A stretch of 64,000 nt of DNA from Candidatus Poribacteria bacterium (GTDB lineage Bacteria > Poribacteria > WGA-4E > PCPOR2b): the NCBI GenBank assembly GCA_965218095.1, contig OZ244587.1, positions 1,344,001 to 1,408,000 on the forward strand. Reading direction: 5' to 3'. Both the position numbers and the translations under genes were made by a program. Under the pieces are notes generated by a model that worked only from the letters and a program-made list of their open reading frames with translations, had not been told where the DNA came from and ran no database searches. Positions 1-64,000 of the stretch are shown piece after piece (within the stretch, counting starts at the first letter, position 1; every line of letters starts with the position of its first letter).

Positions 1-243
1 CTTGAGTTGCAGTGCGCATTCACCTATGAGAAAACGTGCATCGTCGGCATCTTCGCTCTGCGGGTAGTTTTGGATGAATGCCTTAAGCGGATCTTTTGCA
101 ATGAAGTAGGCGCCAGTTTGGAATAGATTGTAAGCAAAAGCATATTCTTCACGCTCTCCCGCAACCGCAGGGGAAATTGCGCATCTGATCGTTGAAATGA
201 TGACTAGTATTTTGCAAAATGAGGACACTGTTTGACGTGTCAC
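1..243 (-). CDS. Secreted TPR-repeat protein (BamD/YbgF-like), N-terminal part, runs off the window edge
   Basis: GTG at 243 with GGGAGG RBS upstream; manual translation gives a signal-peptide-like N-terminus then EYAFAYNLFQTGAY...FIQNYPQSEDADDARFLIGEC, a typical TPR pattern. Confidence 0.7.
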   Translation of the reverse strand, partial: MTRQTVSSFCKILVIISTIRCAISPAVAGEREEYAFAYNLFQTGAYFIAKDPLKAFIQNYPQSEDADDARFLIGECALQLK

Positions 244-451
244 TGCCCCACCTCCCAGACCTTGACTGGCTTTCCAAAGGGCTATTATATCATTGTCTAC
301 TACTGTTTTCAAGCCTTTTTTAGGAATCTCAAAACGCACCGGAGAAAGGGTTTGACAGGGATAGAAGGTAAGAGGAGAATGTGAAGGGAGTTCTTATACC
401 GAATTCGGATTGGTTTTTCCCCTGGATCGAAAGGAAGAAATGGAGTTGGGT

Positions 452-485
452 GGAGCGTAACGTGACTGTGTTCACGTTACGCTCC
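452..485. repeat. Perfect 14-bp-stem intergenic hairpin
   Basis: GGAGCGTAACGTGA-ctgtgt-TCACGTTACGCTCC. Confidence 0.7.
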
Positions 486-717
486 GCCCGACGGAAGGAA
501 AGGAAGGAGAAGCCGTTGGCACTACCAAGGCTTGCAATCCAATTCTCTATCGCCTCTCCAACAAATGGGAAATTTCAAACCAAATGTCAACAAAACCTAG
601 TGATCAGGTCAAGTGTTCATTCGTTCAGGTTGAGTGAAGCGAGATTCTGATCGGTCGGAATGCACGCAGCGGGAAGTTCAGTGAACCGGTGAATCCATCG
701 GTATATTCGTCAATTCG

Positions 718-1716
718 CTAACTTGCCGAATCGCCGATACGTTCATTCGCCGAATCACTGGTTTCCTGATTCTCCGTGGCTTCTTGCTGGATCTCCTCTT
801 TTAAGGTTTCGAGTGGATGCTTTTTACGTTTCATGGGCACGACTTTTTCTTCGCGCAATGTCTCCATATCGGTGTAGGGGTCATAACTCTCTACAAAGCG
901 CCCATCGCGGAACAGCGTTACCTCACTGGTTTCCTCGCTAACCACAATTGCCGCCATTATTTCATCAAGCGATGAAGCGTAGATCGCAGCATTGTGTCTC
1001 GCACTTCCTTTCTGCAGAGGCTCCACTTTGTCGTATACTCGATGGGTTCGCACGCCCTCCACCATAATACGAGATCTAAAAGCCATTCCCCTCAAATCGA
1101 CAAGCAGCACGCCATCCCGTTCCTCGTGCCCAGTGATCTTGCCGCCTTCATCTTTCAAAATCACCTTTTCTCCCATATAACTAAACACTTCATCGATTTT
1201 AGAAGAAAAAATCTGAGGCGCCTGATCCGTGTCTTGATATTGGCTTTGCATCAGGTGTTCAGTCTGCCCCTCGTAGAATTCCGAGAAATTTGCATCGACC
1301 ATATTTCGGCGATCAACAAGCAACAAAAAAAGTCCACGATTCTCTCTCATCTTCTTGTTTGCCCGGGCGAAGTGTTTTGCCAATGCGTACAGTTTATCGA
1401 TATACAACCCAATGAGGTCTAATCGGTCTGCCCAGAGTTTTTCAATTTGCGCTCGGCTGATGCCGAGCTCATCGGCGAGTCCGTCTATACCTTCAGAGAT
1501 GTGTTGCTGCAGCTGTTCAAATCTCTTAGAAGTTTGTTCAAGCGCTTCCAATTGCTGCTTGAGCTCTGAGGTTTCTCTTGCGTACTCCGCTTCGCGGCGG
1601 TTTTTTTCTTTTTCCAGATTCTTGAAGTTATTCTCAAGCTGTTCACGTTGGTGACGTAGGGATTGCTGTTCATTAAGCATTCGTTGGTATCGTCTTCGGC
1701 TTAAAATCTTAAACAT
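718..1716 (-). CDS. Diadenylate cyclase (DisA_N/DAC) domain protein with N-terminal coiled coil
   Basis: DAC motifs ERDGVLLVD (DGA-like), GSARHNAA (RHR-like) and AIVVSEETSEVTLFRDG; heptad-rich first 80 aa. Confidence 0.75.
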   Translation of the reverse strand: MFKILSRRRYQRMLNEQQSLRHQREQLENNFKNLEKEKNRREAEYARETSELKQQLEALEQTSKRFEQLQQHISEGIDGLADELGISRAQIEKLWADRLDLIGLYIDKLYALAKHFARANKKMRENRGLFLLLVDRRNMVDANFSEFYEGQTEHLMQSQYQDTDQAPQIFSSKIDEVFSYMGEKVILKDEGGKITGHEERDGVLLVDLRGMAFRSRIMVEGVRTHRVYDKVEPLQKGSARHNAAIYASSLDEIMAAIVVSEETSEVTLFRDGRFVESYDPYTDMETLREEKVVPMKRKKHPLETLKEEIQQEATENQETSDSANERIGDSAS

Positions 1717-1757
1717 CTACTCATCTCCTTTTACCGATTTGGTTGAATATTGAACCG

Positions 1758-3464
1758 CTAATCTATTTGCTCCCTCGCCTTGCGCGCTTTCTGAAACAGA
1801 TATGCTCCGGAAACTAGTACTCCAATTAATACGACGAAGACACCGATGTTAATCAAGCGATTCCCAAAATTGAGTTTCCCTAATCTTTTTGTCGCCAGTT
1901 GATATTCTGGGGAACCTTTCGCTGCCTTCAATTTCACCTGCGTCCAGTACACTTTAGATTCTTCCCACAGATTAAGTGTATCTGCCAGTTTTGCTGTTGT
2001 GACAATATACGCGATATTTTGCACATCCACTCTCTTGACGACTGCCGAAAAAGAATCGAAAAGCATTTTCGTAAACTCAGGAGACATCGGTGGGAAGTCA
2101 GTGGTTTCCTCAATACCATTTTGAAAAGCGGCGATTGCTCCTTCGTGTGCTTTCCGATTAAACCGCATCTGGGCAACCTCGAACCACGTTTTTTTGGTAA
2201 GGATCAAATCTCGCTGGAGGGATTCGTGTGGAGCGAGCGTAAAAACTGCCGCTGCGTAATAGAGGTCGCCGCTTTCAGCACGCAGCGTGTATGCTTTACC
2301 CGGCGCTAACACTTTTGTATCAGATCGACCTTCACCAAATACAACACGAGTGATGTTGGCAGGAAGTCGATATTGAGCGTCCGCCCCAAGGCGCCGGCTA
2401 TTCCGTTCATATTCCGTTCCATCAACCGACACCGTCGCCCCTTCAAGGGGGACGCCATCGGAGACTTTGACCCTGCCGTAAACGACGATGGATTCCAAAT
2501 CCCACGAGAGATTAATTGCCTCCCCCTGAACCAGTTCAATTTGTACAGAACGAGCGCGTGGGATGAGGTATCCCGGCTTTCTGACTTCTACTTGGTATGT
2601 TCCACGGTCGAGGTTATCAATAAGGCGCTGCGGCGTTGTCCCAATCTCTTGCTTGCTGAGAAAAACTGATGCGCCATCAGGCACGCTAACAACCTTGAGC
2701 ATTGGGCTTAATTTCAGGACGGTTGATTCAAACTCCCCCGTCGGCACTAAAATGCCCTCCGTGAGTCGTGAAGCGCTATCTTCAGAAATTGTCAAATTGA
2801 GGCGCCTGTGGAGTTCTGCAATGGAGATTTGCCGATTATCATCAAGATCGGTTGCATCGTTTTTGAGCATCGCCAATAGATTTTGCGCAAACAGATCTTC
2901 ATCGCTTAAAGCTGCACGCTGAATCGATATGAACGCTCCGGCCCCAAGCAGTTCGCGATTGGCGTAAAAAGCCATCAAATTCCGATCTCTTGTGTAGGTA
3001 TCAAGAATGACAATCACTGAATTGCGGGACAATTCATGGAACCAACGATTCAGTTGTCGGTCTTTGAGCGCATTCGCTAAGTTCTCCGATGGCGCCCCGT
3101 ATGTTAGAAAGAAGATTGAATTCGATCTCTTGGGTTTGGTGACAAAACCGCGGAAGTAGAAAATGAGCCGATCTCCCTGTCCCATCCTGCGGGCAAAGCT
3201 ATCCAGGGCAATTTTAATGCCGTTGTGGGTGCATTCATTCCCTTCGATCCGATGGATTTGCTTCGGCGGGATGCTCCCGCGTTCTTTCAGAACGCTGACC
3301 AGTGAATCGAGATTGCTTTGAGCGCGAGCGTCAGTATCAGGACTAACAATCAACCACCAGGCTGTTGTATCGACAAGTTGAGCTTGTATCGGCGAAGCCG
3401 TGATAAGCGAAAACCCAATGAAAAGTACGATAAATACTGGAATTTGTTTCATCATTTGAGCCAT
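1758..3464 (-). CDS. Exported membrane-anchored protein with caspase-like fold, PEGA domain and TPR-like tail
   Basis: Signal peptide; GDRLIFYFRGF and IVILDTY resemble C14 caspase motifs; VSVPDGASVFL..IGTTP..GTYQVEVRKPGY is a PEGA pattern; C-terminal TM helix. Confidence 0.6.
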   Translation of the reverse strand: MAQMMKQIPVFIVLFIGFSLITASPIQAQLVDTTAWWLIVSPDTDARAQSNLDSLVSVLKERGSIPPKQIHRIEGNECTHNGIKIALDSFARRMGQGDRLIFYFRGFVTKPKRSNSIFFLTYGAPSENLANALKDRQLNRWFHELSRNSVIVILDTYTRDRNLMAFYANRELLGAGAFISIQRAALSDEDLFAQNLLAMLKNDATDLDDNRQISIAELHRRLNLTISEDSASRLTEGILVPTGEFESTVLKLSPMLKVVSVPDGASVFLSKQEIGTTPQRLIDNLDRGTYQVEVRKPGYLIPRARSVQIELVQGEAINLSWDLESIVVYGRVKVSDGVPLEGATVSVDGTEYERNSRRLGADAQYRLPANITRVVFGEGRSDTKVLAPGKAYTLRAESGDLYYAAAVFTLAPHESLQRDLILTKKTWFEVAQMRFNRKAHEGAIAAFQNGIEETTDFPPMSPEFTKMLFDSFSAVVKRVDVQNIAYIVTTAKLADTLNLWEESKVYWTQVKLKAAKGSPEYQLATKRLGKLNFGNRLINIGVFVVLIGVLVSGAYLFQKARKAREQID

Positions 3465-4062
3465 AATACTTGAAACGTAAAACGTGATACCGGTACAATT
3501 GACGCAACAACAGTTCGAATCTCACATATTGCCCCATCTGTCGACTGCCAAACGCAGCTTCATTTCCCTAATTCCACTGTACAAAATCTTTAACTATATC
3601 CTCTACCTGCTACCTGCTATACACCGGCTGTCAATCGAAGCAATTGCCCATTGACACATGCGCAGATAACCCAGAAAAGTTTCAACCGGTTCCCCCTGAA
3701 CTCACTTTCTTCCTTCATCCTTCCTTTTCTTCCAATTTCCCTATTTCCTCATTTCCTCGTTTGCTTCATATCTTCATGGATCTCGGAAAGAAACTGCTCC
3801 GTCAGCACATGTACGCACTCCTGTGCTGCTGCTTCCACTGCCTTTCGGTGCTTATCATTCTGTTTTCTACTGCTCATTTCCCAACCTTCCTCTTACAGGA
3901 ATTGGACTATAGAGTTAAGTGTAGCAGAAACTGTGAAGTGTTGCAAGTAAAAATTGGCGCTCCCATAAACCAGTCGAAGATTTTGGCCGCATCCATTGAA
4001 TTTCACGAACATCTTTTGACTTCAGAATGTCTAATACATCTGCGAAACCGCTCAATTTGGAC

Positions 4063-4091
4063 TTGACACAAAAGTGGAATTTTGCTAAACT
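4063..4091 (+). promoter_or_regulatory. Sigma70 promoter upstream of the 4203 CDS
   Basis: TTGACA-17 nt-TAAACT. Confidence 0.6.
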
Positions 4092-4202
4092 CTGCCCCGT
4101 GCTTTCTGGAGTACCTAGACGCACGCCGCAAAAACGATCGTGCCCCGGGGGACAATGTCTACATTTCCAATTCTAAATCTTTATTGCATAAGGTAAATCA
4201 AT

Positions 4203-6452
4203 ATGCCCAGTGTAACCATCCACATCGGCAAACGCCTCAATCCACTTGAACAACGTGCGGTCAAAGAACTTCAGCACTACAGCCGGACGTTGTTCGGCTG
4301 CGTGCCGGAAGTTTCCAGGTGTCCGTTGAAAGGGGAACGCACCCGCGCCGGACATGCCATCGTGCTCGGCACTCGTCAATCCAATTCAGCCTTCGCGTCC
4401 TTCAAACCCCTTGCTGAGCAGGAGTACATCATTCGCCGCAGGTCCGCTCACCGCCTCGATATCTGTGGTGGTTCACCAGTGGCCGTTCTCTGGGGCGCCT
4501 ACGAAGTCATTGAGCATTGGGGCGTCAGTTATCTGGTGCAGGGCGATGTTCTTCCTGACATGGAGAAAGTCGGGCCATTTCGTTTCCCGAAGCTGGATGT
4601 GCATCGCAAGCCGGTCTTCGAAACTCGCGCCGCCCGCATCCTCGGCGACATGATCAACACCATGGCCCTGGGCAGCCTGGCAGACCATGAAAGACTTTTC
4701 GATCAGCTCTGCAAGTTGCGCTTCAACGCAGTGGTGGCTGGCGGGAACTCTTTCAACCCCTGGTATCACTGGTCGTACCGTGGTCTTGATAAGAAAACAG
4801 CGGACATCACCTACGGTTTTCGGCACGTCATACACCAGCGTTCCATCGGCAGGGAAGTTATCGGCCGTCTCGGCCACTACACAAACCCCGACCTTCAGGG
4901 CGCCGAGACTTACGAAGAAAAACTGGCAGCGGGCAAGCGACTGCTGCACGGCATCATTGAGGCGGCGCACAAGCGGGGTATCCGCGTCATTGTTTCACAC
5001 ACCCTCAGCGACTTCCCGGAGGAAATACAAGTTAACCTGCCACGCTGGAGTCAGAAACATTGCATCCCCCCCACTAGTATGACGCGGGATCACTTCCATA
5101 CGCTCGGACTGCAGCGAGATGGCACCGCTTATCGATTCGGCCATCTGATGACGCCGCTGAATCCGGTGTATGTGGACATGGTCGAATCCATCCTGTCCGC
5201 GTTTATAGGGGAGTATCCGGAGATGGATGGCTGGTCCCTGACCGGTCATGAGTGGCCGCCCGGCGCCGGAGGCATCGAAGAATGCTGGCACCAACTGGAT
5301 CGGCGTCATGGGCTCAGTCCAGAGTTCACTTACGAAAAGCTGATAAAAAAAGCCTCGCGTTTGAAAATCAGTGGGAGCGCCGACCGAGCCGTTCATGCAG
5401 CACAGGGTGCCATCGCGACCAGCCGGCTGCTCGACCTCATCCTCAACGAGCGCAAAGTTATCAGCAGAATACTTTCGCCAAACGTAAAACTCTATGGAGG
5501 TTTAAATGAGACCCTGATGCCTGTTCTGCCGCGCATTTTTGACAGCGAGCGGCTGGAGTTCGTCGCATCAATGGATGTGTTACCTTCGGATGTGGAACGC
5601 CGCTCCGAGTCCCTCGCGTTTGCAGCCAATACTGGCTTCAAGACACACCTAGTCACGGTCATCAACGACGATAACACCGGATTCATACCCCAGTTCACAA
5701 CGAAGATTCTTCACAAAACGGTCCGGGCGATGCGAAAGTATGGTCTTGTTGGATACCGGTTTCGGCTCTACGATATGAGCAAGTATGAGCCGATAATGGG
5801 CTACATGGCCGAAACTAGCTGGGACCGGACAGCGACACCGAAGAAGACTTACACCCGACAAATCGAGCGCATCTGCGGCGAAGCCGCTGTAGAGCCCATT
5901 CGCAAGGCTTACATGATGCTTGAAAACTGTATGGATGACGTTGATGCCAGCTTTGGCACAGGCTTCATGATGCCCACATTGATGACTCGTTTCTGGCATG
6001 GCTTTGATAAATCCGAAGCCTGGAAGAGATTGATTAAAAAGTTTGGCGCGATTGCGCCTCTCCTTGAACAGGGGGTCGAGCTCAGCGAGCCACGGGGCAA
6101 ACAATACGCGGGCGACATGCTGGCTTTTGTGCGGTTTGCTCAATTGTATCTTGAGATGGCTTTGTGCGTTCTCCAGGCCGGCAGAAGCTACAGTGCCGTG
6201 CACGAAATGAAGCGCAACTGGGACAGAAAAGAGCCCTTTGATATGGACATTTGCAACCAGCACTACGAAGAGGCCGTCCAAAGCTTGGACGAAGCTCTTG
6301 GCACTTTGGAGCAGGCCACTCACGTCTGGGCCGATACCGTGCGCGACGCCTCCGACCTCGGTTCGCTCATCGGACTTAATGTCTACGGCCTGGACTGGCT
6401 GCGCGGTAAAGCCGATGAAATCCGGTTGGAATCGGAGCTTTGGAGTATGTAA
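4203..6452 (+). CDS. Putative glycoside hydrolase (GH20b/GH67-type N-terminal domain plus TIM-barrel-like core)
   Basis: 749 aa ORF; N-terminal AVKELQHY..IVLG..QEYIIR..ICGGSPVAVLWGAYEVIEHWG..PVFETR pattern typical of GH20b-like domains; family not assignable. Confidence 0.5.
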   Translation: MPSVTIHIGKRLNPLEQRAVKELQHYSRTLFGCVPEVSRCPLKGERTRAGHAIVLGTRQSNSAFASFKPLAEQEYIIRRRSAHRLDICGGSPVAVLWGAYEVIEHWGVSYLVQGDVLPDMEKVGPFRFPKLDVHRKPVFETRAARILGDMINTMALGSLADHERLFDQLCKLRFNAVVAGGNSFNPWYHWSYRGLDKKTADITYGFRHVIHQRSIGREVIGRLGHYTNPDLQGAETYEEKLAAGKRLLHGIIEAAHKRGIRVIVSHTLSDFPEEIQVNLPRWSQKHCIPPTSMTRDHFHTLGLQRDGTAYRFGHLMTPLNPVYVDMVESILSAFIGEYPEMDGWSLTGHEWPPGAGGIEECWHQLDRRHGLSPEFTYEKLIKKASRLKISGSADRAVHAAQGAIATSRLLDLILNERKVISRILSPNVKLYGGLNETLMPVLPRIFDSERLEFVASMDVLPSDVERRSESLAFAANTGFKTHLVTVINDDNTGFIPQFTTKILHKTVRAMRKYGLVGYRFRLYDMSKYEPIMGYMAETSWDRTATPKKTYTRQIERICGEAAVEPIRKAYMMLENCMDDVDASFGTGFMMPTLMTRFWHGFDKSEAWKRLIKKFGAIAPLLEQGVELSEPRGKQYAGDMLAFVRFAQLYLEMALCVLQAGRSYSAVHEMKRNWDRKEPFDMDICNQHYEEAVQSLDEALGTLEQATHVWADTVRDASDLGSLIGLNVYGLDWLRGKADEIRLESELWSM

Positions 6453-6489
6453 CCCCATTAGCGTTTTTCTTCAATCGGCACAAATACTA

Positions 6490-6834
6490 AAATTTGGACA
6501 AGTGTGCTAAAGTGTCTAAAGTGAGTCAACCCACAAGGGGGAAAGTGTGAAAGTGAGAAGGAGATTAAATCTCACTTTCCCCCTTTCACACACTCTGATT
6601 TATCCCCGAAAATAAATGAAGGGGAGACATAATTGTTGTCTGAATCACGGATTAAACACACGACGCGGATTCAGAACCGATTGAACCTTCCGATAAAAAT
6701 CGGCGATTCAGACCAGAGAAGATAGGGAGAAAGTGCATCTTGTTTTTCAACTTTAGAACATTTTAGACACTTTAGATTTGGCGGCACAATCCCGTCCTAA
6801 TAAGATTCCGTTTTATCAAGAATTGTCCAAACTC
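6490..6834. repeat. Nested MITE/REP-like intergenic complex
   Basis: Outer inverted ends AAATTTGGACAA / TTGTCCAAACTC flanked by TA; inner inverted CTAAAGTGTCTAAA / TTTAGACACTTTAG and further hairpins. Confidence 0.45.
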
Positions 6835-7082
6835 TAGTAGTAGTAGTATTAAGCTGCAGCATGAATAGTAAATCAGCGAATCATCAAACAAATGAATAGG
6901 CAAATCAGTTCATGAGTTGATGCGTTCATTCGCATCTTACGCATCACGCATCACATCCCATGCTCATTGTTTTTCCTTCCTATCGTCCAGCCTTCAGTTT
7001 AAACTTTCGATTCCCAATTCCGTCAAAAACCTCTGTCGAATTGACCCTAGACGAATGCGCAATAACCGTTAGGAGATGATGA

Positions 7083-8411
7083 ATGATCAGAAGGAGAATC
7101 CGGCTCGTTGTTGTTTGTGCGCTAACCCTTGGCTCTCTCACAGGAAACGCCCAAGAAGGACAAGAAATCGATCTCTCTCAGTCACTTACCCTGCAGCAGT
7201 GTATTCAACTGGCAATTGAAAATTCAACCGATATGCGGAACGCACGAATCGATACGGTGATTCAAGACTTACGTGTCAAGAATGTGCGTGCTCGCTATTA
7301 TCCAGATATCTTCCTCAATGGTCGGTATCATTTTTCGGATCAAATTGATTTTGGATTTGAGCGTGAAAACTATGACCTAGGCGTCACTGGACGGTATACG
7401 CTGTGGGACAACGGACAAAGAGAGGCAAATTTCTCGCAGACAAAGGAGAGCCGCAACGCGACAACAAGTCGTAACGAACAGACGAAACAGAACCTGATTT
7501 TTCAGGTCACGCAAGCATATTATAACGTCCTCAAAGCACAAGAACTGGTGAAAGTCGATTGGGAAATCCTGGCGAGATCCCGGGAGAATACCGATCGGGT
7601 CAGGGCTTTTGTAGAGGTGGGCAGCCAAATTGAAGCTGACATTGCGACCGCTCTGGTCAGGGAGGCAAACGATGAATTCAGCCTGCTGAATGATCAAAAC
7701 GCCCTTGAGATTGCGATGGCAAGCCTACCCAGGCTGATGGGGCTAGATTCGGGCACGTTGGTTACTGTCACTGAAGACAGCAGTTATCAACTGTACCGCC
7801 AAAAGGGACAAATTGAAGTGATAGAGATGTCCATCGAAGAAACCATCCAGAGGGCTTTTGAAACTCGTCCCGAATTTAAGGAACTCCAAGCCAGAATCAA
7901 GCAGCGAGAATGGGACTTGACACTGATAAAATTGGAACGTTGGCCCCAATTAAATGCGACATACAGTTACAATATCAATCTTGATGATTACCTCTATAAA
8001 CGCGAGAATTTCACGAATTTCCGGAGTTGGGATGTCACAACCACATTGAGTTTCCCAATCTTTGATGGCGGCGTTACCAAGCGGCGTGTCCAAGAGGCAG
8101 AGTTGACTCTTGAACAGGCCCGTGAAGATGCCAGTGATCTGGAGCGATCTATCGCGTTAGAGGTGCGCCAAGCCTACCTCAACCGGAAGCGGGCGGAAAC
8201 AGCGGTGCAGATTTCCAACACTCAAGTCCGAAACGCTGAGTTGAGCCTTAAGGTAATCAGAGGCCGTTTTGAGCAAGAACTCTCCATCCTGCTGGAACTT
8301 CTCAATGCCCAAACTGAGTTTGCGCAAGCCTTGACCAATCAAGTTCGCGCTTTTTATGACTATAAAATCGCGCAAGCCGCTTTGCAGCGGGGGATGGGAG
8401 TTATCCAATGA
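7083..8411 (+). CDS. TolC-family outer membrane efflux protein
   Basis: Signal peptide, LTLQQCIQLAIEN, duplicated OEP repeats, LSFPIFDGG motif. Confidence 0.9.
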   Translation: MIRRRIRLVVVCALTLGSLTGNAQEGQEIDLSQSLTLQQCIQLAIENSTDMRNARIDTVIQDLRVKNVRARYYPDIFLNGRYHFSDQIDFGFERENYDLGVTGRYTLWDNGQREANFSQTKESRNATTSRNEQTKQNLIFQVTQAYYNVLKAQELVKVDWEILARSRENTDRVRAFVEVGSQIEADIATALVREANDEFSLLNDQNALEIAMASLPRLMGLDSGTLVTVTEDSSYQLYRQKGQIEVIEMSIEETIQRAFETRPEFKELQARIKQREWDLTLIKLERWPQLNATYSYNINLDDYLYKRENFTNFRSWDVTTTLSFPIFDGGVTKRRVQEAELTLEQAREDASDLERSIALEVRQAYLNRKRAETAVQISNTQVRNAELSLKVIRGRFEQELSILLELLNAQTEFAQALTNQVRAFYDYKIAQAALQRGMGVIQ

Positions 8412-10384
8412 AACGCAAACGGACAATTATTCTTATTATCGGCATTCTGGTCCTCGTTGCTGTGGTTGCCATCCGTGCAACCATAACACGAGGTCAAAAG
8501 GACAAAGACGATGTAAACGAAAAAAAGGAGGTTGTCCGACACGGTGAATTTATCGTCAAAGTTAGAGAATCCGGCAACCTCGAACCCCTTGTCTCCGTTG
8601 ACGTTCGCTCGAATGTCGAAGGGGAGATCGAGGCGCTCTATATCAAAGAAGGCGATGTCGTGGAAAAAGAGCAGGCGCTGCTCCAGATCAACGACGAGCA
8701 AATCATTGAACAGCGGAAACAGGCCGAGGCGAATCGAAATGCGCGAAAGGCACAACTGGAACAGGCAAAACTGCGCATTGAGATGACAGAGAAGCAGCAG
8801 GAGAGCCAAATTACGCAAGCCCAAAACGCCGTTAAAGCCGCAGAGGCGGTCCTCGAGTTGCTGGAGGCAAACACACGCCAACGGATTACTGAAGCTGAGA
8901 CCCAAATTTCTACAACCAAAAACTTGCCTCAGCAGGACGAGATCGCGCTACGTCAGTCTGAAATTGGGCGACAGCAAGCAAACCTCACCCTTGAGCGAGC
9001 TCGGGCGGCAGAAGAATCGGCGACGGTTGCTTCTGAAACAGCCGAATCCGAATTGAAACGAAATCAGGAACTTTTCGAGAAAAAGTTGGTCTCGAAGCGG
9101 GCGCTTGAGGAAGCTGAAACACGCCGCGCAAACGCCCTTTCCCAATATGAAACCGCTCAAAAAGATGTCGAGTCTCAGATCAAGGCAGTTGAATCCCAAA
9201 CCCAAACCATTGATGCAAGAAAAGAGGCGATTGCAAGCCGTAAGGCAACCTTTCAGCTTCACCAACGGAACCTAACCACAATCAGAGAATCACAGGCAGC
9301 GCAAAAAAGACAACGCCTCGCAGAGTTGGAAAATGCGAAGACACGTCTCCAACAGATTCTGGAGACAACAGATGAAGAGAGGAAACTCACCATTCACGCA
9401 GAGGTTGGCGCACAAGCGGGGCTGCTAGAAGCTGAAAGCACCCTAAAAGCCCAGGAAGAACTTGTTGATTGGACAACTGTTGTCGCGCCGATGTCAGGAA
9501 CGGTTACGCTACTCAACGTCGAGGAGGGCGAAATTGTCACCTCTGGACGTTCCGCATTTTCTCGCGGCGGGCCCGCAATCCTGACCATCGCAGATCTCTC
9601 CAGAATGGTTGTCAAAACGCGGATCAACGAGGTGGACATCGCCAAGATTGAACTAGGACAAAGGGTGGAGATCCGTGTTGACGCTTACCGCGATAAAGTC
9701 TTTGAAGGCAGGGTGAGCGAAATTGCCCCAAGTGCATATACACCCCAACAAGGAAACCAACCAGCGGATGGCACGATCACTTTCGAGGTGATTATTGAAG
9801 TGATTGGATCGCCCCTCGAACTGCTGCCCGGCATGTCGGCAGACGTAGATATTATCGTCATGCAGCAGGAGGGCGTCCTTCAACTTCCTATCGATTCGGT
9901 GATCGATTCTGAAGTGTTGACGATCAAGGCAAATGTGCCAGCCGAATCGATAAGTCGTTTCAAATCCGATCAGGAAGTAGAGGTACAGAACCTCATTGGG
10001 AAGAAGTTTCCCGGCAAAGTTGGTAAAATCTCGTCGGACAAAACGCGCGGCAATGTCGAAATCTTGCTCGATGGAACGCCTCGTGGTTTGCGAACGGGAC
10101 CGACTGAGGTTCACATCTTATTCTCTGACACGGATAAGATCAAAGGGATTGAAGCTGAAATTGAAAGTGAAAAGAAGTATTTCGTCCTGCTTGATAAAGA
10201 AGCCCCACAAAAAAATACCCCAAAAAAGAAAAAGGGTAAAAAGAACAAAGAAAAGGGGGTTCGGACCCGGATCGAAGTTGGGCAGCGGAATAACACTCAC
10301 TTTGAGCTCATCAGCGGTCTTATCGAAGGCGATCGCGTATTCGTGCCTTCCATGCAACAACTCACACAAAAAGATCGGAGTTAG
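8408..10384 (+). CDS. Periplasmic adaptor (MFP, MacA/HlyD-like) with very long coiled coil
   Basis: N-terminal TM; lipoyl halves [20 protein letters not shown] and [18 protein letters not shown]; [13 protein letters not shown]; [11 protein letters not shown]; ATGA overlap with the tolC-like gene. Confidence 0.9.
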
Positions 10385-10400
10385 GAGTCGCGAGGTACCA

Positions 10401-11102
10401 ATGCTAACTGATGTTCGTAAAATACTAATTGATGTTCGTAACCTGACAAAAGTGTATGAAATGGGAGATGTAAGGGTTCACGCGCTGAGAGGCGTCTCAT
10501 TTACCGCCGAAAACGGTGAGTTTATTGCGGTCATGGGCCCGTCTGGTTCAGGAAAGTCTACACTGATGGACATCCTCGGCTGCCTTGCAAAGCCGACGGA
10601 AGGGGAATACTATCTCGAAGGAGAAGAAGTTGGTCAACTATCGGATAACCGTCTTGCCGAGATTCGCAATCGAAAGATTGGTTTTGTTTTTCAGTCGTAT
10701 AATCTTCTACCGCGAACGAGCGCCTTGCACAATGTTGAATTGCCGCTCATCTACAGTGGGGCGGGGCGTAAGGAACGGCGACGCAGAGCTTTTGAAGCGT
10801 TGGAAGCGGTGGGGTTAGCCGATCGGGTCAGTCATAAATCCACTGAGCTGTCCGGTGGACAGATCCAGCGCGTTGCAATTGCGCGTGCGCTCGTGAATAA
10901 CCCGTCAATGATCTTTGCCGATGAGCCAACGGGAAATTTGGATACCCGGTCCGGCAGCGAAATTATGGCAATTTTCGAGCAGCTAAATGAAGCAGGCAAC
11001 ACGATTATCATGGTCACACACGAACCCGAAATCGCAGCACATGCCCAACGCATCCTCCACATTCGGGATGGATTGATTGAGAGAGATGAAAAGATCGGGT
11101 AA
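10401..11102 (+). CDS. ABC transporter ATP-binding protein (MacB/LolD type)
   Basis: Walker [10 protein letters not shown], signature [15 protein letters not shown], Walker [11 protein letters not shown]; ATG at 10401 follows a GAGG RBS. Confidence 0.92.
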
Positions 11103-11134
11103 TCAGCGAATTGGCACATACCTTCCGGAGACGA

Positions 11135-12118
11135 ATGAACGCTAGCGGCTGCCCCTCGGTCACAATCACGACACCCGCCCGGCTCCACTTTGCCCTCATT
11201 GATCTCAACGGCTCACTGGGCAGGATTGACGGGAGCATTGGTCTCGCAATCAATGGCCCGCATTTTGAAATTATTGCCGAACCGGCAAATCAGATTCGGA
11301 TTGCGTCTACCCAATACGAGGTGCGAGCGCGTGCTGTTGTCGAAAAGCTTCGAGCAAAATACAGCTTTCCGGGCATCCACCTTCAGCTTGTCTCTGAAAT
11401 CCCACCGCATTCCGGATTTGGCTCCGGGACACAATTGGCTTTAGGCATCGCCCAAGCGGTAAATATGCTTTACGATTTGAACTTGAGTGTAGCAGATTTG
11501 GCATGTACCGTCGGGCGCGGCGGTACATCAGGCATCGGCATTACCGCATTTGAACGGGGCGGGTTCATCCTTGATGGCGGTCACCGCTTCCCCAATCAAA
11601 AATCTTCTTTCTCACCCTCCTCCGCAGCGGGTAACGTTCCCGCGCCCCCGCTTCTCCTCTGTCATCCCTTCCCGGATTGGGAATTGCTCATCGTGATTCC
11701 GCGTTGCACGCATATCTCTGGCAAGACAGAGATTCAACTCTTCAAAACCCTCTGTCCCCAACCTAGAGCCACCGCCGAACAACTCTCCCACCTCATCCTC
11801 CTCAAGTTATTGCCGGCAATCTTTGAAAAGGACCGCCATGCCTTTGGATCCGCGATTAACGACATTCAGACCTTTGGCTGGAAAAAGGTTGAAATTGATG
11901 CCCAAGGCGGCATTCTGCAACGGACGCTTGACTTTTTACATGACAACGGCGCAATTGGTGCGGGTGTGAGCAGTTGGGGACCGGCGATCTTCGCCGTTGG
12001 GGATGACCTCCTCACCTTAAAAGGAAAGACAGAGGCGTTCCTCCAAACGTTGCCGGAAAGTGGAACCTGCTTTATCACGAATGCAAACAACGTTGGAGCA
12101 CAGGTTAAAGTCTCCTAA
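11135..12118 (+). CDS. Beta-ribofuranosylaminobenzene 5'-phosphate (RFAP) synthase, GHMP kinase family
   Basis: TPARLHFALIDLNGSLGRIDGSIG, IPPHSGFGSGTQLAL, GRGGTSGIG..FERGGFILDGGH and SSWGP are all RFAP synthase/MptG signatures. Confidence 0.85.
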   Translation: MNASGCPSVTITTPARLHFALIDLNGSLGRIDGSIGLAINGPHFEIIAEPANQIRIASTQYEVRARAVVEKLRAKYSFPGIHLQLVSEIPPHSGFGSGTQLALGIAQAVNMLYDLNLSVADLACTVGRGGTSGIGITAFERGGFILDGGHRFPNQKSSFSPSSAAGNVPAPPLLLCHPFPDWELLIVIPRCTHISGKTEIQLFKTLCPQPRATAEQLSHLILLKLLPAIFEKDRHAFGSAINDIQTFGWKKVEIDAQGGILQRTLDFLHDNGAIGAGVSSWGPAIFAVGDDLLTLKGKTEAFLQTLPESGTCFITNANNVGAQVKVS

Positions 12119-12193
12119 GCTTCGGGCGTCCCCCTGTACCGCCCCTGGGGGTTACAAACCTCGCCGTTCAGGATGGGGTAGTTGACCATCCAG

Positions 12194-13081
12194 CTATATG
12201 ACAATCTCAGTCCCGATGCCCAATTGCGTAAAAACCTCTAGCAAAATCGCATGGCTAATTCGACCGTCAATAATATGCGTTTTCCAGACCCCGCCCTGGA
12301 GTGCAGTCACACACGCTTCGACTTTCGGTAACATCCCTGTGCCAATCACTCCATCGGCAATCAACCCTTCAATTTCATTGGTTCTTATTCTCGATATCAG
12401 CGTGGATTCATCGTGCAAATCTCGTAAGATGCCGCGTTGATCTGTCAACAGAATCAGCTTTTCTGCGTTGAGGGCAGCAGCTATTTCTCCTGCCATTGTA
12501 TCCGCGTTGATGTTATACGTGCAATCATCATCTCCCACACCGTTTGGTGCGAGCACCGGGATATAACCTTCTCGATCCAGGGTGATGAGTACCTCTGGCT
12601 TAACATCAACAATCTCTCCGACAAAACCTATATCCACGGAGGTTGTCCTTCCGTGTTCATCGATGACCTGCGGGCGGTGTTTCTGCACACGGATGAGGTT
12701 CGCATCCTTCCCACAAAGCCCAACCGCTTTTCCGCCGTGCAGGTTAATCAGTGAGACAATTTCTTTGTTGATTACCCCCGCGAGGACCATTTCAGCGATC
12801 TCAACCGTCTCCGAATCGGTGACTCGCAAGCCTTGTACAAACTCCGCCTCCTTGCCGACTCGCTGCATCCATTCGCTGATCTGCTCTCCGCCGCCATGCA
12901 CCACAACAGGGTGCATACCGACATACTTCATCAACACGACATCCTGCATCACGCTGTGCTTGAGCGATTCCTGCTTCATCGCAGAGCCCCCGTACTTAAT
13001 CACGATTGTTTTGCCCGAAAAACTCCGAATGTACGGCAACGCCTCAATTAGAATATCTGCTTTTTTGACGAGTTCATCCAT
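12194..13081 (-). CDS. argB: Acetylglutamate kinase
   Basis: LIEALPYI, VIKYGGSAM, VVHGGG, NINADT and GMLPKV motifs. Confidence 0.95.
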   Translation of the reverse strand: MDELVKKADILIEALPYIRSFSGKTIVIKYGGSAMKQESLKHSVMQDVVLMKYVGMHPVVVHGGGEQISEWMQRVGKEAEFVQGLRVTDSETVEIAEMVLAGVINKEIVSLINLHGGKAVGLCGKDANLIRVQKHRPQVIDEHGRTTSVDIGFVGEIVDVKPEVLITLDREGYIPVLAPNGVGDDDCTYNINADTMAGEIAAALNAEKLILLTDQRGILRDLHDESTLISRIRTNEIEGLIADGVIGTGMLPKVEACVTALQGGVWKTHIIDGRISHAILLEVFTQLGIGTEIVI

Positions 13082-13110
13082 TCATGACCTCCGGTTTTTT
13101 GATTTCGGTG

Positions 13111-13352
13111 CTACTTCAGAATCAACATTTTCCGTTTAGCGGTGAATTCACCGGCCCTCAATCCGTAGAAATAAATTCCACTGGTAACAGGTTCACCTTG
13201 AGCATTTAATCCCTCCCAATACGCGGCGCGGTCTTGGGTCAGATAATTGCCGGCCGGCAAGCGCCCCAGATAAAAGGTACGAATCAGGCTGCCGCCGGAA
13301 TGGTAGATGTGGATGGTGACACGCGCTTCCTCGCCAAGCTGAAACGGAATTC
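13111..13352 (-). pseudogene. Orphan FlgD-Ig-like (T9SS type A sorting-like) C-terminal domain fragment
   Basis: IPFQL..VTIHIY..G.LIRT...AAYWEGLN.QGEPVTSGIYFY.LRAGEFTAKRKMLILK; no proper start or signal peptide; lies between argJ and argB. Confidence 0.7.
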
Positions 13353-13367
13353 GATGGGTAGCTGATA

Positions 13368-14576
13368 TTACGTCCGATAGTCCGCATTGATCCGAATATA
13401 ATCGTAAGAATAGTCGCACGTCCACATCGTGACCTCTGCATCGCCGGCATTCAGGTCAACCGTGATTGTCACGGTATCTTTGGAAAAGAGGTCAGTTGCT
13501 TTATCCTCATCAAAACCCGCGTCCATTCCGTCTTTGACGAGCTGATAGCCGCCGAGCCAGACATCCACCTGATACGGGTCGAACTCCGCTTCCGATTTTC
13601 CGACCGCCATCATGATGCGCCCCCAATTTGCGTCTGCCCCAAAGACAGCAGTCTTCACAAGTGGCGATTCCGCGATTGCACGGGCTGCCATCTCTCCTTC
13701 CGCTTCGTTCTTTGCACCCTTCACGATGACTTCGATCAGCTTCGTCGCGCCCTCTCCATCCTGCGCGATCATCTTCGCCAACTCAACGCAGACAAAATTC
13801 AGCCCCTCATGGAACGCCTCACAATCATCGCCTGCTGTTTCGGTAATCTCCGGATTCCCTGCGGCGCCTGTCGCCAAGATTAACACAGTGTCGTTTGTGC
13901 TTCTATCCGAATCGACCGTCATGCGATTGAAGGACTTCACAACGGACTCGCGTAATACAGTTTGTAGCGCCTCACTGGTGATGTTCGCGTCCGTCGCCAG
14001 AAAAGCGAGCATCGTTGCCATATTTGGGGCGATCATCCCAGCACCTTTCGTCATGCCACCAATTCTCACCGTTTTGCCCCCAATCTCAAGCTCAACCGCG
14101 ATCTCTTTGGGGACAGTATCCGTCGTCATGATTGCGAGCGCGGCATCATGGTCGCCTTCCGTTTGCAAGGCATCGGCGGCGAGACGGATGCCGTGAGCAA
14201 TCGTATCCATCGGTAATTGCTGTCCGATGACGCCCGTCGAAGCCACTAACACAAGACACGGATCGATACCGAGCGCCTCCCCTGCGAGCGAGGTCATCTG
14301 ACGGGCATTCGCTATGCCTTGTTCGCCTGTGCATGCGTTGGCGTTCTTGCTGTTGACGACAATCGCTTGCGCCGTATGGTCACTGAGATGTTCGCGGCAA
14401 ACCAAAACGACCGGCGCACAAACACGATTCCGTGTGAAAACGCCTGCCGCAACCGCCGGCGCATCCGCCGTGATCAGCGCAACATCCTTTTCGTTATTCG
14501 GTTTCAGTCCTGCATGGACGCCTGCGGCGTTTATTCCCGGCACCGCCGTGATTCCGCCGTCGATCTGTTTCATCAA
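13368..14576 (-). CDS. argJ: Glutamate N-acetyltransferase / amino-acid acetyltransferase
   Basis: KGAGMIAPNMATML autoproteolysis motif, ASTGVIG, DGEGATK, YIRINADYRT. Confidence 0.96.
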   Translation of the reverse strand: MMKQIDGGITAVPGINAAGVHAGLKPNNEKDVALITADAPAVAAGVFTRNRVCAPVVLVCREHLSDHTAQAIVVNSKNANACTGEQGIANARQMTSLAGEALGIDPCLVLVASTGVIGQQLPMDTIAHGIRLAADALQTEGDHDAALAIMTTDTVPKEIAVELEIGGKTVRIGGMTKGAGMIAPNMATMLAFLATDANITSEALQTVLRESVVKSFNRMTVDSDRSTNDTVLILATGAAGNPEITETAGDDCEAFHEGLNFVCVELAKMIAQDGEGATKLIEVIVKGAKNEAEGEMAARAIAESPLVKTAVFGADANWGRIMMAVGKSEAEFDPYQVDVWLGGYQLVKDGMDAGFDEDKATDLFSKDTVTITVDLNAGDAEVTMWTCDYSYDYIRINADYRT

Positions 14577-14660
14577 AACTCTCCATCGGGTAAAGGTTCA
14601 ATTTCCCTGTATCCCACTTTCCCTGTATCCCACTGTATCCTATTACTAATTGGTGCGTCA

Positions 14661-14689
14661 ATTATAGCGAGTCATACGAGAATTGTCAA
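14661..14689 (-). promoter_or_regulatory. Consensus sigma70 promoter for argJB
   Basis: Minus strand reads TTGACA-17 nt-TATAAT. Confidence 0.8.
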
Positions 14690-14708
14690 TCGTCAATTCT
14701 ATTTTGGA

Positions 14709-14737
14709 TTGCTAAGATGTTGCTTTGGTGGTATAAT
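14709..14737 (+). promoter_or_regulatory. Divergent sigma70 promoter for the iolB-like gene
   Basis: TTGCTA-17 nt-TATAAT. Confidence 0.6.
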
Positions 14738-14915
14738 GCGGATACCCTTTCGAGGTTTATTCTGATGAACTGCAAGTCCAATTTAACCCCATTATCAAGG
14801 AGAAAGAATATTATCTTGATAGGAATGTGGATCTAAGTACCTGTAATCCTAAACGAATACGATAGTCAAGACAGGTTTGAAATTTGTTATCCTGTCACAG
14901 ATCTGTTTCAGTAAA

Positions 14916-15560
14916 ATGAATCTGTATAAAAAATACGAACCGAATGAAGGATATACGCGGATTATTGAGCGCGGCGAAATGGGAATAGCGCATCTCGATT
15001 TTGGCATCGTCAATCTCGGCGTCGGTGGATTTTTCTTTGAAGACACTGCAGATAACGAAGTTTCGCTGATTGTGCTAGGTGGCAGATGCGAACTGCTTGT
15101 TGGGCACAATGGGAATAAGGCGCACGGCCTCATCGGTGAACGTCCAAACGTCTTTGGCGACGAAGCGCATCGTGCGTATATCCCTTATCGGACGACATAT
15201 GAGCTCTTTGCGCACGACGAGTCTGCCGAGGTTGCAGTCTGCAAAACTCCCTCTCATCTCGAAACAGCAGCCGTCATCCTCGAACCGGGCGACGATTTCA
15301 ACGATAGCGAACACGCGTCGATTATCAGCGAAACATCCGTTCACTTGATTTCTGGTGAAGCAGTCTGCTTCTATCGCTTCGATTCCGCGACGGGTGGTGC
15401 ATTTCTACGCATCTACAGCAATAGCGATTCATATGATCAAACCATGCGGATTGGCCACAATGATGTGTTCGCGTTGCCCAAAAGTTATCATGCAGAACTT
15501 GTGGAATCGAAGGATCGGCTGTATTGCCTCTCGATTTCTTTTGTTGGGAAAGAATTTTGA
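14916..15560 (+). CDS. IolB/KduI-like cupin protein (5-deoxy-glucuronate isomerase-like, degenerate)
   Basis: EVSLIVLGGRC, IGERPNVF..AYIP, YRFD..GGAF.RIY, DVFALPKSYH resemble IolB; start position uncertain. Confidence 0.6.
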   Translation: MNLYKKYEPNEGYTRIIERGEMGIAHLDFGIVNLGVGGFFFEDTADNEVSLIVLGGRCELLVGHNGNKAHGLIGERPNVFGDEAHRAYIPYRTTYELFAHDESAEVAVCKTPSHLETAAVILEPGDDFNDSEHASIISETSVHLISGEAVCFYRFDSATGGAFLRIYSNSDSYDQTMRIGHNDVFALPKSYHAELVESKDRLYCLSISFVGKEF

Positions 15561-15611
15561 AAAAATGTGAGTCATCGATCGCCCCCGAGACAGTTCTAAG
15601 CTGGAAGACCG

Positions 15612-15900
15612 ATGCCGCGTGAAGGCGCGTATGCCATCCGAAATCGCCCCGAAATCCGAGAAATTATCGAGGAAGTTAAATTAGGACGATATTTCGTTAT
15701 CTATGCGTCGAGACAAGTGGGCAAAACCCCGTTGATTCAGGAGGTTGTCGAGAAGCTTGAACCCGATGAAACCTATCTGGTTTTATATCTCCAATGTCAA
15801 GCTCTGAGCTCAATGAGCAGCGATTCTATCAGATTCTTGCAAAGGAGATGTTGTTTGAAATCGAGATTGGTTTAACCAAGAAGAGTATCAGGAAACTCTA
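15612..15900 (+). pseudogene. AAA-like P-loop ATPase, 5' fragment
   Basis: GRYFVIYASRQVGKT Walker A-like motif; frameshift near 15810; broken off at about 15900. Confidence 0.7.
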
Positions 15901-15901
15901 A

Positions 15902-16000
15902 TTAAAAGGGCTTGCCACTAAAGATGATATTAACCGAATAGAAACAAAACTAGAAGCACTTAATCAGAATTTTATTGACCATTTGAAAGGACACCCCTAA
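15902..16000 (+). pseudogene. 3' fragment of a small TM/coiled-coil cassette gene (paralog of 33067-33246)
   Basis: LKGLATKDDINRIETKLEALNQNFIDHLKGHP* versus RGLATKDDINRIERKLEALNQNFIDHLKGHA*. Confidence 0.75.
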
Positions 16001-16052
16001 CTCTCTAACGAAGTGAGATCCCGATTTATCGGGACCTTACGGAGGATTTACC

Positions 16053-16970
16053 ATGAAATGCACCATGTCGGTTTCGATCCCGATCTTATCGGGGCTCGTT
16101 TTGACAATTCTGTTTGTTTTCCCTGTGATTGGGTTCTCGGAACTTACCGAGAAAGACTTAGAGAAAATCCAACAAATCGTTCAATCTGAAGTGAATACCA
16201 TCAAGCAAGACATAACAGAAGTTGAACTCCGATTAATTGAGAAGATACGTGAATCGGAGAATCGGCTTCAATCTCAATTTAACGTTGCTCTGGATAACCG
16301 AACCAACGACATCATGATAATCTTTGCCGTAGTTTCTATGGGGTTCTTCCTTCTGTTCGGTTGCATCCTACTAGTTGGCGCATTGCGAAACCGTCAGCCT
16401 AAATTGCGAAACCGTCAGCCTAACAAGAAACTTATCATTCTTATGATGATTAGCCTCGCCGGTGCGTTGCTATGTCGAGTACCTCCCATCAATGCACAGC
16501 CAGATAGGTTTTTTGGAGATATTGTCTGTACTCGGTTAACTGTCTTGAATCGAAATCAAAGAGAAGTCGTGAGCATATTTCCCTATGGGGATGATGGTGG
16601 AAGTATTCAGATTCACGGGAAGCCGGGACAACGCGCTGTCATGGGCACCGATGGGGATGGCGGACAGGTCTTACTTAGAGGCAAGCATGGTGATGTTAGC
16701 ATATACACCGATGGACAGGGTGGACGACTTAATATTTCCTCTAGTAAGTCTGGGAAAGCTACCATGCTAATCAATGAGTATGGTGGAAGCATTAGTCTTA
16801 GTCAAACAAGTAAAATAAGTCGCGAACAGGGCATACTAGATGGTATAAATGAACCTGGGGATTTGCGGCTAGTAGACCCACGAGGACATGAAAGAATGTT
16901 CATAGGGGTAGATGAAGATGGAAACGGCGTAATAGCAAAATGGGACAAGAACGGGTATCGTCTCAAATGA
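16053..16970 (+). CDS. Membrane protein with conserved N-terminus and variable Gly-rich beta C-terminus (paralog of 33264-34016)
   Basis: GGAGG RBS; first about 155 aa highly similar to the 33264 ORF; 21-bp tandem duplication at 16382-16423 (LRNRQPK-LRNRQPN). Confidence 0.8.
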   Translation: MKCTMSVSIPILSGLVLTILFVFPVIGFSELTEKDLEKIQQIVQSEVNTIKQDITEVELRLIEKIRESENRLQSQFNVALDNRTNDIMIIFAVVSMGFFLLFGCILLVGALRNRQPKLRNRQPNKKLIILMMISLAGALLCRVPPINAQPDRFFGDIVCTRLTVLNRNQREVVSIFPYGDDGGSIQIHGKPGQRAVMGTDGDGGQVLLRGKHGDVSIYTDGQGGRLNISSSKSGKATMLINEYGGSISLSQTSKISREQGILDGINEPGDLRLVDPRGHERMFIGVDEDGNGVIAKWDKNGYRLK

Positions 16971-17077
16971 TAGAAATCGTTGGAACCCTCTTAGCCCTGA
17001 TAATCGGCTTGATTTTGGCTTCACTCGGTTGGGGCTGTTGGGACTTAATTTTGAAAACTTGGAAATTTTACCGATAG
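16967..17077 (+). CDS. Small single-TM peptide (36 aa)
   Basis: ATGA overlap with the upstream gene; MIEIVGTLLALIIGLILASLGWGCWDLILKTWKFYR; second copy at 34733. Confidence 0.55.
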   Translation: MIEIVGTLLALIIGLILASLGWGCWDLILKTWKFYR

Positions 17078-17126
17078 AAACACTTAACCTACGGCGGATC
17101 TAACAATATCAAGCAACCCTTACCCT

Positions 17127-17237
17127 ATGCTAAACCCTAACGAAGAACTTCGAGAGATGTTGAAAGAGGCTCTCGAAATAACAACTCGGAATAGTCGCCA
17201 GATTGATAAACTTGCCCGAACAACAGATCCCCGATGA
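17127..17237 (+). pseudogene. 5' fragment of a small coiled-coil gene fused onto the AAA remnant
   Basis: MLNPNEELREMLKEALEITTRNSRQIDKLA; follows the junction motif at 17085. Confidence 0.4.
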
Positions 17238-18060
17238 CGTGATGGATTTCATCGCCGATAAGACGGGAGGACAACCGTATCTGATCTGGCCGTCAAAATT
17301 CTGGTCACGGAGATTAAACCCTACACCGACTCCCGATCCATCATCCTTGCCGACGCCGAAGCAGCTTACATGAAGATACTCAACATGCGCGGCAACACCA
17401 ATCTGGATTCCATTCGCAAGCGAATTCAACCGGCGGAACATCGTGAGCGGCTGATGACGATCCTGACACAAGGGAATGTCCGCTATAATTTGAATGACCC
17501 CATTCTGGAGGAGTTGATCACCTTCGGCGTTATCAGCGATCAAAGTAGCTACTGTGCCATCAGCAATCCTGCCTACGCGCACACGATTATCACGTTGTAC
17601 ATGCCGTGACACAATGGTTCCGTGGAGGAATACTTCCCCGACGGCCATCAGCAGGTCATTGATGCGGATGGATTCATCAACCTCCACACGGTCATTGAGC
17701 AATTCCAGTATTTCCTGCCGAAGGTCGATCCCGCTTTCTACTTTCCCAACCAGACGCCGGTGGAAATTGTTCCACAATACTTTCTGTTCAGCCAATTGGA
17801 GGTGCTCTGCGCCTACACTGGTGGACACGTCTGCGCCGAAGTGCATCAAGGCAGCAAACGGATGGATCTGGTTCTCTTTGAGACGGCGGGACGGAAGCAG
17901 GTGATCGAATACAAAATCTGGCGCGGGCCTGCTTATCGGCAAAACGGACGGAATCAGTTAGCCGACTACCTGATTCACGAAGGGTTGGCGGAGGGGTATC
18001 TGGTTTTCCTCGCTCACGGGGGAAAGCAAGCTACAGTTTTAATCAAGCTGACATGGGTGG
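17218..18060 (+). pseudogene. AAA-like ATPase 3' part with PD-(D/E)XK-like nuclease tail, disrupted
   Basis: IADKTGGQPYLI, NLDSI, ISNP.Y and RMDLVL..VIEYKIWRG...G.NQLADYL...GL.EGYLV spread over several frames with stops. Confidence 0.7.
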
Positions 18061-18224
18061 TAGGTGCATTTACGAAAAGCCAGTTTGAATATATCATTAC
18101 CTTACCTAAAAGGTTGAGCGAGTGGGCAAAGGGGTGAGACAAGGACAGGAAGAAGGTAGGACAGGAAGAAGGTAGGAAAGGGAAGGGATGGTAGAATGGA
18201 AGGAGAGGAAGAATTTCCCGCAAC

Positions 18225-18415
18225 ACGCATAAGGATAGCCCGCACCGTAATGAATGCTCAATTCATAGAGTCCCCCATCAAGATGCCGATGGTCTCCAAG
18301 ATTTCCACGACGGACACGAGGAATCCTGTCAAGTATCTTAGTTGGTTTGTAAGTCGGGCTGTGGGAGTGGCGAGGATAACACCGCCACATTTCGCCTTTC
18401 CGTTTGAAATGGTCA
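18225..18415 (-). pseudogene. RelE/HigB-like addiction-module toxin remnant
   Basis: KILDRIPRVRRGNLGDHRHLDGGLYELSIHYGAGY matches the GN.GD....G..ELRI..G.GYR toxin pattern; no intact start and no antitoxin. Confidence 0.65.
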
Positions 18416-18450
18416 GATTTCTCCTGTGGAAGCGAGGCTGGCCAAATTGC

Positions 18451-18723
18451 CTATTCCCCCTCGATAAGTTCACCGGCCTTCTTTTTGAAGGCAATCGCGC
18501 TTCGTGAAACCTCGACTTTCACATTTTCTGCGATTATTAGCACGACAATATCTTTGTCCACGCCCACAATTTTTCCATGTAAGCCACCCGTCGTGACGAC
18601 TTCATCTGCCTTTGACAGATTGCTCAGCATGTTCTGATGTTTTTTCCGTTTAAGCTGTTCAGGGCGCAAGATCAGAAAGTAGAAGATTGGTATCATCAGA
18701 AGAATCGGAATGAAAGCCTCCAT
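18451..18723 (-). CDS. yajC: Preprotein translocase subunit YajC
   Basis: FYFLILRPEQ..K.HQ.ML..L...DEVVTTGGLHGKI. Confidence 0.93.
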   Translation of the reverse strand: MEAFIPILLMIPIFYFLILRPEQLKRKKHQNMLSNLSKADEVVTTGGLHGKIVGVDKDIVVLIIAENVKVEVSRSAIAFKKKAGELIEGE

Positions 18724-18740
18724 AGTTTATGTCCTCCAGA

Positions 18741-19769
18741 TTAAAGAATGAGCATTGCATCGCCATAGCTATAAAAGCGATACTTTTGTACAATAGCTTC
18801 CTGGTAAGCCGCAAAAATAAATTCACGCCCGGCAAATGCGCTGACGAGCATAAGCAAAGTTGATTTCGGCAAATGAAAATTAGTAATCAAAGCGTCAACA
18901 ACTTTGAACTGATAACCGGGATAGATAAAAATATCCGTATATCCTTTATAAGGAACGATTCCCCAGTCTGAGGCAACCGTTTCGAGTGCTCGAACTGAGG
19001 TTGTCCCGACCGTAACGACTTTTCGCCCCCGCTGTTTTGCGACGTTAATCTGATTAGCAGTTGCCTGAGAGATCTCAAAATATTCTGCGTGCATCTTGTG
19101 TGCTCCAATATCTTCCACTTTGACGGGTTGGAAAGTGCCGAGTCCAACATGCAGTGTAAGAGTAACAAGGTCAACACCACCTCGCTTGAGTCCTGCCAGC
19201 AACCCCTGCGTAAAATGTAACCCCGCCGTTGGCGCAGCGATTGCTCCTTCCACCTTCGCATAAACACATTGATACCCCTCTTGATCGGTGGGGTTCGGTT
19301 CACGTTTGATATAAAGCGGCAGGGGAATTTGACCGATTTGTGCGAGAATTGGCTGAAAATCTCCGTTGTATTTGAATCGTACAGTATAGATACCATCCTT
19401 TGATTTGGCAAGAATCTGTCCCGTCAGCAACTCATCACCAAACACGACACAGGTTCCTCGCGTGACGCGCCTGCCTGGCTTAACTAACGCCTCCCAGACA
19501 TTCGCCCGTTTCGGATGGATTAAAAGAAATTCAACCTTCCCGCCGGTTGGCTGTTTCCGCCCGATTAATCGTGCTGGAATGACTTTGGTATTGTTGATGA
19601 CAAGCAGGGAAGGAGAAGGGAGAAACTCGCCGATTTGTGAGAATTGCGTGTGGTGAATTTCGCGTGTCTGCCGATCAATGACCATTAGGCGGCTTCCATC
19701 CCTTTGCTGAAGAGGATACTGGGCGATAAGTGCTTCGGGCAGGTCATATTCATAATCGGTGAGTTTCAT
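18741..19769 (-). CDS. queA: tRNA preQ1 S-adenosylmethionine ribosyltransferase-isomerase
   Basis: MKLTDYEYDLPEALIAQYP start, AAPTAGLHFT, TNFHLPKSTL, YRFYSYGDAM. Confidence 0.96.
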   Translation of the reverse strand: MKLTDYEYDLPEALIAQYPLQQRDGSRLMVIDRQTREIHHTQFSQIGEFLPSPSLLVINNTKVIPARLIGRKQPTGGKVEFLLIHPKRANVWEALVKPGRRVTRGTCVVFGDELLTGQILAKSKDGIYTVRFKYNGDFQPILAQIGQIPLPLYIKREPNPTDQEGYQCVYAKVEGAIAAPTAGLHFTQGLLAGLKRGGVDLVTLTLHVGLGTFQPVKVEDIGAHKMHAEYFEISQATANQINVAKQRGRKVVTVGTTSVRALETVASDWGIVPYKGYTDIFIYPGYQFKVVDALITNFHLPKSTLLMLVSAFAGREFIFAAYQEAIVQKYRFYSYGDAMLIL

Positions 19770-19851
19770 GCTTGTTATTTTTTGGAACCGGAAGAGAGGA
19801 TTGGCAAAACCCCGATTACAGATCGGGGTCGTCAAAGGAAAGAAAACAGGT

Positions 19852-20868
19852 TTAGAAAAGCGTGGGATATCCAGGTGGGTCATACCCCAGGTGCTCATAA
19901 GCCGCATCTGTTGCGGCACGTCCCATTGGAGTCAAAGACAAAAACCCAATTTTGATTAAGTATGGTTCGTAAACTTCTTCAATAGTCCGCTCATCTTCAC
20001 TCACGGCAACCGCAATTGATTTTAGCCCAGCCCGACCACTGAACTTTTCAATGAGTGTCCGCAAATAAAATCTATCACTTTCGTCCAAGCCGAGTTCGTC
20101 AATTTTGAAAAAATCCAGCGCTTCTTGAGCGATTTCATAAGTGATAACTCCATCGGATTTAACCGTTGCATAATCCCGGACTTTTTTCAACAGGTTTCCC
20201 GCAATCCGCATGGTACCTCGTGAGCGGCGAGCCAGTTCACGTTCCGCTTCTTCTTCAATGATGGTATTCAACCAAAGGCTCATTCGGTTAATAGCAATCT
20301 GAGTCTCATCGGCTGTGTAATAATCGAGATGAATGCGAATCCCAAATCGATCTCGAAAAGGTCCCCCTAACAACCCTTCACGAGTGGTCGCACCCACAAG
20401 GGTAAAGCGGGCGAGTGGCACTGGAATAATATCCGCTGAAGGTCCTTGCCCAATTGGTAAATCCAATTTATAATCTTCCATTGCGGGATACATAGACTCC
20501 TGGACATAGCCCTTCATTCGATGAATTTCATCGACAAAAAGGATTTCCCGTTCTTCCAGGTTCGTTAAGATCGTCGCAAGGTCCAGGCGTTCCATCACGG
20601 GGCCAACTGCTGACTTCAAGCCGCTTCCCATTTCACTGGCAACAATCCGAGCGAGCGTTGTCTTACCCAGTCCGGGGGGACCGACAAAGAGAATGTGCGC
20701 TAATGCCTGTCCTCGACTTTTGGCGGCTTCGATATGGATGCGCAGTTGCTCTTTAACCTGTTCCTGCCCAATAAACTCCTCAAGGGTCTGGGGCCTCAGG
20801 CTGTAATGGTTGCCATCCGACCCGCCGTTATCCGAACCGTTGAGAAGTTTTTGCATCTGTTTATCCAT
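19852..20868 (-). CDS. ruvB: Holliday junction branch migration ATPase RuvB
   Basis: LRPQTLEEFIGQ, GPPGLGKTTLA, FVDEIHR, GATTR, YEPYLI. Confidence 0.96.
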   Translation of the reverse strand: MDKQMQKLLNGSDNGGSDGNHYSLRPQTLEEFIGQEQVKEQLRIHIEAAKSRGQALAHILFVGPPGLGKTTLARIVASEMGSGLKSAVGPVMERLDLATILTNLEEREILFVDEIHRMKGYVQESMYPAMEDYKLDLPIGQGPSADIIPVPLARFTLVGATTREGLLGGPFRDRFGIRIHLDYYTADETQIAINRMSLWLNTIIEEEAERELARRSRGTMRIAGNLLKKVRDYATVKSDGVITYEIAQEALDFFKIDELGLDESDRFYLRTLIEKFSGRAGLKSIAVAVSEDERTIEEVYEPYLIKIGFLSLTPMGRAATDAAYEHLGYDPPGYPTLF

Positions 20869-20879
20869 TGGGCAGCTCA

Positions 20880-21470
20880 CTAATTTAATCGAGCAAGAGC
20901 AAATCGAATCAACTCTTCCCGTTTTGCTACAGGTCCTAAGATTTTCTGCGCTTCTGTAATTGCTCGCTCTGCAGCAAACTCAGAAGCTCCCAAACCAACC
21001 AAAACCTTCACGCCCTCGTCCGTATACTTTTGAATCTCACCTGCATCAACTTTGGCATCAAATTGAATTTTACGAATTGTGTTCTTGAGTTTGATGATGA
21101 TGAGTTGTGCTAGTTCTTTATTAAGGCGCGGTACTCGCATCAAAGTGGTGTGATCGCCATCACGGACAGCACGTTGAAATTCGGCAGGAGAGAGTTTTGA
21201 CACAATATTTAACGCTAAGGCGGGACCAACCCCTTTTACCATGAGGGCTGTTTCAAAGACTTTGAGTTCATCCCTTGACGTGAACCCATAAAGCTTGACT
21301 TCGTTCTCTCGACAGTGATAATACGTGTAAAATGTGATTTCGGATCCAATTTCTGGCAACTTATCTTTTGTGCTCGGCGGAACCTCAACACTGTATCCGA
21401 CTCCATTGACATCAATAACAGCTTGCTTTGAATCCTTAATCGCTAAGACGCCCTTTACGAACGAAATCAT
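20880..21470 (-). CDS. ruvA: Holliday junction branch migration protein RuvA
   Basis: IDVNGVGY, LYGF, VKGVGP; located between ruvC and ruvB. Confidence 0.93.
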   Translation of the reverse strand: MISFVKGVLAIKDSKQAVIDVNGVGYSVEVPPSTKDKLPEIGSEITFYTYYHCRENEVKLYGFTSRDELKVFETALMVKGVGPALALNIVSKLSPAEFQRAVRDGDHTTLMRVPRLNKELAQLIIIKLKNTIRKIQFDAKVDAGEIQKYTDEGVKVLVGLGASEFAAERAITEAQKILGPVAKREELIRFALARLN

Positions 21471-21970
21471 GAATTTTTGTACCTTTCGCGCAATTGTAGC
21501 ACTTTATGGGAACGTGCGTGACAAATTGCTAGGGCAAGCGCATCCGCCGCATGATCGGGTTGGGGAATCTCATTAAGCTTGAGCAAGATCTTAACCATTT
21601 CCTGGACCTGGCGTTTACTGGCTTTACCGTATCCAACAACCGCTTGCTTAACCTGGGCTGGCGGATAACTATAGACTTGCCGATTTGTATTTGCAGCTAC
21701 CAGTTTAGTGATGCCTCTTGTCTCTCCCACAGCAAACGCGCTGCTTACATTCTTGCTAAAAAAGACGTCCTCAAGTACAAATAAATCCGGTTGGTGTTGA
21801 GAGACTAACTGACTCAGTTTGTCATAGATGATTTTCAAACGATAAGCGGATTCTTCCTTTGATTCTGTCCGAATGGATCCAAAATCAAGGACTGATAGTG
21901 TCGAGTGATCGACTTTAATGAAGCCATAGCCGGTATGTGCAATTCCGGGGTCTATTCCAAGAATAATCAT
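21467..21970 (-). CDS. ruvC: Crossover junction endodeoxyribonuclease RuvC
   Basis: ILGIDPG, VKQAVVGYGKASK.QV, DHAADALALAICH. Confidence 0.96.
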   Translation of the reverse strand: MIILGIDPGIAHTGYGFIKVDHSTLSVLDFGSIRTESKEESAYRLKIIYDKLSQLVSQHQPDLFVLEDVFFSKNVSSAFAVGETRGITKLVAANTNRQVYSYPPAQVKQAVVGYGKASKRQVQEMVKILLKLNEIPQPDHAADALALAICHARSHKVLQLRERYKNS

Positions 21971-21984
21971 TCTCAAGCAATAAA

Positions 21985-22731
21985 TTAGGCTGCCGCTTCT
22001 AAGATCTCGTCGGGGATGTCGAAGTTCGCATAAACTTTTTGTACGTCGTCACTATCTTCTAAAGCTTCCATCAACCGCAGCATCCGCCCAGCTTCCTTAC
22101 CTTCTAATTTCACTGTATTTTGAGGAAACATGGTGATTTCGGCATCAAGAATCATTGCGCCGGATGCTTCAACGGCTTCTCTTACTGCATCAAAGTTGTC
22201 AGTAGAAGTGATAATTTCAATACGATCATCCAGGGACGTTATGTCACCTGCTCCCGATTCGACAGCAATCATAAAAAGCTCATCTTCATCAATACTATCT
22301 TTTTCGACAACAATCAATCCGCCCTTATCAAACAGCCATGAGACGCAACCTCGTGCGCCCATATTCCCTCCATGTTTGCTCAAAATATGTCTCACATCAG
22401 CAATTGCTCGATTTTTGTTGTCGGTCAAGACCTCAATCATGATTGCGACCCCACCGGGGCCATATCCTTCATACAGGACTTCTTCATAATCCACGCCATC
22501 AAGTTCGCCAGTCCCGCGTAAAATTGCTTTTTCAATTGTGTCATTCGACACATTCTTTGATTTTGCAGCTAACGCTGCAGTCCTCAAACGCGGATTTATT
22601 TCGGTATCGGCGCCACCGATTCGTGCCGCAACAGTGATCTCTTTAATTAATTTCCCGAAGAGCTTTCCACGTTTGGCATCAACAGCAGCCTTACGGTGTT
22701 TAATTGACGACCATTTAGAATGACCTGACAT
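21985..22731 (-). CDS. yebC: YebC/PmpR family protein
   Basis: MSGHSKWSSIKHRK, YEGYGPGGVA, TDNKNR, DDVQKVYAN. Confidence 0.95.
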   Translation of the reverse strand: MSGHSKWSSIKHRKAAVDAKRGKLFGKLIKEITVAARIGGADTEINPRLRTAALAAKSKNVSNDTIEKAILRGTGELDGVDYEEVLYEGYGPGGVAIMIEVLTDNKNRAIADVRHILSKHGGNMGARGCVSWLFDKGGLIVVEKDSIDEDELFMIAVESGAGDITSLDDRIEIITSTDNFDAVREAVEASGAMILDAEITMFPQNTVKLEGKEAGRMLRLMEALEDSDDVQKVYANFDIPDEILEAAA

Positions 22732-22832
22732 TTGTTCCTCCCTGATTCATATAGTCTTGCCTATTTTAGCATACGGGCAAAGGAGATGCAAGAAAATCGT
22801 TTCGCTGTTTATAAAAGACTTGCCTCAACATG

Positions 22833-22860
22833 AAAAAAGCCCCGATCTAAGGATCGGGGC
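22833..22860 (-). terminator. Rho-independent terminator of the rRNA operon
   Basis: Minus strand GCCCCGATC-ctta-GATCGGGGC followed by TTTTTT, immediately after the 5S gene. Confidence 0.85.
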
Positions 22861-22870
22861 CAATTTAAGT

Positions 22871-22989
22871 TTCCCGGCAGCGACCTACTTTCCCACGAAG
22901 TTACCCTCGAAGTATCATCAGCGCTGAAGGGCTTAACTGCCGTGTTCGGAATGAGTACGGGTGTTTCCCCTTCGCTATTGCCACCGGAA
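22871..22989 (-). rRNA. rrf: 5S rRNA
   Basis: Minus strand ..CCGGTGGCAATAGCG..CACCCG.ACTCATTCCGAAC..GAAAGTAGGTCGCTGCCGG; ends approximate. Confidence 0.95.
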
Positions 22990-23065
22990 AAATATGCTAA
23001 ATTCTTCCAAAAGAAATATATTTGACAATTATATAGATTTGAATATGACAGCTATATGTAATTAA

Positions 23066-26084
<3,019 letters not shown>

Positions 26085-26149
26085 AGTTCTTTAGAAGCCG
26101 ATAATTCAAATCTATACAATTGTCAAAGATCTAAAGCTGTCATGCTTAG

Positions 26150-26223
26150 TGGAGATGAGCGGAGTCGAACCGCTGGCCTCCCCGTTGCAAACGGGGTGCT
26201 CTCCCAAACTGAGCTACACCCCC
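26150..26223 (-). tRNA. tRNA-Ala(TGC)
   Basis: GGGGGTGTAGCTCAG...CCCCG-TT-TGC-AA-CGGGG...GGTTCGACTCC...CATCTCCA; G3:U70 pair; CCA not encoded. Confidence 0.95.
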
Positions 26224-26232
26224 ACATAGAGA

Positions 26233-26309
26233 TGGTAGGCTTATCTGGAATCGAACCAGAGACCTCGCGCTTATCAGGCGCGCGCTCTAACCACCTGAGC
26301 TATAAGCCC
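26233..26309 (-). tRNA. tRNA-Ile(GAT)
   Basis: GGGCTTATAGCTCAGGTGGTTAGAGCG..CT-GAT-AA..GGTTCGATTCC..TAAGCCTACCA. Confidence 0.96.
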
Positions 26310-26413
26310 CTATAATAAATTAAAGATGCTTGCTAGAAAGCTAAATAGAATTCTGACATGTACATCAACGAGCGTGGGTATATCAATTTCGCTTAAAAGC
26401 TATATACCCTGCA

Positions 26414-27993
<1,580 letters not shown>

Positions 27994-28115
27994 AGTCATG
28001 AAAAAACTTGCTAATCGCTATGGATTAACAAGAAATTCTAAGTTGACAAGAGGGCTTATAAAACAAGCCCTAAAACACACTAAAAACAGCAACACATGTC
28101 AAAAAACTATTTAGC

Positions 28116-28187
28116 TTTCAAAGAGCATCTTTTGACCTCCTTAACGGAGGCAAGCGGAATTATAACATACGATTTTCACCCTGTCAA
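28116..28187 (-). promoter_or_regulatory. rRNA operon promoter and boxA antitermination site
   Basis: Minus strand TTGACA(28187-28182)-17 nt-TATAAT(28164-28159); boxA TGCTCTTTGAAA at 28127-28116. Confidence 0.85.
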
Positions 28188-28214
28188 GAGAAAATGGAGA
28201 CTTTTCCTTCCATT

Positions 28215-28508
28215 TTAATGCAAATCTTGTGTGGCACGACTGGGTAAGCCGCCGCTAATCGCCGGTAGGAAATGAATTTCCGTTTCTTCGTTCACAGGTT
28301 TACGCATCCCTTCCCGTGAAATGACGCCGTCAACGTATACCGAAATGCCTCGACGAATTCGATCGCCATCACAGAGCCGATCTTTGAAGCCGGGATAGGA
28401 CGCCTCCAGATTATCAACAACTTGTCGCAACGTTGTTCCTTCCACGACGACTTTATCCGTACCATTTGTGAGTTTCTGCATAAGCGGAGGAATTGCTACC
28501 GTTGGCAT
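28215..28508 (-). CDS. MoaD/ThiS family sulfur carrier-like protein
   Basis: MPTVAIPPLM..VEG.T...V...LE..YPG...EIHFLPAISGG followed by a 10 aa extension. Confidence 0.85.
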   Translation of the reverse strand: MPTVAIPPLMQKLTNGTDKVVVEGTTLRQVVDNLEASYPGFKDRLCDGDRIRRGISVYVDGVISREGMRKPVNEETEIHFLPAISGGLPSRATQDLH

Positions 28509-28541
28509 GGAACTAAATCACCTTCCGTGAATTCATGCTTA

Positions 28542-28676
28542 GAACCTGTTTGAAAATTCGTAGCCTCAATTCCTGCAACCGCTACGGCGTATACATTCTT
28601 GCGTTTTATCGCGGAAAGGAATTCCTCGAAGGGATGCAACCTTTATGCGGTTTCAGTGCAATTTTAAAACAGGCTC
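28542..28676. mobile_element. MITE (135 bp) with TTA target duplication
   Basis: Ends GAACCTGTTTGAAAATT and AATTTTAAAACAGGCTC (15/17 inverted match), TTA on both sides. Confidence 0.7.
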
Positions 28677-28688
28677 TTAATGTCAGTG

Positions 28689-28729
28689 AATCAGGAATAC
28701 AGGCTGTAGAAAATCCTGTATCCCTGATT
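28689..28729. repeat. Intergenic hairpin (REP/terminator-like)
   Basis: AATCAGGAATACAGG-loop-CCTGTATCCCTGATT. Confidence 0.55.
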
Positions 28730-28741
28730 GTGAAAAGATGT

Positions 28742-30997
28742 TTAGATCTTCCCCATTGCTTTGAGGATACGCCCCGGTGACATCGGAAGTTCTTTCATCC
28801 GAACACCGACTGCGCGATAAATTGCATTCGCAATGGCGGCTGGTGGTGCGACGATTGGCGTTTCTCCGACACCCCTGACGCCATAGGGATGGCCGGGGTT
28901 AGGAACTTCAACAATCACCGCATCAATCATCGGCAGGTCAAGACAGGTGGGTATACGGTAATCGAGGAAACTCGCATTGGTCATCTCACCTTTTTCGTTG
29001 TAAATGTATTCTTCGTTTAGCGCCCAACCGATGCCTTGAACCGCCCCACCCTGCATCTGTCCTTCTACATAGCTTGGGTGGACAGCTTTGCCAGCATCTT
29101 GGGCCGTCGTATAGCGCAGGATTTGGACCTTGCCGGTGTCCGGATCGACCTCGACATCAACGAGGTGCGTGCCAATCGAGGGGCCAGGTTGGTTTGGATC
29201 GGCGGAGGCACGTCCAACAATTGGTCCGCCGGTCTCATCAAGCTTTCCTGCCAAACCTTTGAAGTCGATCTCCTCCTCTTTGCCGTTGACGCACCGAAAT
29301 AGGCCGTCGGCAAATTCCACTTCACCCGTATCAACTTCCCACAGTTTCGCTGCGCGCTCGATTAGCTGTCGTTTGACATCTTGAGCGGCTTCATAAGCGG
29401 CATATCCTGTCGCAAACGCAGTGCGGCTTCCTCCCGTCACATCCGTATAACCAACTGAATTGGTGTCAACCACAGTGGGCGTAACCGACTCGGCAGAAAT
29501 ACCTAGAACTTCCGCGGCTTGCATTGCAATCGATGCACGGGTGCCACCGATATCTGTCGAACCCTCGACAAGGCTTATCGTCCCATCGGGATTCACGTTA
29601 ATCGAGACGCTCGATTTTAGGCCAAAGTTGGGCCAGAAACCGGAAGCAACCCCACGCCCTCTATTCTTCCCTTCAAGCGGCGCTGAGTAGTGTGGATGTT
29701 CCTTCGTCGCTTCAACCGTTTCGATGAAACCAACGCGTGGAAGTACGGGACCATCGACGCGAGTATCTCCCTCTTTTGCGCTATTGAGGATTCGGAATTC
29801 GAGGGGGTCTATCTCAAGTTTCTCACAGATCTCGTCAATGATAGTTTCGACGGCGAATGCGGCGTTTGTCGCACCGGGTGCCCGATATGCAGAGGTTTTC
29901 GGCTTATTGACGACAACATCGTATCCATCAACGAGCGCGTTTTCGATATTGTAACACGAGTAAATACACATCGCTCCAGCACCAACGGGTGAGCCTGGAT
30001 ACGCCCCCGCTTCATAAGCTAGGTAGCCTTCCGCAGCGGTAATGCGGCCCGCTTTGTTCGCGCCGATCTTCACCCGCACGTAGGAGCCGGGCGTCGGACC
30101 GGTGCCCTCAAAAACATCTGCCCGACTCATTAAGACCTTGACCGGTTTTCCCGTTTTCATGGAAAGTATGGCAGCAATAGGCTTAATGTAAACTTGGATC
30201 TTCCCACCAAAGCCACCGCCAATCTCCATCGGGACGACCTTAATCTTTGAAACCGGCATCTGAAGAATTTTTGACGTCTGTTCTCGAACAGTGAATGCAC
30301 CTTGTGTACTACACCAGATTGTGAGTTGTCCATCGGGATTGTACAGCGCAGTCGCATTGTGGGGCTCGATATAGCCTTGGTGCACGGTCTCTGTCGTGAA
30401 CTCATCCTCAATGACAACATCGGCTTCCGCAAAGCCTTTGTCGAGGTCTCCCTTCTTGTGCTGGAAGTGGCTCGCGATGTTGCTCGGCGTTTCGGATTTT
30501 TCCCCCATTTCATCAGTTCTCAGGTCCTCGTGCAAGAGGGGGGCGCCTTCCTTCATTGCTGCGCGCACATCAACTACCGGCGGCAGCACTTCATAGTCAA
30601 CATCGATCAGTTCAAGCGCTTCTTCAGCGGTATGGGGGTCAATCGCTGCAACCGCTGCAACCTGATGCCCTTTGTAGAGGACTTTATCGCTTGCCAGTAC
30701 GTTATCCTGAAGGTGTTTCAGGGTGACCGCTCCCTCTCCGAGGTCAACAATTGTGTCTCCGGCGCCAGGAAAATCTTTAGCAGTTACAACCCCTTTCACA
30801 CCTGGATAGGCTTCAGCGCGGCTGGTATCGATCGATTTAATCCGCGCGTGCGCGTGGGGACTGCGCAGGACTCTGCCGTGTAGCAATCCCACAATTTGAA
30901 AATCGGCGCCGTAGAGGGCGCGACCAGTGACCTTATCAACACCATCGTGACGAATGGGACGAGTCCCAACGACTTTGTATTCTTTCTTGTCTGCCAT
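28742..30997 (-). CDS. Xanthine dehydrogenase family molybdopterin-binding subunit
   Basis: DKVTGRA.YGAD, LRSPHAHARI, IGGGFGGK, active-site loop AYRAPG, VEGQMQGG, RGVGE. Confidence 0.92.
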   Translation of the reverse strand: MADKKEYKVVGTRPIRHDGVDKVTGRALYGADFQIVGLLHGRVLRSPHAHARIKSIDTSRAEAYPGVKGVVTAKDFPGAGDTIVDLGEGAVTLKHLQDNVLASDKVLYKGHQVAAVAAIDPHTAEEALELIDVDYEVLPPVVDVRAAMKEGAPLLHEDLRTDEMGEKSETPSNIASHFQHKKGDLDKGFAEADVVIEDEFTTETVHQGYIEPHNATALYNPDGQLTIWCSTQGAFTVREQTSKILQMPVSKIKVVPMEIGGGFGGKIQVYIKPIAAILSMKTGKPVKVLMSRADVFEGTGPTPGSYVRVKIGANKAGRITAAEGYLAYEAGAYPGSPVGAGAMCIYSCYNIENALVDGYDVVVNKPKTSAYRAPGATNAAFAVETIIDEICEKLEIDPLEFRILNSAKEGDTRVDGPVLPRVGFIETVEATKEHPHYSAPLEGKNRGRGVASGFWPNFGLKSSVSINVNPDGTISLVEGSTDIGGTRASIAMQAAEVLGISAESVTPTVVDTNSVGYTDVTGGSRTAFATGYAAYEAAQDVKRQLIERAAKLWEVDTGEVEFADGLFRCVNGKEEEIDFKGLAGKLDETGGPIVGRASADPNQPGPSIGTHLVDVEVDPDTGKVQILRYTTAQDAGKAVHPSYVEGQMQGGAVQGIGWALNEEYIYNEKGEMTNASFLDYRIPTCLDLPMIDAVIVEVPNPGHPYGVRGVGETPIVAPPAAIANAIYRAVGVRMKELPMSPGRILKAMGKI

Positions 30998-31485
30998 TAT
31001 GCACTTACCTCCGATGACATGATTTGAGCCGCATCTTGTACAGCACGGACAATCTTATCGTATCCAGTACAGCGACACAAATTGCCCGCCAGCCAATAGC
31101 GGATTTCGTGTTCAGTTGGGTTCGGGTTTTTATCCAACAGCGCCTTTGCAGCCACGATAAAGCCGGGCGTGCAGACACCACACTGGAGTGCAGCGTTTTC
31201 TAAGAACGCATCTTGGATCGGATGGAGCTTGTCTGGTTCGGCGAGACCTTCAACCGTTTCTAGCTCTTTGCCTTCAATCTCAGCGCCGAGTACCAGACAC
31301 GAATTGACCAAGCGTCCATCAAGAATCACGCTGCAGGCGCCACAGTTGCCATTGTTACAGCCTTCTTTGGCGCCCGTCAAATAAAGTACATCTCGCAAGA
31401 CTTCAAGCAGGCTCTGGCGAGGTTCGCACAAAAATTCAACTGCTTCGCCATTAATTGTTGTTTGAACGTGGATTTTTCCAGGCAT
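30997..31485 (-). CDS. (2Fe-2S) subunit of the xanthine dehydrogenase family enzyme
   Basis: GCNNGNCGAC...C, QCGVCTPG, GNLCRCTGY. Confidence 0.93.
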   Translation of the reverse strand: MPGKIHVQTTINGEAVEFLCEPRQSLLEVLRDVLYLTGAKEGCNNGNCGACSVILDGRLVNSCLVLGAEIEGKELETVEGLAEPDKLHPIQDAFLENAALQCGVCTPGFIVAAKALLDKNPNPTEHEIRYWLAGNLCRCTGYDKIVRAVQDAAQIMSSEVSA

Positions 31486-31491
31486 CTATTT

Positions 31492-32370
31492 TTATGCCTC
31501 CTTCACTCTTTGAATTGCACCGTTTAAGGCGCGACGTGTCAACACACCGACAAGATGCGTTCTTTGTTCCGCCGTTCCACGCATATCACTGATTGGACGC
31601 GCAATAGCCTGCGCCGCTTCAGCAGCACTGTTGATCGCTTCATCGGAAACTTCCTTTCCAGCAAGCGATGCGCCGGCTTCTTCAGCAAACAGCGGTGTTG
31701 GCGCGACAGCGGCAAGCGAGATTCGTGCCGAAACAAACGATGTTTTCGCGTCGTCCAGAACGACTGCCGCACCGGCGCCGACAACAGCAATGTCCATTTC
31801 ATTGCGTGGGATAAAACGGAGGTAATAAGAACTTGAATTTTTCTGCGGTGGGGGAACTTTGAATGATACGAGAAATTCTCCCCTTTCCAGGACAGTTTGC
31901 CCCGGTCCCGTGCAGAACTGCTCTACAGAGACTTCGCGCGGCGATCCATTTGGGCCGGCAATGACACAAATGGCTCCCAGCACTATCAACGGCGGTATCG
32001 TATCCGCAGCGGGAGAGGCATTACACAGATTACCGCCAACACTTGCCCTACCTTGAATTCCGGTACCACCAATAATCTTAGCAGCATCAATCAGTCCAGG
32101 GTATGCGGCAGAGATTGCATCGTCCGCATAGATTTTATAACAGGGAACAGCCGCACCGAGGCTTAAACCGGTGTCAGGGGAATATGAAAGCACGTTGGTT
32201 TCAGAGAGGTCTTTGATGTCTACCATCCGTTCCAACTGCCGCCGGTTCTCCCGAACCATAACGATGAGATCTGTTCCGCCGGCCAAGGGCTTTGCTTGAT
32301 CGCCTTTTTCGGCGAGCAAGGAGGCCGCTTCAGCTACGGTTTTTGCGGGAACATATTCAAACGCTCGCAA
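31492..32370 (-). CDS. FAD-binding subunit of the xanthine dehydrogenase family enzyme
   Basis: LAGGTDL, ASVGGNLCNASPAAD, PISDMRGT. Confidence 0.93.
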   Translation of the reverse strand: MRAFEYVPAKTVAEAASLLAEKGDQAKPLAGGTDLIVMVRENRRQLERMVDIKDLSETNVLSYSPDTGLSLGAAVPCYKIYADDAISAAYPGLIDAAKIIGGTGIQGRASVGGNLCNASPAADTIPPLIVLGAICVIAGPNGSPREVSVEQFCTGPGQTVLERGEFLVSFKVPPPQKNSSSYYLRFIPRNEMDIAVVGAGAAVVLDDAKTSFVSARISLAAVAPTPLFAEEAGASLAGKEVSDEAINSAAEAAQAIARPISDMRGTAEQRTHLVGVLTRRALNGAIQRVKEA

Positions 32371-32580
32371 AGCATCAATCTCCTTTCAAGATGAGAGGGG
32401 TTACTCGCCAAGCTTCACAGCCTTACATGAACATCTCCAAAAACTTGGCAAATGTTTATTACACACTTTATCTTAATCGAAAGCATCGGAAATGTCAACC
32501 GAAAAGATCTCTACCCCGCTCGGGGAAACTTTTAATCCAGGGCGAGGCATTAAAAAAAGGGAATTATATCGAATAGTGCC

Positions 32581-32640
32581 ATTTATTTGGCATTTAGAAT
32601 GCCAAATAAATTTGACACTATAGCAGTAGTTTGGTATCAT
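32581..32640 (+). promoter_or_regulatory. Element-borne sigma70 promoter with an adjacent perfect palindrome
   Basis: ATTTATTTGGCATT-tag-AATGCCAAATAAAT (32581-32611) abuts TTGACA(32612)-17 nt-TATCAT(32635). Confidence 0.8.
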
Positions 32641-32677
32641 CGCACCAAATGTGTCAATGTACATAGGGAGGTCTAAA

Positions 32678-32770
32678 ATGGATGCGAAAATTAGAGCAGA
32701 ACTTGATGAAATTCGTGAGATGTTAGCCGAAGCAGCTAGACTTTTTCTACGAAAATTGGGTACAATATAA
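32678..32770 (+). CDS. Leader small protein (30 aa, amphipathic helix), possibly truncated
   Basis: GGAGG RBS; MDAKIRAELDEIREMLAEAARLFLRKLGTI; first 20 codons repeated at 35686. Confidence 0.5.
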   Translation: MDAKIRAELDEIREMLAEAARLFLRKLGTI

Positions 32771-32803
32771 GCACCAAACCCTTATCTACACGGAGGATCT
32801 ACG

Positions 32804-33049
32804 ATGGTTACTTGGATTCCAAGTCTGGTGACGAGTGGTATCGTGGTTATTGTTACAGTTGGATCAGTAATTATTTCTATGCGGATTCAACTTGCTAAAT
32901 TAGAATCTAAGTTTGATACTAAGTTTGAATCTGTAGAGAAAGACATTAACAGATTAGAAGCAAAGATTGATGGTATCAACCAGACATTAGGTGCTAAGAT
33001 TGATAACGTTAATCAACACATTGACCGTCATCTTGAGAATCATTCCTAA
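32804..33049 (+). CDS. Small N-terminal TM plus coiled-coil protein ending HLENHS
   Basis: GGAGG RBS in junction motif; hydrophobic residues about 4-25, then heptad repeats. Confidence 0.75.
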   Translation: MVTWIPSLVTSGIVVIVTVGSVIISMRIQLAKLESKFDTKFESVEKDINRLEAKIDGINQTLGAKIDNVNQHIDRHLENHS

Positions 33050-33066
33050 CCTACGGAGGATTTACC

Positions 33067-33246
33067 ATGACTAGCCCTCAAATTCTGATGGCGTTGATTC
33101 TGCTCATCTTGAATGGCGTAATCACTGTCGTAGCCGTTCTTACCTTCACCAGAGGACTGGCTACTAAAGATGATATTAACCGGATAGAAAGGAAACTCGA
33201 AGCACTTAACCAGAATTTCATTGACCATCTGAAAGGACACGCTTAA
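33067..33246 (+). CDS. Small N-terminal TM plus coiled-coil protein ending HLKGHA (59 aa, below ORF-track cutoff)
   Basis: MTSPQILMALILLILNGVITVVAVLTFTRGLATKDDINRIERKLEALNQNFIDHLKGHA; flanked by junction motifs; paralogous fragment at 15902. Confidence 0.75.
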   Translation: MTSPQILMALILLILNGVITVVAVLTFTRGLATKDDINRIERKLEALNQNFIDHLKGHA

Positions 33247-33263
33247 CCTACGGAGGATCTATC

Positions 33264-34016
33264 ATGAAATGCACCATGTCGGTTTCGATCCCGATCTTAT
33301 CGGGGCTCGTTTTGACAATTTTGTTTGTTTTCCCTGTTCTTACATTCTCGGAACTTACCGAGAAAGACTTAGAGAAAATCCGAAAAATCGTTCAATCTGA
33401 AGTGAATACCATCAAGCAAGACATAACAGAAGTTGAACTCCGATTAATTGAGAAGATACGTGAATCGGAGAATCGGCTTCAAACACAATTTAATCAATCA
33501 CTGGATAACCGAACCAACAGTATCATGATTATCTTTGCTGTCGTTTCTATGGGGTTCTTCCTTCTGTTCGGTTGCATTCTACTGGTCGGTGCATTACGAA
33601 ACCGTCAGCCTAACAAGAAACTCATCATCCTTATGGTGGTTAGCCTCGCCGGTGTAATGCTTTGCCGCATCCCTTCGCTCAATGCCCAAAAGGATAGGTT
33701 TGGTGAGGACATTGTTTGTAGAAGTTTAACTGTTATTGATGACGAAGGCAAAAATGCGATTGTCTTAGAAAGTAATGAAGATGAGAAATCAAATCAGATT
33801 ATCATTTATGAACCACATCAAAAACGTGCAAATGTTGCTGGGATAAATAAGGAGCCTGAAAACTGGAAAAAAGAGGCAATTAGATTAGAGGCTAAAAAAG
33901 ATTATTCTTGGTTTTCTGTCCAAGATAGGGAAGATCCTAGCTACGCGGCGTTTTGGATTTTTAGTGATAAAGACTACAATTATTCATCACGGCGGATACG
34001 TGGAAAAGCAGAGTAG
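33264..34016 (+). CDS. Membrane protein with conserved N-terminus and variable C-terminus (paralog of 16053-16970)
   Basis: Signal/TM, coiled coil and two further hydrophobic helices; diverges from its paralog after DIVC..LTV. Confidence 0.8.
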   Translation: MKCTMSVSIPILSGLVLTILFVFPVLTFSELTEKDLEKIRKIVQSEVNTIKQDITEVELRLIEKIRESENRLQTQFNQSLDNRTNSIMIIFAVVSMGFFLLFGCILLVGALRNRQPNKKLIILMVVSLAGVMLCRIPSLNAQKDRFGEDIVCRSLTVIDDEGKNAIVLESNEDEKSNQIIIYEPHQKRANVAGINKEPENWKKEAIRLEAKKDYSWFSVQDREDPSYAAFWIFSDKDYNYSSRRIRGKAE

Positions 34017-34077
34017 CAGATTGGTAAGGAGAATCACTTAAAAGCCTGAAAGACTAACCTATAGGAGGTTTTGAAAA

Positions 34078-34257
34078 ATGCCCTCATCTGTTTATCATGC
34101 AGTCGTTAGGCAAAAAGGCAACTGGTGGATTGGTTGGATTCAGGAAATTCCGGGTGTAAATTGTCAAGAACAGACTCGCGAAGAACTAATAGATACACTT
34201 GAAACTGCACCGAAAGAGTACGCACTTATAAGATTTAGACTTGAAATTAAGGCTTGA
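34078..34257 (+). CDS. HicB-like antitoxin (short or truncated, no HicA partner)
   Basis: YHAVVRQKGNWWIGWIQEIPGVNCQEQTREELIDTL is a HicB N-terminal pattern; AGGAGG RBS. Confidence 0.7.
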   Translation: MPSSVYHAVVRQKGNWWIGWIQEIPGVNCQEQTREELIDTLETAPKEYALIRFRLEIKA

Positions 34258-34315
34258 ACTTTGTTTGAAAATCTGATAAAATATAGTCTCAAATCCGCAT
34301 AAATAAAGGAGTTGA

Positions 34316-34648
34316 GTGGCTATGATTCAGATAAGTCGTCAAGCAAAGCTGGTTTGGAAAGATGCCGTTGAAAATGGCATCAAGTTTAAGATTATTGAGC
34401 AGGATGCCAAGTTAGAACCGAATTATGATGGCATGAAAGTTGGTGATGCCTCAACACTGTGTGTAGTCGAAGATATTAAATCTCGATATAAGGGACAAAT
34501 TAACCGATATGAAGGTGAGATAACACGATTAGTTATCTTCCGAACTCGGCTTGAAGAATTGTTGTCTATGCTCAGTGAATATCCGGTTGATGAGACAAAT
34601 CGAGACTTGATTAAGAGATGTATCGAGAAATTAGATGGGAAACTGTGA
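34316..34648 (+). CDS. Hypothetical protein (110 aa), cargo
   Basis: AAGGAG RBS before GTG; clean ORF inside the element. Confidence 0.6.
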   Translation: MAMIQISRQAKLVWKDAVENGIKFKIIEQDAKLEPNYDGMKVGDASTLCVVEDIKSRYKGQINRYEGEITRLVIFRTRLEELLSMLSEYPVDETNRDLIKRCIEKLDGKL

Positions 34649-34732
34649 TAAAGAGTTAGCCCAACCCATTGGCTACGTGGCTTCCAAATCGGTTTCGATC
34701 CCGATCAGATCGGGGCAGGAAAACAATTCCCA

Positions 34733-34912
34733 ATGATAGAAATCGTTGAAACCCTCTTAGTCCTGATAACTGGTTTAATTTTGGCTTCACTCGGTTGGGG
34801 CTGTCGGGACTTAATTGTGAAAGGAGGCTATTATGACTTGGATGACCCTTGGCCAAATCGGAGCGATTATTGTATCACCGGCGGTCATGCTTTATATCGC
34901 CACGATGATTAA
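34733..34912 (+). CDS. Small single-TM peptide, paralog of 16967-17077
   Basis: MIEIVETLLVLITGLILASLGWGCRDLIVK...; DNA similarity of 34732-34822 to 16966-17056. Confidence 0.45.
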   Translation: MIEIVETLLVLITGLILASLGWGCRDLIVKGGYYDLDDPWPNRSDYCITGGHALYRHDD

Positions 34913-35078
34913 CAAACGAATTGATGATTTGAAATCGAAGATGGATTCAGACCATGCGAACCTTGCGAAAATGGTAGAGGGAGTTCGTCAAGAGGTAAAA
35001 GATGTTCGCAACCATTTTGACAAGAGGCTTGATACTCCGAGCACCATTTTATCCTTTAAGGAGAGCAATTTCCAATGA
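34833..35078 (+). CDS. Small N-terminal TM plus coiled-coil protein
   Basis: AGGAGG RBS; LGQIGAIIVSPAVMLYIATMI then INKRIDDLKSKMD heptads. Confidence 0.7.
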   Translation: MTWMTLGQIGAIIVSPAVMLYIATMINKRIDDLKSKMDSDHANLAKMVEGVRQEVKDVRNHFDKRLDTPSTILSFKESNFQ

Positions 35079-35245
35079 AAAAGAAACAGACCCTTCGCAA
35101 ACGTTCTTCCAAAGACAAGATTATCAAATCTATCAAGGACACGCCGGAGAATGTGGCAAGAGCATTGTTCGGTATGAAGTCCACCCGCCAACCTAAATCC
35201 AAATCGCGAAAAAATGGAAGTGCCGAAATCTATGATTATCCGTAA
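35075..35245 (+). CDS. Small basic protein with DTPENVARALF motif next to the right end
   Basis: AAGGAG RBS and ATGA overlap; 56 aa, K/R-rich; ends 5 nt before IRR. Confidence 0.55.
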   Translation: MKKKQTLRKRSSKDKIIKSIKDTPENVARALFGMKSTRQPKSKSRKNGSAEIYDYP

Positions 35246-35284
35246 GTTTCGGCACTATCCGATATAATTCCCTAAAAAAACACC

Positions 35285-35485
35285 TTATCCCCGGCAGATT
35301 ACATTTTGGCCCCCCCCCCCCCCCTTCCGTGATGACTTCGTAAGGGATGTCCAAATCATCCAGAATCTTGAGGTGCGATTTGGCGATTTCGTAAGTCTCG
35401 TCAGCGAAGCGGACGACACGCATTCGTTTCGCCGGCGCGACGAAACCTTCTCCCTCGCAGCGTCTGTAAATCTGATCTTTACCAT
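35285..35485 (-). pseudogene. Frameshifted small hypothetical gene containing a G15 tract
   Basis: GGAGG RBS, MVKIRFTDAAREK.. continuing in another frame as MRVVRFADETYEIAKSHLKILDDLDIPYEVITE. Confidence 0.35.
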
Positions 35486-35567
35486 CTGAGGGTGCCCTCC
35501 ATCCTTAGAGTCTATCCTAATCTTGCCTTTTTCTAAAAAATTTGCCAGCATCTACCGCATATTTTAT

Positions 35568-35744
35568 GGGAATTATATCAAATAGTGCCATTTTTTGGCA
35601 TTTAGAATGCCAAATAAATTTGACACTATGGCAGTAGTTTGGTATCATCGTATCAAATGTGTCAATGTACATAGGGATGTCTAAAATGGGTGCGAAAGTT
35701 AAAGCAGAACTTGATGAAATTCGTGAGATGTTAGCCGAAGCAGC
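35568..35744 (+). mobile_element. Second, truncated left end of the same element family
   Basis: 177-bp near-copy of 32559-32736 (IRL, palindrome, promoter, first 20 codons); no matching IRR seen. Confidence 0.85.
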
Positions 35745-36798
35745 AGAGATCTTGGGAAGCTATCGTACGAAATCTCTCAATAACCTCTGCGTGCGAAGCC
35801 GTGCCTGTTGTCCCAATCTTTGTCACCGTAATTGACGCGACGAGGTTTCCGACCTGCGCCGCTTCAACGTAGATGCTCCCATCCCGCCGAGAGGAACCGC
35901 AGAGCGTCGGCACAATGCCGGCCGAAACGCTATCCCCCGCTCCGACTGGATCTGTCTCTTGATCGAGCGGAATTCCCGGCACATGCTCAACCCGCCCATC
36001 GTAGAACACCAGAATTCCATGCTGACCGACAGTTACATAAACCGGCTTTCCTGTACGCTCTGCCAAGAGCCCCCCACACTGTTCTGCTTCCTCAATATCA
36101 ACTTCCTCACCCGTCCAATCCGGATTGACCGCCTGTTTTGCCTCAAATCGGTTTGGTTTGATAATAACGTGATAATACTTTCCCATCCGGCTGCGAGAAT
36201 CGGCAAAAAAGATCTTGTCGGGATATTTCACAGCAAGTCGGCAGATCTCCTCGCGCACCCGATCGGTGATGACCCCCCAATTGTCGTGCGGCATCTGATC
36301 CCCGACGATGACTCCTTCGACCATCGGCACACATTGATGGAGAGATCTGATCGCCATGTCCTCCACCTCAGATCGCATCGCTGATTGGTTTTCAACGTCG
36401 AATCGAGGTCCCTCCGTCTCCACGCCTTCGTAGCCACGATGGATGGGTTTGAGATAGGTCGGCGTAATGCAGTCCGGCGCGGAGATCATAAACTCCGTGA
36501 TGCACCCATTCGCCTCCAAGCAGTCAAGCAGAGTTCTGCCAAACCCATCCTCACCGATCACGCCCAGTGTGTAAACTTCTCCAACCTCTAACGCCCTGAG
36601 ATTGTTTGTCACTGTCCCCGCCGCACCAGGGCTATAGCGTTGACCCATGACAGGATTTGTGTACCAGGGGGTTTCCAGCGATAGAGTCGATTTCGTTTTG
36701 TCAATCAGCCAGTAGGCGTCGAGGTAAAAATCTCCAACAACCAGGATTTTTCGCTCTCTAAATCCCTCCAGAACGGTTTTTAGACACTCTTCGTTCAT
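35731..36798 (-). CDS. PfkB-family sugar kinase (HldE/RfaE kinase domain-like)
   Basis: ILVVGDFYLD.Y, PGAAGTV..NL, IKPNRFEA, DPVGAGDS. Confidence 0.85.
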   Translation of the reverse strand: MNEECLKTVLEGFRERKILVVGDFYLDAYWLIDKTKSTLSLETPWYTNPVMGQRYSPGAAGTVTNNLRALEVGEVYTLGVIGEDGFGRTLLDCLEANGCITEFMISAPDCITPTYLKPIHRGYEGVETEGPRFDVENQSAMRSEVEDMAIRSLHQCVPMVEGVIVGDQMPHDNWGVITDRVREEICRLAVKYPDKIFFADSRSRMGKYYHVIIKPNRFEAKQAVNPDWTGEEVDIEEAEQCGGLLAERTGKPVYVTVGQHGILVFYDGRVEHVPGIPLDQETDPVGAGDSVSAGIVPTLCGSSRRDGSIYVEAAQVGNLVASITVTKIGTTGTASHAEVIERFRTIASQDLCCFG

Positions 36799-37163
36799 CG
36801 CATCCCCTCTTTCATTTTACATTTCACGCCTAGTGTACCAAAGATTAACGCCATGATCAAATGAATTCGGATCGGGAGGGAAACCGTTCCCCGATAAGAT
36901 CGGGATGCAAAGGACTTGACCTTGACCCGATCTTGTGGTAAACTCGATTGAACTGATGTCGTATGCTACCCGTCCGTTAGGGTGTAAAATCGAAAGTGGG
37001 ATAATCCACTTGCCCCATTCGTTGATGTAAATATCCACACTACTGATGATAAATGGATTAATGTATCTTTTCTGATAGATTTGGGTGCGGACGGAACATA
37101 CTTGCCAAGTGAGTACATGGAAGATCTCGGTATCCAGTTCAACCGCAGAAGTCTGGAGTTCAG

Positions 37164-37703
37164 ATGGCGCTGTTTCTGCCTGCCCTGCTGCCCTGCGAGC
37201 GGTGGTGGATGGACGCGACAATCATCATGGGCAAGCGCAACCATTTCCGGTTCAGGCTAACCGATGAATTCGGGCTGCGATCACACTACCGTGACCCCGG
37301 CGAATTTGACAGTGAACTTGAGCGACGTTTTGCAACGCAGTTTGAGCAAGTCGAGACAGAGTGGACATTAGAACGTGAGACGGACATCATCAATCTCAAG
37401 GATACGGTGATGATTCCGGATTTCGCGTTCTCGCATCCCGACGGGCGGCAGGCGTTGATGGAGATCGTCGGATTCTGGATGCCGGATTACCTCCAGAAGA
37501 AGCTATGGAAACTGAAACAGGCGGGCATGCCCAACATGATCATCGCTGTGTCGGAGCAGTTGAACTGTTCGGCTGACGATTTTCGGGACATTGCCGGCGA
37601 GGTGCTGTTTTTCAAAACGCGGATTAAGCCGAAAGACGTACTGGAAAAGGTAGAAGGGTGTGCGATTTTGGAAGGGAAGTGTTCGATTGAAGATCAAGGA
37701 TAG
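37164..37703 (+). pseudogene. DUF790 (Bax1-like) endonuclease, C-terminal part only
   Basis: MALFLPALL, FDSELERRFA, W.LERE..I.L..TVMIPDFAF.H.DG...MEIVGFW.PDYL.KKL; N-terminal half missing. Confidence 0.7.
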
Positions 37704-38658
37704 TAAAATCGTTGTCATTGGCGGCGCCGGTTTCATCGGTTCGCACATTGTTGAAGCGCTCATCGAAGAAAATGTGGGGCGAATTGTCATTTTCGACAAT
37801 TTCACCAGAGGCAATCACGAAAACATTCGAGATGGCGTCAAGGATGAGCGTGTCGAACCTTACGAAGGCGACATCACGCATACCGACATCCTGGATGACG
37901 CCTTAAAAGGCGCGGATTACGTTTTCCATCTAGCGGCGTTGTGGCTGAGACACTGTTATGATTTTCCACGAGCGGCGTTCGAGGTCAATATCGGCGGCGC
38001 CTTCAACGTCCTAGAAGCATGCGTCAAAAATGGAATCAAGAAACTGATTTATTCCTCGTCCGCTTCTGTCTACGGCGACGCCGTCGAGATTCCAATGACA
38101 GAGAACCATCCGTACAACAACCGAACCTTCTACGGCGCGACGAAGATCGCCGGCGAGCAGATGTGTCGCGCTTTTTATGACCGATATGGCCTGAACTATG
38201 TCGGTTTGCGCTACATGAATGTCTATGGACCCCGTCAGGATTACAAGTCCACATACACGGGTGTGATTATGAAAGTGCTGGACCGGATCGATCAAGACGA
38301 TCCGCCGATTGTTTACGGCGATGGCTCGCAGGCGTACGACTTTGTCCATGTGACCGATGTTGCGAAGGCGAATGTTTGCGCGTTAAAGAGCGATGCAACG
38401 GACGATTTTTACAACGTGGGTCGCGGGGTGAAGACCACAATCAGAGAGTTGGCCGAGTTAATGCTTGACCTGACGCAGTGCGGGCTCGACATCCATTACG
38501 AACCCGCCGGTCTGACTTTCGTGACCCATCGAATCGGCGCGACGGAAAAAGCAGAGCGTGAACTTCGATTCAAAGCCGAAACCGACCTGCAGGAAGGCTT
38601 AATCAGCGTAATTAAATGGCGGAATGCGCAACCGGATACAGGAGTTTATCCCGTATGA
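37687..38658 (+). CDS. NAD-dependent epimerase/dehydratase
   Basis: GGAGFIG, SSSASVYG, YGATK, LRYMNVYGPRQ; TTG start inferred. Confidence 0.92.
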   Translation: MKIKDSKIVVIGGAGFIGSHIVEALIEENVGRIVIFDNFTRGNHENIRDGVKDERVEPYEGDITHTDILDDALKGADYVFHLAALWLRHCYDFPRAAFEVNIGGAFNVLEACVKNGIKKLIYSSSASVYGDAVEIPMTENHPYNNRTFYGATKIAGEQMCRAFYDRYGLNYVGLRYMNVYGPRQDYKSTYTGVIMKVLDRIDQDDPPIVYGDGSQAYDFVHVTDVAKANVCALKSDATDDFYNVGRGVKTTIRELAELMLDLTQCGLDIHYEPAGLTFVTHRIGATEKAERELRFKAETDLQEGLISVIKWRNAQPDTGVYPV

Positions 38659-39812
38659 ACGTCCCTATCACAAAGCCTTATTTTGATGAAGCTGAAATGC
38701 AGGCGGTCACCAAACCGTTGGAAACAGGGTGGGTCGTTCAAGGTCCCTGCGTTGCGGAGTTTGAGCATCTATTTGCTGCATACACAGGCGCGGCTTATGC
38801 CAAAGCGACGACCTCTTGCACGACAGCGCTCCATCTCGTCCTAATTGCGTGCGGGATTTCAGCAGGAGACGAGGTGCTCGTCCCCGCCTTCACCTATGTC
38901 GCCTCCGCAAATGTGGTGGAATACGAGAATGCGACGCCGGTTTTTGTGGATATTGACCTCAGAACTTTTAATATCGATATGGACAGATTAGAAGCGGCCC
39001 TCACGTCAAAAACGAAAGCGATCATGCCCGTGCACCTGTTCGGTCTGTGCGCCGAAATGGACGTGGTCGTGGAAGTCGCTCAGAAACACGGGTTGGCTGT
39101 GATTGAGGACGCCGCGTGCGCGGTTGGGTCGCTCTACAAAGGCAAGCACGCCGGGACTTTTGGGGACGCCGGTTGTTTCAGCTTTCACCCGCGTAAAATT
39201 ATCTGCACCGGCGAAGGCGGTATGCTGACGACCAATCACTCAAATCTTGCAAATCAAGTTGAAATCATGCGTTCACATGGGGGTTCGGTGTCAGATCTGG
39301 AACGTCATAGGAAAGACGTTTATCTCATGCCGGAACACAACATAGTCGGATATAATTACCGGATGACCGATTTTCAAGGCGCGATTGGGGTTCAGCAGAT
39401 GAAAAAGCTGAACTGGATTGTCGCGCGTCGAAATGAACTCGCAGATCGATATACCCAGGTCTTCAACAAAGTTCCCGGCGTCACACCGCCGCATGTTCCC
39501 GAATATTGCCGCCACACCTACCAATCCTATGTGGTCGCTGTCAAGGACGACTGCGTGCTTTCACGAAATGAACTGTGCGCAAAACTTCAAGCCAGAGGAA
39601 TTGCTACTCGACAAGCCACCCACGCCGTGCATCTGCTCGGCTACTACAAAAGCAAGTACGGTCTGAAACCGGAAGATTTTCCGATGGCATGGAAGGCGGA
39701 TGAACAGAGCATGACGCTGCCTCTCTACCCGCAAATGACTGAGGCAGAGCAGGATCACGTCATTGATAATCTGCTAGCGATTTTAGAGGGCAAAGATTTA
39801 GGAGGCCAATAG
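38655..39812 (+). CDS. DegT/DnrJ/EryC1/StrS sugar aminotransferase
   Basis: SCTTALHL, PVHLFG, IEDAACA, FSFHPRK, GEGGM, GYNYRMTD. Confidence 0.93.
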   Translation: MNVPITKPYFDEAEMQAVTKPLETGWVVQGPCVAEFEHLFAAYTGAAYAKATTSCTTALHLVLIACGISAGDEVLVPAFTYVASANVVEYENATPVFVDIDLRTFNIDMDRLEAALTSKTKAIMPVHLFGLCAEMDVVVEVAQKHGLAVIEDAACAVGSLYKGKHAGTFGDAGCFSFHPRKIICTGEGGMLTTNHSNLANQVEIMRSHGGSVSDLERHRKDVYLMPEHNIVGYNYRMTDFQGAIGVQQMKKLNWIVARRNELADRYTQVFNKVPGVTPPHVPEYCRHTYQSYVVAVKDDCVLSRNELCAKLQARGIATRQATHAVHLLGYYKSKYGLKPEDFPMAWKADEQSMTLPLYPQMTEAEQDHVIDNLLAILEGKDLGGQ

Positions 39813-39821
39813 CATGAGGAC

Positions 39822-40207
39822 TTGCTCGGAATTGACGCCGGAAGCATGGAAGCATATCGTGCGACAGTGCGACAACGTGGGGAAAAAGCAAAGCGGGAGT
39901 GGGCCAAACGACGTGAGCGTGCATGGAATATAGCGGAGCAGGCGACAATGCTGTTGCGACAATGCTGTTGAAGGAGAAGTTTGGGGCCGTTCAGGTGGCA
40001 GTATTTGGATCGCTTGTTCATGGGCATTGGTTTTCTCCGACATCGGACATCGACTTATCCGTCTGGGGCTTGAAATATGAAGACTACTTCGTCGCTGTCG
40101 CCAAACTCCAAGGACTCTCGCCGGAGTTTAAGATTGATCTCGTATCGACGGAGCATTGTAAACCATCGTTAAGGGAGGTCATCATACAGGAAGGAAAATT
40201 GCTATGA
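39822..40207 (+). pseudogene. Minimal nucleotidyltransferase (MNT antitoxin), frameshifted
   Basis: VFGSL...SDIDL motif; 14-bp tandem duplication GCGACAATGCTGTT at 39942-39969 shifts the frame. Confidence 0.75.
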
Positions 40208-40458
40208 AGCAAACCTACCTAACTGTTGCAGGCCGCATTCGGCGTGAGTTACAGGAGTTAACGCAAGTCGTTGAGCGGACAATAAACATCTGGCAGCAAG
40301 AAATACAATCTTCTGATGATTACGTGGACGCAACGGCGTTGAACCTGCCCGGCTTTTACGCTGGAATAGAGCGTGTGTTTGAGATTATTATGGAGCAAGT
40401 TTCGCAAGAACTGCTCGCGTTCGCTGATTTTCTGGAACAAGCAGCGGTAGATAGTTGA
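40204..40458 (+). pseudogene. HEPN toxin (HepT-like), internally deleted
   Basis: RIRREL..L..VV, ALNL.GFY.GIERVFEII; only 84 aa, lacks the RX4H/RX6 catalytic segment; ATGA overlap with the MNT gene. Confidence 0.65.
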
Positions 40459-40478
40459 ATCCACCGACTTTGCATTTA

Positions 40479-40579
40479 GAGTCTATCCGGAAAATAACCT
40501 CACCCCCGGCCCCTCTCCCGATCTGGGTAGGGAGCCGGGGTTAGGTTTTTACAGTTAAACGGACTCCCCGGATAGGCTT
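40479..40579. mobile_element. MITE (101 bp) with TTA target duplication and internal hairpin
   Basis: Ends GAGTCTATCCGG / CCGGATAGGCTT flanked by TTA; internal AACCT..CCCCGGC..CCC / GGG..GCCGGGG..AGGTT stem. Confidence 0.6.
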
Positions 40580-40615
40580 TTAGTGGTCTTCTCGCTTAGT
40601 CGGTATGGTCTGCTG

Positions 40616-40677
40616 AGATCTTTCACTTCGCTCAAGATGACAGAATTTGTCATTCTGAGCCGAAGGCGGAGAATCTC
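40616..40677. repeat. Inverted REP pair (GTCATTCTGAGC..GAATCT type)
   Basis: AGATCTTTCACTTCGCTCAAGATGACA-gaatt-TGTCATTCTGAGCCGAAGGCGGAGAATCT. Confidence 0.6.
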
Positions 40678-40735
40678 ACCGTTCCCTATGAGTTTAGCAG
40701 AAGAACCACTTAGTACGAAATAAACAATACGTTCT

Positions 40736-42766
40736 ATGTGCGGCATTACCGGAGCAATATCCCTCAATCATAGTCCCCTCGAAGTGAATCGTCTGAAACC
40801 GATGGTGGACATTATCTCCCACAGGGGCCCTGATGATGCCGGGTATCTCGTCTGGCAGACGGGCGTACATCACCTGCGTGGGTTCTCGCATAGCCAAGAT
40901 TTCACGGATAGCCAATTTCGAGATATTTGTCCACTCTCCCCTGTCATTGATTCCCCGTTGGGCCAGGAAAGGTTGGCTTCCGAAAAATGGGATCTGTTTT
41001 TCGGACATCGGCGGTTGTCGATTATTGATCTTTCCCCGCGTGGACATCAACCGATGTGCGATAAGCTGCGTGAAATTTGGCTGACCTATAATGGGGAGAT
41101 CTATAATTTCAAGGAACTGCGTCAAGAATTGAAGGGGCTCGGTTATGACTTCGTCAGCACGTCCGACACAGAAGTCATCATTCACGCCTACCGCGAGTGG
41201 GGCGCCAACTGTATCCAGCGATTCAACGGCATGTTCGCCTTTGCCCTGTACGATGATCGGGCGAAAAAAGTTCTGCTCACCCGAGATCGCTATGGGGTTA
41301 AGCCGCTCTACTACACAGTCACGGAGGGCGGTACGTTTCTATTCGCTTCCGAGATTAAGTCGATTCTCAGCTATCTGCCCGCTTGCCCCGTCGTAGACCT
41401 CGCGGCGCTCAACGAATATTTTTCATTCCAAAACATCTTCAGTGCTCGCACCCTCTTTGCCGGGGTGAAGTTGCTCCTGCCGGGGCGTTATATGGAGATT
41501 GATCTATTGAGCGGGACGATCCGCGGCAAACGATACTGGGATTTCGATTTCAGTCAAGAGATGGAGGTTTCTGAGGGCGAAATTGAAGACCGACTCTACG
41601 GGCTGTTGACGCAAGCGGTCAAACGGCAGTGCGTCAGCGACGTCCCCATCGGCAGCTACCTGAGCGGCGGCATGGATTCCGGCAGTGTGACCGCCATTAC
41701 CGCCTCTGCCTTCGGGCGCATCTCCACGTTTACAACAGGCTTTGATCTCTCGGAAGCCGCCGCCCATGAGATGAGTTTCGATGAACGAGAGTTAGCCGAG
41801 CACATGGCGAACCTGTTTCAAACGGAGCATTACGAGTGTGTGCTGCACTCCGGGGATATGGAAGCAATCATGCCGAATCTGATCTGGCATCTGGAAGATT
41901 TGCGTGTGGGACAGTGTTATCCGAACTACTATATCGCACGCCTGGCGAGCAAGTTTGTCAAGGTGGTCATGTCTGGAATAGGCGGAGATGAGTTATTCGG
42001 TGGCTATCCCTGGCGGTACGCAGCAGCAATTGGGAATAACCTCGGAAGCTATACCGACAATTATTACTACTACTGGCAGCGATTGGTCCGCAATAAAGAG
42101 AAATCTCTACTTTTCAACCAGGGCGTCGGAGAGCGATTGCGGAAAATGAATATTGATGGCGCGATTCCTTTCAAGAACCATACCATGACGGCCTTCCGAA
42201 ACGTCTATCCTAGAGAGATTCAATGCAACAGTATTGAGGAACAGATCAACCACTCGCTCTACTTTGAATGCAAGACGTTTCTACACGGCTTGCTTGTGGT
42301 TGAGGACAAAATTTCGATGGCGCACTCCCTCGAAACACGCGTGCCGTTTCTCGACAATGATTTGGTCGATTTCGCCTGTCAAGTCCCCGTGCGTCACAAG
42401 ATTGCGAATCTGCATAACCTGAAATCATTCGATGAGAATGTTCCGCGGAAGAAACGAATTTACATGGACAGGACGGATGTCGGTAAGAGTGCGCTGCGCA
42501 AAACGATGGAAAGGATTATTCCTGAGTCGATTACGCGAGCCAAAAAGCAGGGCTTCAGCGCACCTGATGAATCGTGGTTTCGCGGCCGGAGCGAAAAATA
42601 TGTGCGGGACCTCCTGCTGGATGATAGGGCACGCATTAACGAATATCTCAATCCCGAATATGTGCGAAGGATTATCGAGCTCCATACTTCCGGCGCACAG
42701 AACAAACGGCTCCTAATCTGGTCGTTGTTAAGCTTTGAGTGGTGGCTGAAGAAGTTTATGGATTGA
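40736..42766 (+). CDS. asnB: Asparagine synthase (glutamine-hydrolyzing)-like amidotransferase of the polysaccharide locus
   Basis: N-terminal MCGI, HRGPD, HRRLSIID, NGEIYNF, LSGGMDS, SG.GGDELFGGY, E.RVPFLD. Confidence 0.92.
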   Translation: MCGITGAISLNHSPLEVNRLKPMVDIISHRGPDDAGYLVWQTGVHHLRGFSHSQDFTDSQFRDICPLSPVIDSPLGQERLASEKWDLFFGHRRLSIIDLSPRGHQPMCDKLREIWLTYNGEIYNFKELRQELKGLGYDFVSTSDTEVIIHAYREWGANCIQRFNGMFAFALYDDRAKKVLLTRDRYGVKPLYYTVTEGGTFLFASEIKSILSYLPACPVVDLAALNEYFSFQNIFSARTLFAGVKLLLPGRYMEIDLLSGTIRGKRYWDFDFSQEMEVSEGEIEDRLYGLLTQAVKRQCVSDVPIGSYLSGGMDSGSVTAITASAFGRISTFTTGFDLSEAAAHEMSFDERELAEHMANLFQTEHYECVLHSGDMEAIMPNLIWHLEDLRVGQCYPNYYIARLASKFVKVVMSGIGGDELFGGYPWRYAAAIGNNLGSYTDNYYYYWQRLVRNKEKSLLFNQGVGERLRKMNIDGAIPFKNHTMTAFRNVYPREIQCNSIEEQINHSLYFECKTFLHGLLVVEDKISMAHSLETRVPFLDNDLVDFACQVPVRHKIANLHNLKSFDENVPRKKRIYMDRTDVGKSALRKTMERIIPESITRAKKQGFSAPDESWFRGRSEKYVRDLLLDDRARINEYLNPEYVRRIIELHTSGAQNKRLLIWSLLSFEWWLKKFMD

Positions 42767-42822
42767 GGATTAAAGATTGGAGATGACGATCCATTAAACA
42801 ATCTACAAGGAGGAGACATGAA

Positions 42823-43531
42823 ATGGCTTTCACTGTAGAGGATTATCACGATTTGGTTCAATTGCTGTCTGAACGCTCAGAATGGCGCTCGGAGTTATGA
42901 CACTTGTTGCTCTCTGATAAATTGCTCGCTTTATCAGAGATAGTCAGGGAGTTAGGCGCAGCAGCGCACTGAAGAAAGGCTATCCGGCGTTAAAGAACGG
43001 CTCTCTCAGCTAGAAGCAGCAATACAGCACCTAATTGAGCAGGTATCTGCGCTGACCGAGAGCCAACGACAGACAGATAACACAGCCGGCAGGCTAAAAG
43101 GCGAACTGCTAGAGCTTACCTACCGCAACAAAATCTATGGATATTTTGGGCATCTTATGCGCCGGCTGAAGGTCGTAGATCTGTTCACAATAGATGAAGC
43201 GTTAGAAGCGCCCCTTGCTCCTGGCGAATTCCGAGACGTTTTCCGTCTGGACTTGATAGCTACCGAGCAATTGCGAGAGCCTCCGGGGGCGCCTCAGATT
43301 TGGCTAGCGATCGAAATTTTGTCTGTGGTAGATAGAGACGACATGGATCGGGTCTGGCGACGGGCAGGGCTGATTCGCCGTACCGGGTATCCCGCTTTAC
43401 CCGTCGCTGCCGGAGAACAGGCAACGTCGAGAGCAGAGGGGGCCATCCGCAATCAGAACGTAATACTGATGCGGGATGGACGGGAGAAGTTCTGGGATAA
43501 AGCCGTGTCGGCCTGGATCAACCCTCCGTAA
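42823..43531 (+). pseudogene. Coiled-coil plus PD-(D/E)XK-like protein, disrupted
   Basis: MAFTVEDYHDLVQLL..EWRSEL* then heptad segments, LKGELLELTYR and WLAIEI..VVD..D..R; internal stop and frameshift. Confidence 0.6.
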
Positions 43532-43588
43532 AATGTGAGTTTATATGCCCTCCTTCGTAGCAGAAACAAAGTAAATGGACTTACAAAC

Positions 43589-44671
43589 ATGGATATTGAA
43601 ATCCTGACATCCGCTGATGAACAGGCGTACGAGGCAATGCTCCACGAGAAGGCGGATACCCTGCTCTACACCTCCCTCAAGTACCGAAATCTTTTGCGGG
43701 GATATCTTGATGCGGAAGACTGCTACTTAATCGCCAAGCAAGAACGCGGCGTCATTGGTGCGCTCCCTTTATTTCTGAAGAAGAACAGGACTTACGGAAA
43801 CGTTCTGAACTCCCTTCCATTCTACGGCAGCAATGGCGGCGTGATCGTCTCGCCACGAGTGACGGATCTGGAGACAGTCATCAGGGCCTTGATCGAGGCG
43901 CTTCATCGCTTGGTTCGCGAGAGGGATGTTGTCATTGCAACGGTGATTACTAGCCCTTTCGAGCGGCACCGCCGGCTTTACGAGGCATATCTCAATCCCA
44001 CTTTTCGAGATAGCCGGGTTGGTCAGGTTGCTTGCTTGCCTCAATTTGGTGGCGACATCGAACACGCAATAATGACAATGATTGGCTCAAAAAGACGCGG
44101 AGATATCCGCAAAGCCCGTAAGCGCAGGATTGAGTATACACATTCCTCAGATATAGAAATCCTCCGTTTTCTGGCAGATACGCATCGAGAAAACATGCGG
44201 GCTATTGGGGGCGCCCCCAAGGACTGGAGGTTCTTCAGAAGCGCGCGAGAGATTTTTGCGTATGATGCAGACTATCACGTCTATGTCGCCACATTAGATG
44301 GGCAGCTAATCAGCGCATTACTGGTCTTTTACTACAACAACATGGTCGAATATTTTACCCCTGCAACTGTGGAAAAATATCGTTCGCTTCAGCCCAACAG
44401 CTTGCTTATCTTTGAAGCGATGAAGGACGCAATCCATCGAGGGTATCGCTATTGGAACTTTGGCGGTACGTGGAACACCCAAGATGGCGTATACCATTTT
44501 AAGAAGCGGTGGGGGGCGCGAGACATGCTTTATGACTACTACATCATCACTTATCGGGATATAGGCCATCTCTTGGAAATGCATCCGCAAGAGATACTTG
44601 CTGAGTACCCATTTTTTTATGTGGTACCGTTTGATCTTTTACGAAGCAGGGAAGGAGAGATTATTGCGTGA
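43589..44671 (+). CDS. GNAT/FemAB-like acyltransferase
   Basis: NSLPFYGSNGG, R.DIRKA, PNSLLIFEAM.DA..RG.RYWNFGGT, VYHFKKRWGA. Confidence 0.85.
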   Translation: MDIEILTSADEQAYEAMLHEKADTLLYTSLKYRNLLRGYLDAEDCYLIAKQERGVIGALPLFLKKNRTYGNVLNSLPFYGSNGGVIVSPRVTDLETVIRALIEALHRLVRERDVVIATVITSPFERHRRLYEAYLNPTFRDSRVGQVACLPQFGGDIEHAIMTMIGSKRRGDIRKARKRRIEYTHSSDIEILRFLADTHRENMRAIGGAPKDWRFFRSAREIFAYDADYHVYVATLDGQLISALLVFYYNNMVEYFTPATVEKYRSLQPNSLLIFEAMKDAIHRGYRYWNFGGTWNTQDGVYHFKKRWGARDMLYDYYIITYRDIGHLLEMHPQEILAEYPFFYVVPFDLLRSREGEIIA

Positions 44672-45623
44672 CGATATCCGTGACCGACTCCTGCAAGAAG
44701 TCAATAACTTCTTAGCCCCACTTGAGGAATGGCAGGTTAGCCAATTTACACAACCACAGTTTCCCGTCGTTTTTGTGATTGGCACACCACGCTGTGGACA
44801 CACCTTACTTTCCCAACTGCTTGCAGCAAGTGGAGGCTTCGCATATATCAACAATTTTGTGGCGCGTTTTTGGATGGTGCCTGCGATCGGCGCCCAAATC
44901 GAACTTGCTCTTGGCATATGTGAACAGCAGCAGGGACAAAGCTATTCTTCCGAATACGGTAGAACGACAGGCTGGGCAGGACCTCACGAATTCGGGTGTT
45001 TTTTGCGGCGGTGGCTGCCTTTTGGGGAAACACACAAAGTTGAGCTTGAAGCATTGTCTCAAGAAACGGCAAACAGATTCGCTCAAGAAGTCGCAGCGTT
45101 AGAAGCGGTTTATGGCAAACCGCTCTTTCTCCGAAACATCATCTATAGTCTGAATATAGACTTACTCTTGAAAATCTTCCCGAATTCCGTTTTTGTTGTG
45201 TGCAGAAGAGAAGTGCTATATCAGGCGCAGTCAATCCTAATTGCTCGGCGAAAAATCGCGGGCGACAAACAGAATTGGTGGTCTTTGCGGCCAAAGGAAT
45301 ATCGAGGCCTCATTCGCTCGCCGGTTTGGGAACAAATCGCCGGACAGATCTACTACACATACAAGGACATCGAAACGAATTTGGCTCAAGCAGACCGGAG
45401 ACGGTGGTTGGAGGTTCACTATTCTGATTTATGCCGAGAGCCTCAAGCGCAGGTAGGGAAAATTGTTAAAGTTGTAGAAAGATTAGGAAAGCGCACGGAT
45501 TGGAAGTCGGATACAATTCCGGATCAATTCGATTCTACGGACGTCCAGCGGGTGAGTGATGCGGACTTTCAAAAGCTGCGTGAGGCGGTCCAACGCTATT
45601 TTGGGAATGACTTAGCAGATTAA
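44664..45623 (+). CDS. Sulfotransferase
   Basis: 5'-PSB-like VFVIGTPRCGHTLL.QLL, RR....QAQS and Y.DLC.EP; TTG start inferred after a GGAGA RBS. Confidence 0.8.
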   Translation: MRDDIRDRLLQEVNNFLAPLEEWQVSQFTQPQFPVVFVIGTPRCGHTLLSQLLAASGGFAYINNFVARFWMVPAIGAQIELALGICEQQQGQSYSSEYGRTTGWAGPHEFGCFLRRWLPFGETHKVELEALSQETANRFAQEVAALEAVYGKPLFLRNIIYSLNIDLLLKIFPNSVFVVCRREVLYQAQSILIARRKIAGDKQNWWSLRPKEYRGLIRSPVWEQIAGQIYYTYKDIETNLAQADRRRWLEVHYSDLCREPQAQVGKIVKVVERLGKRTDWKSDTIPDQFDSTDVQRVSDADFQKLREAVQRYFGNDLAD

Positions 45624-45624
45624 A

Positions 45625-46899
45625 ATGAAAATTAACTTTATTGGTAATGTATGCAACAACGCTTATGTCATCACCAAGTTCTTGAGAAAGAAGGGGGTTG
45701 ATGCACGTCTGTTTGTGTTGAAGCCGTATCATAGACAATATCTGCCGGAATCGGAGGATCCGGAACTGTTGAACAGCTATCCGGAATGGATCGAAACCAT
45801 AGACGCGAGCCATTTCTGTTGCGAGCACCCTTTCCTTCGGCATCCATTCTATGAACGTTCCCTCTTGAAACGGCTGGAAGACTGCGATATTATTCACTCT
45901 TTTGATTGGGGACACGCCTATGCCCAGTTTTGTCGTCGTCCATTTATTTTCCATGTATCGGGGGCGGATCTGAATTACTACCCTTTTGTGCGCTTTAAGC
46001 CAGATCTCCGTGCAGGGAATTTGTCGAATCTGATGCAATCACTGAAAATGGGAAAAGGGAGACGTGAGGCTTTTGGACGATGTGTGATGGGCCTTCATTC
46101 AGGGTGGTTGGGGTTGCTCATGCGAAGAGCAATTAAGATGTCCGCCATGGTTTGCACAGGCACAAGTGTTTCGAGTCACTATAGCATACAAAAGCTCGGC
46201 ATTCGCAATGTCGCCTATTTGCCGCTGATTATGGATTGCGAGAAATTTCGGAGGCGAGCAGATAACGGCAAAAATCTCAGTCTAACTGGTAAGAAAGAAT
46301 TTACGGTTTTCTCTTCTACAAGGCATGTGTGGGGACAGTCAGGATACAGGGGCGCCAAAAATAATTTCAGTACGGGAGACATGAAAGCGAATGATCGAGC
46401 GATAAACGCCTTTGCACGCTTTGTTCGAGAGAAGGATGAAAAGGCGCGATTGTTCATGGTTGAAACGGGCAGGCATGTCTGGAAATCAAAAGGGTTGATT
46501 GAGGCGCTTGGCGCTGAATCCAATGTAACGTGGCTGCCGCACATGCCCCGGCACGAATTGGTAGATTGGTACTCATGGGCAGACGTTGTCTTTGATCAAT
46601 TCCTGATTGGTGGCATGGGGACAGCCGCTTTAGAGGCGATTGCCTGCGAAGTTCCTCTGATTACCTACCTATATAAAGATGGTTATTACTTTAACAGGGT
46701 ATATGGGGAAGTCCCACCCGTGCTGAACTGTCATACCGAAGAAGATATATATCATGCACTATGCTGGTGTTACGACAATCGCGTAGCAGCGAGGCAATTG
46801 GGGGAACAAACCAGACACTGGGTCTGGCGTCATCACCATTGGGAAAACCTGATCGGTAAATACATCGATTTGTATCAGCAAATACGTTGCGAGCAATAG
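45625..46899 (+). CDS. Glycosyltransferase (GT4/GT-B)
   Basis: H..G.D, AI.AFARF, ADVVFDQF..G.MG.AALEAIAC.VP. Confidence 0.85.
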   Translation: MKINFIGNVCNNAYVITKFLRKKGVDARLFVLKPYHRQYLPESEDPELLNSYPEWIETIDASHFCCEHPFLRHPFYERSLLKRLEDCDIIHSFDWGHAYAQFCRRPFIFHVSGADLNYYPFVRFKPDLRAGNLSNLMQSLKMGKGRREAFGRCVMGLHSGWLGLLMRRAIKMSAMVCTGTSVSSHYSIQKLGIRNVAYLPLIMDCEKFRRRADNGKNLSLTGKKEFTVFSSTRHVWGQSGYRGAKNNFSTGDMKANDRAINAFARFVREKDEKARLFMVETGRHVWKSKGLIEALGAESNVTWLPHMPRHELVDWYSWADVVFDQFLIGGMGTAALEAIACEVPLITYLYKDGYYFNRVYGEVPPVLNCHTEEDIYHALCWCYDNRVAARQLGEQTRHWVWRHHHWENLIGKYIDLYQQIRCEQ

Positions 46900-46917
46900 G
46901 TTTCACCAAATCAGCCA

Positions 46918-48393
46918 ATGATCAATCAATTGAAACAGATCGCCAATCACGTCGTCATCTATTCTATTGGCAGTTGGATGAGCCGATTCCTGACCTTTTT
47001 TTTGCTTCCGATTTATACAAGGGTTTTCGCTCTAGAGCAGTACGGTCAATTGGATATACTGACTTTGACCAACTCGTTTCTGGGGCTTTTTTTGTGTCTA
47101 GGAACCACACAAGGAGTGTCGCGCTATTTCTGTCCTGAAGATAATGAAGAACAAAGGATGCGCATCGCTTCAACGGGATTAATCTTCTTATGGGTTGTTT
47201 TTTCTGGCTTTATTATGGTTCTTATCCTTCTCAGAACGCATATCAGCCAATTTTTATTGCATGATGTCCGTCAGGGAAACCTGGTTGTCCTAGCGTTTTC
47301 CAGTGGTTTGCCCTCTGTAACCTACCACTACATGCTGAGTCTTTACCGCTACCGCTTACTTCCTAAGAAATATCTTATGTTCTCCCTGGGGCAACTGTTT
47401 CTTAACGTTTTATTGGTTGTAACATTTGTGCTCGTCCTACGATATGGCATAGCAGGCATTTTTTTGAGCCAGATGATTTCGTTTTCGCTGATGAGCCTGG
47501 TAATGGGAATTGATTCCAGAAACTATATCCGCAACTGTTTTTCATTTTCAATTCTGAAAGATCTGATTCAATTTGGACTTCCCCTGGTCCCATCTAGCCT
47601 TGCGATGTATCTGATGAATTATTCCGGTCGATATTTCATCGGAAGTATGCGGGGGATGCGTGAAGTCGGATTGTATGGAATTGCATACCGATTGGGGCAG
47701 ATTGTCACCATAATTACGGCGGGTTTCGGTGCAGCATGGCCACCCTTCATCTATTCCAACTTTCAAAAACCCAATGGTAAGCAGTTATTCGCCAAAATCT
47801 TAGATTTCTATTCGACAGGGCTATTTCTCATCTTATGTGGGATAGGGCTCTTCTCGGAAGAATTGTTAAAAGTATTTGCAACGGAGAAATATTACGCAGC
47901 AGCCGGCGTTGTCCCCCTCATCTGCATTGGATTGGGGATGTATTTCATCGGCGGTTACTTTCCAATAGGCATTGGTATTTCTAAAAAGACATATCATCGA
48001 TTATGGGTGGGGATTGCAGCGTCGGGGCTGAACATAACGCTGAATATTGTGCTTATTCCCAAGTATGGAATGTATGGGAGCGCGCTGGCGACAATTATTT
48101 CCTATCTTTTTTTTGCGACAGCATTGCTGTGGATATCGCATCGTCTGTATCCAATTCCGTACTCCTATCTGAAAATTGGCCTGTGTTGGCTTCTGGGATT
48201 CGGTATCGTGTTGATTACATTCCGATTCTTTTTGAAGCCTCCGTCTTCGTTTTTGTCAGGGCTATCTCAAAAGTTACTTATCTTCAGCATTTGTGTTTGT
48301 GTGCCTTTGCTGACAAGTGTCATCAACCTGAACGATCTGAAGGCCGGGATAAGATTCATTCAAACCCATACGGGTTGGGTGTTTAAGAGATGA
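46918..48393 (+). CDS. Wzx-type oligosaccharide flippase
   Basis: Many TM segments; LLPIYTR....YG, FGLPLVP, VGLY..A, LNI.LIPKYGMYGSALAT. Confidence 0.88.
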   Translation: MINQLKQIANHVVIYSIGSWMSRFLTFFLLPIYTRVFALEQYGQLDILTLTNSFLGLFLCLGTTQGVSRYFCPEDNEEQRMRIASTGLIFLWVVFSGFIMVLILLRTHISQFLLHDVRQGNLVVLAFSSGLPSVTYHYMLSLYRYRLLPKKYLMFSLGQLFLNVLLVVTFVLVLRYGIAGIFLSQMISFSLMSLVMGIDSRNYIRNCFSFSILKDLIQFGLPLVPSSLAMYLMNYSGRYFIGSMRGMREVGLYGIAYRLGQIVTIITAGFGAAWPPFIYSNFQKPNGKQLFAKILDFYSTGLFLILCGIGLFSEELLKVFATEKYYAAAGVVPLICIGLGMYFIGGYFPIGIGISKKTYHRLWVGIAASGLNITLNIVLIPKYGMYGSALATIISYLFFATALLWISHRLYPIPYSYLKIGLCWLLGFGIVLITFRFFLKPPSSFLSGLSQKLLIFSICVCVPLLTSVINLNDLKAGIRFIQTHTGWVFKR

Positions 48394-49297
48394 AAACAAG
48401 GGGATGGAGTCAATCCCCAGGGTTTTTCTTTAGACGAACTTATAGCGAGTAAAACGCGCGTTTCTCCCGTCAGCCTCAACGAAGTGAAGCATCTCTTGCA
48501 CCTTAACAAGGAGATTCTTCGCTGCACTCTATTAGACTTCCAAGAAACTACTCGCAATGAGTTCGACGCAACGTGCCGGTCGTGATGGATCTGCCAATCA
48601 AGGTGTTTGGGGGTGACTCTAAGGAACTTTTTTCTGTTGACACACACAGGGAATGGATGTATTATATCTTCTCTGTAAAGATAGACAGCATCGCAGGTGA
48701 CAAACCCTGAAGAAGAATCTCCACTTTAACTTTCGTGGAACGTCAATCAAGACACCCAAAATTTTAGGATTTTGCCAAGAGTATCCGATTGAAACAATAT
48801 ATTTTACTGCAACATATCTTCTTCATCAAACTGAAACGAAGCATGCTCTGGTTGATTCTATTTCTTTTCCTGTGTAGTTGTGTGGAATCTTTCCAAGCGC
48901 TTCCTACCCTCGACCTCAATGACCTTTTTATATTTGGTACAATTGTGACTGACAATCGTAGCAAGTACTGTTTGGAAACTGGCAATTAATATGCTTTACC
49001 GATTTTTAGCTAGGTAATGCCTCTCAGCGAATGGGGTTAAATCATCTTACCCAGCGACGTGCCCGCCCACGAAAGTTGGCGTTGCGGACATTTTGTAAAG
49101 GGAAGCTGACCTTAGAACTTCACGGCTTAAATAAGTGGGCAGTTGTAGGAGTCCAAGCGACCTCACTCTACTACTCACTTTCGCGCAACTTGTCAACATT
49201 TATTTGACAACGAATCGCTTGAAAATAGTTCTGATAAACTTCATTTTACAGATCGACGAGCGGATTCGCGATTAGGAGGTGTAACAGGAGCAGGCGG

Positions 49298-49650
49298 ATG
49301 AAAACAGCACTTATCACCGGTCAAGACGGGGCATATCTTGCTCAGTTTTTGTTGGCTAAAGATTATAAAGTCTACGGCATGACTCGCCGAACCTCTTTCA
49401 CAGAACCGGACGAACAGTTGGTCTACCTGAGGATTGAAGACTAGGTTAAACTCATCAGTGGGGACCTCCATGATCTCTCATCGCTGGTACGGGTCTTGAC
49501 GGAGGTACAACCGAATGAGGTCTACAACCTCGCTGCCCAAAGTTTCGTCCATGTCTCTTTTCATCAACCCCTGCTGACAGGGGACATTACGGGACTTGGG
49601 GCGGCTCGGATGTTGGAGGCGATACGGTTGGTCAAACCAGATGTTCGGTA
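49298..49650 (+). pseudogene. gmd: GDP-mannose 4,6-dehydratase fragment
   Basis: [27 protein letters not shown], internal TAG, GDL.D, PNEVYNLAAQSFVHVSF.QP; truncated. Confidence 0.85.
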
Positions 49651-49838
49651 TTAAAATTGATGACATCAACACCTTCAACTTGAACGCTTTTTGTTTGCGC
49701 TATCTCTTCAGCAACTGTTAATGTCCCACAACCAAAATCCAAAACCTTTTCATTTTCGTTGATATATGGTAAGGATAATATTAAGTAAGCCGGGTTTCTC
49801 GCTTTTTGAAAATAATCTCTTTCAATGCTTTCTTCACA
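49632..49838 (-). pseudogene. Class I SAM methyltransferase fragment (sequence downstream of the intron remnant)
   Basis: KVLDFGCG motif I and V.GVD motif II; truncated at both ends. Confidence 0.6.
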
Positions 49839-49913
49839 GTATGGATAGGTAGATTCCTTGCGGAATTTTCTCCCCATCAGAACCGTGCGTGCGACTTTCA
49901 TCGCACACAGCTC
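49839..49913 (-). ncRNA. Group II intron remnant: domains V and VI with the 3' splice end
   Basis: Minus strand GAGCTGTGT-GCGAT-GAAA-GTCGC-AC-GCACGGTTC (AGC triad, GNRA loop, AC bulge), then DVI GATGGGGAGA..ATTCC-GCAA-GGAAT..CTACCTATCCATAC ending in AY. Confidence 0.85.
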
Positions 49914-49984
49914 GCATTGTCAATTACTGATTATCCTATACCGATAATGCTCACCTTCTGGTAAAATAGGCTGTCTAGCTATAT

Positions 49985-51093
49985 GAGGGGTGTGCATAAA
50001 TATAGTTGACATAATCAAGCCAAAAGGGTTTCCTATTGTTATCATAGCAAAAGGAGCCCCAATATGGTACAAAGACCAATGTTGGCTGATTATGTCACTC
50101 TTATTATGCAACTCTTTGAGCAGTTTATGCAACACCGTATTGACAAACCAGGTGTCACACACGCAAAACCATTGACATATTCAACCACCTCGTTTATCAT
50201 TTTCTTCATGTTGATGCAGTTTCACGGCATCTATGGCTTCAAAACGCAATGGCGGTGGCTAATCAATCACCCAGAAGTGTTACAAATGCTGGGGTGGCAA
50301 CAGCCCCCTCATCGAACCACGATTGCACGTCGCTATAAGGCATTATATGAAGTGATAGAGGCATTTGTATTGTTTATCGGTCAGTATGCCACTGACTTGT
50401 CCCAACAATTCAACTTGGCTCATCTGGTAGCCGACAAAAGTTTATTTAAGGCACGAGGACCCGTCTGGCATCAAACTGACCGCAAAGCAGGAAAAGTACC
50501 TAAACATCTACGCAACCTCGACACCGATGCCACGTGGAGCAAGAGTGGTTATCATGGCTGGGTCTATGGCTACGGACTTCACATTATCTGCACACAAGGT
50601 GCGTTCCCAACACTGATAACTGTGCACCGTGCGTCGGTCTCCGAAAGTTGGGCGATAGATGCTAAAGCGTCTGAGATTCTGACACAACTTTCACCGCAGA
50701 CACTCACTGCCGATGATGCCTATACCCAAGCAGACCGTATCCGTCGTTGGGCGAAGGCACAAGTCGCTTTGATTACCCCGGCACTTAGATGGACAAAGGG
50801 ACGGTTTGCCAAGGCGTATCATCGATTTATCAACCAACCCAAGCAGCGTCTCTGTTTAAGCAAACGTCGCAGTTCGGTTGAACCGTTGTTTGACTTGATT
50901 GCTAAAGTGATAGGCACCACTCCTCAACAGAAGCAGTTACCGGTCAAGGGGTTTTTCAATGTACGCTGTTGTTTAGCTATCGGGGTGTTATCAGTGCAAG
51001 TGGCTATGATTGCCAATGCCATATGGAAGTTACCTGCTCGCAATATCTCTCATATGGCGGCTGTTTTCCAATGAACTACTATGCACACCCCTC
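49985..51093 (+). mobile_element. Complete insertion sequence (DDE, IS4/IS5/IS982 clan), 1109 bp
   Basis: 14-bp perfect IR GAGGGGTGTGCATA; 8-bp target duplication AGCTATAT at 49977-49984 and 51094-51101. Confidence 0.9.
50064..51074 (+). CDS. DDE transposase
   Basis: PHRTTIARR, VADKSLF, DTDATW..GWVYGYGLH, TADDAY, RRSSVEPLF. Confidence 0.88.
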   Translation: MVQRPMLADYVTLIMQLFEQFMQHRIDKPGVTHAKPLTYSTTSFIIFFMLMQFHGIYGFKTQWRWLINHPEVLQMLGWQQPPHRTTIARRYKALYEVIEAFVLFIGQYATDLSQQFNLAHLVADKSLFKARGPVWHQTDRKAGKVPKHLRNLDTDATWSKSGYHGWVYGYGLHIICTQGAFPTLITVHRASVSESWAIDAKASEILTQLSPQTLTADDAYTQADRIRRWAKAQVALITPALRWTKGRFAKAYHRFINQPKQRLCLSKRRSSVEPLFDLIAKVIGTTPQQKQLPVKGFFNVRCCLAIGVLSVQVAMIANAIWKLPARNISHMAAVFQ

Positions 51094-51224
51094 AGCTATA
51101 TTGCATTATGTTACCCAGAAACGCATTGTAATCTCCCATGAGTCGATAATTTTATACCTGAACTTACCCCCATCCTTTAGACAGAAATGAATGAGATTTA
51201 AGATAGCCAATCGGGTCAACTCGG

Positions 51225-52060
51225 TCAAGTGTAAACGCCTGAAATTACTGGAAATACACCCCGTGCGGTGTTCGATAGTCGAGCGATTGATGAAACCGCT
51301 GTTGATTGTAAAAGTTGAAATAGTCTCTCAATCAACGCCAAGTATGTGGTAACTGAGTCATAGTTGTTGAGATAAACCTCCTCATACTTGACACTCCGCC
51401 AGAGACGCTCAATGAAGATGTTGTCAAAAACTCTGCCTCTGCTGTCCCAACTGATGGCAATCTGAACCACTTCAAGTCGAGCTGTAAAAGCATCAGAAGT
51501 AAATTGACTGCCTTGGTCGTTGTTGAATATCAAGGGGCTCGATTGGGTAAGTGCCCGTTCGAGAGCCGACAGACAAAAGCATACGTCTAGTGAGTTTGAA
51601 AGTTCCCACGACAACACGTAACGGGAAAACCAATCCATAACCGCTACCAGATAAACAAAACCATGACTCAAGCGAATATAGGTTATATCCGTTGCCCAGA
51701 CCGGGTTCGGTCTGATGATACTTAATCCCTTCAGTAGATAGGGATACATCTTCGACGGTTTGGCTATACCCGAGGGCTTGGGCTTCGGATAGATGGCAGC
51801 CAATCCCATCTTTCGCATCAACCGAGCCACCCGTTTCCGATTGACGACATGCCCTTGGGAACGAAGCCATACAGTCAATCGAGGGACTCCATAGAACGGT
51901 GTCTAGGTGTACTGCTCATCTATCAAACGCATATAGAGCAGATTGTGTGGCGACTCGCCTACAGGTCGGTAATAGAACGAGGCACAGACCCAGCAGTTCG
52001 CATTGTCTGACAACTGACGGTGAACGGCACGTCTTTTCAATAGCTGTCGATTCTGTTCAA
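51225..52060 (-). pseudogene. IS3 OrfB integrase-core transposase, disrupted
   Basis: VNRKRVARLMR.MGL, WATDITYI, DQGSQFT, DNIFIERLWRSVKYE; in-frame TAG near 51904 and frameshifts. Confidence 0.85.
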
Positions 52061-52357
52061 CGGAGGAGTTGAGTTTTTTTGAAGCCAGTCGAGTTCCACC
52101 TTCAACTGTCCGATTTGGCGATAGAGTTCAGATGCTAGCTGTTCATTGTCGGTGGCTGCTTTTGAGCGTCCGTTTGTAAAGAGTTGCGGTAATTCTTCAA
52201 GCACCTGCTTTTTCCATTGGCTGACTTGAGTCGGGTAGACCCCATATTTACTGGCAATCTGAGCGACGGTTTGTTGATTTTTTATCGCCTCAATAGCCAC
52301 CTGTGCTTTGAATCTGCCATCGTACTGTTTTCTGCTGTTTTCTACGGAACATGGCAT
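52037..52357 (-). CDS. IS3 OrfA (helix-turn-helix)
   Basis: FKAQVAIEA...TVAQIASKYGV.P.QV.QWK, LY.QIGQLKVELDWLQK with an A-run frameshift site. Confidence 0.85.
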   Translation of the reverse strand: MPCSVENSRKQYDGRFKAQVAIEAIKNQQTVAQIASKYGVYPTQVSQWKKQVLEELPQLFTNGRSKAATDNEQLASELYRQIGQLKVELDWLQKNSTPPLNRIDSY

Positions 52358-52569
52358 GAAAACTCCTTTCTTTTTCTGGGCGTTTCTGACCCATATTTTC
52401 GCACAGATGATGACCGTTTTGCCAGTCGGAAATCCACCTTATTCAACTGTCTAGGTTTTGGGGGTAATTATAACCCACTGGCTATATCTTTACAATTTTC
52501 ATGAACAGTCAAAACAGTTTACCACAAATCTAGGGGCAGATCAAGGAAACACAGGAACAATTTCTGTGC

Positions 52570-52710
52570 TTGACACCCTTTTGGATGATATGTTATATTT
52601 TTCTCGTTTTTCGCACCGTATATTTGGATAAATACACACTTCCTGATTTACACAGAGGGTCTCTCCCGTTTCGAGAGTCTGATGTAAATGTGACGGGAGT
52701 GGAAGTAAAA
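52570..52710 (+). promoter_or_regulatory. rpsB promoter and structured 5' leader (rpsB/t44-like)
   Basis: TTGACA at 52570, extended -10 TGTTATATT; ACACAC motif followed by paired stems upstream of the AAGGAGG RBS. Confidence 0.5.
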
Positions 52711-52738
52711 ACCTGAAAGTTAGGTAAAGGAGGTTTTT

Positions 52739-53659
52739 TTGAGAACAGTTATAATGAAAGAACTCCTTGAAGCGGGAGTTCATTTTGGGCATCAGTCGCG
52801 GCGATGGAACCCAAAAATGGCGCAGTATATCTTTGCTGAACGTAATGGTATCTACATTATAGACCTTCAGAAAACGTTGCGTCTACTGCAGACTGCTTAC
52901 GAATTTGTGCAGGACATTGCAGCAGGCGGAGGAGTTGTGCTTTTCGTCGGCACCAAAAAGCAAGCTCAGGAAACGGTTGTGGAAGAAGCGACAAAATGCC
53001 AGATGTTTTACGTGAACCATCGTTGGCTAGGTGGTATGTTGACCAACTACGAAACCATCAAACGTAGTATCGACCGATTGATGAAAATAGAGGGAGACGA
53101 AGCAAGCGGAATCTTTGAGCAACTACCTAAAAAGGAAGTCATGAGCCTCAGACGTGAAAAAACGAAGTTAAACAATAATCTTGCTGGAATCAAGACGATG
53201 GGGCAACTTCCTGAGGCAGTCATTATCACTGACATCCGAAAGGAACATATCGCGGTTAAGGAAGCGAATAAGCTCGGTATTCCAGTAGTTGCAATTATTG
53301 ATACGAACTGCGATCCGGACCCGATTGACTATCCAATCCCTGCAAATGATGATGCAATCCGGGCAATTAAGCTCATCTGTTCCATACTTGCGACTGCAGT
53401 CATCGAAGGGCGGGCAAGTGCACTGGAGGGGGCTGATGATCAGGAAGCACCACAACCAGAGTCAGCAACCGATGAAAATGAGGTGAGCGAAGAAGCTTCA
53501 CCCCCAGACGATGACAATTCTATAGTTTTTGATGAAGACTCTACGACTCCTGTTGAGGAAACTCCCCGTAGAAGAAGACGAACTCGCAGGAAACAAGCAT
53601 CGGATGAACAACCAGAAGCCAAGCCTCAAGAGGATGGACAATCTGAAACTGAGATTTAA
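52739..53659 (+). CDS. rpsB: 30S ribosomal protein S2
   Basis: [35 protein letters not shown]; TTG start; acidic C-terminal extension. Confidence 0.97.
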
Positions 53660-53741
53660 GAGGTTTTATCGTTAGGGTTAGAATGGAGTCGGGCTAGCCA
53701 TTTACCGCCCGGTTCTACCGAAAATGGAGGATCACAATTTA

Positions 53742-54341
53742 ATGGAAATTACTGCGAAGATGGTCGGTGAGTTGCGGATACGCACAGGCACCGGAATTAT
53801 GGATTGTAAGAAAGCCCTGATCGAATCAAACGGAGATTTGGAGGCGGCCATTCAACATCTGCGTGAAAAAGGACTGAAAGCTTCGGAACTTAGAGGTGGG
53901 CGCACCGCTTCTGAAGGGTTGGTAGTCTCATATATTCACCCCGGTAATCGAATTGGGTCGTTGGTTGAAGTCAATTGTGAAACAGATTTTGTCGCCCGGA
54001 CGGAACAATTTCAAACCCTGACAAAAGAGATTGCGATGCAGATTGCCGCCGCAAAACCGAAATATACCAGCAAGGAGGACGTGCCTGAAAGCGTCTTAGA
54101 ATCGGAAAGAGTGATTTTGAGAAAGCAAACGCTTGGTGAGGGGAAACCGGAGCATATCGTTGAGAAAATCGTCGAAGGCAGACTATCTAAATTTTACGCT
54201 GAGGCGTGTTTACTCGAACAGCCTTATATTCGGGAAATCGATAAAACTGTTAAACAACTCCTCCAGGAGGCAATCGCACAGCTTGGAGAAAACATTGTCG
54301 TGAGGCATTTTTCCCTCTATGTCTTAGGGCAAGGGGAATAG
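53742..54341 (+). CDS. tsf: Elongation factor Ts (short form)
   Basis: ELR.RTG.GIMDCKKAL, EVNCETDFVA, GKPEHIVEKIVEGRL. Confidence 0.96.
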   Translation: MEITAKMVGELRIRTGTGIMDCKKALIESNGDLEAAIQHLREKGLKASELRGGRTASEGLVVSYIHPGNRIGSLVEVNCETDFVARTEQFQTLTKEIAMQIAAAKPKYTSKEDVPESVLESERVILRKQTLGEGKPEHIVEKIVEGRLSKFYAEACLLEQPYIREIDKTVKQLLQEAIAQLGENIVVRHFSLYVLGQGE

Positions 54342-54405
54342 GTGAACGGGCAAATGAGGTTTGCAAATTCGTTGATTCGCAGATTCGATAACAGGAGTTT
54401 TCAAA

Positions 54406-54963
54406 ATGCCCAAAACAATTCTTCGTAATACAGAAACGCGGATGAAAAAGGCGGTGGAAGCCGCGGCAAAAGACTTTGCGCATGTACGCACTGGGAGAGC
54501 CTCGTCCGCTTTACTAGATGGTATCCATGTCGAGTGTTACGGGACCAAGAGCCCGCTTAATCAGGTTGCAACGATTACCATCCCTGAATCGCGTCTTATC
54601 GTCATCCAACCCTGGGATAAAACAATTATTAAGGATGTTGAAAAAGCCATCGCCCGATCTGATTTGGGGCTGAACCCAAACAGTGACGGAAATGTGATCC
54701 GGATTCAAATCCCTGAACTGACGACAGAACGTCGAAAAGAGATGACCAAATATGTCAGTACATTAGCTGAAGAAGGGCGTATTGCGATAAGAAATATCAG
54801 GCGTAACGCAAATGATTCTCTACAGAAGTTAGCAAAATCAAAAGAGATCTCTAAGGATGAACGTCATACTTATGGGAGTCAGGTCCAGGAGATCACGGAT
54901 AAATACAGTGATCAGGTCAATGAGCTATTAAAATCAAAGGAAGAGGAATTACTTGAATTGTAA
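54406..54963 (+). CDS. frr: Ribosome recycling factor
   Basis: RTGRA, IQPWDK, LGLNP.SDG, P.LT.ERRKE, RNIRR. Confidence 0.96.
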   Translation: MPKTILRNTETRMKKAVEAAAKDFAHVRTGRASSALLDGIHVECYGTKSPLNQVATITIPESRLIVIQPWDKTIIKDVEKAIARSDLGLNPNSDGNVIRIQIPELTTERRKEMTKYVSTLAEEGRIAIRNIRRNANDSLQKLAKSKEISKDERHTYGSQVQEITDKYSDQVNELLKSKEEELLEL

Positions 54964-55103
54964 TCAGCAATTGAAATTAATCAATGTCGAATCGCTGAAT
55001 TGCTAAACAGACGCCTCGTCTTCATGAAATCAACACGGATTGAATAAACCAGAATCTTAAGGAATTTCAGGGCTGATTTGCCAATTTATCCTCCCCGCGG
55101 CCA

Positions 55104-55919
55104 ATGTTTTGGAAGCGAGCCATCAGTACTATTATCTTAATTCCTGTTATTATTTTCCTCGTTTGGCGGGGAGAGCACCTCTATTCAGCATTGATTGTTC
55201 TCGTCACTGTTGTGATGTTGATTGAGTTCTGCCAACTTTCTCAATCGATTAGGGCGAAAGGAAGTCAGATTCTCACCATTGTATGTGGTTTACTGTTGTG
55301 TTTATCAGCAATTGAATTACTGGATTTTAAGATCTCTGTTCAACTCGCGCTCGCCTTGACACTCCTTCTTCCTTTTTCCTGCCAAATTTTTCGCAATCAG
55401 GTTAATGTCGCATTCCTTTCTATTGCCAGTACGTTGATGGGTGCCGTTTATATCGGTTGGGCATTTGGCTATCATCTGATTTTGCTGCGCCACATCAGTG
55501 ATGTTGGCAGCGGATTAATTTTCTTCTTGCTTGTGATTATCTGGCTGGGTGATACAGGGGCATACCTCTTCGGCAAATGGTTTGGCAAACATAAACTCAG
55601 GCCCCAAATTAGTCCCGGTAAAACCGTCGAAGGGACGATTGCAGGTTTAGGCTTTGGGGTGCTCGGAGGGCTCGGGGTTTGGTCTCTTTTATTGAAGGAC
55701 ACACTGAGTCTCCCACACACGCTGATCCTTGGCGTTTTATTAGGAATTGTCGGTCAACTGAGCGATTTGAGCGAGTCTATTATCAAACGCAGTGCTGATG
55801 TTAAAGATTCAGGTCGATTAATCCCCGGACACGGCGGGTTGCTGGATCGATGCGACAGTTTGATTTTTTCTGCGCCTGCACTTTACTACTATTTTCAATA
55901 TCTGATACGTGATGCATGA
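55104..55919 (+). CDS. cdsA: Phosphatidate cytidylyltransferase
   Basis: W.GDTGAY.FGK.FGKHKL.P.ISPGKTVEG, KDSG.LIPGHGGLLDR.DS. Confidence 0.95.
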   Translation: MFWKRAISTIILIPVIIFLVWRGEHLYSALIVLVTVVMLIEFCQLSQSIRAKGSQILTIVCGLLLCLSAIELLDFKISVQLALALTLLLPFSCQIFRNQVNVAFLSIASTLMGAVYIGWAFGYHLILLRHISDVGSGLIFFLLVIIWLGDTGAYLFGKWFGKHKLRPQISPGKTVEGTIAGLGFGVLGGLGVWSLLLKDTLSLPHTLILGVLLGIVGQLSDLSESIIKRSADVKDSGRLIPGHGGLLDRCDSLIFSAPALYYYFQYLIRDA

Positions 55920-55969
55920 TGGAGCGCAAAACCTGTTTTGCCGCTCATTCGCTGATTTGTCTATTTGTT

Positions 55970-57145
55970 ATGAAACATCTCGCCATTCTCGGTTCCACAG
56001 GGTCAATTGGGCAAAACGCACTTTCGATCGTGGAGACGCACTCCGATGAATTTGCCATTGCTGGGCTCGCTGCGAACACTTCGGTCGATCTGATGGAGCA
56101 GCAGGTTCGTCAATTTCGCCCACGACTTGTGGCACTAAAGGATGGAGAAGCCGCTGAGCAACTGAGGAAACGCCTGAGGGATGTCAAAAAGGTTGAGGTG
56201 TTTTCAGGCCGCGAAGGAGTTTTGGCGATTGCGACGATGGAGGGGGTTGATCTTGTCCTCGAAGCGATCGGTGGTAGCGCGGGACTACTACCAACGTTGG
56301 AAGCGATTCAAGCCGGAAAGGACCTTGCATTTGTCAACAAAGAAGTGCTGGTCATGTGCGGTTCGTTGATCATGGATGCAGTCCAGGAATACGACGTCCG
56401 CCTTTTGCCTGTGGACAGCGAGATTAGCGCCATCTTCCAGTGTCTTTCCAACTACGACGGTAACAACGGAAAACGCAGCGAAATTCATCGTCTCATTCTC
56501 ACCGCTTCCGGCGGTCCCTTTCGCCAAACCCCGTTGCATCAGCTCCACGCTGTGACACTCCAACAGGCTTTGAAGCATCCGAACTGGCAGATGGGGGAAA
56601 AAGTCACAATTGACTCAGCAACGATGATGAATAAGGGATTTGAGGTCATTGAGTCGAAATGGTTCTTTGATATGGAGTTGTCGCAGATCGAAGTTGTGAT
56701 TCACCCGGAAAGTATTATTCATTCGATGGTTGAATTTGTCGATGGTTCGTTGCTCGCCCAATTAGGGGTTTCAGATATGCGCCTGCCAATCCAATACGCA
56801 TTCACTTATCCGTGCCGCTTGCCTACCCCCGCCCCACGCCTTGACCTGTCCCAAATTCGTTCTCTGCGCATGGAATCTGTGGATTTTGAAAAATTCCCTT
56901 GCCTGGGTCTCGCTTACACTGCCGCGAAAGTTAGCGGGACCCTGCCGACTGTTCTCAGCAGTGCCGATGAAGTCGTTGTGCAGGCATTTCTGAATCAGCA
57001 GATTCGCTTCACAGACATTCCAGTGTTCCTCAAGGAAGTCATGACCCAACATGATGTGACGCTTCAGCCAAATCTCGATGATATTCTCGCCGCTGATCGA
57101 TGGGCAAAATCAACAGCGCACAAATTAATTCAGACAAGAAGGTGA
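55970..57145 (+). CDS. dxr: 1-deoxy-D-xylulose 5-phosphate reductoisomerase
   Basis: ILGSTGSIG, LPVDSE, LTASGGPF, HPNW.MG.K.TIDSATMMNKG. Confidence 0.95.
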   Translation: MKHLAILGSTGSIGQNALSIVETHSDEFAIAGLAANTSVDLMEQQVRQFRPRLVALKDGEAAEQLRKRLRDVKKVEVFSGREGVLAIATMEGVDLVLEAIGGSAGLLPTLEAIQAGKDLAFVNKEVLVMCGSLIMDAVQEYDVRLLPVDSEISAIFQCLSNYDGNNGKRSEIHRLILTASGGPFRQTPLHQLHAVTLQQALKHPNWQMGEKVTIDSATMMNKGFEVIESKWFFDMELSQIEVVIHPESIIHSMVEFVDGSLLAQLGVSDMRLPIQYAFTYPCRLPTPAPRLDLSQIRSLRMESVDFEKFPCLGLAYTAAKVSGTLPTVLSSADEVVVQAFLNQQIRFTDIPVFLKEVMTQHDVTLQPNLDDILAADRWAKSTAHKLIQTRR

Positions 57146-57150
57146 TATTC

Positions 57151-58809
57151 ATGTTTCAATCGGCCAATGGAATTATTATTGCAATTTTCTCTCTTGGCTT
57201 TCTCATTTTTATTCATGAACTCGGACATTTTCTCGCAGCGAAGCGGTGCGGTATTCGCGTTGAGAAATTTTCAATCGGTTTTGGCCCCAAGCTGCTTGGT
57301 TTTCGGCGCAGAGAAACAGACTACTGTTTCTCTGCTTTGCCGTTTGGCGGATTTGTAAAAATGTCGGGAGAAAATCCTGAGGAACAAACAGGTGCGACAG
57401 GCGAATTTGCTTCAGCCCCCGTTGGGCACCGCATCTTTGTAGCGATTACCGGGCCCGCAATGAACTTTGTGTTGGGTATCGTTCTATTTTCGCTGGTCTA
57501 TTTTATTGGGTTGGATCATGACACTGTTCGATTGATGGAGATGTTGACGGGTGAGACTTTCGGAAAGTCTGCGCAAATGACTCAGATTGGGTTAGTCGCT
57601 GATGATAGTCCTGCGAAGGATGGTGGCATACAGCCGGGTGACACGATCATTTCGATCAACGGACAAAAGGTCAAGAATTGGCAGGATTTCCACACAAGAA
57701 TCTTTACCAGCCCCGAGAAGAAACTTGAGATTGTCGTTTCCTGCGATGGTCAGTTGAAGTCACTCGACGTGACGCCTGAAAGCAAGCACAGGAAGGGCAT
57801 TGGTGAGATCGGTCAGATTAAGGTCTCTTCCCGGCAGGAGGTCATGGTTGGGAATGTCGCTGAAGGAAGTTCAGCAACAAAGGTTGGAATCCAAGCCGGC
57901 GACTTGATTGAAACCATCAATGAGGAAAAAATCTATCATATCCCTGAATTTGATTCCCGAATCTGGGAAACTCCTGAGTGGGTTGGATTGGAACATCAGA
58001 AATTTTACAAGCGAATTAAAGACAGGCGAGGCGGCGAGATTGCGATTGGAATCAGGCGTGGTACAGAATCGTTGGCTCTAAACTTGCCTGTCGACTGGAC
58101 GGTTCGCGCTAGGGTTGACGAAGGAAGCGCAACGCAAACGGCAGGTATCCAATCTGGAGACCAGATTGTTGAAATCAATGGAGAACCTATTGAGAGCTTC
58201 GATTTATACCCGAGATTGTATGAGTTGACTCAAGCGAATCCCGATCAGGCGGTCGAAATCGGACTCCGGCGCGATGGTGAACATCTGACCGCAACCCTGA
58301 CGCTTCAGATTGTCGGTGATGAAAATCGACTCAATCTCCGAGGATTACATTGGGAGATGTCGATGAGTGGGCTTGCGTTCACTGCACCATCCATTCAAAT
58401 CCCAAAATATGATCTCATCACGGCAGTCGGAAAAGGCATCCAAACAAATTGGTTCATCCTTGAGATGGTCGCAAAGGTCCTCAGACGTCTCATCACTCGG
58501 GAGGTTTCACCTAAATTTCTCACAGGCCCGATCGGGATTGTGAATGCGACAAGCCGGGTTGTACAAATCGGTGTGATGAGCCTACTCTTTTTCGTGGGCT
58601 TCATCAGCGTGAATCTAGGTATTGTGAATTTGTTGCCCATTCCGATTGCTGATGGTGGTCAAATCCTTTTCTTCACCCTTGAAAAATTACGCGGCAAACC
58701 CTTGAGTCTTCGTAAACAGACGATTATCCAGCAGGTCAGTATTGTCCTAATCGCTGGTCTATTCTTATATATCACATTCTATGACCTCTTGCGCGTCTTT
58801 TTCGTCTGA
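57151..58809 (+). CDS. rseP: RIP metalloprotease RseP
   Basis: HELGH, PFGGFVKM, GP.MN, NLLPIP.ADGG; three PDZ-like repeats. Confidence 0.93.
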   Translation: MFQSANGIIIAIFSLGFLIFIHELGHFLAAKRCGIRVEKFSIGFGPKLLGFRRRETDYCFSALPFGGFVKMSGENPEEQTGATGEFASAPVGHRIFVAITGPAMNFVLGIVLFSLVYFIGLDHDTVRLMEMLTGETFGKSAQMTQIGLVADDSPAKDGGIQPGDTIISINGQKVKNWQDFHTRIFTSPEKKLEIVVSCDGQLKSLDVTPESKHRKGIGEIGQIKVSSRQEVMVGNVAEGSSATKVGIQAGDLIETINEEKIYHIPEFDSRIWETPEWVGLEHQKFYKRIKDRRGGEIAIGIRRGTESLALNLPVDWTVRARVDEGSATQTAGIQSGDQIVEINGEPIESFDLYPRLYELTQANPDQAVEIGLRRDGEHLTATLTLQIVGDENRLNLRGLHWEMSMSGLAFTAPSIQIPKYDLITAVGKGIQTNWFILEMVAKVLRRLITREVSPKFLTGPIGIVNATSRVVQIGVMSLLFFVGFISVNLGIVNLLPIPIADGGQILFFTLEKLRGKPLSLRKQTIIQQVSIVLIAGLFLYITFYDLLRVFFV

Positions 58810-58864
58810 TGCCGAAGACTGGGGGATAGGACATGAGAAAGCCAGCGAATCAAGACGCCTAACG

Positions 58865-59917
58865 ATGTTAAATCTCGCTCAAATCAAACAACATGATTCC
58901 GAGGACATGCTTCACTTATTGAACGCCTTTTCTGAACAGTGCAAGCGTGCTCAGGAAATTGCCGAGAATTTCCAGTTTAACAGACATGATGAACGAATGC
59001 CCAGCAATATCGTCATCGCTGGGATGGGTGGCTCTGCGATTAGCGGCGACCTGGTGAAGGCGGTGCTCAACGACCAATCGCCAATCCCAATTATCGTCCA
59101 CCGGAACTATACACTCCCTGCATTTGTTACATCTCAGACGCTCTTTATTGCTGTCAGTTACTCCGGCAATACGGAAGAAACCTTGCAGTCCATTGAGACG
59201 GCATTTGCGAGAGGGGCAAAGATCGTTACAATTACCAGCGGTGGAAAGTTAAAGGCATTCACAGATGCGCATCACCTTCCCGGTGTGACCATCCCGTCTG
59301 GGCAGCAACCCAGAGCTTCGCTTGGCTACCTGTTTATACCGATTTTAGCCACCCTGGTACGGCTGGGATTTGCGTCGAACCTTAATCTCCGGGGCGATTT
59401 GGATGAGACGATCGACCTGACGTCGAAACTGGCAGAGGATTTTCATCCGGATGTACTGGATAGTCAGCCGAAGCGGCTGGCGCAGCAGTTGTACGGGAAG
59501 TTGCCTATCATCTATGCGCCCCAAGAACTGGAGGCGGTTGCGATGCGATGGATGGGGCAGATTAACGAAAACAGCAAATCACTCTCCTATTACAATGTGT
59601 TTCCAGAGATGAATCACAATGAGATTGAAGGTTGGAAGCATCCGCGAACCTTAACGCAACAGTGCCATATCATCCAACTCCATGATTCGATCGCTCCTTC
59701 TCAGACGCAGCGTCGAATGGACATAACCGCGGAACTGATTCAGTCGCATGCCGCCGGTATCACGCAGGTACATCCGCAAGGCAAATCACTATTGGCGCGT
59801 CTCTTATCGTTAATTACGATTGGGGATTGGACCAGCTTTTATCTTGCAATTTTGTACGCCCAAGATCCGACGCCTGTGACACGAATTGAGAAACTCAAAC
59901 GTCGATTGGAAGCGTAA
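58865..59917 (+). CDS. Bifunctional phosphoglucose/phosphomannose isomerase
   Basis: GMGGSAI.GD, SYSGNTEET, QPRA.LG, INENSK, PEMNHNEIEGW. Confidence 0.92.
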   Translation: MLNLAQIKQHDSEDMLHLLNAFSEQCKRAQEIAENFQFNRHDERMPSNIVIAGMGGSAISGDLVKAVLNDQSPIPIIVHRNYTLPAFVTSQTLFIAVSYSGNTEETLQSIETAFARGAKIVTITSGGKLKAFTDAHHLPGVTIPSGQQPRASLGYLFIPILATLVRLGFASNLNLRGDLDETIDLTSKLAEDFHPDVLDSQPKRLAQQLYGKLPIIYAPQELEAVAMRWMGQINENSKSLSYYNVFPEMNHNEIEGWKHPRTLTQQCHIIQLHDSIAPSQTQRRMDITAELIQSHAAGITQVHPQGKSLLARLLSLITIGDWTSFYLAILYAQDPTPVTRIEKLKRRLEA

Positions 59918-59959
59918 AACGTAAAGATCTGACACATTGCGTTTCACGTTTTACATTTC

Positions 59960-60646
59960 ATGCCAGATCAAAATGAACTTGTCCAGGAATATTTACAACT
60001 TGTCGCTACAGTGAGGGAATACGTGGAAGAACAAATGCAGCTTGGCTTTACAGAGTTACTTGAGCCAGAACAGAAATCCGAATTTGCCGATTTTGATATG
60101 GGAAAGTTGCGTCAAGAAGCGATGGGCTGTGAGCGATGTGAGTTGCATCAGGGGCGAAACACGGTTGTTTTCGGCGTTGGAAACGAAAACGCTGACCTCA
60201 TGTTCGTTGGGGAAGCCCCCGGCGCTGATGAAGACCGTCAGGGTGAACCCTTCGTCGGCCCAGCGGGCCAACTACTCACGCGCATCATCGAAGCGATGGG
60301 GTTGACACGTGATGATGTCTATATCGCGAATGTCATCAAGTGCCGTCCGCCCGGCAATCGAAACCCAAAACAGATCGAGATCGAAACCTGTGAACCCTTC
60401 CTACTCAGACAGATTGCGTTAATCAAGCCCAAGGTCGTCTGTGCCCTCGGCACCTTCGCTGCCCAAACGTTACTTCGTACCGATCAGAAGATTTCGATGT
60501 TACGTGGGCAATTTCACGATTATCATGGCTGCAAGCTCATGGCAACCTATCACCCCGCCTATCTCCTTCGGAATCCGCATGGGAAACGGAAACGAGATGT
60601 CTGGGAAGATATGAAGAAAGTCATGGCTGAACTAAAGAGTCAATGA
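59960..60646 (+). CDS. Uracil-DNA glycosylase family 4
   Basis: C..C.L, FVGEAPG..ED..G.PFVG.AG.LL, KCRPP.NR.P, TYHPAYLLR. Confidence 0.93.
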   Translation: MPDQNELVQEYLQLVATVREYVEEQMQLGFTELLEPEQKSEFADFDMGKLRQEAMGCERCELHQGRNTVVFGVGNENADLMFVGEAPGADEDRQGEPFVGPAGQLLTRIIEAMGLTRDDVYIANVIKCRPPGNRNPKQIEIETCEPFLLRQIALIKPKVVCALGTFAAQTLLRTDQKISMLRGQFHDYHGCKLMATYHPAYLLRNPHGKRKRDVWEDMKKVMAELKSQ

Positions 60647-60786
60647 ATGGGCGAATAAGCGAACCACGAAAGCATTCACAGGTTCATTGGTTCATTGAAC
60701 TTCCCGCTACGCAGGACTAAGAAGTCTGAACTCATGTACAAATGAACTTCTTATGTTTTACGTAATACACATCACGTTTCACGCTT

Positions 60787-63243
60787 ATGAAATACGCCCG
60801 CGTCGCTTTTCCACTCCCCCAAGATCTTGCCTTTTCTTACGCCATTCCGGATCGCCTCCAATCCCTTGCGCAGCCTGGCTCCCGTGTACTCGCACCGTTA
60901 GGGGAAAGTAGGCGGGAAGGGGTCATCGTCGAACTGATGGACGAACCGGACCTCCCCGACGACGCTATCGAAATCAAAAACCTTACCGATTGCCTTGATG
61001 ATACCCCCACATTTTCCGATGAACTCCTTGTCTTGACGAGATGGATCTCGGCCTATTACTTGTCATCGTGGGGTGAGGCGTTCAAGTGCGCGGCTCCGTC
61101 AGCCGTAAGAAGCCGACAAAATCGGGTTGTACGTTCCCTCGCCACCGACGCGCAAATCGCAGAGCTGCGGAAATCCCGCCAGAAGGAGATCTTGTCGCTA
61201 CTCAGGGGAAACGAGACACTTACCATCAATCAGATTGCGCGCCGCATGGGGATTGGCGCTTCAAAGCTGCGTTCTGCGCTGCTAACTCTGCGACAGAAAG
61301 GACTGATTGAACTTCAGTCGAACTTCCAATCCAAATCTGAACCTCAGACAGCTCTTGTAGTTTCTTTAGCCAAGTCACTGGCTGAAATCGAGAGTGAGAT
61401 TTCAGCATTGCCAAAACGATTCACCAAACAGGCGGCGGTGCTACGTTTCCTGATTGACGAGTCAAGCGCATTGCCAGTCGTAAGCACAGAGATCACCATA
61501 CGCACTAACGCCAGTCTGATGACGTTACGATCTCTTGAGCAGAAAGGGTTGATTGGCATCAGGTCAGTTCAGATTGTGCGAAATCCTCTGAGTTTGGACC
61601 CAGTTCCTCCCACGCAGCCGTTCACTCTTAATGCAGATCAGGCAACCGCCTTGGAAGCAATTCAAGCGGCAATCGATACAACTCAACGAGAAGTGTTTCT
61701 CCTGCACGGTGTTACGGGAAGCGGCAAGACAGAGGTTTACATGCAGGCAATGGCTTCCGTGCTGGAGCAAGGCAAGGGGGTAATCGTTCTCGTTCCCGAG
61801 ATCTCCTTGACGCCGCAGACCGTCTCTCAGTTTGTTGGTCGTTTTGGGGCGCGAGTTGCAGTATTACATAGCAACCTTTCAGACGGGGAGCGGTACGATC
61901 AATGGCAGCGGATCAAAGGCGGAGACGCGGACATCGTTGTTGGTCCCCGTTCCGCAATCTTCGCGCCTATCCCAAATCTCGGCCTTATAGTGATCGATGA
62001 GGAACATGAAACGTCATACAAGCAGGATACCTCACCGCCATTCTATCACGTCCGTGACGTCGCCGTGAAAAGATCTGAGTTAGCCAACTGCCCATTGATT
62101 CTTGGCAGCGCGACGCCATCGCTGGAGAGTTTTTATCGTGCGCAATGCGGCGAATACCACCTCCTGAGTCTTCCTTCCCGCGTATCTAATATTGGGATGC
62201 CGCCTGTCAAGATTGTGGATATGCGCGAGGAGCTAAAAAAGGACAATCGTACGATTTTTTCAGCGACGCTTCGCACAGCGATTGAAGACCGGCTTTCCAG
62301 AAGAGAACAGGTCATCTTGTTCCTGAATCGGCGAGGGTACTCCACTTACGTATTCTGCCGAACCTGTGGCTATGTCGAGCGGTGCAACAACTGCTCGATC
62401 TCACTGACATTTCATTTTCAGACCAAACAGATGCGTTGTCACCACTGCGGCTATGAACGCCCAACACCAGAACTTTGTCCGCAATGCGGCAGTATGTACA
62501 TCCGCTATTTTGGGTTTGGCACAGAGCAGGTTGAGCAGGAGGTCACCAAGGCATTCCCCAAAGCAAAAGTCAAGCGGATGGACGCCGATTCGACGACACG
62601 CAAAAATGCCCATCAGAAAATTCTGGATGCCTTCAAGGCCGGAGAAATTGATATTCTGGTGGGAACACAGATGATCGCCAAGGGGTTAGACTTTCCAAAC
62701 GTGACCCTGGTTGGCGTAATCTCCGCCGATACCGCACTTAATCTGCCGGACTTCCGCGCCGGCGAGCGGGCATTTAATTTGCTCACACAGGTCGCCGGCC
62801 GATCCGGACGCAGTGAGGCTGGCGGCGACGTGATTGTTCAGACCTACATGCCCGAACATTATAGCATCCAGGCGGCGCAAGGTCATGACTATCTTCGTTT
62901 CTACCATGAAGAAATCGGTTATCGAGAGGCGCTGCTGTACCCGCCTTTGAGCCACGCCGCGACCATCCTGCTCCGTGGCGCAATCGAAACGGACGTAATC
63001 CAAGCCGCAAACAATCTCCTTGATCAACTCGAAACCATCAAAGCGGACACCTTCCCGTCAGTCGAGATTCGAGGTCCCGTCCCCGCACTGCTCACCAAAA
63101 TTAAGAACAAATTTCGATGGCACTTTCTGCTGCGGAGTCAGCACGTTACGGATCTCCGTGAACTGATTCTGCGAGCCGTTGAAGCGTCCTCGCCCACGAA
63201 CATCGATTTGATTGTGGATATTGATCCGATCAGTATGTTGTAA
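60787..63243 (+). CDS. priA: Primosomal protein N'
   Basis: GVTGSGKTEVY, LVPEISLTPQ, DEEH, zinc-binding CxxC motifs, GTQMIAKGLDFPNVT, QVAGR.GR. Confidence 0.96.
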   Translation: MKYARVAFPLPQDLAFSYAIPDRLQSLAQPGSRVLAPLGESRREGVIVELMDEPDLPDDAIEIKNLTDCLDDTPTFSDELLVLTRWISAYYLSSWGEAFKCAAPSAVRSRQNRVVRSLATDAQIAELRKSRQKEILSLLRGNETLTINQIARRMGIGASKLRSALLTLRQKGLIELQSNFQSKSEPQTALVVSLAKSLAEIESEISALPKRFTKQAAVLRFLIDESSALPVVSTEITIRTNASLMTLRSLEQKGLIGIRSVQIVRNPLSLDPVPPTQPFTLNADQATALEAIQAAIDTTQREVFLLHGVTGSGKTEVYMQAMASVLEQGKGVIVLVPEISLTPQTVSQFVGRFGARVAVLHSNLSDGERYDQWQRIKGGDADIVVGPRSAIFAPIPNLGLIVIDEEHETSYKQDTSPPFYHVRDVAVKRSELANCPLILGSATPSLESFYRAQCGEYHLLSLPSRVSNIGMPPVKIVDMREELKKDNRTIFSATLRTAIEDRLSRREQVILFLNRRGYSTYVFCRTCGYVERCNNCSISLTFHFQTKQMRCHHCGYERPTPELCPQCGSMYIRYFGFGTEQVEQEVTKAFPKAKVKRMDADSTTRKNAHQKILDAFKAGEIDILVGTQMIAKGLDFPNVTLVGVISADTALNLPDFRAGERAFNLLTQVAGRSGRSEAGGDVIVQTYMPEHYSIQAAQGHDYLRFYHEEIGYREALLYPPLSHAATILLRGAIETDVIQAANNLLDQLETIKADTFPSVEIRGPVPALLTKIKNKFRWHFLLRSQHVTDLRELILRAVEASSPTNIDLIVDIDPISML

Positions 63244-63339
63244 TGAGAAACAAGTAAAATGCGAAGTGATGACTATAGATTCGATACAAACCCTTTCCGC
63301 CCCTCAAGTTCTATATGACGACTCAGGTTAACCGACGAG

Positions 63340-63450
63340 TGACATCTATTTAGTGCAGGTGCCGCTTGAGCATAAGAACATCAAGACCACCCGGAAGTAT
63401 CTGGGCATCAGCTATCGGAAGATGCAGCAGGCGGTCAAGATGATCGAAAC
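63340..63450 (+). pseudogene. Tyrosine recombinase/integrase extreme C-terminal remnant
   Basis: DIYLVQVPLEHKNIKTTRKYLGISY resembles box II VQ.LLGH....TT..Y. Confidence 0.5.
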
Positions 63451-63480
63451 GTCCAAACGCAACAGAAAGAGCAAAACGTG

Positions 63481-63999
63481 TTACTCGCCAAAACTGGAAA
63501 ATTCAACATTTCTCAGAATATCCAACTTTCCCAATTTGACACAAAATTCCTCATTTTTCACAAACTCCTGCCACCTCGCATACATTGGGTACTTTGCCAT
63601 CTCAAACTCCCTGAGTGGATTTTTGACTTTTCTCTCAATGAACTGGTACAGAGCCTTTTGCTCGTTTGTTGCCTCGTGAATTTGGCCAAAGGAGATCTGG
63701 CTTCGGTTGCGCCATAGTTTTGGATTGACCGTCTGGGCCATTAGCTGGATCTTCATATCGTCTGACACCGGAACCTCACAGGTCTGGTTAAGGAACTCAT
63801 AGAGCCTTTTAGCTTGCCTGAACGGTTCTCGCACAAGTCCTTCGTAGGGGATGAAAATTTTGTTTTCAGTTTCTTCTGTGTGTTCAAGGATAAGCAACAT
63901 CATGTATTGCCAACATAGTATGTTGCCAGCGATGAGACTCACTTTCCCCTCTAGCTTTTCCGGCAGGATGAATTTTTGCCAAGACAGTACCGTATCATA
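63481..63999 (-). CDS. Sulfotransferase-family protein, C-terminal part (start lies outside the window)
   Basis: Frame stays open to the window edge (YDTVLSWQKF...); W..Y and IPYEGLVREP..QA.RL.EFL typical of sulfotransferase C-termini. Confidence 0.55.
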   Translation of the reverse strand, partial: YDTVLSWQKFILPEKLEGKVSLIAGNILCWQYMMLLILEHTEETENKIFIPYEGLVREPFRQAKRLYEFLNQTCEVPVSDDMKIQLMAQTVNPKLWRNRSQISFGQIHEATNEQKALYQFIERKVKNPLREFEMAKYPMYARWQEFVKNEEFCVKLGKLDILRNVEFSSFGE

Positions 64000-64000
64000 A

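Follow-up and report, generated by a model that had tools for sequence, protein, structure and literature searches.

A transposase-less IS1595-type element with nine same-strand genes in Candidatus Poribacteria, probably a mobile insertion cassette

Which kind of element holds a row of nine small open reading frames (ORFs) between the ends of an insertion sequence (IS), flanked by a target-site duplication, but encodes no transposase? The segment in question covers positions 32559-35272 (2,714 bp) of the 64,000-nucleotide stretch of Candidatus Poribacteria DNA analysed here, which is referred to as the window. It was originally read as a mobile, integron-like expression platform for small membrane proteins. 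Our analysis supports a known kind of element rather than such a platform: with a probability of roughly 0.8, it is a non-autonomous derivative of the IS1595 family, i.e., a mobile insertion cassette (MIC).

The boundaries are legible in the DNA itself (Table 1). As claimed in the initial annotation, 22-bp terminal inverted repeats (IRs) with one mismatch (21 of 22 positions identical) bound the 2,714 bp, and the 8-bp duplication TAAAAAAA around them is perfect. Allowing up to three mismatches, the window contains three copies of the 22-mer, against 0.00 expected from 100 shuffles, and the GC content of the element is 0.401 versus 0.515 in either flank. The ISNwi1 sub-group of IS1595 is characterised by the end consensus ggnnatTAT and by 8-bp repeats, and the tip of the element, GGGAATTAT, fits what we take to be this consensus. 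The absence of a transposase, also claimed previously, was upheld: neither a transposase nor a remnant of one was detected in the element or in the window by a domain scan of the ORFs (cargo ORFs included) and by tblastn with 11 IS1595 transposase sequences from the related loci, where the lowest E was 0.07 and nothing matched inside the element. The element thus shares the inverted repeats and the 8-bp duplication of IS1595, whereas the internal zinc-ribbon DDE transposase is missing, and since neither an ORF nor a remnant is left, it is an IS1595 derivative rather than an independent IS. PMC3129680 defines MICs, solo IRs and passenger-carrying "transporter IS". IS-type IRs with direct repeats, a missing transposase and passenger genes between the ends, as in a MIC, are found together here; and because the same end bounds elements with IS1595 transposases elsewhere (see below), the element is classified as a MIC, a non-autonomous IS derivative.

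Table 1. Coordinates of the features in and around the element (window positions).
Feature	Position	Strand	Details
Partial second cargo copy without IR	15907..17110	+	o3-like 3' part, o4 paralogue, o7-like gene, one junction motif
Left target-site duplication copy	32551..32558		TAAAAAAA, read directly; identical to 35273-35280
IRL, left terminal inverted repeat, 22 bp	32559..32580	+	GGGAATTATATCGAATAGTGCC
AT-rich hairpin, perfect 14-bp stem	32581..32611	+	inverted repeat directly inside IRL
Sigma70-like promoter (predicted)	32612..32640	+	TTGACA-17 nt-TATCAT, upstream TG; 11/12 consensus match
o1, 30 aa, charged helical peptide	32678..32770	+	GGGAGG 8 nt upstream; no family match
o2, 81 aa	32804..33049	+	N-terminal transmembrane helix and coiled coil; otherwise sub-threshold coiled-coil matches only
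o3, 59 aa	33067..33246	+	N-terminal transmembrane helix and coiled coil; distant o2 paralogue
o4, 250 aa	33264..34016	+	signal/transmembrane helix, long coiled coil, two transmembrane helices, beta-rich variable tail
o5, 59 aa, possible HicB/UPF0150-like domain	34078..34257	+	Pfam PF21748, E=0.016, below cut-off
o6, soluble, 108 aa from ATG	34322..34648	+	110 aa from GTG 34316
o4-type 5' end remnant	34684..34716	+	palindrome TCCCGAT-nnn-ATCGGG; direct repeat with 33274-33306
o7, 59 aa, single-transmembrane peptide	34733..34912	+	runs into o8; hydrophobic window; weak ribosome-binding site
o8, 81 aa	34833..35078	+	N-terminal transmembrane helix and coiled coil; AAAGGAGG upstream
o9, 56 aa, very basic (17 K+R)	35075..35245	+	start overlaps o8 stop
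Sub-terminal hairpin	35216..35260	+	AGTGCCGAAA...TTTCGGCACT: inner part of IRR and its inverted partial copy
IRR, right terminal inverted repeat, 22 bp	35251..35272	-	one mismatch to IRL
Right target-site duplication copy	35273..35280		TAAAAAAA, read directly
Solo left end of second copy	35568..35745	+	IR, hairpin, promoter, first 23 o1 codons; 95% identical to 32559-32736

The family to which these ends belong was recovered from 185,579 species genomes, which were scanned for the IR with 20 of 22 bases fixed. The 22-bp end was found at 40 loci in 26 assemblies of seven phyla. Among the 52 IR copies at these loci, the exact IRL 22-mer is the commonest form (30 exact copies), a conservation that is partly by construction because 20 of the 22 bases were fixed in the scan. 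In 12 elements the ends pair up with identical 8-bp flanks: four each lie inside a single locus (L002, L004, L025, L039), L031 pairs once its boundary is moved by one ambiguous G, and seven straddle two loci of one assembly, in six cases on one contig and in the other (L013/L028) on two contigs of one MAG; the lengths of these seven presuppose that the two 8,000-nt chunks are adjacent. L036 is one further element, with a variant IR. An IS1595 transposase was recognised by Pfam in 11 of the 12 paired elements. The PF12762 DDE domain is present in ten, all with an IR that is exact or has one to two mismatches (L002, L025, L031, L030, L028, L008/L006, L011/L017, L003/L022, L026/L018, L033/L029), and five of the ten have the PF12760 zinc ribbon as well; L004 has the zinc ribbon only. 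The twelfth, L039, is flanked by the duplication and, like the window element, lacks a transposase; L032 and L001 are related cassettes. The earlier assignment of the ends to IS1595 therefore holds, because the same 22-bp IR bounds PF12762/PF12760 elements with 8-bp duplications elsewhere, and the two checks proposed with it, i.e., looking for an IS1595 transposase with the same ends and pairing IRs with 8-bp repeats to compare the cargo per copy, yielded the transposases in other genomes and 12 elements with differing cargo.

The transposases of these relatives are 46-79% identical to one another, their ends barely differ, and among 72,556 plasmid records no IS1595 transposase exceeds 42% identity to any of them. 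In the autonomous relatives, passengers lie on both strands, and nested IS are present as well. Cargo varies among the family members, and the passengers of the relatives are unrelated to the cargo of the window element; those of L039, L032 and L005 are cysteine-rich proteins with signal peptides. Neither the cargo nor the left-end promoter was found in the 40 related loci at the DNA level, nor the cargo by tblastn (E < 0.1). The sole cargo link to these loci needed a family profile, with which the o4 tail family was detected as a passenger of the poribacterial element L026/L018, bearing the same ends (E = 1.4e-20 among 5,032 ORFs).

The cargo consists, close to the "nine or so" ORFs described earlier behind the promoter, of exactly nine, all on the plus strand and eight of them preceded by a Shine-Dalgarno-like motif. 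The N-terminus of o2, o3, o7 and o8 contains a hydrophobic window, and o4 has three such windows; for none of the nine ORFs did a match pass the curated cut-offs of Pfam or NCBIfam. If translation began at the GTG at 32651 instead, o1 would have 39 aa. Besides itself, o2 has five homologues (56-97% identity), and three of these six proteins, including that of the window, bear the database label PF27291, a model absent from the Pfam set searched. The last 30 codons of o3 recur at 15905-15994 with 93% amino-acid identity. Ten homologues besides itself were found for o4, the only named one from Candidatus Poribacteria. The cargo family is narrow. Compared with its paralogue at 16053-16970, the first 150 codons of o4 have a pN/pS of 0.25, which shows that the gene is under purifying selection. 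With its C-terminal half, o4 matches membrane-anchored beta-repeat proteins, a family that is widespread; AF2 gave a poor model of it (pLDDT 59.9). For the label "orphan HicB" given to o5, the sole support is the sub-threshold PF21748 (UPF0150-like) match, at 15.5 bits versus a cut-off of 27.3 bits. There is no HicA-like ORF among those next to it, no PDB sequence matched with E < 0.1, and the poor AF2 model (pLDDT 58.7) gave nothing in Foldseek at E <= 0.001. One homologue (54% identity) was found for o6, for which Pfam, NCBIfam, PHROG, PADLOC, PDB and Atlas offered no lead. A sub-threshold DUF7201 coiled-coil match was the only one for o8, and o9 has no homologue in the 40 related loci or the rest of the window.

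Both ends contain structures next to the IRs. On the left, the region from IRL through the predicted promoter (32559-32640) folds with -23.3 kcal/mol (z = -4.3). The near-consensus sigma70 promoter reported there stands as a consensus match: it is the top-scoring site within 32300-35900, tied with a twin at 35620-35648. Its -35 box overlaps GACACTATAG, which in a motif alignment resembles the sub-terminal GGCACTAT repeat of the relatives. Stem-forming repeats beside the IR can also be made out by eye, unfolded, in the listed ends of L001, L026, L037 and L039. The left-end hairpin and promoter are shared with none of the 40 related loci, and their only other carrier is the truncated copy at 35568-35745. 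This solo left end of 178 nt, 296 bp downstream of the element, contributes the third IR copy of the window (35568-35589) and stops abruptly at the 3' end of a minus-strand pfkB-kinase gene; it had been overlooked in the initial annotation. On the right, the hairpin at 35216-35260 folds with -23.7 kcal/mol (z = -5.2). Here the motif GGCACT is spaced from the IR just as it is in L004, L006 and L028 at their transposase-proximal ends, and as in the mini-element of L038; the spacing in L030 is close to this. The element has thus kept GGCACT at the standard spacing of the family, and the -35 and -10 boxes of the transposase promoter are gone, a pattern that fits descent from a transposase-bearing ancestor.

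Part of the cargo is found a second time in the window, at 15907-17110, without any detectable IR (up to three mismatches). This copy is 80% identical in nucleotides to 33153-33733 and, at 16966-17056, 91% identical to the o7 region (34732-34822); its o7 paralogue has 36 aa, and its o4 paralogue has 305 aa, a different tail and an internal 21-nt duplication. Directly upstream lies a truncated AAA-ATPase-like N-terminus (sub-threshold Pfam matches). The ORFs past the copy can be read by eye as the remainder of the ATPase-like gene. As part of the cargo resides here without IRs, the cargo is independent of the IS1595-ended carrier and has ways of spreading other than the IS ends.

These observations bear on three other explanations of the locus. 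In the integron-like reading, small promoterless cassettes would be exchanged within a permanent chassis made up of the IS ends and the left promoter. One predicted promoter indeed reads into nine same-strand ORFs, family members differ in cargo, near-identical junctions (TAACCTACGGAGGATyTAyCATGA) stand ahead of o3 and o4 and a variant ahead of o2, and the o5-o6 block between o4 and o7 is missing from the copy at 16 kb. However, the junctions (17-24 nt) represent the ribosome-binding-site contexts of genes that are paralogues, confined to the two cargo loci and present at the IR-less one too, and no attC-type site was found at the cassette boundaries, which bear this motif instead. The sole recurrent palindrome, TCCCGAT-nnn-ATCGGG, lies within coding starts and at one unrelated intergenic site (16070, 33281 and 34691; the core also at 36889). 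The ORFs scanned yielded no IntI or integrase domain and no site-specific recombinase of another kind; they comprise 19 in and around the element and 47 of the 64 window ORFs of at least 90 aa (of the remaining 17, 11 are among the 19 and six lie outside the scan, four in the rRNA operon and those at 18106-18390 and 18451-18723). The autonomous relatives, with their two-stranded passengers and nested IS, and the 40 loci devoid of the left-end promoter and of DNA- or tblastn-level cargo also speak against a shared chassis, and this left end is known only from the full element and the truncated second copy. We consider this explanation very unlikely; what stands of the proposed mobile expression platform are the IS1595 ends, the promoter-like site, the one-strand ORFs and the differing cargo, whereas its integron-like part, with no integrase among the scanned ORFs and no attC-like site, does not.

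The element could also be a fossil: an autonomous, passenger-carrying IS1595 element may have inserted and then lost its transposase in place by internal deletion, without ever moving as a cassette. Deletions are evident nearby, as the solo left end is cut at 35745, the window lacks a transposase while 11 of the 12 paired relatives have one, and the right end keeps GGCACT and diverges exactly at the expected -10 box of the transposase. On the other hand, the IRs are still nearly identical and the duplication perfect, and the same left end, including the start of o1, exists twice, even if the lost interior of the second copy could have held a transposase. Furthermore, the duplication-flanked L039 and the related cassettes L032 and L001 demonstrate that the IS1595 clade does form transposase-less cassettes. 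Decay in place appears improbable to us. Still another possibility is that the cargo cluster itself is the spreading unit, via recombination between paralogues or another mechanism, and was captured by IS ends incidentally. The IR-less partial copy behind the truncated ATPase-like gene, its 21-nt duplication, the co-occurrence of o2 and o4 homologues on other contigs and the o4-type 5' end at 34684-34716, probably a recombination scar, would agree with this. Yet an intact IR pair and a perfect duplication around the whole cluster would be left unexplained, and since an o4 tail family member is carried between the same IRs in another poribacterial genome, the association of this cargo with the IS recurs; we regard incidental capture as highly implausible.

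Among known systems, MICs are closest to the element, sharing IS-type IRs, the target duplication, the missing transposase and a passenger coding sequence; MICs are presumed to be mobilised in trans. MIC231 of the IS231 group in Bacillus cereus, reportedly presented as an example by De Palmenaer et al. in 2004 (a study cited in PMC3129680), differs in its IS4/IS231 ends and its one or two genes from the element with its IS1595 ends, nine ORFs and promoter-like site. The passenger-carrying IS1595 elements (L002, L025, L030, L031 and others), corresponding to the "transporter IS" of this family (Siguier, Gagnevin and Chandler, 2009, as cited in PMC3129680), have the same 22-bp ends and 8-bp duplications but encode PF12762/PF12760 transposases along with their passengers. 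Integron arrays likewise have one promoter reading into a row of short same-strand ORFs, whereas the element shows no IntI, attI, attC or sign of cassette-wise exchange. Miniature elements (MITEs) and solo IRs of the same clade, such as those in L035 and L038 (71 bp, IR-27 nt-IR) and in L021 (209 bp), share the 22-bp ends but carry no genes.

For the MIC, the following picture is likely. The two retained 22-bp IRs are presumably recognised by transposases of the same IS clade, and insertion into an AT-rich intergenic site generated an 8-bp duplication, as is usual for the family. Instead of a transposase gene, the element holds a predicted one-strand operon of roughly 2.6 kb that would be transcribed from the left-end promoter, most likely starting about 7 nt past the TATCAT box (32635-32640) and probably insulated by the IR-adjacent hairpin from outside read-through. 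Its predicted products are the membrane-anchored coiled-coil proteins o2, o3 and o8, the three-helix protein o4 with its variable beta-repeat tail, the one-helix peptide o7 and, as small soluble proteins, o1, o5, o6 and o9; the cargo may have a role in the envelope or at the cell surface. Movement would require a cognate IS1595 transposase acting in trans, for which the second left-end copy speaks only indirectly, and with none found in the 64-kb window, the element may be stranded.

Taken alone, the element is one more non-autonomous IS derivative, mainly of use for correct annotation, in that it shows where this chromosome has a mobile insertion, a solo end and local rearrangements. Of wider interest is a single IS1595 clade with near-frozen ends that occurs in 26 assemblies of seven phyla and has repeatedly taken up passengers, with several transposase-less copies carrying genes for secreted or membrane proteins. 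The taxa with these IRs are, as we assume, typical of marine sponge microbiomes. Thioalkalivibrio sp. HK1, the only named strain among them, is listed among sponge-associated sulfur oxidisers (PMC6081418). It is a speculative and so far doubtful idea that this clade, with its near-invariant 22-bp end and diverged transposases, gives several phyla of one habitat a common gene shuttle, with its transposase-less derivatives preferentially carrying genes that come with a promoter and whose products are secreted or membrane-anchored; candidate deliveries are the operon of the window, the cysteine-rich proteins of L039, L032 and L005 and the beta-repeat membrane protein of L018. In this scenario, the transposase might also control the promoter of the cargo, given the overlap of its -35 box with a motif that resembles a sub-terminal transposase site. 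If the pattern holds in full genomes, it would provide a concrete, testable means by which cell-surface genes spread and diversify among symbionts that live together.

The element at 32559-35272 is 2,714 bp long and has a GC content of 0.401, against 0.515 in either flank and 0.483 in the whole window. The initial annotation had described a segment of this length bounded by 22-bp inverted repeats (IRs) and an 8-bp duplication, and both features are present (table). With up to three mismatches allowed, the 22-mer IR matches three sites in the window and none in 100 dinucleotide-preserving shuffles. Because in-silico excision restores no ORF over the junction, the insertion is intergenic, and the complete rRNA operon lying about 4.5 kb away (22872-27993, minus strand: 16S, tRNA-Ile, tRNA-Ala, 23S, 5S) shows the window to be chromosomal. 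In the sections of PMC3129680 used here, mobile insertion cassettes are defined by IS ends and direct repeats, the lack of a transposase, and passenger genes. The window element shares these features and is, by those definitions, a mobile insertion cassette, that is, an element of a known kind. No description of it or its clade was found in the literature on IS1595/ISNwi1 passengers, mobile insertion cassettes or sponge-symbiont IS; the sections of PMC11410982 used here name only IS66 and IS1380 at virus-host recombination regions and do not mention IS1595.

Coordinates of the element, of related features in the window, and of IR-bearing loci (L-numbers) found in other genomes by scanning for the 22-bp IR
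Feature	Position or locus	Remarks
Left IR	32559-32580	read from sequence
Right IR	35251-35272	complementary to left IR at 21/22 positions
Target-site duplication TAAAAAAA	32551-32558 and 35273-35280	adjoins both element ends
Hairpin	32581-32611	perfect 14-bp stem, immediately 5' of promoter-like site
Solo left end	35568-35745	IR, hairpin, promoter and first 23 codons of cargo ORF o1; 95% identical to full copy
IR-less cargo copy	15907-17100	o3-like 3' end, 305-aa o4 paralogue with different tail, o7-like gene
Palindrome TCCCGAT-nnn-ATCGGG	36889-36905, 16078-16094, 33289-33305, 34699-34715	
Paired ends inside one locus	L002, L004, L025, L039	
Pair depending on an ambiguous base	L031	pairs only with ambiguous G counted as IR
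Pairs across two loci of one assembly (seven)	L008/L006, L011/L017, L003/L022, L009/L030, L026/L018, L033/L029, L013/L028	
Gene-free units, 71 bp	L035 7033-7103; L038 5202-5272	IR-27 nt-IR
Gene-free unit, 209 bp	L021 2889-3097	

The IS1595 domain is absent from the 47 ORFs scanned among the 64 non-nested window ORFs of at least 90 aa, and from 19 ORFs of the element and its surroundings, in line with the earlier observation that no transposase is present; likewise, none of the nine cargo ORFs (o1-o9) attains a curated Pfam or NCBIfam cut-off. Species genomes were scanned with the IR as query, its two variable positions left open, which yielded 40 loci in 26 assemblies. By record title, these belong to Pseudomonadota (Alpha- and Gammaproteobacteria), Chloroflexota including Dehalococcoidia, Candidatus Binatota, Rhodothermota, Acidobacteriota, Gemmatimonadota and Candidatus Poribacteria, a placement checked for three lineages and presumed for the others. 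Since loci are fixed 8,000-nt contig chunks, one element can span two of them; in six of the two-locus pairs both loci are on one contig, and the seventh, L013/L028, joins two contigs of one MAG. Matching 8-bp flanks paired the ends of 12 elements, and one additional element, in L036, has a variant IR. By Pfam, 11 of the 12 paired elements carry an IS1595 transposase: ten contain the PF12762 DDE domain, five of them with the PF12760 zinc ribbon too, and L004 contains the zinc ribbon only. The initial annotation had called the ends IS1595-type and proposed looking for a transposase gene with the same ends; as elements with these IRs and 8-bp flanks in other genomes do encode IS1595 transposases, the assignment is now a tested result. 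The ISNwi1 sub-group label is putative, and its end consensus was not found in the literature on IS1595 sub-groups. The nearest IS1595 transposases in 72,556 plasmid records reach no more than 42% identity with the L030 protein.

Elsewhere in the window, a group II intron fragment on the minus strand (49839-49915) that matches the 77-nt Rfam model Intron_gpII adjoins a DDE gene of IS4/5 type (50064-51074) and a pair of IS3-type genes, HTH_Tnp_1 and rve (51225-52357). Together they make up a second cluster of mobile-element debris.

Transposases of the IR loci are only 46-79% identical in pairwise comparison. A search tolerating up to three mismatches gave 52 IR copies, of which 30 are exact, and only positions 13 and 14 differ in more than two copies. 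Since 20 bases were fixed in the search pattern, part of this conservation is built in; the partner ends, which the search did not constrain, are equally conserved. The shared IR is thus the mark of an old clade whose ends are strongly conserved, and is no evidence of one recently spread IS. Aligned transposase-proximal ends follow a common plan, consisting of the 22-bp IR, about 27 nt containing TTGAC, GGCACTAT(A/T)AT, a ribosome-binding site and the start codon. An inverted version of the IR's inner part, GGCACTAT bears the -10 box; we infer that the clade's transposase can bind there and repress its own promoter. In the same alignment, the right end of the window element keeps GGCACT at the clade spacing and has lost both promoter boxes, while at the left end GACACTATAG lies nine nt further inward, overlapping the element's own -35 box. 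The distal end of L018, suspected by eye to be a homologue of the window's left end, fails to align outside the IR.

The left end carries a promoter-like site, TTGACA-17-TATCAT with a TG (32612-32640), which scores 11/12, the top value between 32300 and 35900 and reached otherwise only by a twin site at 35620-35648. At the level of sequence, the near-consensus promoter of the initial annotation is therefore borne out, and the descriptions of the element as IS1595-type, transposase-less and promoter-bearing are supported. The roughly nine same-strand ORFs noted earlier are exactly nine, of 30-250 aa, arranged head to tail on the plus strand, eight of them with a Shine-Dalgarno-like motif; o2, o3, o7 and o8 start with a hydrophobic helix, and o4 contains three hydrophobic segments. 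A third IR, previously overlooked, lies at 35568-35589 and begins a 178-nt solo left end that includes the twin site and breaks off at 35745, within the 3' end of an opposite-strand pfkB-type kinase gene (35731-36798). The final few codons of this gene derive from the truncated solo left end, and the next gene (37164-37703) covers just the C-terminal end of the DUF790 model (positions 222-386 of 387). This neighbourhood has been rearranged more than once. Within the 287-bp spacer separating the element from the solo left end, a run of 15 C (35310-35324), the only window homopolymer at cut-offs of at least 10 C or G and at least 12 A or T, splits small minus-strand ORFs into two frames; the tract could be prone to slippage or an artefact of assembly.

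The initial annotation had inferred that the element is an integron-like expression platform. This reading is not supported. The ORFs scanned include no recombinase, and no attC-like site is present. At up to three mismatches, the window holds four instances of the repeated junction AACCTACGGAGGATyTA; all are at the two cargo loci, and the motif is the ribosome-binding-site context of paralogous genes. Neither the left-end hairpin and promoter nor the cargo at the DNA level recurs in any of the 40 related loci, and tblastn at E < 0.1 finds no cargo there, the sole link requiring a family profile (see below). Furthermore, part of the cargo exists as a copy near 16 kb without any IR. It adjoins a truncated ATPase-like N-terminus (sub-threshold Pfam matches only), and we read it, with downstream ORFs partly interpreted by eye, as interrupting an ATPase-like gene. 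The element itself contains an o4-type 5'-end scar at 34684-34716. Together, these features favour ordinary recombination between paralogues over a site-specific exchange of cassettes.

The palindrome TCCCGAT-nnn-ATCGGG may be a REP-like repeat. Of its four copies, three sit in or beside o4-type gene starts, where they encode IPILSG, and the fourth is intergenic, upstream of pfkB; the eight matches, against 0.1 expected with both strands counted, represent four sites scored twice. A tie to tRNA or attC was dropped, as ARAGORN and Rfam show no tRNA and one copy occupies an unrelated intergenic site.

Many paired relatives carry passengers or nested IS on either strand, including IS4/5, IS3 and IS21 genes and a SocA/Panacea antitoxin domain. 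In Thioalkalivibrio sp. HK1, a 1,652-bp duplication-flanked element (L039, 2689-4340) has no transposase and a single 497-aa cysteine-rich ORF with a signal-peptide-like start. The same genome holds related transposase-less cassettes (L032, 6585-7267; L001, 4970-6172), one encoding a 172-aa relative; the cassette proteins of this genome are cysteine-rich with a signal-peptide-like start, and have their N-terminus and C-terminal region in common and middles of differing length (497 vs 172 aa). In Chloroflexota, two IRs in L005 enclose an ORF of 156 aa that is rich in cysteine and likewise starts in a signal-peptide-like manner. The window element is thus not unique in its clade as a transposase-less cassette, and gene-free units occur as well (table), the spacer in L035 resembling, by eye, the transposase-proximal spacer of L030.

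One Rhodospirillaceae assembly contains two copies (L011/L017 and L008/L006) with different 8-bp flanks, CAAAAAGT and GAAATTTA, a common nested IS5-type gene and a common 318-aa passenger, each 3,353 bp if the chunks are adjacent, a pattern suggestive of a composite element that transposed recently. In an IS1595 element of a Terriglobia genome (L029, 3285-3851), a SocA/Panacea passenger (E=8e-16) is followed by a 129-aa ORF and may represent toxin-antitoxin cargo. In L034 (286-1454), a 345-aa ORF lies between two IRs whose flanks do not match; its start resembles a TnpB/OrfB-type N-terminus by eye, with no supporting Pfam match.

For the cargo, nothing beyond sub-threshold coiled-coil noise came from Pfam, NCBIfam, PHROGs or PADLOC, and o5 and o6 matched no PDB sequence below E=0.1. 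The clusters matched in the Atlas are all unnamed; one 'releasin-like' row, at 0.83, is too low to follow. AF2 models are too poor (pLDDT 59.9 for o4, 58.7 for o5), and a Foldseek search with the o5 model had no hit at E <= 0.001. The labelling of o5 as a HicB is unproven. Homologues number ten for o4 besides itself (the only named one being 'hypothetical protein [Candidatus Poribacteria bacterium]'), five for o2 and one for o6. Three of the six o2-type proteins listed, the window's own included, bear the database pre-label PF27291, and o2 and o4 homologues occur together on a 4,430-nt and a 5.3-Mb contig. Homologues of o4 share a conserved stretch of 150 residues at the start, followed by an unalignable tail; since pN/pS against the window paralogue is 0.25 over these residues, o4 is under purifying selection. 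A search of 1.84 billion representatives with an o4-family profile yielded 293 proteins at E <= 0.001. Most matches cover only the second half of o4, with its last membrane helix, 'FGDIVC.LTVVD..G' and beta repeats, and because this part sits at the N-terminus of most matched proteins, it is a widespread stand-alone module; the 15 second-half-only proteins among 22 scanned have no Pfam match above cut-off.

An HMM built from 110 proteins of the o4-tail family and searched against 5,032 ORFs (40 loci and the window) matches only o4, its paralogue and L018 1782-2195 (E = 1.4e-20). The latter is carried as a passenger by a poribacterial IS1595 element (L026/L018) with the same IRs, so the association of this IS clade with the o4 family recurs in Poribacteria. 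Our best guess is that the cargo forms an envelope or surface module whose outer part is fast-changing.
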